Assembly (NCBI GenBank): GCA_016199745.1
Contig: JACQFZ010000027.1
Coordinates: 35,812-59,811, forward strand
Origin: Gammaproteobacteria bacterium
GTDB lineage: Bacteria > Pseudomonadota > Gammaproteobacteria > Acidiferrobacterales > Sulfurifustaceae
Length of the DNA stretch: 24,000 bases
Reading direction: 5' to 3'
In this document: one piece after another, positions 1 to 24,000 of the stretch
Numbering within the stretch: position 1 is the first letter of the stretch
How the letters are laid out: each line of letters starts with the position of its first letter
Position numbers and translations under genes: made by a program
Notes under the pieces: model-generated
Told to the model about the DNA's origin: nothing
Database searches by the model: none
The model's input: the letters and a program-made list of their open reading frames with translations, nothing else

Positions 1-1087
1 GCTCGTAGTGCTCGGCGACTTCCGCCATGAGCTCGTCGACCGAGCCACTCTCCTCGCCGACCGAAATCATTTGCAACACCAGCGGCGGAAACAAACCGGT
101 GGCAGCGGCAGTGCGCGCAATTGTCTCGCCGCGTTCGACGCCGTCGCGCATTTGCAGAATGCGCTCACCGATAAATTCGTTGTCGACAGCGCGACTCACC
201 ACTGTCATGCCTTGCACTAACGGCACGCCGGATTGCAATGACACCGCCAACGCCCGCGCGAAGCGGCCGACGGTCGATCGATAGATGATGCTGCCGATAA
301 CTGGCACGCGCAGCTTGAAGCGGTCGAAGCGATAACGCCCTTCCGGTGTACGAATATAAATTCGGATCGAAATGAAGGCGGTGATTAATGTACCGAGCAG
401 TAACGGCCAATAGGCGACCGTGAATTTGGAAGTGCCGATCAACACGCGCGTAGCCCACGGCAATTCGGTTTTCAAATTGGCGAATACTTTGGCGAACGCC
501 GGGATTACCAACAGATTAATCACCACCAACGCAATCGCAATGGCGATGACGACGAAGATCGGGTAACGCAGCGCCGACTTGATGCGATCGCGCGTATCTT
601 TTTCGAGCTCGAGATATTTCGCCAATTGCAGCAATGCGCCTTGCAACGTGCCGGTAGCCTCGCCGACTTGCACCATGCTGACGTAGAGCGTTGGGAACAC
701 CTTCGGATGGCGCTTGAGTGCCGACGACAACTCCAGACCGGAATCGAGCACCTCGACCACATCATTGATGACGATGCGAAACGCCGGGTTCTGCGTCGAA
801 TCGCGCAGACCGCGCAACGCTTGCATGATCGGCACACCGGCCTTGATCAGCGTAAAAAACTGACGCGTGAACAAAATGAGATCGACCAACTCGACCTTGT
901 CGCTGCTGAACCAACCTTGAAAGACTGCTTTCAAATCATACGTGGCGTTCTTCGATAACGTGATATCGACCGGCACGACTCCACTATTGAAGAGTTGGGT
1001 CGCGACCGCGTCGGGCGAAACCGCATCGACCTGGCCGGTGACGACGTCACCGCGTTGATTACGACCGCGATACTGGAAGATCGGCAC
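1..1087 (-). CDS. GspF/PilC-family inner-membrane platform protein (MshG-like). Partial: the 3' end runs off the window.
   Basis: It is not in the ORF track because no stop codon lies inside the window. My manual minus-strand translation from the GTG at 1087 is open all the way to position 1: VPIFQYRGRNQRGDVVTGQVDAVSPDAVATQL...FTRQFFTLIKAGVPIMQALRGL...YVSMVQVGEATGTL...RFARALAVSLQSGVPLVQGM...LVLQMISVGEESGSVDELM. The duplicated T2SSF-type repeats (xGxP..xAL, and GE.SG.L) are typical of GspF/PilC/MshG. It starts 2 nt after the stop of the upstream GspE-family ATPase gene. Confidence 0.85.
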   Translation of the reverse strand, partial: MPIFQYRGRNQRGDVVTGQVDAVSPDAVATQLFNSGVVPVDITLSKNATYDLKAVFQGWFSSDKVELVDLILFTRQFFTLIKAGVPIMQALRGLRDSTQNPAFRIVINDVVEVLDSGLELSSALKRHPKVFPTLYVSMVQVGEATGTLQGALLQLAKYLELEKDTRDRIKSALRYPIFVVIAIAIALVVINLLVIPAFAKVFANLKTELPWATRVLIGTSKFTVAYWPLLLGTLITAFISIRIYIRTPEGRYRFDRFKLRVPVIGSIIYRSTVGRFARALAVSLQSGVPLVQGMTVVSRAVDNEFIGERILQMRDGVERGETIARTAAATGLFPPLVLQMISVGEESGSVDELMAEVAEHYE

Positions 1088-1089
1088 GC

Positions 1090-2808
1090 TTATTCATCCA
1101 AACCGAAGGTAGCGCGCATGACCTGCGCCATGGTCGTGTGGCCTTGTGCCGCCATGGCGATGGCACTGCGGCGCAAGCTGCGATACCCCGACTGTTTGCG
1201 GGCGGCATCGGCGAACGCCTGCGGATCGGCGGCGTTCATCGCTCGCACCAGCGGCTCGTCCATTTCCAAAAATTCGAACACACCGATACGACCGTGGTAA
1301 CCGCTGCCGTTACAGTGGCTGCAACCGGCACCGTGACGGAACGTGAGCTTATCGACTTGCTCGCCGATTTCTGTGCGCAACATTTCTTTCACGGCCGGCT
1401 CGAGCTCGTATGGCTGCGAGCAACCTTCGCAAATACGCCGCACCAACCGCTGCGAGATGATGCCGCGTACCGACGCACCGACCATGTACGGCTCGACACC
1501 CATGTCGATCAAGCGTAGCGCCGTGGAAATGGCATCATTGGTATGCAACGTCGACAACACCATGTGACCGGTCATGGCGGCACGCAGACCGATCTCGGCG
1601 GTCTCTTGGTCGCGCATTTCGCCGACCAGAATGATGTCCGGATCTTGCCGCAACATCGCCCGTAGTACGCGCGCGAACGTGAGCTCAATGCGCGGATTGA
1701 CCTGTACTTGGTTGATGCCGGCGAGCCGGTATTCGACCGGATCTTCGACGGTGACGATTTTCGATTCGGGACGGTTCAGCTCGTTGAGTGCGCCGTAGAG
1801 CGTGGTCGTTTTGCCGCTACCGGTCGGACCGGTCACCAGCATCATGCCGTTCGGCGCACGAATGATTTCGCGGAAGCGCTTTAAGATCGACGGCGGCATG
1901 CCGATGCCGTCGAGCCTGAGCGCGCCGGTGGATTGATTAAGCAGACGCATGACCACCGATTCGCCGTATTGCACCGGCATGGTCGACATACGCACATCGA
2001 TGCTCTTTTCGCGCACACGCACGTTGAACCGACCGTCCTGCGGCAAGCGCTTCTCGGAGATATCGAGACCGGCCATCAACTTCAAACGCGATACCAGTGC
2101 ACCGACGATGCGCCGGTCGGCGGTTGTCTGCACGCGCAACACACCGTCTAAGCGAAAGCGGATACGCAACTCGCGCTCGTCCGGTTCGATGTGAATATCG
2201 GACGCGTTCACCTGCACCGCGTCTTCGAACATGGTTTGCAATAACTTAACGACCGGCGCATCGGCCAAGCCTTCGCCGGCGGCGAGTTCGCCGATGTCGA
2301 CCGTATAGGCCGATAATTCCTGCTCTAACTCCTGCGAAAGCGCGGTGATCTCTTCGGTACGGCGATACACCCGGTCGATCGTGCTAAGCAGATCGGCTTC
2401 CTTGACCACCGCCAGCCGCAACGGTCGGCGCAACACCCGGCCAAGCTCGTCGTAGGCAAAAATATCGGTCGGGTCGGCCATGCCGACGAGGATGCCGTCG
2501 CGGTTGTCGTCGAGCGCGATCGCCCGGAAGCGACGGGCATGCGTCTCCGGAATCAACCGCACAACGTCCGGCTTATAGTTGTAACGCTTGAGATCGATGT
2601 AGGCGCACTGCAACTGCTGCGATAGGAACATGAGCAACTGATCTTCGCTGATGAACCCGTTTTCAATGAGCACGCGCCCGAGCTTACGACCGCTCTTTTT
2701 TTGCTCGGCGAGCGCCGTATTGAGCTGTTCCTGAGAAATAATCTTGTGCGCGATCAAGAGATCGCCGATGCGCACTTTTTTTGGTCGAGCCGCTGGAGTC
2801 ACGGACAT
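1090..2808 (-). CDS. mshE: MshE-type GspE-family secretion / type IV pilus assembly ATPase with an N-terminal MshEN (c-di-GMP-binding) domain
   Basis: 572-aa ORF. Walker A is GPTGSGKTT, followed by the Asp box and a Walker B-like ILVGEMRD. A tetracysteine cluster (CEGC...CSHC) is typical of GspE/PilB ATPases. The N-terminus holds two tandem 24-residue motifs, RIGDLLIAHKIISQEQLNTALAEQ and KLGRVLIENGFISEDQLLMFLSQQ, separated by 5 residues. A GAGGA ribosome-binding site lies upstream of the ATG. Confidence 0.9.
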   Translation of the reverse strand: MSVTPAARPKKVRIGDLLIAHKIISQEQLNTALAEQKKSGRKLGRVLIENGFISEDQLLMFLSQQLQCAYIDLKRYNYKPDVVRLIPETHARRFRAIALDDNRDGILVGMADPTDIFAYDELGRVLRRPLRLAVVKEADLLSTIDRVYRRTEEITALSQELEQELSAYTVDIGELAAGEGLADAPVVKLLQTMFEDAVQVNASDIHIEPDERELRIRFRLDGVLRVQTTADRRIVGALVSRLKLMAGLDISEKRLPQDGRFNVRVREKSIDVRMSTMPVQYGESVVMRLLNQSTGALRLDGIGMPPSILKRFREIIRAPNGMMLVTGPTGSGKTTTLYGALNELNRPESKIVTVEDPVEYRLAGINQVQVNPRIELTFARVLRAMLRQDPDIILVGEMRDQETAEIGLRAAMTGHMVLSTLHTNDAISTALRLIDMGVEPYMVGASVRGIISQRLVRRICEGCSQPYELEPAVKEMLRTEIGEQVDKLTFRHGAGCSHCNGSGYHGRIGVFEFLEMDEPLVRAMNAADPQAFADAARKQSGYRSLRRSAIAMAAQGHTTMAQVMRATFGLDE

Positions 2809-2918
2809 ACGTAAATCCTCGAAGCAACGAGGAAAGAATTAATGGGATTTCTTAAGATCTAGACCTAAATCTAGTCTAGCCAGACTGATATGCCAGAACC
2901 GTGCCGGAATGGTGCGGG

Positions 2919-4925
2919 CTATTGCGAGGCGGCGGACACCGTGGAAGGAAGCGCCATCTCGGCCACCGGCAAGCGGGCGACGTGACGCCTGGCGATCACC
3001 GTCCGAAGCTCCGCCACTCGCGCTTCGAGCTCAGCGACGCGTTGGCCCTCATTGAGCTGGCGCGCCAACTGAATAGTGAAGTCGAGATAGGTAAGCACGG
3101 TTTGGGTCGGGAAGTACCAATAATCGCTGCCAGCCTCGAGCAATTTGTAGGCCTCACGCGGACGTTCGGTACGCACCAACAAACGCGCGTACTGAACACG
3201 CGCTGACAGGTAAAGCGGGTCCAACGTCAGCGCTCGGCGAAAGTCCGCCTCGGCGTCATTAAGCCAATTGGTGCCGGCTAGGTCGGAATTTTCCTCTACC
3301 ACCCTGGCCCGCACCGTCGGAACTAGCGCGCGGTAACGATTGAGCGACTCCGCTCGCGCCAGCATCATCAGCGCTTCCTCGTATAACGCGCGGCGCTCGG
3401 CCAGCGCCGTCGGCGGCAGCTTACGCAAAACGTGCCGATAAAGATCGGCATGAATCGTCCAAATACGATCATCGGCGGCAGTCATCTGCTCCGCCCAGGC
3501 AAATAGATGGTCTGCTTCCCGCAAGTTGCCTAGGAGCGCCTCGTTGAAGCCCTTCTTATAAAGAACATCGGCAGTTGCAAATGCGACAAGGTAGGAGATG
3601 GGGAACAACATTAATAAGAGCACGACCAGCCGGTAGAACGGCCCCTTTAACACCTTCGCCGGCTGTAACGTCCAGGTGCGTACCACGGTCCCGGCGGTGG
3701 CACAATCTTGAAAACGAGCCAGCATCAGGCCAGCGACGATCGAAATCGGCAATATGTAAAAGTCGAAATCAAGCCCGCTATGCAGCGCCACCGCCAGCAG
3801 TCCGGCGAAAAGCCCGAGCAACTCGAGCAATCGCTTCGGCGATAAACGCCGCTGCCGCAGTGCCCATACGCACATCAGTAACACGCTGACCAACACCGCC
3901 AACCACAACAATAGGCCCGGCAGGCCGGTCTCGATCCAGATCTGCAAATAATCGTTATGGGCGAAAAAGCCAAGCGTCGAATCGTCCGGGTGCCGATAAG
4001 GTGGCCATACGAGGTAATAGAGGCCTAGGCCGACGCCCCACCAAGGGCTGTCCTTGAGCAAATTCCACGAACCGCGCCAGATTAAAAACCGAGTCGAGCC
4101 GGCCGCTTCCGGATCACCGAGGGTCGACAGCTTGCTGACAACATCGCCGCTCTGGACGAGGTTGGCGACGACGTAAGCCGCGACCAGTACACCGATCAGC
4201 ACAACCACCGGTCGACGGCCAACGGTGCGTACCGCCAGCGACAGCAATATCACCGTACTCACCAATAGACTGATGCTGGTACCGCGTCCCTGAGTAGCAG
4301 CAATAGCGAAAGCAATAATAAAGATGCCGATACCAAGGCCGTGAACCACTAGCGGCTTCTTGCGAGCATGTAATGCCGTCAGCAAGTGCGCGCACAGCGG
4401 CAACAAAATCAACATCAGCAACGCTGCGTACGAATGTAGATTAATGAACGGACCATGGGGCCGCTGCTGCAGAACGAACAACTGCACCAGACCATGAATC
4501 GACAACGCTAATGCTCCGAGCGCTATTAAACGCGAGGCGTAAAACCAAATTCGTTCGCGCTCCGGCGACAAGGTATAGGCCCAAAACACCAAGGCAACGC
4601 TACCGACCCACCAAAAATTGAGATCGCTGGTTCCCGGCACCGGCGTCCACAGCAGCGACAACCCGAGCCACATCCAAAAAAGCGTGAGGCTGACGCTAAG
4701 CGGCGTCAGCAGGAACACGACACCGCTGTCGTAGCGGCGTGCCAACGACAACCCGAGCCAAGCCACCAGGAGCGCTTGCGCACCGGCGAGCAGCGGTAGT
4801 TGTGGACCGTTGAAGAAAACCGCCAGAGCAAATGCGGCAGCGACGCAAAAAGCACTCGCGCGCGTGCCGAGCGGTGCGTGCAGGGCGGCCATGATTCGCG
4901 AACGTTTTTTGTTGGGCGGGCCCAT
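2919..4925 (-). CDS. Polytopic O-antigen-ligase-like (Wzy_C domain) membrane protein with a C-terminal TPR-like helical-repeat domain
   Basis: 668-aa ORF. About the first 450 aa are a run of hydrophobic helices with a Wzy_C-like signature (...ATQGRGTSISLL... and FFAHNDYLQIWIETGLPGLLLWLAVL). The last ~200 aa are soluble and Ala/Leu/Arg/Tyr-rich with TPR-like periodicity (ALYEEALMMLARAESLNRY..., FRRALTLDPLYLSARVQYARLLV). The start is uncertain: ATG at 4925 or the in-frame ATG at 4892. Confidence 0.7.
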   Translation of the reverse strand: MGPPNKKRSRIMAALHAPLGTRASAFCVAAAFALAVFFNGPQLPLLAGAQALLVAWLGLSLARRYDSGVVFLLTPLSVSLTLFWMWLGLSLLWTPVPGTSDLNFWWVGSVALVFWAYTLSPERERIWFYASRLIALGALALSIHGLVQLFVLQQRPHGPFINLHSYAALLMLILLPLCAHLLTALHARKKPLVVHGLGIGIFIIAFAIAATQGRGTSISLLVSTVILLSLAVRTVGRRPVVVLIGVLVAAYVVANLVQSGDVVSKLSTLGDPEAAGSTRFLIWRGSWNLLKDSPWWGVGLGLYYLVWPPYRHPDDSTLGFFAHNDYLQIWIETGLPGLLLWLAVLVSVLLMCVWALRQRRLSPKRLLELLGLFAGLLAVALHSGLDFDFYILPISIVAGLMLARFQDCATAGTVVRTWTLQPAKVLKGPFYRLVVLLLMLFPISYLVAFATADVLYKKGFNEALLGNLREADHLFAWAEQMTAADDRIWTIHADLYRHVLRKLPPTALAERRALYEEALMMLARAESLNRYRALVPTVRARVVEENSDLAGTNWLNDAEADFRRALTLDPLYLSARVQYARLLVRTERPREAYKLLEAGSDYWYFPTQTVLTYLDFTIQLARQLNEGQRVAELEARVAELRTVIARRHVARLPVAEMALPSTVSAASQ

Positions 4926-4975
4926 AGGATTCCGTTTAATGTAGTAGATACGTCCACAAAGACCAGCACGGCCCG

Positions 4976-5440
4976 ATGTTCAACGTCGTCCTCTACCAAC
5001 CCGAGATCCCGCCGAACACTGGCAACATCATGCGCCTGTGCGCGAATGCCGGCAGCCGTCTGCACTTGATCGAGCCGCTCGGCTTCACGCTCGACGACAA
5101 GCAGCTGCGACGCGCCGGGCTCGATTATCGCGAGTGGGCCGAGGTTCGGACCTATCCGGACTTCGAAACATTGCTGACCGAGCTGCGGCCACCACGGCTT
5201 TTTGCCTTCAGCACCCGGGCGCAGCGGTTCTATACCGAAGTCCGCTACCAGCCGGACGATGCCCTCCTGTTCGGCCCCGAAACCCGCGGCCTGCCGGCCG
5301 AGCTACTGGAACGGCTGCCGCCGGAACAGCGGCTGCGGCTGCCGCTGGTTCCGGGGAATCGCAGCCTTAATTTGGCCAATACTGTGTCCATTGCCCTGTA
5401 CGAGGCCTGGCGCCAGCATGATTTCGCCGGCGGACGGTAG
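4976..5440 (+). CDS. trmL: tRNA (cytidine/uridine(34)-2'-O)-methyltransferase TrmL (SpoU/TrmH family)
   Basis: The 154-aa ORF is nearly collinear with E. coli TrmL/YibK: MFNVVLYQPEIPPNTGNIMRLCANAG..LHLIEPLGF...RRAGLDY...LLFGPETRGLP...RLPLVPGNRSLNLANTVSIALYEAWRQ. Confidence 0.93.
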   Translation: MFNVVLYQPEIPPNTGNIMRLCANAGSRLHLIEPLGFTLDDKQLRRAGLDYREWAEVRTYPDFETLLTELRPPRLFAFSTRAQRFYTEVRYQPDDALLFGPETRGLPAELLERLPPEQRLRLPLVPGNRSLNLANTVSIALYEAWRQHDFAGGR

Positions 5441-5533
5441 AGATAATTTGGCGTCTATCCCTGTGCGCCGGCGCCCCTAACGATATAATGCCGGGCCTCT
5501 GCCTGAACTAACGCCACGTCCAAGATCCACCTC

Positions 5534-7834
5534 GTGCCCCGTCGCCGCTCCCCTATCCGCCGCTTGCTGCGTCCTCGCCGACTTGTCGTCGTCGGCCTTT
5601 GCCTCATCGCCGTGTTCGCGGTGTATATCGGCTATCTCGACTTCACCATCCGCGCCAAGTTCGAAGGCAAGCGCTGGGCACTGCCGGCGCGGGTGTATGC
5701 CAGCCCGATCGAGCTCTATCCCGGCAAAAAATTATCGACGCTCCAGCTTAGCGAAGAACTGACCGCGCTCGGTTACCGGCACGGCACGGCCAACGATCCC
5801 GGCTACTACACGCGCGGCAACGACAGTATCGACATTAACTCGCGGCCGTTCGCATTCTGGGATGGCGCGCAACCGGCGAAGCGATTCCGCGTTTCGTTCA
5901 GCAACGATCGCATCACCGGTCTTACCGATCTCAGCACCGACCAGTCACTGCCGCTCGCGCGCCTCGATCCGCTCTTGGTCGGCGGTATCTATCCGGCGCA
6001 CAACGAAGACCGCGCGTTGGTGAAGCTCGAAGAAGTCCCGCCGGCGCTACTCAAGACGCTGGTCGCGGTCGAAGATCACAAGTACTACGAACATCACGGC
6101 ATCGACCCGCGCGGCATCGCCCGCGCCATCCTCGCCAACATGCGCGCCGGCGGCAGCGTGCAAGGCGGCAGCACACTGACGCAACAGCTGGTCAAAAATT
6201 TTTATTTGACCGACGAACGCACGCTGCGACGCAAACTGGTCGAGGCGTTGATGGCGCTGCTGCTCGACGCGCACTACAGCAAGGACGAAATTCTCGAAGC
6301 CTACATCAACGAAATTTATTTGGGCCAAGACGGCAACCGCGCGATCCACGGTTTCGGTCTGGCATCGCAACATTATTTCGATCGGCCGCTGCAGCAACTG
6401 TCGCAATCGCAGATCGCGCTGCTGGTCGGCCTGGTCAAAGGCCCGTCGTTCTACGATCCGCGCCGTAATCCGCAACGCGCGTTAGCACGGCGCAATCTCG
6501 TACTCGCTGAGCTCGCCCAACAAAAAATCATCGACTCGACGACGCTGTTGCGCGCGAAAGCGATGCCGCTCGAAGTCACCGCGCGCGCGCCGGCCGGGAC
6601 ATCGCCGTATCCGGCGTTCCTCGCCTTGGTCGTGCGGCAATTGCGTCAGGATTACTCGGAAGACGACCTGCGCTCAGAAGGCTTGAGCATTTTCACGACA
6701 CTCGATCCACGCACGCAACGCAGTGCCGAGCAAGCCCTGGACACGCGGCTGACGGCGCTCGAGAAACAGCGACGCCTACCGGCCGGTATGCTCGAAGGCG
6801 CGGTGGTCGTCACCACCACCGACAACGGCGAAGTGCTCGCGTTAGTCGGCGGCCGTCACACTCGCTACGACGGCTTCAATCGCGCACTCGATGCCGAGCG
6901 CTCGATCGGTTCGCTGATTAAGCCGGTGGTGTACCTGACCGCCCTCATGCAGCCAGAGAAGTACACGCTGACGACGCTGCTCGATGACAGTCCGCTCAAG
7001 TGGAAAGACCACGGTAGCCAGGAATGGACGCCGCAGAATTACGATAAACAATTTCACGGCCAGGTAGAGCTGCGCAACGCCTTGGCACAGTCGTACAACA
7101 TTTCCACCGCCCGCCTCGGCCTGGCGCTCGGTGTGCCGAAGGTCATCGATCAGGCACACCGGCTCGGAATCGAGCGCACGTTGCCGCCGTACGGCTCGAC
7201 ACTGCTCGGCGCTGTCGGTCTGACACCGCTAGAAGTAGCGCAGATGTATCAGACGATCGCCAGCGGCGGTTTTCGCACCGGCTTGCGTGCCATTCGCGAA
7301 GTCGTGACGCCGGCGGGGGAACCGCTCAAGCGTTACGCGCTGGCGGTCGAACAAACGGCCGATCCGGCGGCGGTCTATTTGCTGACCGCCGGCTTACAAC
7401 ATGTCGTCGCCGCGGGTACCGCGACCGGCCTACGCGCTTACTTACCGGCCGAGCTTAATGTCGCCGGTAAGACCGGCACGACCGACGATCTGCGGGACAG
7501 TTGGTTTGCTGGCTTTACCGGCGATAAGCTCGGGGTTGTTTGGCTGGGCCGCGACGACAATCAACCGACCGGATTGACCGGTGCCAGCGGTGCGCTCACG
7601 GTATGGGGGCAGATGATGCAGTCGCTCGATCCTGAGCCGCTGCAACCGGCAATACCGGAGACGATCGAGCGGGTACAGATCGATCCGCAGACGCATTTAT
7701 TGGGCGATGGTTGCAGCGGTGCCATCGAGGTTCCCTATATGCGCGGCTCGGCACCGACAGCGCGCGCGCCTTGCGCCGGCCGCTCGCCGGTACAAGCCGT
7801 GAAGAGTTGGTTCAAGAGGTTACTCGAACGATGA
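5534..7834 (+). CDS. mrcB: Bifunctional penicillin-binding protein 1B (glycosyltransferase GT51 + D,D-transpeptidase)
   Basis: 766 aa with a GTG start. It has a basic N-terminal tail and one TM helix (LVVVGLCLIAVFAVYIGYL). A UB2H-sized insert precedes the GT51 motifs (EDHKYYEHHGID, GGSTLTQQLVKN, RKLVEALMA). The transpeptidase motifs are SLIK (SxxK), SYN (SxN) and KTGT. Confidence 0.92.
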   Translation: MPRRRSPIRRLLRPRRLVVVGLCLIAVFAVYIGYLDFTIRAKFEGKRWALPARVYASPIELYPGKKLSTLQLSEELTALGYRHGTANDPGYYTRGNDSIDINSRPFAFWDGAQPAKRFRVSFSNDRITGLTDLSTDQSLPLARLDPLLVGGIYPAHNEDRALVKLEEVPPALLKTLVAVEDHKYYEHHGIDPRGIARAILANMRAGGSVQGGSTLTQQLVKNFYLTDERTLRRKLVEALMALLLDAHYSKDEILEAYINEIYLGQDGNRAIHGFGLASQHYFDRPLQQLSQSQIALLVGLVKGPSFYDPRRNPQRALARRNLVLAELAQQKIIDSTTLLRAKAMPLEVTARAPAGTSPYPAFLALVVRQLRQDYSEDDLRSEGLSIFTTLDPRTQRSAEQALDTRLTALEKQRRLPAGMLEGAVVVTTTDNGEVLALVGGRHTRYDGFNRALDAERSIGSLIKPVVYLTALMQPEKYTLTTLLDDSPLKWKDHGSQEWTPQNYDKQFHGQVELRNALAQSYNISTARLGLALGVPKVIDQAHRLGIERTLPPYGSTLLGAVGLTPLEVAQMYQTIASGGFRTGLRAIREVVTPAGEPLKRYALAVEQTADPAAVYLLTAGLQHVVAAGTATGLRAYLPAELNVAGKTGTTDDLRDSWFAGFTGDKLGVVWLGRDDNQPTGLTGASGALTVWGQMMQSLDPEPLQPAIPETIERVQIDPQTHLLGDGCSGAIEVPYMRGSAPTARAPCAGRSPVQAVKSWFKRLLER

Positions 7835-8274
7835 AAAACAAAAATAGTTTGTTCCGTCTGATCGCGCTCGCGTTGTTGCTGGCGCTGCCTGGTTGCGCCA
7901 TGTTGCCGCCGATCGAACAACCCGCGGCAGCGCCGGCATCGGACAATTCCGCCGTAGTCGCGTTGCTCGAAACCGCGAAGCAGGATTCCGACGCCGGCCG
8001 TTCGGCCGCCGCCGCCGCCAGTCTTGAACGCGCGCTACGCATCGAGCCGCGCAATCCGGTGTTATGGCACGAGCTCGCACGGGTGCGCCTCGACGAAGGC
8101 GAGCCGGCGCAAGCCGAACAGCTCGCCAACAAGTCGAGTACGCTGGCCGGTAACAACAACAATCTACGCGCCGACAACTGGCGCTTGATCGGTCATGCAC
8201 GCGTACAGAAAGGCGATCACAAAGGCGCGCAAGTGGCGTTCAACAAGGCCAAGGAAATCGAGAGCGGCCAGTGA
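7831..8274 (+). CDS. TPR-containing outer-membrane lipoprotein, a candidate LpoP-like PBP1B activator
   Basis: I trimmed the track ORF 7711..8274 to the ATG at 7831, which overlaps the mrcB stop (ATGA). The N-terminus MKNKNSLFRLIALALLLALPGC has a signal peptide plus a lipobox (LPGC). The mature part is a short linker plus TPR-like helices (AAAAASLERALRIEPRNPVLWHELARVRLDEGEPAQAEQLA...). Its position directly downstream of mrcB matches the Pseudomonas lpoP arrangement. Confidence 0.6.
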   Translation: MKNKNSLFRLIALALLLALPGCAMLPPIEQPAAAPASDNSAVVALLETAKQDSDAGRSAAAAASLERALRIEPRNPVLWHELARVRLDEGEPAQAEQLANKSSTLAGNNNNLRADNWRLIGHARVQKGDHKGAQVAFNKAKEIESGQ

Positions 8275-9350
8275 ACGATGTCACGTTGATGCGCTCGATC
8301 ATTCAGCGCATCGCCACCGGTCCCGAGCTCAGTAAAGATATCTCCTACGAACAGGCACGCGCCGGCATGACGCTGGTGCTCGACGGCCGCGTCGATCCGG
8401 TGCAGGCCGGTATATTCCTCATTGCGTTACGCATGAAGCGCGAGAGCGACGACGAGCTGCGTGGCCTGCTCGATGCGTTGCGCGCGGCCACGCAAACCGT
8501 GGTCGCCGACGTCGACGAGCTGATCGACATCGGCGATCCGTACGACGGTTACGGCCGCTCGTTGCCGGTGGCGCCATTCTTGCCGGCGGTGCTCGCCGCC
8601 TGCGGCGTGCCGGCCATATCGCACGGTGCCGAATCGATGGGGCCGAAGTACGGTGTAACGCATCGGCAAGTGTTGCGTGCTGCCGGCTTGCCGTTCGACC
8701 TCTCCATGGCTGATGCCGTTGCGCGCGTGCGCGATCCGCAAATTGGTTGGGCCTACGTCGATCAGCGTGTGTTCTGCCCGAAGTTGCATGCACTGACGCC
8801 GCTGCGCGATTTGATCGTCAAGCGGCCGGCGTTGACTACCCTCGAAGGACTCGCCGGTCCGATCCGCGCGCGTCGCCGTACGCATGTGCTCAGCGGTTTC
8901 GTACACAAAGCGTATCCGCGCATCTATGCGCTACTTGCGCGGCACGCCGGTTTCGAGTCGGCGTTGATCGTGCGTGGTATCGAAGGCGGCGTGATCCCGA
9001 CGTTGCGCGAGCAAGGACGATTCTTTTACTACCGTGACGGTGGCGCCGAGCAGGAACAAATCATTATGCCGGCCGATTTCGGTTTCGCCAACGGCTTGCA
9101 GGCGCCGGCGCTGCCGGGAACGACGACCGAGAACTCGGCGCCGATCGATGCCGTCACCGTCGCCAAAGCAGCGGCCGACACCGGCCGGCGCGCGCTTGCC
9201 GGTGAACCCGGACCGGCGCGCGACGGCTTGATTCTGGCGGCGGCGCTTTGTCTGTGGCAACTCCAGCGCCAACCGTCGCTGCGCGCTGCCGCCGATGCGG
9301 TGCGTGAGGTACTGGATAACGGCAACGCCGTGAAGCGGCTCGCCGCTTAA
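8271..9350 (+). CDS. TrpD-like (anthranilate phosphoribosyltransferase fold, glycosyltransferase family 3) paralogue, TrpD2/YbiB-like and probably not a true TrpD
   Basis: 359 aa. The GTG start overlaps the lipoprotein stop (GTGA); an alternative ATG is at 8289. The N-terminal helical Glycos_trans_3N-like region reads ...ARAGMTLVLDGRVDPVQAGIFLIALRMKRESDDELRGLLDALR. Where canonical TrpD has the PRPP-binding GTGGD loop, this protein has IGDPYDGYGRS, followed by the conserved ...GVPAISHG. Confidence 0.6.
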   Translation: MNDVTLMRSIIQRIATGPELSKDISYEQARAGMTLVLDGRVDPVQAGIFLIALRMKRESDDELRGLLDALRAATQTVVADVDELIDIGDPYDGYGRSLPVAPFLPAVLAACGVPAISHGAESMGPKYGVTHRQVLRAAGLPFDLSMADAVARVRDPQIGWAYVDQRVFCPKLHALTPLRDLIVKRPALTTLEGLAGPIRARRRTHVLSGFVHKAYPRIYALLARHAGFESALIVRGIEGGVIPTLREQGRFFYYRDGGAEQEQIIMPADFGFANGLQAPALPGTTTENSAPIDAVTVAKAAADTGRRALAGEPGPARDGLILAAALCLWQLQRQPSLRAAADAVREVLDNGNAVKRLAA

Positions 9351-9353
9351 ACG

Positions 9354-10352
9354 CTATTCGGAGCGCGGCTCGCGCTTGAACAGCGCTTCGACGGCGGCTT
9401 GCGGTGGGAGATTTTCGTACAACACGCGATACACCTGCTCGCTGATCGGCATTTCGATGTGGTGTTCGCGCGCCAGCCGATGCAGCTCGCGCGCGGTGGC
9501 GACGCCTTCGGCTTCCTGACCGATCTCAGTTAGTACTTCCGGCAACTTGCGACCCTGCCCTAATCCCAAACCGACGCGACGATTACGCGAGGCGTTGTCG
9601 GTGCACGTCAGGATAAGATCGCCGGCACCGGCAAGGCCGGTGAATGTCTCGCGCTTGCCGCCGAGCGCCATACCCAGGCGCGTCAACTCGGCTAAACCGC
9701 GAGTGATCAGCGCCGCGCGCGCGTTGGCGCCAAAACCTAAACCGTCGCTGATGCCAGCGGCGATCGCCATGACATTCTTGATTGCCCCGCCCAACTGCAC
9801 GCCGACCATATCGGTGCTGGTATAGACGCGCACGCGATCATTGCGCAGCCAGGCAGCAACACTGTCGGCAACGGCAACATCGTTCGCCGCCACCGTCAAC
9901 GCCGCCGGCAATCCACGCGCAATCTCGCCGGCGAACGTCGGACCGGAAATTACCGCGCGAGCAGCAACATGCCCTAACAGTTCATCGGCCACGTCAGCCA
10001 ACGGCCGGCCGCTGTCCGGCTCGAGACCCTTGGTCGCCCAAGCAACGCTGGCGGTCGCGGCGAGCTGCGGCTGCAATTCGCTGAGCAACCCGCGAAACGC
10101 GTGACTGGGAACGGCGATGAGAAAAGAAGACGCACCGACGACATCGGCCAATACCGCGCGCGGCTCAATCGTAGACGGTAGCTCGAGGCCGGGGATGGCG
10201 ACCGGATTGACGTGCTCGCGACTGATGCGTTCGAGCTGTGCGGCGTTCTTGCCCCACAACCATACCGGGTAACCGTTGCGCGCCAACAGCATACTCAACG
10301 CCGTACCCCAAGCGCCGGCGCCGAGCACGGCAACCACCGGTTTCGCCGACAT
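9354..10352 (-). CDS. gpsA: NAD(P)H-dependent glycerol-3-phosphate dehydrogenase
   Basis: 332 aa. It has an N-terminal Rossmann motif (VLGAGAWGTALSMLLARNG) and a conserved GpsA core (...GPTFAGEIARGLP..., GGAIKNVMAIAAGISDGLGFGANARAALITRGLAE..., LAGAGDLILTC...SRNRRVGLGLGQG). It sits downstream of secB, as in E. coli. Confidence 0.93.
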   Translation of the reverse strand: MSAKPVVAVLGAGAWGTALSMLLARNGYPVWLWGKNAAQLERISREHVNPVAIPGLELPSTIEPRAVLADVVGASSFLIAVPSHAFRGLLSELQPQLAATASVAWATKGLEPDSGRPLADVADELLGHVAARAVISGPTFAGEIARGLPAALTVAANDVAVADSVAAWLRNDRVRVYTSTDMVGVQLGGAIKNVMAIAAGISDGLGFGANARAALITRGLAELTRLGMALGGKRETFTGLAGAGDLILTCTDNASRNRRVGLGLGQGRKLPEVLTEIGQEAEGVATARELHRLAREHHIEMPISEQVYRVLYENLPPQAAVEALFKREPRSE

Positions 10353-10356
10353 GACG

Positions 10357-10821
10357 TTAATGCTGCGCCGACTTTTTCGCTGCCGCCTGCTTCTGCTTTT
10401 GCTCGTACAGCGATTCGAAATTAATCGGATTGATCAACAATTGCGGAAAGCCGCCCTTACCGACGAGATCGTTGATCGCTTCGCGTACGAACGGCAGCAA
10501 GATGTTCGGACAGCCGATCTCCAGTGCACGCTGCAAATTTTCGCCGGTCATGCCGTGAATGCGGAACAATCCGGCTTGCTGCACTTCGACCAGGAAAACC
10601 GTCTTGTCGGCCTGCTTGGCCGACACCGTTGCTACCACTATCGCTTCGTAGACACCGTCGGCGGCACTGATCTCGCTGTGCTGCACGCCGAGCTGGATGT
10701 CGACCTGCGGCTGACTCTGCTGCAAAAACACATGCGGTGTGGACGGCGCCTCGTACGAAATATCTTTAACGTAGACCCGTTCTAGACCGAATTGGATTTC
10801 CGGCGTGCGTTGTTCTGTCAT
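10357..10821 (-). CDS. secB: Protein-export chaperone SecB
   Basis: I trimmed track ORF 10357..11028 to the internal ATG at 10821. The resulting 154 aa (MTEQRTPEIQFGLERVYVKDISYEAPSTPHVF...VEVQQAGLFRIHGM...LEIGCPNILLPFVREAINDLVGKGGFPQLLINPINFESLYEQ) are collinear with SecB. The longer ORF would overlap grxC. Confidence 0.92.
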   Translation of the reverse strand: MTEQRTPEIQFGLERVYVKDISYEAPSTPHVFLQQSQPQVDIQLGVQHSEISAADGVYEAIVVATVSAKQADKTVFLVEVQQAGLFRIHGMTGENLQRALEIGCPNILLPFVREAINDLVGKGGFPQLLINPINFESLYEQKQKQAAAKKSAQH

Positions 10822-10840
10822 GACATTCTCCTGAAGTAAG

Positions 10841-11104
10841 TTAGGCAGCCGGCGTCTGCAACAATGGATCCAGCTCGCCGCGCCGGTCAAGCTCCACCAA
10901 CTCCATATAGCCGCCGATGTGGCGACCGTTAATGAAGATCTGCGGCACAGTTCGGCGCTGACTGAGGCGAACCATTTCATCGCGCCGTTGCGGCTGGTCA
11001 TCCACGTGAATCTGCTCGACCACTGCACCTTTTTGCCGCAACAAACGCTCGGCCATGCGGCAATAACCGCAACTGTGCGTGGTGTACATGACGACCTTGG
11101 CCAT
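10841..11104 (-). CDS. grxC: Glutaredoxin 3
   Basis: I trimmed to the ATG at 11104, giving 87 aa: MAKVVMYTTHSCGYCRMAERLL...RRTVPQIFINGRHIGGYMELVELDRRGELDPLL. It has a CxxC active site (CGYC) and the TVPQIFI / GG motifs of the Grx fold. It lies in the conserved rhodanese-grxC-secB-gpsA order. Confidence 0.9.
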   Translation of the reverse strand: MAKVVMYTTHSCGYCRMAERLLRQKGAVVEQIHVDDQPQRRDEMVRLSQRRTVPQIFINGRHIGGYMELVELDRRGELDPLLQTPAA

Positions 11105-11106
11105 GC

Positions 11107-11520
11107 TTATTTTTCGAGCGGCAAGCTCTGCCGTTCCCACGCTGCCAGGCCGCCGCTCAACTTATGGACCGACGGAAATTCATACTTGCGGCGTAACAAC
11201 AGCGCCGCCTTAAGCGAGCGACTGCCGGTGCGGCACGTGACAACCAGTGGACGCGTTTTGTATTTGTCGAGCGATGCCACCGCCTGATGCAGCGACGAAT
11301 AGGGGACGTTGATGGCGTTGGGCACATGGCCGGTGCTGTAGTCGTTCGACTCGGACACGTCGACGACAACGGCATTCTGGCGGTTCACCATTTGTACGAG
11401 TTGCGCCGGCGTCAGGCTCTGGATGCCGTTCAGATACTGCATCAGCGTCGGTCCGACGAGCAACGCCACCACAACGATGAGCGCGAGAAACAGATACCAA
11501 TTATTAATTACGAAGTGCAT
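11107..11520 (-). CDS. Membrane-anchored single-domain rhodanese (YibN-like sulfurtransferase)
   Basis: 137 aa. It has an N-terminal TM helix (WYLFLALIVVVALLVGP) followed by a rhodanese domain with the active-site loop CRTGSRS. Its position upstream of grxC matches E. coli yibN. Confidence 0.85.
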   Translation of the reverse strand: MHFVINNWYLFLALIVVVALLVGPTLMQYLNGIQSLTPAQLVQMVNRQNAVVVDVSESNDYSTGHVPNAINVPYSSLHQAVASLDKYKTRPLVVTCRTGSRSLKAALLLRRKYEFPSVHKLSGGLAAWERQSLPLEK

Positions 11521-11767
11521 TAGACCTGCCTGATTGCGGGACGACCCGTCAACCGTTGATTAACGATTAGCCAATTAAAAGCACAGTGATGAACGAATCG
11601 CCACTACGCCATTATTGGTGCTTAGCTTAGGTGCGCGGGATATAACGCTTGTCGACCTGGCATTTGCCGGCGATGCCGGTCGCGGCGAAACAATATACAA
11701 TTGCCGATATTTTGGAAAGCCAATCGAATCGGCTGTCCATCAATCCGCCTGAGATTCTCGACGCATC

Positions 11768-12517
11768 ATGAAAAAAGTTGTTTTACTTCGCCACGGCGAA
11801 TCCGTCTGGAACAAAGAAAACCGCTTCACCGGCTGGACCGATGTTGACCTAACGGACCAAGGACAACGGGAAGCCAAGCGCGCCGGCCTTTTATTAAAAG
11901 ACGCCGGCTTCGCGTTCGATATCGCCTACACCTCGGTCTTGAAGCGCGCGATCCGCACACTGTGGATCGCACTCGACGAGCTCGATCGTTTGTGGATTCC
12001 GATTGAACATTCCTGGCGATTGAACGAGCGTCATTACGGCGCGCTGCAGGGCCTGAACAAGGCCGAGACGGCGAACAAGTTCGGCGAACAACAAATTCTC
12101 GTCTGGCGCCGTTCCTACGATATTCCGCCGCCGCCGCTCGAACCCGGCGACTCGCGCTTAGCGACCGGCGATCGCCGTTACGCCGGGCTCAAGGCTAACG
12201 AGTTGCCACGCACCGAATGCCTCAAAGACACGGTGGCGCGGTTTCTGCCGTACTGGCACGAAACCATCGCGCCGACGATCCGCACCGGTAAAAGCGTCAT
12301 CATTGCGGCGCACGGCAATAGCCTGCGTGCCTTGGTGAAGTATTTGGACAATATCCCCGATGATGAAATTGTCGATCTCAACATTCCGACCGGCATTCCA
12401 CTGGTGTACGAGCTCGACGACGATTTAAAACCGATTCGCCACTACTATCTGGGCGACGCGGCGGCTGTGCAAGCGGCGATGCAGGCGGTAGCGAATCAGG
12501 GCAAGGCCAAGAACTAA
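11768..12517 (+). CDS. gpmA: 2,3-bisphosphoglycerate-dependent phosphoglycerate mutase
   Basis: 249 aa, collinear with E. coli GpmA: [24 protein letters not shown]...[23 protein letters not shown]...[21 protein letters not shown]...[14 protein letters not shown]. Confidence 0.95.
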
Positions 12518-12523
12518 CCGGCT

Positions 12524-13708
12524 GTGGCCCTTCCGCGTCGCGTTCTTTTCTTACCGTTCTCCCGCCTCGCGCTCGTCGGCCTACTTGTCATCGCCGTCCC
12601 CAGCTGGGCGAACGATCGCGAGGCGCAACTCGAAAAGTTACGCACGCGCATCGACAAACTGCAACAAGACCTAAATGACACCCGCGAGCGTCGCGATAGC
12701 ACGCGCGAACAATTGCGTACGCAGGAGCAACACATCAACACATTGATGCGCTCGCTGCGCGATATCGACAGTCGGCTGCAGCAATACACGCAGGCACAAT
12801 CCGATCTAAAACGTCGCGCTGAGCGCGAACGCGAGCAATTACATGAACAGTCGCGCGCGCTAGCCGCGCAACTGCGCGCTGCCCATGCGATGGGGCAGCA
12901 ACCCTATATCAAGCTGCTGCTGAACCAAGAGAGTCCGGCGGCAACGGCGCGCGCGCTCACTTACTATCGCTATTTCAATGAAGCGCGTCTCGGACGTATC
13001 AGCCAGATCGAGACGACACTGGCGCGGGTCGACAGCCTTGACGAAGAAATCGAAAAGAGTACGACCACATTAACCGCCTTGCGCGATAAGCAAAGTGAAG
13101 AGCGACAAGCGCTGGAAGAGACGCGGCAACGACGGACCGAGCTGCTAGCCGGTCTCAATCGTGAGGTCGAAGACAAAACACAGGAAATCGCCCGACTGCG
13201 CGCCGACGAGCAACGCCTGGAGCGACTGCTGAAAGAACTGAAAACGGCGTTGGCCGAGCCAAACGTCCCTTTCCCTACCACGAATGGACGCTTCGCTTCA
13301 CTCAAAGGCCGGTTGCCGTTACCGGTCGCTGGCCGCATCGAGGCACGTTACGGCGACTCCAAAGGCGTCGGCGATATGCGTTGGCGGGGCATATTCCTTG
13401 GTGGAAAGGAGGGGCAAAACGTCCGCGCCGTGTCGCGTGGGCGGGTCGCTTATGCCGACTGGCTGAAGGGTTTTGGGCTACTCTTGATTCTGGACCATGG
13501 TGATGGCTATATGACATTGTACGGACACAATCAGGCGCTTTTGCGGAACGTGGGCGATGCAGTAGAGGCAGGACAGCCAATCGCCACCGTCGGCAACAGC
13601 GGCGACGCACAGCGCGTCGGTGTCTATTTCGAAATCCGGCACAACGGAACTCCCGATGATCCTCTTCAATGGTGTGCGCTGGGACGCGGGCCGCGCGCTC
13701 GCCGCTAG
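12524..13708 (+). CDS. envC: Murein hydrolase activator EnvC (coiled coil + degenerate LytM/M23 domain)
   Basis: 394 aa with a GTG start and a signal peptide (...LLVIAVPSWA). A long Gln/Arg/Glu-rich coiled-coil region precedes the C-terminal LytM domain (...GFGLLLILDHGDGYMTLYGHN...GVYFEIRHNGTPDDPLQW). The catalytic HxH position reads YFE, as in non-catalytic E. coli EnvC. Confidence 0.85.
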   Translation: MALPRRVLFLPFSRLALVGLLVIAVPSWANDREAQLEKLRTRIDKLQQDLNDTRERRDSTREQLRTQEQHINTLMRSLRDIDSRLQQYTQAQSDLKRRAEREREQLHEQSRALAAQLRAAHAMGQQPYIKLLLNQESPAATARALTYYRYFNEARLGRISQIETTLARVDSLDEEIEKSTTTLTALRDKQSEERQALEETRQRRTELLAGLNREVEDKTQEIARLRADEQRLERLLKELKTALAEPNVPFPTTNGRFASLKGRLPLPVAGRIEARYGDSKGVGDMRWRGIFLGGKEGQNVRAVSRGRVAYADWLKGFGLLLILDHGDGYMTLYGHNQALLRNVGDAVEAGQPIATVGNSGDAQRVGVYFEIRHNGTPDDPLQWCALGRGPRARR

Positions 13709-13756
13709 TCCCATAACATTGGCCCCGATCGAATACTTCTTATGATGGAGTCACAA

Positions 13757-15088
13757 ATGAAGTCTGCCGCACGCTATCTCCCCGTCTTGCTGATCGGTAT
13801 TTTGGTCGGTGCGGGTATCACAATCGACATGACCGTAATGGCCGACAAGGAACAGGCCAAAGAATCGTCAGCCCTGCCGCTCGATGAGTTGCGCACCTTT
13901 ACCGAGGTGTATGCACGCATCAAATCGGACTATGTCGAATCGGTCGACGACAAGACACTGCTCGAAAATTCTATTCAAGGCATGTTGGCGGGCCTCGACC
14001 CCCATTCGAGCTATCTTGGCGTCGATGAATTCAAGGATGTGCGGAGCGAGACCGAGGGTCAGTTCGGCGGACTCGGTATCGAAGTCACCATGGAAAGCGG
14101 CTTCGTCAAAGTCGTCTCGCCGATCGAAGACACACCTGCCGCCACCGCCGGGCTAAAGCCGAACGACATCATCATTCGCCTGGACGATAAGGCGGTCAAA
14201 GGCATGGGCCTGAACGAGGCCGTGCGTTTGATGCGCGGCAAACCGGGCAGCGACATTGCGCTGACCGTCGTGCGCGAAGGCGCCACCAAACCGTTGACCT
14301 TCACCCTCACCCGCGCCGTCATCAAAATCCAAAGCGTCAAGCAACGCTTGCTCGAGCCCGGCTATGGTTATACCCGCATCACGCAATTCCAATCGGGCAC
14401 GGCGAAACAACTAACTGCCGCTATTAAGAAGCTTGAGACCGAAAACAAGGGCAAGCTCAAAGGCCTGATACTCGACCTGCGCAACAATCCGGGTGGCGTA
14501 CTGAATGGCGCCGTCAGCGTAAGCGATGCGTTTCTCGAAAATGGCCTGATTGTCTATACCGAGGGTCGCGTGCAGGACTCGAAACTCAAGTTCTCCGCCT
14601 CCGCCGGCGATCTCGTTAATGGCGCGCCGATGGTAGTGTTGGTTAACAGCGGCTCGGCCTCGGCGTCGGAGATCGTCGCCGGTGCACTGCAGGACCATAA
14701 GCGTGCCGTCATTATGGGAACGAAGACTTTTGGCAAGGGCTCGGTCCAGACAATCGTGCCGGTTAGCAACGGCGCCGCGCTCAAGCTCACCACTGCCCGC
14801 TACTACACGCCGAACGGTCGTTCCATTCAGGCGGCGGGAATCGTCCCCGACATCATTACCGAAGATGCGAAGATTACCCGCAACGCCAATACCGGCCGAT
14901 TGCGCGAAGCGGATCTAGCGCGCCATCTCGAGAATCCGGACAACCCGGATGCGAAGCCGATCGAAGTCCCGAAAGTGGATCCGAACAGCGCTGATGCTAA
15001 GAATGCCGCTTCGCCGGACGAGGACTATCAATTGCAGGAAGCAGTGAACCTACTGAAGGGCATTGCCATCTTCAGCGTCAAACGCTGA
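13757..15088 (+). CDS. ctpA: Carboxy-terminal processing protease (S41 family, PDZ domain)
   Basis: The track ORF starts at 13742. I prefer the ATG at 13757 because GGAG lies 6 nt upstream of it. The protein has a signal/TM segment, a PDZ region (GLGIEV...VVSPIEDTPAATAGLKPNDIIIRLD) and an S41 core with the catalytic Ser (NSGSASASEIVAGALQD) and Lys (TFGKGSVQ). Confidence 0.9.
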   Translation: MKSAARYLPVLLIGILVGAGITIDMTVMADKEQAKESSALPLDELRTFTEVYARIKSDYVESVDDKTLLENSIQGMLAGLDPHSSYLGVDEFKDVRSETEGQFGGLGIEVTMESGFVKVVSPIEDTPAATAGLKPNDIIIRLDDKAVKGMGLNEAVRLMRGKPGSDIALTVVREGATKPLTFTLTRAVIKIQSVKQRLLEPGYGYTRITQFQSGTAKQLTAAIKKLETENKGKLKGLILDLRNNPGGVLNGAVSVSDAFLENGLIVYTEGRVQDSKLKFSASAGDLVNGAPMVVLVNSGSASASEIVAGALQDHKRAVIMGTKTFGKGSVQTIVPVSNGAALKLTTARYYTPNGRSIQAAGIVPDIITEDAKITRNANTGRLREADLARHLENPDNPDAKPIEVPKVDPNSADAKNAASPDEDYQLQEAVNLLKGIAIFSVKR

Positions 15089-15094
15089 TCTCCC

Positions 15095-15128
15095 AAAAAA
15101 ACTCGGCGCCGAGGTGGCGCCGAGTTTT
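15095..15128. terminator. Bidirectional rho-independent terminator between convergent ctpA and the outer-membrane protein gene
   Basis: A perfect 10-bp stem, ACTCGGCGCC (15101-15110) pairing with GGCGCCGAGT (15116-15125), encloses a 5-nt loop. It is flanked by an A-run upstream and a T-run downstream, so it reads as a terminator on both strands. Confidence 0.8.
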
Positions 15129-15152
15129 CCTACCTAGCAATACTCAAAACGA

Positions 15153-16043
15153 TTAGCGGAAGTCGAAGCGCGTACCAAAGAAAATTCGGCTGCGATCCAA
15201 GGTATAGGGATCCAGGCTGGCGCCATTCAAGCCGTAACTCGCCTCGGCATGCAGGCTCCAATTCGGCTGCACCTGCCACCTCCAACCCGCCGCGACTTGC
15301 GACCGGTCTTCGTAAGGCAGCATCATATACGCTGGATCATCCACGCCATTGTAGAAGCGGCGCTGCAATTGATAGGAAACATACGGGGTATGATCCTGGG
15401 CAACTTGGAGCTGACCACCGACGGCGACACCGAAATAACGCCGATCCAACCGACGATAGGAATCGTCGCTCACGCTCTCGTCACCGATAAATACACTGCC
15501 GGTCATACCCGGCCGTAGTGCGCTGGTGCCCGTGCTGGTCCACGAAACTGCCGCACGGGTATCCAAAATGCCTAGGTTATGGCTCGACGATTGCTCGGTC
15601 CAGGGCGATTCGCTATAGCCCGCCGTCAGCGCAAAGGTATTGCTGGCATCGACCCGATGCTGCCACTTAACTCCAAATCCGCTTAACCGATTAGACGACG
15701 AATCCGTTAACGGCGTTTCGCCAGCCGCTCGGTCCAAAGCGACAAGGGGGGAATAGTAGTTATTAGTCGACGGAGTTAGCTCGCCATAAAAACTCACGAC
15801 GTAGTCGTCGCTATAAGTCGAGCTACCATCCGCCTCTTCGTCCGATGCCAGCGATTTATAAGCATCGACACCAAAGGCAAGCCGCTTGTCGCGATCGAAC
15901 AGCGTCGAAGGCGGCCGAAGCTGCCCTAGGCTGTCACGTGCCGGGGTTTCATCAAACCAACTGAACTTGCCCGCCGCGGCAGTACCGGGCAGGGCAACGA
16001 ACAATGTGGCGGAAACTAATGTAGTAAGGGTTTTACGGTGCAT
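15153..16043 (-). CDS. Putative outer-membrane beta-barrel protein of unknown function
   Basis: 296 aa. It has a signal peptide (MHRKTLTTLVSATLFVALPGTAAA). The body has alternating aromatic/polar beta-strand-like segments and is rich in Ser/Gly/Tyr/Trp, and the C-terminus is ...RIFFGTRFDFR. I recognised no specific family by eye. Confidence 0.5.
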   Translation of the reverse strand: MHRKTLTTLVSATLFVALPGTAAAGKFSWFDETPARDSLGQLRPPSTLFDRDKRLAFGVDAYKSLASDEEADGSSTYSDDYVVSFYGELTPSTNNYYSPLVALDRAAGETPLTDSSSNRLSGFGVKWQHRVDASNTFALTAGYSESPWTEQSSSHNLGILDTRAAVSWTSTGTSALRPGMTGSVFIGDESVSDDSYRRLDRRYFGVAVGGQLQVAQDHTPYVSYQLQRRFYNGVDDPAYMMLPYEDRSQVAAGWRWQVQPNWSLHAEASYGLNGASLDPYTLDRSRIFFGTRFDFR

Positions 16044-16130
16044 TGTTGCAAAAGCACAACTCCTTGTGTGCGTAATACAAATAATAGCACAGCGTAAAAC
16101 TGGGAGACTATGTGCTAGAGCTGCCGTTCG

Positions 16131-17786
16131 TCATCTTATTGCGGTTGTTCGTGCTTTCCAAAGCAACAACCCACCGGCCGCCACCAGGGCTGAACCCGCG
16201 AGTGCGGGAGGGCTAAGATCGGCAGGATAGCCTCCTAGCCCCCACAATAAGGCAGCGACCAGCAAGAACGACGTACCGACCAAGGAAAGTTGTTGCCGGC
16301 GCTCGCTTGCCCGCAACTGTAATCGCAGCCGCGCAATCTCGTCGGATTTCCACTGCAATGCCAAATCGCCCGAGCGTGCACGCTCCAATATTTCGTGAAT
16401 TAAGCCCGGCATGCGCGGCAGCAATGACCACCACTTCGGTCCCTCAGCCCGCAGCACTCGCAGGAAGGCGCGCGGACCCATGTTGTCACGCGCCCACTGT
16501 TCGAGATACGGCTTGGCGGTCTCCCAAAGGTCGAGATCCGGATAGAGCCGGCGCCCTAAGCCCTCGATGTTGAACAGCGTCTTTTGCAGTAACACCAACT
16601 GCGGCTGCACTTCCATATTGAACTGGCGCGCCGTTTGGAACAGCTGCAACAACAACCGGCCGAAAGAAATGTCCTTGATCGGTCGGGCAAAGATCGGCTC
16701 ACATACGGCGCGTATCGCCGCTTCGAATTCGCCAACCGGAGTATCGCGCGGCACCCAACCGGCGCGTAGATGCGCTTCAGCGACGGCACGGTAATCGCGA
16801 TTGAAGAAGGCGATAAAATTTTCGGCGAGGTAACGCTTATCGGCGTCGCCGAGCGTACCCATGATGCCGAAGTCGACCGCGCGATATTGACCTTCCGGCG
16901 ACACGAAGATATTGCCCGGATGCATATCGGCGTGAAAAAAGCCGTCGCGAAACGCTTGCGTGAAAAAGATCTCGACGCCGTTGTGCGACAGCCGGCGGAA
17001 ATCGATGCCGGCCGACTTGAGGGCTTCAATATTGCTGATGGGGAAACCGTAAATGCGTTCCATCACCATCACTTCACGGCGCGTCAGATCCCAAAAAATC
17101 TTCGGCACATACAGCAAATCGGAGTCGGTAAAGTTGGCGCGCAGCTGGCTCGCGTTCGCCGCCTCGCGTCGCAAATCGAGCTCGTGGCGAATGGTCTTAT
17201 GGAACTGCTCGACGACTTCCACCGGCCGCAATCGCGGACCGTCCGGCAGATAGCGGCGCGCTAACCGTGCCAGCAAATACATCAACTCGACGTCACGCTC
17301 GATGACGTTTTCGATACCGGGCCGCAATACCTTTACCGCAACGTCGGAACCGTCATGTAATCGCGCTAAATGGACCTGGGCGACCGAGGCCGATGCGATC
17401 GGTTGGGTATCGAACTGTGCAAAGTGCGTGGTCAACGGCGCGCCGAGTGCCGCAACAACGATGCGCTCGGCACGCTCACCGGGGAATGGCGGCACTTGGT
17501 CTTGTAGCTTCGCGAGTTCCTCGGCGATGTCGGGCGGCAGTAGATCCGGACGAGTCGACAACATCTGCCCGAACTTGACGAACACCGGTCCGAGTTCTTC
17601 CAACGCCTCGCGCAAGCGTACCGCGCGCGGCGCGGGGCGACGGCGAATAAGCCGCCACGGCATCAGCCGCAGCAACAAGCGATAGGGACGGAATAAATGG
17701 ATCGCCGTTACGAACTCATCGAGATCGTGTTTAACAAAAATACGGGTGATGCGCGTAAGGCGGCGAATCTGGCGTAGGCGCGGCAT
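16131..17786 (-). CDS. ubiB: Ubiquinone biosynthesis regulatory protein kinase UbiB (ABC1/ADCK family)
   Basis: I trimmed track ORF 16131..17963 to the in-frame ATG at 17786, which shares one base with the ubiJ stop (TGATG). The N-terminus is [25 protein letters not shown]... . ABC1 motifs follow (LEELGPVFVKFGQMLSTRPDLLP, ASASVAQVH, VAVKVLRPG, FFHADMHPGNIFV), then two C-terminal TM helices. Confidence 0.92.
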   Translation of the reverse strand: MPRLRQIRRLTRITRIFVKHDLDEFVTAIHLFRPYRLLLRLMPWRLIRRRPAPRAVRLREALEELGPVFVKFGQMLSTRPDLLPPDIAEELAKLQDQVPPFPGERAERIVVAALGAPLTTHFAQFDTQPIASASVAQVHLARLHDGSDVAVKVLRPGIENVIERDVELMYLLARLARRYLPDGPRLRPVEVVEQFHKTIRHELDLRREAANASQLRANFTDSDLLYVPKIFWDLTRREVMVMERIYGFPISNIEALKSAGIDFRRLSHNGVEIFFTQAFRDGFFHADMHPGNIFVSPEGQYRAVDFGIMGTLGDADKRYLAENFIAFFNRDYRAVAEAHLRAGWVPRDTPVGEFEAAIRAVCEPIFARPIKDISFGRLLLQLFQTARQFNMEVQPQLVLLQKTLFNIEGLGRRLYPDLDLWETAKPYLEQWARDNMGPRAFLRVLRAEGPKWWSLLPRMPGLIHEILERARSGDLALQWKSDEIARLRLQLRASERRQQLSLVGTSFLLVAALLWGLGGYPADLSPPALAGSALVAAGGLLLWKARTTAIR

Positions 17787-18379
17787 CAAGCGGTTCCAAT
17801 GAGGCGCTGCACGCGCTTTTCGAGTCGATCGGTATCGGCGCGCAGGTTGTCGACGTCGCGCAGGAACGCCTGCACGCGTTCGCGCTTGGCTAGTACGAAC
17901 GCTTCTTCCTGCAAATATTCGGCGGCATCGACACCGAGCGTCTGCGCCGCGCGCACGCCCCATTGACGAAAGCCACGCGCGAAACGACCGAGTTGGTGCG
18001 CCGGAATATCACCAATGACGCGCGCCAGGCCCTCCTCCCAATCGGGATCGAGACTGGAAACAATGCGCTGAAAACGTTGGCCGAGCTCGATGTCGCCGCG
18101 GATCGTCAGCTCGCCGGAAACCGTCGGTCCGCGCAGCAACTGCTTCATAAAAATTTCGCGCGTGCCGCTGATGGTGACGTCGGGCGTGCGGTCGTACTCG
18201 CGCTGCAGTCCTACGCCGGACGCCGTCGGTAATACGTACAACCGCAACGGCGTATGCTCGTCGGCGATCTCGAGCAAGATCGCCTTGCCGTGCAACTCGC
18301 CGAAACGACGCGTTGCCTCGGGATCCAGATGAAGCGCGCGATTGATCGCCGCTTCGAACAAACCCCCGAGCACGCTCAC
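17786..18379 (-). CDS. ubiJ: Ubiquinone biosynthesis accessory factor UbiJ (SCP2 lipid-binding domain)
   Basis: 197 aa with a GTG start that overlaps the ubiE stop. It has an SCP2-like N-terminal half ([28 protein letters not shown]...[13 protein letters not shown]) and a DWEE...GDIPAH segment. The ubiE-ubiJ-ubiB order matches E. coli. Confidence 0.85.
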
Positions 18380-19134
18380 AGTTTGTAGCCCTTGTGCAAA
18401 GCGACGATGCCACCGCTCAAGTTGTGATATTCAACGCGCTCGAATCCGGCCTGCACCATCATTCCCTTCAGCGTCTCTTGATCCGGATGCTTGCGAATCG
18501 ATTCGACCAAATAGCGATAACTATCGGCATCGCCGGCAACGATGCGGCCGAGCACCGGCAGTACGTTAAACGAATAAGCGTCGTACAGCGTTTGCAGCGG
18601 TGTCGACACCGGCTTCGAAAATTCGAGTACCAATAAACGACCGCCCGGCTTCAACACGCGATACATCGATGCCAGTGCACGGTCGATATGGGTCACGTTG
18701 CGCAGACCGAAAGCGATGGTGACGCAATCGAAATGATCTTCCGCGAACGGCAAGCGCTCGGCATCGGCGCGAACGAACTCGACGTTGCCGGCGATCCCTT
18801 GATCCGCCAGCCGCGCACGGCCGACGTCGAGCATCGCGTCATTGATGTCGCTCAACACGATCGAACCCGACTGACCCACGCGCGGCGCTAACAATGCCGT
18901 TATGTCGCCGCTGCCACCGGCGACATCGAGCACGCGCTGACCGGCGCGAACGCCGCTTTGCGCGACCGCGAACTGTTTCCACAGGCGATGCACACCGAGC
19001 GACATCAAGTCGTTCATCAAATCGTAACGCCCGGCGACCGAGCGAAAGACCTCGGCAACTAAACCGCTCTTGGCGCCTTCCGCGACTTCACGGAAACCGA
19101 AATGCGTTTTGTCGGATTTATTGCTAGACGACAT
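18376..19134 (-). CDS. ubiE: Demethylmenaquinone / 2-methoxy-6-polyprenyl-1,4-benzoquinol methyltransferase UbiE
   Basis: I trimmed to the ATG at 19134, giving 252 aa: [17 protein letters not shown]...[25 protein letters not shown]...[10 protein letters not shown] (SAM motif I)...[10 protein letters not shown]...[14 protein letters not shown]... Confidence 0.93.
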
Positions 19135-19139
19135 AATCG

Positions 19140-19508
19140 TTATCCCGGCTTGCGCGCGTGTCCCGCGCTGTTGAGCCGCTCCAAGTATTGCTGCCATAAG
19201 TCTTCATAATTGACGGCCAGATGACGCAACCACTCCCACGAATAAAGACCACTGTCATGACCATCGTCAAAAACTAAGCGCACCGCATAAGTGCCGATGG
19301 GCTCGATGGCGGTAATGTTGACGTTTTCTTTGCCGATTTGCAGCACTTCCTGTCCCGGCCCATGACCCCGCACTTCGGCCGACGGCGAGTAAACCCGCAG
19401 GTATTCACAGGGTAAACGGGCATGGCTACCGTCATCGAAGGCGATTTCGAGCACGTGCGAACGCTGATGCAGCTTTATGTCAGTTGGGCGAATCACGGGC
19501 TTGGACAT
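19140..19508 (-). CDS. DUF971 / gamma-butyrobetaine-hydroxylase-N-terminal-like small protein
   Basis: 122 aa. The pattern ...[31 protein letters not shown]...[33 protein letters not shown] is the characteristic DUF971 pattern. The gene ends 5 nt upstream of ubiE, so it is probably the first gene of the ubi operon. Confidence 0.75.
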
Positions 19509-19625
19509 GCGATGTTAATTCCGGGAGAGCAAGTTCGGCGAGAGTATACGCGCTGTCTAGCGGCCCTTAGCGTCCCCCTCTCCCGCACGGAGGGATCGGG
19601 TTGCTGACGCGTTATTTCAATTGGC

Positions 19626-19643
19626 TCGTAATAGATTTGTAAT
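19626..19643 (+). promoter_or_regulatory. Candidate Pho box upstream of phoB
   Basis: Two 7-nt direct repeats separated by 4 nt, TCGTAAT-AGAT-TTGTAAT, fit the 11-bp periodicity and the xxGTxAT core of the CTGTCAT-AAAT-CTGTCAT consensus. A third TTGTAAT copy lies at 19654-19660. A -10-like TAATAT lies at 19657-19662. Confidence 0.35.
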
Positions 19644-19686
19644 GGTAACCAAATTGTAATATTTATGGTATGGAATACGCGCCACT

Positions 19687-20406
19687 ATGGCGATCACAAC
19701 TGCAAGCATGCAATCCTTCCGTGGCAAAGTTCTCGTCGTCGATGACGAAGCCGCTATCCGGCAAATGCTCTGTCTCGCACTCACGCACGCCGGCTATCAC
19801 TGTCTCGAAGCCGCCGACACCAACGAGGCACAGATGCAAATCGTCAATGAAACACCGGACCTCGTACTGCTCGACTGGATGCTGCCCGGCATCAGCGGTC
19901 TTGAATACGCGCGCCGGTTGCGGCGCGAGAAGCTGACACAAGATTTGCCGATTATCATGCTGACCGCACGCACCGAAGAAGAAGACAAAGTCCGCGGCCT
20001 CGACAGCGGCGCCGACGATTACTTGACCAAGCCTTTTTCCACCCGCGAGCTATTGGCACGCATCAAGGCGCTGCTGCGGCGCAGCTCACCGCTGGCGGTC
20101 GAATCGCCGGTCGAGGTCGACGGTCTCGCGCTCGATCCGGTCACGCACCGCGTGCTCGCCGGCGGCCAAAACTTGGCGTTGGGTCCGACCGAATTCCGTT
20201 TATTACATTTCTTCATGACCCACCCCGAACGCGTGCACTCGCGCGAACGGCTGTTGAACGGCGTCTGGGGCGACAACGTGTACGTTGAGGAACGTACGGT
20301 CGACGTTCACATCCGCCGTCTACGCAAAGCTTTGATTCCGACCGGTCACGAGCGCTTGATCCAAACCGTGCGCGGCGCCGGTTACCGTTTCTCGCCGCAA
20401 CTCTAA
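19687..20406 (+). CDS. phoB: Phosphate regulon response regulator PhoB (OmpR family)
   Basis: 239 aa; an alternative ATG at 19708 would give [14 protein letters not shown]. The receiver domain is almost collinear with E. coli PhoB ([11 protein letters not shown]...[44 protein letters not shown]). A winged-helix output domain follows ([31 protein letters not shown]...[14 protein letters not shown]). Confidence 0.9.
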
Positions 20407-20410
20407 GCGC

Positions 20411-21733
20411 GTGCGGCAAAGTCTCTGGCGTGAAGTTTGGATTCTGGCCGGCCTCACTGGCTTGGGGCTGGCGATCGGTCTGTTCACAACCCACGTATTC
20501 CTCTTTCCCTTCCTTGGCCTGTGCGTTTACATCGCCCTGCAACTGCGCCAACTCAAGCGGCTCCATACCTGGTTGCTGGCCGAAAAAGGCGGCGAAGTTC
20601 CCGAAGCCCCTGGCCTATGGGGCGATGTGTTCAACGAAATCCGTAAGCTCGTACGTCAATCGGAACAACGCAGCGACGAGCTAAACGATTTGTTAGTGCG
20701 TTTCCAAAGTGCATCGGCGGCCATGCCCGATGCCGTGGTGATTCTGTCCGAGAACGAAGAGATCGAATGGGCCAACCCGGCGGCCGAGCACTTGCTCGGG
20801 CTCGACTATCCGCGCGACGCCGGCGTGCGCCTGGCGAATCTTATCCGCGATCCGCAATTCACCGACTATCTCGCGCGCGCTAATTTTGCCGAGCCGCTGG
20901 AAATGGATTCACCGGCCGATCCCCATTTAATGGTGTCACTGCAGTTAATTTCGTTCGGTGCGCAACGTCGGCTCGTCATCGGCCGCGACATCACGCGCCT
21001 GACGCGACTCGAGCAAATGCGCCGGACCTTTGTCGCCAACGTGTCGCACGAGCTGCGCACGCCGATCACAGTCTTAGGCGGTTATCTCGAAACGTTGCGC
21101 AGCTTAGACAATCTCGATCCGAACGAGCTGAAAAAACATCTGGCCGTCATGCACGAGCAGGCCGGCCGCATGCAGCGTTTGGTGGACGACTTGTTAACGC
21201 TGTCGCGGTTGGAAACGGCACCACCACGGCAAAAAGACGAGACCGTCGATGTACCGTCGCTGCTCGCCGGTCTGCGAGAACAGGCCGAGATCCTAAGCGG
21301 CGAGGCACACCATCGCATCACGCTCGACGCCGAGCCGAACTTACAACTGCTCGGGAGTCGTGAAGAGTTACACAGCGCGTTCATGAACGTTATCCAAAAC
21401 GCCGTGCGCTACACCCCGGCGGGCGGCAATATCAATCTGCGCTGGGCAACCGACGCCGAAGGCGCAAAGTTCTCGGTCACCGACAGCGGCGAAGGCATTG
21501 CCGCTGAGCACATCCCGCATCTAACCGATCGCTTCTATCGCGTCGACACCGCCCGCTCGCGCGATTCCGGCGGCACCGGCCTTGGGCTGTCGATCGTCAA
21601 GCACGTGCTGCTGCGCCATGATGCCGAGCTGCGCATCGACAGCGAGATCGGCGTCGGCAGTACCTTCATTTGCGCGTTTCCAACCGATCGCTTAATCCGC
21701 AGTCAAACCTCGACGAAAACGGTGCGCGCCTAG
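20411..21733 (+). CDS. phoR: Phosphate regulon sensor histidine kinase PhoR
   Basis: 440 aa with a GTG start 4 nt after the phoB stop. It has two N-terminal TM segments, a charged linker, a PAS-like region, a HisKA H-box (FVANVSHELRTPITVL) and an HATPase_c domain with N, G1 and G2 boxes (NAVRYTP, DSGEGI, GGTGLGLSIV). Confidence 0.9.
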   Translation: MRQSLWREVWILAGLTGLGLAIGLFTTHVFLFPFLGLCVYIALQLRQLKRLHTWLLAEKGGEVPEAPGLWGDVFNEIRKLVRQSEQRSDELNDLLVRFQSASAAMPDAVVILSENEEIEWANPAAEHLLGLDYPRDAGVRLANLIRDPQFTDYLARANFAEPLEMDSPADPHLMVSLQLISFGAQRRLVIGRDITRLTRLEQMRRTFVANVSHELRTPITVLGGYLETLRSLDNLDPNELKKHLAVMHEQAGRMQRLVDDLLTLSRLETAPPRQKDETVDVPSLLAGLREQAEILSGEAHHRITLDAEPNLQLLGSREELHSAFMNVIQNAVRYTPAGGNINLRWATDAEGAKFSVTDSGEGIAAEHIPHLTDRFYRVDTARSRDSGGTGLGLSIVKHVLLRHDAELRIDSEIGVGSTFICAFPTDRLIRSQTSTKTVRA

Positions 21734-21740
21734 CGCTCCA
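21665..21740 (+). repeat. Left copy of a 76-bp direct repeat (attL-like). It covers the last 22 codons and the stop of phoR, plus 7 nt.
   Basis: TTCATTTGCGCGTTTCCAACCGATCGCTTAATCCGCAGTCAAACCTCGACGAAAACGGTGCGCGCCTAGCGCTCCA aligns without gaps to 22580-22655 (offset 915 bp). There are 2 mismatches (21674 G/A, 21683 A/G), and the last 57 bp are identical. Confidence 0.9.
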
Positions 21741-21870
21741 CACACCGGTAGCGTTCAACACAAGAAACAACGACGACGCCAAGAATAGCGGGCGAGACAA
21801 GCCGGCGCGGCCGGTCACGGGCCTTGCGGGCGTAGCCCGATGCGAGTCGACACTTGCCCTTACCCGCCGC

Positions 21871-21969
21871 AAGACATTCGCCCAAGCATTGGCTACCATG
21901 CCAAACGTTGGCTGCGACGAGGATTTTGCACGCAAGGAAGATAAGAGAGCACGCAATGTACTTGGTTGA
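21871..21969 (+). pseudogene. C-terminal remnant of a Phd/YefM- or VapB-type antitoxin gene (N-terminal DNA-binding part missing)
   Basis: The last ~32 codons of track ORF 21670..21969 read KTFAQALATMPNVGCDEDFARKEDKRARNVLG*. This resembles the toxin-binding C-terminal tails of antitoxins paired with MYLxDTNV-type VapCs, and it overlaps the vapC start by 14 nt. Upstream in the same frame the sequence is Arg/Asn-rich read-through of the repeat and of phoR, with no antitoxin-like N-terminal domain. Confidence 0.4.
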
Positions 21970-22375
21970 TACCAATGTTATAAGCGAAGTTCGTAAAGGG
22001 ACGCGAGCCAATGCAGGTGTACGTGACTTCTTCAAGCGTACCGCCGCAGACCAATCACCTGTCTTCCTTTCAGTCGTAACAGTTGGCGAGCTCCGTAGAG
22101 GCGTTGAGCTCATCCGCCATCGTGGAGATGTTCCTCAGGCAAACCGACTCGAGAAATGGTTACAGCAGATATTGCTCAACTATGAGGACTACATCCTAGA
22201 CATAGATTCTGATGTCGCCCAACTGTGGGGTCGACTGCGTGTACCGAATTACGAGAATGCGTTGGATAAATTAATAGCAGCTAGCGCACTGATTCATAAT
22301 CTGACCGTCGTAACACGCAATAGCGACGACTTTTCAAAAACAGGGGTTCGCACTCTTGACCCCTTCTCGCAATAG
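21956..22375 (+). CDS. vapC: Type II toxin VapC (PIN-domain ribonuclease)
   Basis: I trimmed track ORF 21854..22375 to the ATG at 21956, giving 139 aa. The N-terminus is the canonical MYLVDTNVISEVRKG. All four PIN acidic residues are present: D5, E45 (TVGELRRG), D104 (ALDKLIAASAL) and D124 (VVTRNSDDF). Confidence 0.88.
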   Translation: MYLVDTNVISEVRKGTRANAGVRDFFKRTAADQSPVFLSVVTVGELRRGVELIRHRGDVPQANRLEKWLQQILLNYEDYILDIDSDVAQLWGRLRVPNYENALDKLIAASALIHNLTVVTRNSDDFSKTGVRTLDPFSQ

Positions 22376-22555
22376 ATAAAGACAACAAACGCGACCCAGT
22401 CGCTACCTAGAATTTCAGTAACGCATCTCGCCCGCCTAACAAGAGAACTACAACAGACGCGAAAATTATACTGATCTTTTCCTCTCGCCGACCCTGCAGG
22501 GGAAACTCAACCCAACCATGGGGCTTCTTCATCTGTCTGATATACAACGTCGAAA

Positions 22556-22655
22556 AGCGAACATCGCGCCTGCAACACTTTCATTTGCACGTTTCCAGCC
22601 GATCGCTTAATCCGCAGTCAAACCTCGACGAAAACGGTGCGCGCCTAGCGCTCCA
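22556..22655 (+). repeat. Right copy of the direct repeat (attR-like): a displaced, diverged 3' fragment of a phoR gene
   Basis: Positions 22580-22655 match 21665-21740 (74/76). Read in the phoR frame it gives FICTFPADRLIRSQTSTKTVRA*, against FICAFPTDRLIRSQTSTKTVRA* in phoR. Weaker codon-level similarity continues about 24 bp further upstream (SEHRACNTF vs SEIGVGSTF) and then stops. Confidence 0.85.
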
Positions 22656-22701
22656 TGGGGTGGTATAACTGCCGCTCACATTTACGTTCGAAGAACTCTC
22701 C

Positions 22702-24000
22702 ATGAGCACACTCTCGGCCGACGCCCTGAACACCCTTTGCGCCTGCAGCACGGTGCCACGCGACAGCCTGCGCGCCGAGCTCGATCGCGCCAGCGGCGAG
22801 ACCGGTTTCTACGACGGCGCCATCGCCACGCGGCCGCACCTATTTTCCGAGTCGGCGGTGTTCTTATCGCAATCTCATCTCGACGGCATCGTTGCGCTGG
22901 TCGGTGCGGTCGAGGCGGTTACCGCTCTGCCGGCGTATCGCGACGCCATCCGTCAATGGATGCCGGCGATCGCGACGCACGAGTTCGGTCCGCTCGGCGC
23001 ATTCCTCGGCTACGATTTTCATCTCACGTCTGACGGCCCGCGGTTAATCGAGATCAATACCAACCCCGGCGGTGCACTGTTGAACGCCAGCCTGGCGCGC
23101 GCCCACCGCGCCTGCTGTCCGGTGCTCGAACCGTACGTGCCATCGGCGAATACGCAAACGCCGGAAGATTTATTTGTCGAGATGTTCCGCAACGAATGGC
23201 GTCGGCAACGCGGCGACGCCCGGCTCGAGCACGTCGCCATTATCGACGAATCGCCATCGAGTCAATTTCTCGAACCGGAGTTCCGCCTATTCGCGCATCT
23301 GTTCGCGCAACACGGCATGGTGGCGGCGATCGTCGATTCGCGCGAGCTCGACTGGCACGAGAATCGTCTGTGGTACGCGCGCGATCCGATCGATCTGGTG
23401 TACAACCGCCTGACCGACTTCGCGCTCGAAGAAAACGAAAACATCCGCGACGCTTATCTCGCCGGTAGCATCGTGTTGACGCCGCATCCGCGCGCGCATG
23501 CGCTCTACGCCGATAAACGTAATCTCACGCTGCTCAGCAATCCGGCGCAACTGCGCGCCTGGGGCGTACCGGCGGAACAGGTGGCGATTCTACAAGCGGG
23601 CATTCCACCGACGCGCCGCGTCGAACGCGGCGATGCCGACGCGCTCTGGGCCGAACGGCGTCAATTGTTTTTCAAACCGGCGACCGGTTATGGCAGCAAA
23701 GCCAGCTATCGCGGCGACAAACTAACGCGCGGTGTGTGGGAGCAAATTCTACGCGGCGAATACGTCGCCCAAGCGCAGGTGGCACCGAGCGTGCGTCGCA
23801 TCAGCAGTGCACCAGACGTATTGTTAAAACTCGATGTGCGGGCGTACGTCTACGCCGGCCATTTGCAATTGCTGGCGGCGCGACTGTATCAAGGACAGAC
23901 AACTAACTTTCGCACACCGGGCGGCGGCTTCGCGCCGGTATATGTATTGCCGGATGACATGCCGTTGCCGGACGTTGTGAGCGGCTGTCCGACCGATTAA
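22702..24000 (+). CDS. Hypothetical protein, possibly of the ATP-grasp superfamily (circularly-permuted / glutathionylspermidine-synthase-like type)
   Basis: 432-aa ORF whose stop is the last codon of the window. The segment GAFLGYDFHLTSDGPRLIEINTNPGGALLNA resembles the 'RxDF...dG.lk.lE.NtdsP.G' strand-loop of circularly permuted ATP-grasp enzymes. Later segments (LVYNRLTDF..., HALYADKRNL, LFFKPATGYGSKASY) are compatible with nucleotide-binding strands. The assignment is tentative. Confidence 0.4.
   Translation: MSTLSADALNTLCACSTVPRDSLRAELDRASGETGFYDGAIATRPHLFSESAVFLSQSHLDGIVALVGAVEAVTALPAYRDAIRQWMPAIATHEFGPLGAFLGYDFHLTSDGPRLIEINTNPGGALLNASLARAHRACCPVLEPYVPSANTQTPEDLFVEMFRNEWRRQRGDARLEHVAIIDESPSSQFLEPEFRLFAHLFAQHGMVAAIVDSRELDWHENRLWYARDPIDLVYNRLTDFALEENENIRDAYLAGSIVLTPHPRAHALYADKRNLTLLSNPAQLRAWGVPAEQVAILQAGIPPTRRVERGDADALWAERRQLFFKPATGYGSKASYRGDKLTRGVWEQILRGEYVAQAQVAPSVRRISSAPDVLLKLDVRAYVYAGHLQLLAARLYQGQTTNFRTPGGGFAPVYVLPDDMPLPDVVSGCPTD

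Follow-up and report, generated by a model that had tools for sequence, protein, structure and literature searches.

A vapBC-derived islet between two copies of the phoR 3' end, tentatively read as the scar of a single-crossover insertion

Introduction

How did the 3' end of a phosphate-sensor kinase gene come to be present twice, 915 bp apart, on either side of AT-rich DNA that carries toxin-antitoxin (TA) sequence? The question is raised by a stretch of 24,000 nucleotides from a gammaproteobacterial metagenome-assembled genome (MAG), here called the window, for which an earlier note made from the letters alone had proposed a recombinase-less integrative element that targets phoR. If an insertion of this kind took place, phoR joins a short list of protein-coding genes, among them icd, fda and guaA, in which incoming DNA lands at the 3' end and repairs it, and the locus offers a clean natural case of integrated DNA eroding to a TA module and then beyond. 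The practical consequences for the host are small: the gene downstream of phoR has been displaced by 915 bp, and the toxin gene vapC may be transcribed by read-through from the phosphate-starvation operon.

Results

The phoBR operon begins with the response regulator gene phoB (19687-20406, forward strand; Pfam Response_reg and Trans_reg_C), and the phoB-phoR synteny is also found on contigs L001, L002, L015 and L036. The target gene phoR (20411-21733, forward strand) encodes an intact phosphate-regulon sensor kinase of 440 aa, which is full-length as judged by TIGR02966 phoR_proteo (441 bits, cutoff 334) and NF008235 (404 bits) and is 100% identical to an NCBI MAG protein (P0001). Its stop codon, TAG at 21731-21733, lies inside the duplicated sequence and recurs at 22646-22648 in the right-hand copy. 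The full-length kinase and the position of the stop bear out the view that phoR remained intact despite the insertion.

A repeat search of the window returned a gap-free direct repeat of 90 nt, 21651-21740 against 22566-22655 (both forward strand), with 83/90 identical positions (92%) and a spacing of 915 bp. The left, attL-like copy takes in the final 80 nt of phoR ahead of the stop, then the stop codon itself and 7 further nt; the right, attR-like copy is a displaced pseudo-terminus of phoR. The strong unit of the repeat (21665-21740 and 22580-22655) is identical at 74/76 positions with both mismatches in its first 19 nt, and the final 57 nt (21684-21740 and 22599-22655), phoR stop codon included, are identical, just as the earlier note had described. 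This 57-mer occurs exactly twice in the 24 kb, and an exact repeat of that length cannot have arisen by chance in a sequence of this size.

Divergence between the copies is confined to the inner edge of the repeat. Within the right copy, identity is complete over 22599-22655, interrupted by two mismatches over 22580-22598 and reduced to 9/14 over 22566-22579. The mismatches of the 90-nt alignment lie at offsets 3, 5, 9, 10, 13, 23 and 32, so that 7/7 lie among positions 1-33 (P = 0.0006 if decay were uniform). If homology is taken to be the 76-nt unit only, the grouping of its two mismatches does not reach significance (p about 0.06), which counts against the insertion reading. The alignment upholds the homology of the right copy to the phoR terminus and extends it, at weaker similarity, to 90 nt; the codon-level resemblance previously seen in SEHRACNTF and SEIGVGSTF carries little weight. 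Since G416 and S417, two residues that the right copy replaces, are invariant in 13 PhoR proteins (G414 is nearly invariant), this copy was never a working phoR allele in that place.

The repeat gave no sign of a structured RNA by folding or Rfam (no Rfam match; fold z = +0.7), and neither arm-type repeats nor inverted core-type sites were detected. No terminal inverted repeats or conserved element ends were found, and a transposon reading was rejected. Two other candidate mechanisms were also set aside. For an IMEX, which depends on Xer and dif, the E. coli dif core was sought in the window with up to 3 mismatches allowed and did not occur, and the repeat has no XerD-arm-like sequence; for a diversity-generating retroelement there is no reverse transcriptase, and A stands in the non-coding copy at only 2/7 mismatches.

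The insert between the repeat copies measures 839 bp, and the earlier description of it as foreign holds for the greater part. The region 21844-22565 is foreign by composition (GC 0.49; 0.47-0.52 across 21900-22600 against 0.59-0.66 in the flanks), and GC3 of vapC is 0.48 compared with 0.66-0.74 for nine host genes. The description fails for the first 103 bp (21741-21843), a GC-rich segment of host-like composition (GC 0.65) that lies between the left repeat and the middle of vapB and occurs in the window variant only. This segment has no match in L034 (a contig from an independent assembly, described below), in vapBC relatives, in the rest of the window, or among plasmids and phages. ORFs spanning it gave no protein-family match, and those across the left junction have no exact match in the protein collection.

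The coding part of the islet is a vapBC operon that has lost its head. The vapB' remnant (21844-21969, forward strand), recognised by its identity to L034, retains only codons 37-77, the C-terminal 41 codons of a 77-aa FitA-like ribbon-helix-helix (RHH) antitoxin; promoter, operator and RHH domain are deleted. Its end is overlapped by 14 nt by vapC (21956-22375, forward strand), an intact gene for a 139-aa PIN-domain toxin (PF01850, E = 7e-13) whose acidic residues D5, E45, D104 and D125 occupy columns that are invariant, or nearly so, across 13 homologues. The closest VapC homologues are 85-86% identical, and vapBC homologues (72-86% aa) are widespread on environmental contigs. The "TA-type module" reported before is therefore accurate for vapC and needs correcting for vapB, which lacks its promoter and its whole DNA-binding half. 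Beyond vapC lies an AT-rich non-coding spacer of 190 bp (22376-22565, GC 0.47) that belongs to the insert and is identical in L034; it showed no homology to the flanks of vapBC relatives and no Rfam, promoter, terminator, Pfam or PHROG signal. No recombinase, integrase, excisionase or remnant of one was present among the ORFs of the islet or the 20 large ORFs of the 24-kb window, in agreement with the earlier reading, and a BLAST comparison of the islet with plasmids and phages yielded no more than a weak vapB/vapC match on a Cupriavidus chromid.

The Logan assembly of SRR12113408 provided an independent view of the right side of the locus. Contig L034 is 100% identical to 21844-22628 of the window and contig L035 is identical to 22599-24000, and the junction from island through repeat to downstream gene is reproduced there. 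The end of L034 at 22628 and the start of L035 at 22599 are as expected for a k=31 graph in which two paths enter the identical block, and these contig ends show that two different sequences enter the block in this sample. The exit from the core to 21741 and the 21843|21844 junction are both absent from Logan, where the core continues without a break into the downstream gene.

Where the window has its unrelated 103 bp, L034 carries an intact vapB with promoter and palindromic operator, the RHH domain of its product matching PF22513 at residues 2-39. The intact gene in an independent assembly indicates that the window copy has undergone a recent deletion. Since the window starts to match L034, and to be homologous to relatives, abruptly and exactly at 21844, decay by deletion is directly visible here. 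Intact and decapitated antitoxin variants coexist in related data, and decay is in progress. Of the two accounts that had been offered for the missing integrase, this sister variant lends support to the deletion remnant.

A site without the islet was found in a relative. The native intergenic DNA of the phoR 3' side (22656-22701), delimited by comparing gap lengths with this unoccupied relative, leads to a conserved hypothetical gene of 432 aa (22702-24000, forward strand) that is the original 3' neighbour of phoR. On L036, whose PhoR is 78% identical, a homologue of the 22702 gene (66% aa identity) follows phoR after 51 bp, compared with 53 bp from the pseudo-stop to the next gene in the window. 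Because the databases hold no species-level relative that could give a nucleotide-level empty site (the next PhoR is 78% identical), this empty site, which the earlier note had suggested looking for, is one of synteny only. The 22702 gene itself matched no Pfam or NCBIfam family above threshold and no PDB relative by sequence, and its former label "ATP-grasp-like" has one sub-threshold Pfam match (E = 0.089) behind it.

Searches for other users of the site were negative throughout their range. At about 80 other phoR loci (33 from genomes, 47 from metagenomes, L036, L090 and 4 viral contigs), the gene's own 3' end was not repeated anywhere within up to 10 kb, nor did a larger occupant turn up. 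An exact scan with a 32-nt core pattern gave no matches in JGI metagenomes or IMG/VR, two islet-specific patterns gave none in IMG/VR, and the collections searched held no other core-sharing occupant, free attP, or cognate ICE or IME. A literature search on phoR as an integration site or attB found nothing relevant. With the core absent from these metagenomes and viruses and with no second copy at the surveyed phoR loci, the idea of a family or class of phoR-targeting elements has no support.

A second locus with the same architecture emerged from the vapBC genes themselves. Their closest homologues (85% aa) lie in an unrelated groEL/O-methyltransferase locus of Sulfuricaulis-like bacteria, in three lineages (contigs L038-L041 and L109-L111), and NCBI, ENA and Logan assemblies share the arrangement. 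There vapBC stands alone between direct copies of about 72 nt, the last ~70 nt plus stop of the neighbouring gene, with a spacing of 828 bp against 915 bp at phoR. Only 29 and 46 nt separate the repeats from vapBC, which is antisense to the target gene. The repeats are 84-92% identical with mismatches spread along their length, the pseudo-copy is decaying and vapB is intact; this insertion is ancient and vertically inherited. The other loci of the family (9/11 of those examined) are without flanking gene-terminus repeats. No motif common to the phoR and methyltransferase repeats could be established (best local alignment not significant, p about 0.15), and an alignment of the first 53 nt of L034 as a homologue of the methyltransferase pseudo-copy was unconvincing. 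On L040, a neighbouring two-gene insert is also flanked by a duplicated groEL terminator (31 nt, 90%).

Discussion

Our preferred explanation, to which we give somewhat less than even confidence, is that DNA was inserted at the phoR terminus by a single (Campbell-type) crossover and has since decayed to a recombinase-less islet. A small foreign circular DNA with a FitAB-like vapBC and a segment resembling the phoR terminus would have entered the chromosome by a reciprocal crossover of that segment with phoR's own terminus, inside the 57-bp identical block. Such an exchange would duplicate the block and leave phoR intact, its last codons followed by element DNA, and would place a pseudo-terminus 915 bp further downstream, in contact with the native intergenic region and the gene that follows. 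The catalyst would most likely have been a site-specific integrase, now absent, that was encoded on a larger ancestor later deleted down to its addictive TA module or was supplied in trans. A later, recent deletion in the MAG variant would have removed the promoter and DNA-binding half of vapB, and as a result the islet would now be an immobile scar with an orphan vapC.

The repeat ends 7 nt past the stop codon, just enough to rebuild the reading frame, and this speaks for insertion. So do the foreign GC and GC3, the near-equal gaps of 51 and 53 bp, the right junction reproduced by Logan, the visible loss from vapB, the crowding of all 7 mismatches of the 90-nt alignment at one end, and the precedent of e14. 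The terminus duplication at the second locus agrees with the idea that TA modules outlast the rest of an insert when it is deleted. On the other side stand the missing recombinase, the absence of arm-type repeats and inverted core-type sites, the lack of any other occupant or free attP in the collections searched, the host-like GC of the first 103 bp, and the absence from the Logan assembly of the left repeat's exit to 21741. The second locus, with its 29- and 46-nt spacers and opposite orientation, also sits uneasily with two independent decayed remnants of integrase-bearing elements. The islet shows no sign of still moving. As an insertion target phoR is new, whereas the scar is of a usual, already known kind, a circle recombined into a gene end.

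The same Campbell topology could have been produced by RecA homologous recombination of the host, a dedicated integrase never being involved, and we regard this as unlikely but credible. The circle would then have consisted of vapBC and one gene terminus, formed for example by recombination of flanking repeats in a donor, and would have re-inserted at the homologous gene end of a recipient, where TA addiction would block loss by the reverse reaction. Perfect identity over 57 bp is enough for RecA-dependent exchange. The absence of a recombinase anywhere searched, a unit of just 828-915 bp and the two-gene insert with its duplicated groEL terminator on L040 agree with this course, as does the second example, which amounts to vapBC plus repeat and whose short spacers and opposite orientation leave no room for other functions. 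RecA leaves unexplained, however, where the first repeat came from and why both duplications end 1-7 nt past a stop codon. A diverged donor fragment should also differ over the whole repeat and not at the inner edge alone, neither the circular form nor a donor was observed, and nine other loci of the same vapBC family are without such repeats. It is improbable, too, that the islet is a functional cis-mobilisable element (CIME) whose repeats work as attL and attR for an integrase elsewhere in the genome or on a community ICE or phage. The islet matches the definition of a CIME in having flanking att-like repeats and no integration or transfer genes (PMC6323972), its 57-nt blocks are still perfect, and the two entries and one exit of the SRR12113408 core, read from contig ends only, would agree with some sites being occupied and others empty. 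Yet no cognate integrase or related occupant appeared in anything searched, the truncated vapB marks a visibly decaying islet, and trivial explanations exist for missing graph branches in a low-coverage assembly.

That last point touches on a reading to which we also assign little probability, an artefact of assembly or strain mixture in which the contig threads a graph loop made by the 57-bp shared block. Any single cell may then have phoR directly before the 22702 gene, with vapC elsewhere or in another strain. The source is a MAG, the identical block is similar in length to the k-mers that assemblers commonly use, and Logan has neither the core-to-21741 exit nor the 21843|21844 junction and shows an intact vapB to the left of 21844. 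Against this, the junction from island to core was reproduced independently, together with the diverged 33 nt of phoR-like sequence unique to it, so vapC really does have a second phoR terminus attached. K-mer collapse could not invent the 103-bp segment, which is unique sequence, and at the methyltransferase locus the same architecture appears in NCBI, ENA and Logan assemblies. Very improbable, finally, is an illegitimate or break-repair insertion that duplicated ~76-90 bp of the recipient as a long target duplication, the non-coding copy then decaying. That two different target genes have repeats close in length, 72 and 76 nt, around one cassette family would suit it, as would the spread mismatches and decaying pseudo-copy of the older example. 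To our knowledge, no mechanism makes target duplications this long; conserved element ends and terminal inverted repeats are lacking, and in the window, where the repeat is clearly young and otherwise perfect, the copies diverge at its inner edge only.

A bolder suggestion, which we consider doubtful, is that "vapBC plus one gene terminus" (~0.8-0.9 kb) is itself mobile. Such a unit would be a minimal, recombinase-less addictive cassette; recombination between the repeats on either side would close it into a circle, which would then insert anew where a conserved gene ends (phoR in the window, the O-methyltransferase gene in Sulfuricaulis-like bacteria), and the groundwater population would be polymorphic (empty, occupied and decaying) for a previously unknown phoR attB. 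The same vapBC family has now been seen twice, alone, between duplicated gene termini. The pattern deserves a systematic survey, which could reveal a simple way for TA cassettes to spread without a recombinase of their own.

Among known systems, the genes of the islet are closest to FitAB-like VapBC cassettes, which pair a PIN toxin with an RHH (PF22513) antitoxin, have overlapping genes and are controlled through a palindromic operator. The window retains the PIN toxin with its acidic residues, and has lost the RHH antitoxin domain and the autoregulated promoter. The arrangement of the islet recalls the CIMEs of Streptococcus, which occupy, for example, the fda 3' end together with ICESt1 and ICESt3. 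CIMEs in general have lost integration and transfer genes and kept attL and attR (PMC6323972), and like them the islet is without such genes and lies at a gene 3' end between att-like repeats. CIMEs are recognised by att sites held in common with a mobilising ICE, whereas no cognate ICE, IME, integrase or other user of the phoR site was found.

The nearest parallel to the scar itself is e14, which is about 15 kb long. It encodes an integrase and an excisionase, whereas the islet encodes neither, measures 839 bp, has phoR as its target and has no known intact relative; the recombinase beside the att site and the other occupants or free attP with the same core that go with icd-type insertions are likewise lacking. 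When e14 inserts at the icd 3' end in E. coli, it provides the gene's last codons, and a duplicate of 163 bp, icd', is left behind (PMC6379469). The islet agrees with this type in its 3'-end direct repeats, its intact target reading frame and, at the level of synteny, its unoccupied site, and the geometry of the direct repeats with one slightly diverged copy is that of e14. Both e14 and phage 21 at icd, like the islet at phoR, are inserts in a gene end that leave the target intact and a displaced duplicate of its 3' end at the far junction.

A displaced copy of the phoR 3' end

A repeat search of the window returned a gapless direct repeat pair at the end of phoR (21651-21740 and 22566-22655) that is 90 nt long and 92% identical, at a spacing of 915. 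The seven mismatches fall at offsets 3, 5, 9, 10, 13, 23 and 32 and are followed by an identical 57-nt block (21684-21740 and 22599-22655), present in the window in two copies and no more, which contains the phoR stop codon (21731-21733, again at 22646-22648) and ends 7 nt past it. The earlier note had described this feature as a 76-nt repeat with 74 matches and an identical final 57 nt, which our search reproduced. The same note held that phoR stays intact with its stop inside the repeat, and indeed the ORF at 20411-21733, directly preceded by phoB, encodes full-length PhoR (TIGR02966, 441 bits; cutoff 334).

At its inner edge the right copy diverges and then becomes unrelated to phoR. Because PhoR residues G416 and S417, invariant in 13 homologues, are replaced there, together with the nearly invariant G414, this part of the copy was at no time a functional phoR allele. 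Searches linked the repeat to no tRNA, Rfam family or dif site, and turned up neither terminal inverted repeats nor an unusual structure.

The islet carries vapC behind a truncated vapB

Between the two phoR ends, GC content is 0.49 across 21844-22565, and the GC3 of vapC is 0.48 versus 0.66-0.74 in nine host genes. The foreign composition claimed for the bracketed DNA thus holds over this stretch but not over the islet's first 103 bp (21741-21843), which have a GC content of 0.65 and had been missed. This segment matched nothing in L034 (a 990-bp contig of an independent Logan assembly of run SRR12113408), vapBC relatives, the remainder of the window, plasmids, phages or pattern scans. The sole cargo had been described as a toxin-antitoxin (TA) module, which is correct for the toxin: vapC (21956-22375, MBI3898137.1) codes for a complete PIN-domain VapC (PF01850, E=7e-13) whose acidic residues sit in columns invariant or nearly invariant among 13 homologues. 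The antitoxin gene vapB, however, is reduced to a stump upstream of vapC.

L034 is 100% identical to window 21844-22628, and left of this match it holds the remainder of a 77-aa FitA-like RHH VapB (PF22513, residues 2-39) and a palindromic operator. Since the window's similarity both to L034 and to vapBC cassettes further removed begins abruptly at 21844, the vapB of the window has lost its promoter and DNA-binding half, with the 103 bp in their place. The deletion is recent, as the two variants do not differ in the other 785 bp. The left part of the islet therefore occurs in two forms, one with intact vapB, promoter and operator (L034 1-205) and one in which GC-rich DNA (window 21741-21843) runs directly into vapB codon 37. 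On sequence grounds, vapC in the window would have no promoter of its own and could be transcribed only via read-through from phoBR. The vapB remnant is in frame with a forward-strand ORF (21670-21969) that starts from a TTG inside the phoR end, crosses the repeat and the 103-bp segment, and has no in-frame ATG or GTG. The 12-mer GAACATCGCGCC (codons EHRA) occurs both at window 22559-22570, where the phoR pseudo-terminus has its ill-defined left boundary, and in the vapB of L034 (188-199), at a distance of 6 nt from the breakpoint of the deletion seen in the window; its chance expectation in the islet is roughly 0.02-0.05.

The phoR-downstream slot in relatives

The window derives from a groundwater MAG, and the next-best PhoR in a database search was only 78% identical; the empty site predicted for related genomes is therefore known at the level of synteny and not of nucleotides, where we found no sister. 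In L036 (JGI 3300073982), the contig with this unoccupied arrangement, a 51-bp gap separates phoR from a gene for a 439-aa protein, 66% identical to the product of 22702-24000, and pstSCAB comes next. The corresponding gap in the window, from the right repeat copy to the 22702 gene, is 53 bp.

Two lineages (window 22702-24000 and L036 7372-8691) have this conserved hypothetical protein of ~435 aa encoded between phoR and pstSCAB. It had no Pfam, NCBIfam or PDB relative, the best hit being ATPgrasp_ST (E=0.089, 25 residues); it may be an uncharacterised Pho-regulon member. The content of the slot varies, with olsB/olsA-like acyltransferase genes after phoR in one relative (L090) and pstS directly after phoR in another (L015). 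Synteny of ubiE-ubiJ-ubiB and DUF971-phoBR is kept in relatives. The longest ubiB ORF of the window (16131-17963, reverse strand, 610 aa) overlaps the upstream SCP2/ubiJ ORF (17786-18379, reverse strand) by 178 nt, and ubiB translation probably begins at a position further downstream, since the L036 homologue has 551 aa.

The idea of a class of elements targeting phoR failed every test. A 32-nt core pattern had no match in JGI metagenome contigs or IMG/VR, and none of about 80 other phoR loci (33 loci from species-representative genomes, 47 from metagenomes, and those of L036, L090 and 4 viral contigs) had its own terminus repeated within up to 10 kb downstream or a larger occupant with a recombinase. 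The phoR case is therefore a single occurrence, and full-text literature searches gave no description of phoR as an attachment site, in line with the earlier note.

Proposed insertion of the islet at the phoR terminus

We tentatively favor integrase-mediated insertion followed by deletional decay. A Campbell-type single crossover at the phoR terminus would produce the observed geometry, in which phoR stays whole, foreign DNA follows, and a displaced gene-end copy is still joined to the original downstream DNA, with a duplication that extends just beyond the stop codon. For such an element we infer the recombinase type, a circular intermediate and a formerly larger size. Neither the islet nor the remainder of the 24-kb window, where the genes are housekeeping, encodes a recombinase or excisionase, in line with the missing integrase already pointed out. 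The strongest alternative, a rather unlikely one, is that RecA inserted a small circle; that the islet is a still-mobilisable CIME is doubtful, and a long target duplication arising during insertion is very improbable. Tandem duplication with simple decay is disfavored because all mismatches over the 90 nt lie within the first 33 nt (P=0.0006), an argument valid only if all 90 nt are homologous, as clustering of the two mismatches in the 76-nt unit alone is not significant (p about 0.06).

It is also doubtful that the left junction is an artefact of assembly or strain mixture. All evidence comes from metagenome assemblies, and the left junction (21740/21741 and 21843/21844) is seen in the MAG contig alone. 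L034 ends at window 22628, exactly 30 nt past the last mismatch of the right copy, and a second contig of the same assembly (L035) begins with the opening base of the identical block (22599) and continues unbroken through it into the downstream gene. Judging from these contig ends, the Logan assembly fits a k=31 de Bruijn graph in which two sequences enter the block and a single one exits, and it establishes that vapC and its diverged phoR-like segment are joined to the block and downstream gene. The left exit (block, then 21741 onward) and the 21843/21844 junction are absent from the SRR12113408 Logan assembly; this may reflect poor coverage, pruned graph branches, differences between strains, or the coexistence of occupied and empty sites.

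A parallel arrangement at a methyltransferase gene

The closest VapC homologues (85-86% aa identity) are encoded in Sulfuricaulis-like MAGs at an unrelated locus, with groEL on one side and a convergent O-methyltransferase gene on the other. In three lineages nothing but vapBC lies between two direct repeats, at 9091-9162 and 9919-9990 in contig L040 (72 nt, 92%, spacing 828), 9644-9707 and 10472-10535 in L038 (64 nt, 86%, spacing 828) and about 3650-3720 and 4460-4535 in L109. The right copy is the methyltransferase gene's last ~70 nt with the stop codon and 1 nt more, the left copy is a pseudo-terminus, and the cassette is separated from the repeats by only 29 and 46 nt. Here vapBC is antisense to the target gene, whereas in the window it is sense to phoR.

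L040 and L038 are 87% identical starting exactly at the outer edge of the left copy and unrelated leftward, where an RM cassette (L038), a DUF4412 gene pair (L040) or an OmpA-like gene (L109) is found. The L109 pseudo-copy has decayed further, with a ~16-nt deletion, and the insertion is therefore old and vertically inherited. In L040, the groEL terminator hairpin is duplicated (7208-7238 and 9036-9066; 31 nt, 90%) around the DUF4412 gene and a hypothetical gene, which makes this another small insert of the region that is bracketed by a duplicate of a neighbor's 3'-terminal sequence.

Such flanking repeats were absent from nine other loci of this vapBC family (two environmental, one viral contig, five chromids or megaplasmids, one Synechocystis plasmid). 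It is improbable that the cassette plus one repeat is a minimal unit moving by repeat-to-repeat recombination. TA modules are known for addictive behavior, and they could for this reason be the last survivors of decaying integrated elements, their deletion being counter-selected.

Comparison with known integrative elements

The islet has no recombinase and so is not a self-sufficient element, and it is not assignable as a CIME in the strict sense (PMC6323972), having no cognate ICE or IME with its att site. An IMEX was rejected as there is no dif site, and a DGR as there is no RT and the mismatches are not adenine-specific. A documented precedent is e14 (PMC6379469): inserted in the icd 3' end, it contributes the last codons of the gene, and a 163-bp duplicate, icd', remains; the islet shares with it the Campbell-type geometry and displaced gene-end duplicate. 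In function and appearance the islet resembles the scar left by a gene-terminus-replacing integrative element, an ordinary scar type at a target gene not previously reported, with one occurrence, in a MAG. It shows a decay series, and the same architecture appears again around the same vapBC family.
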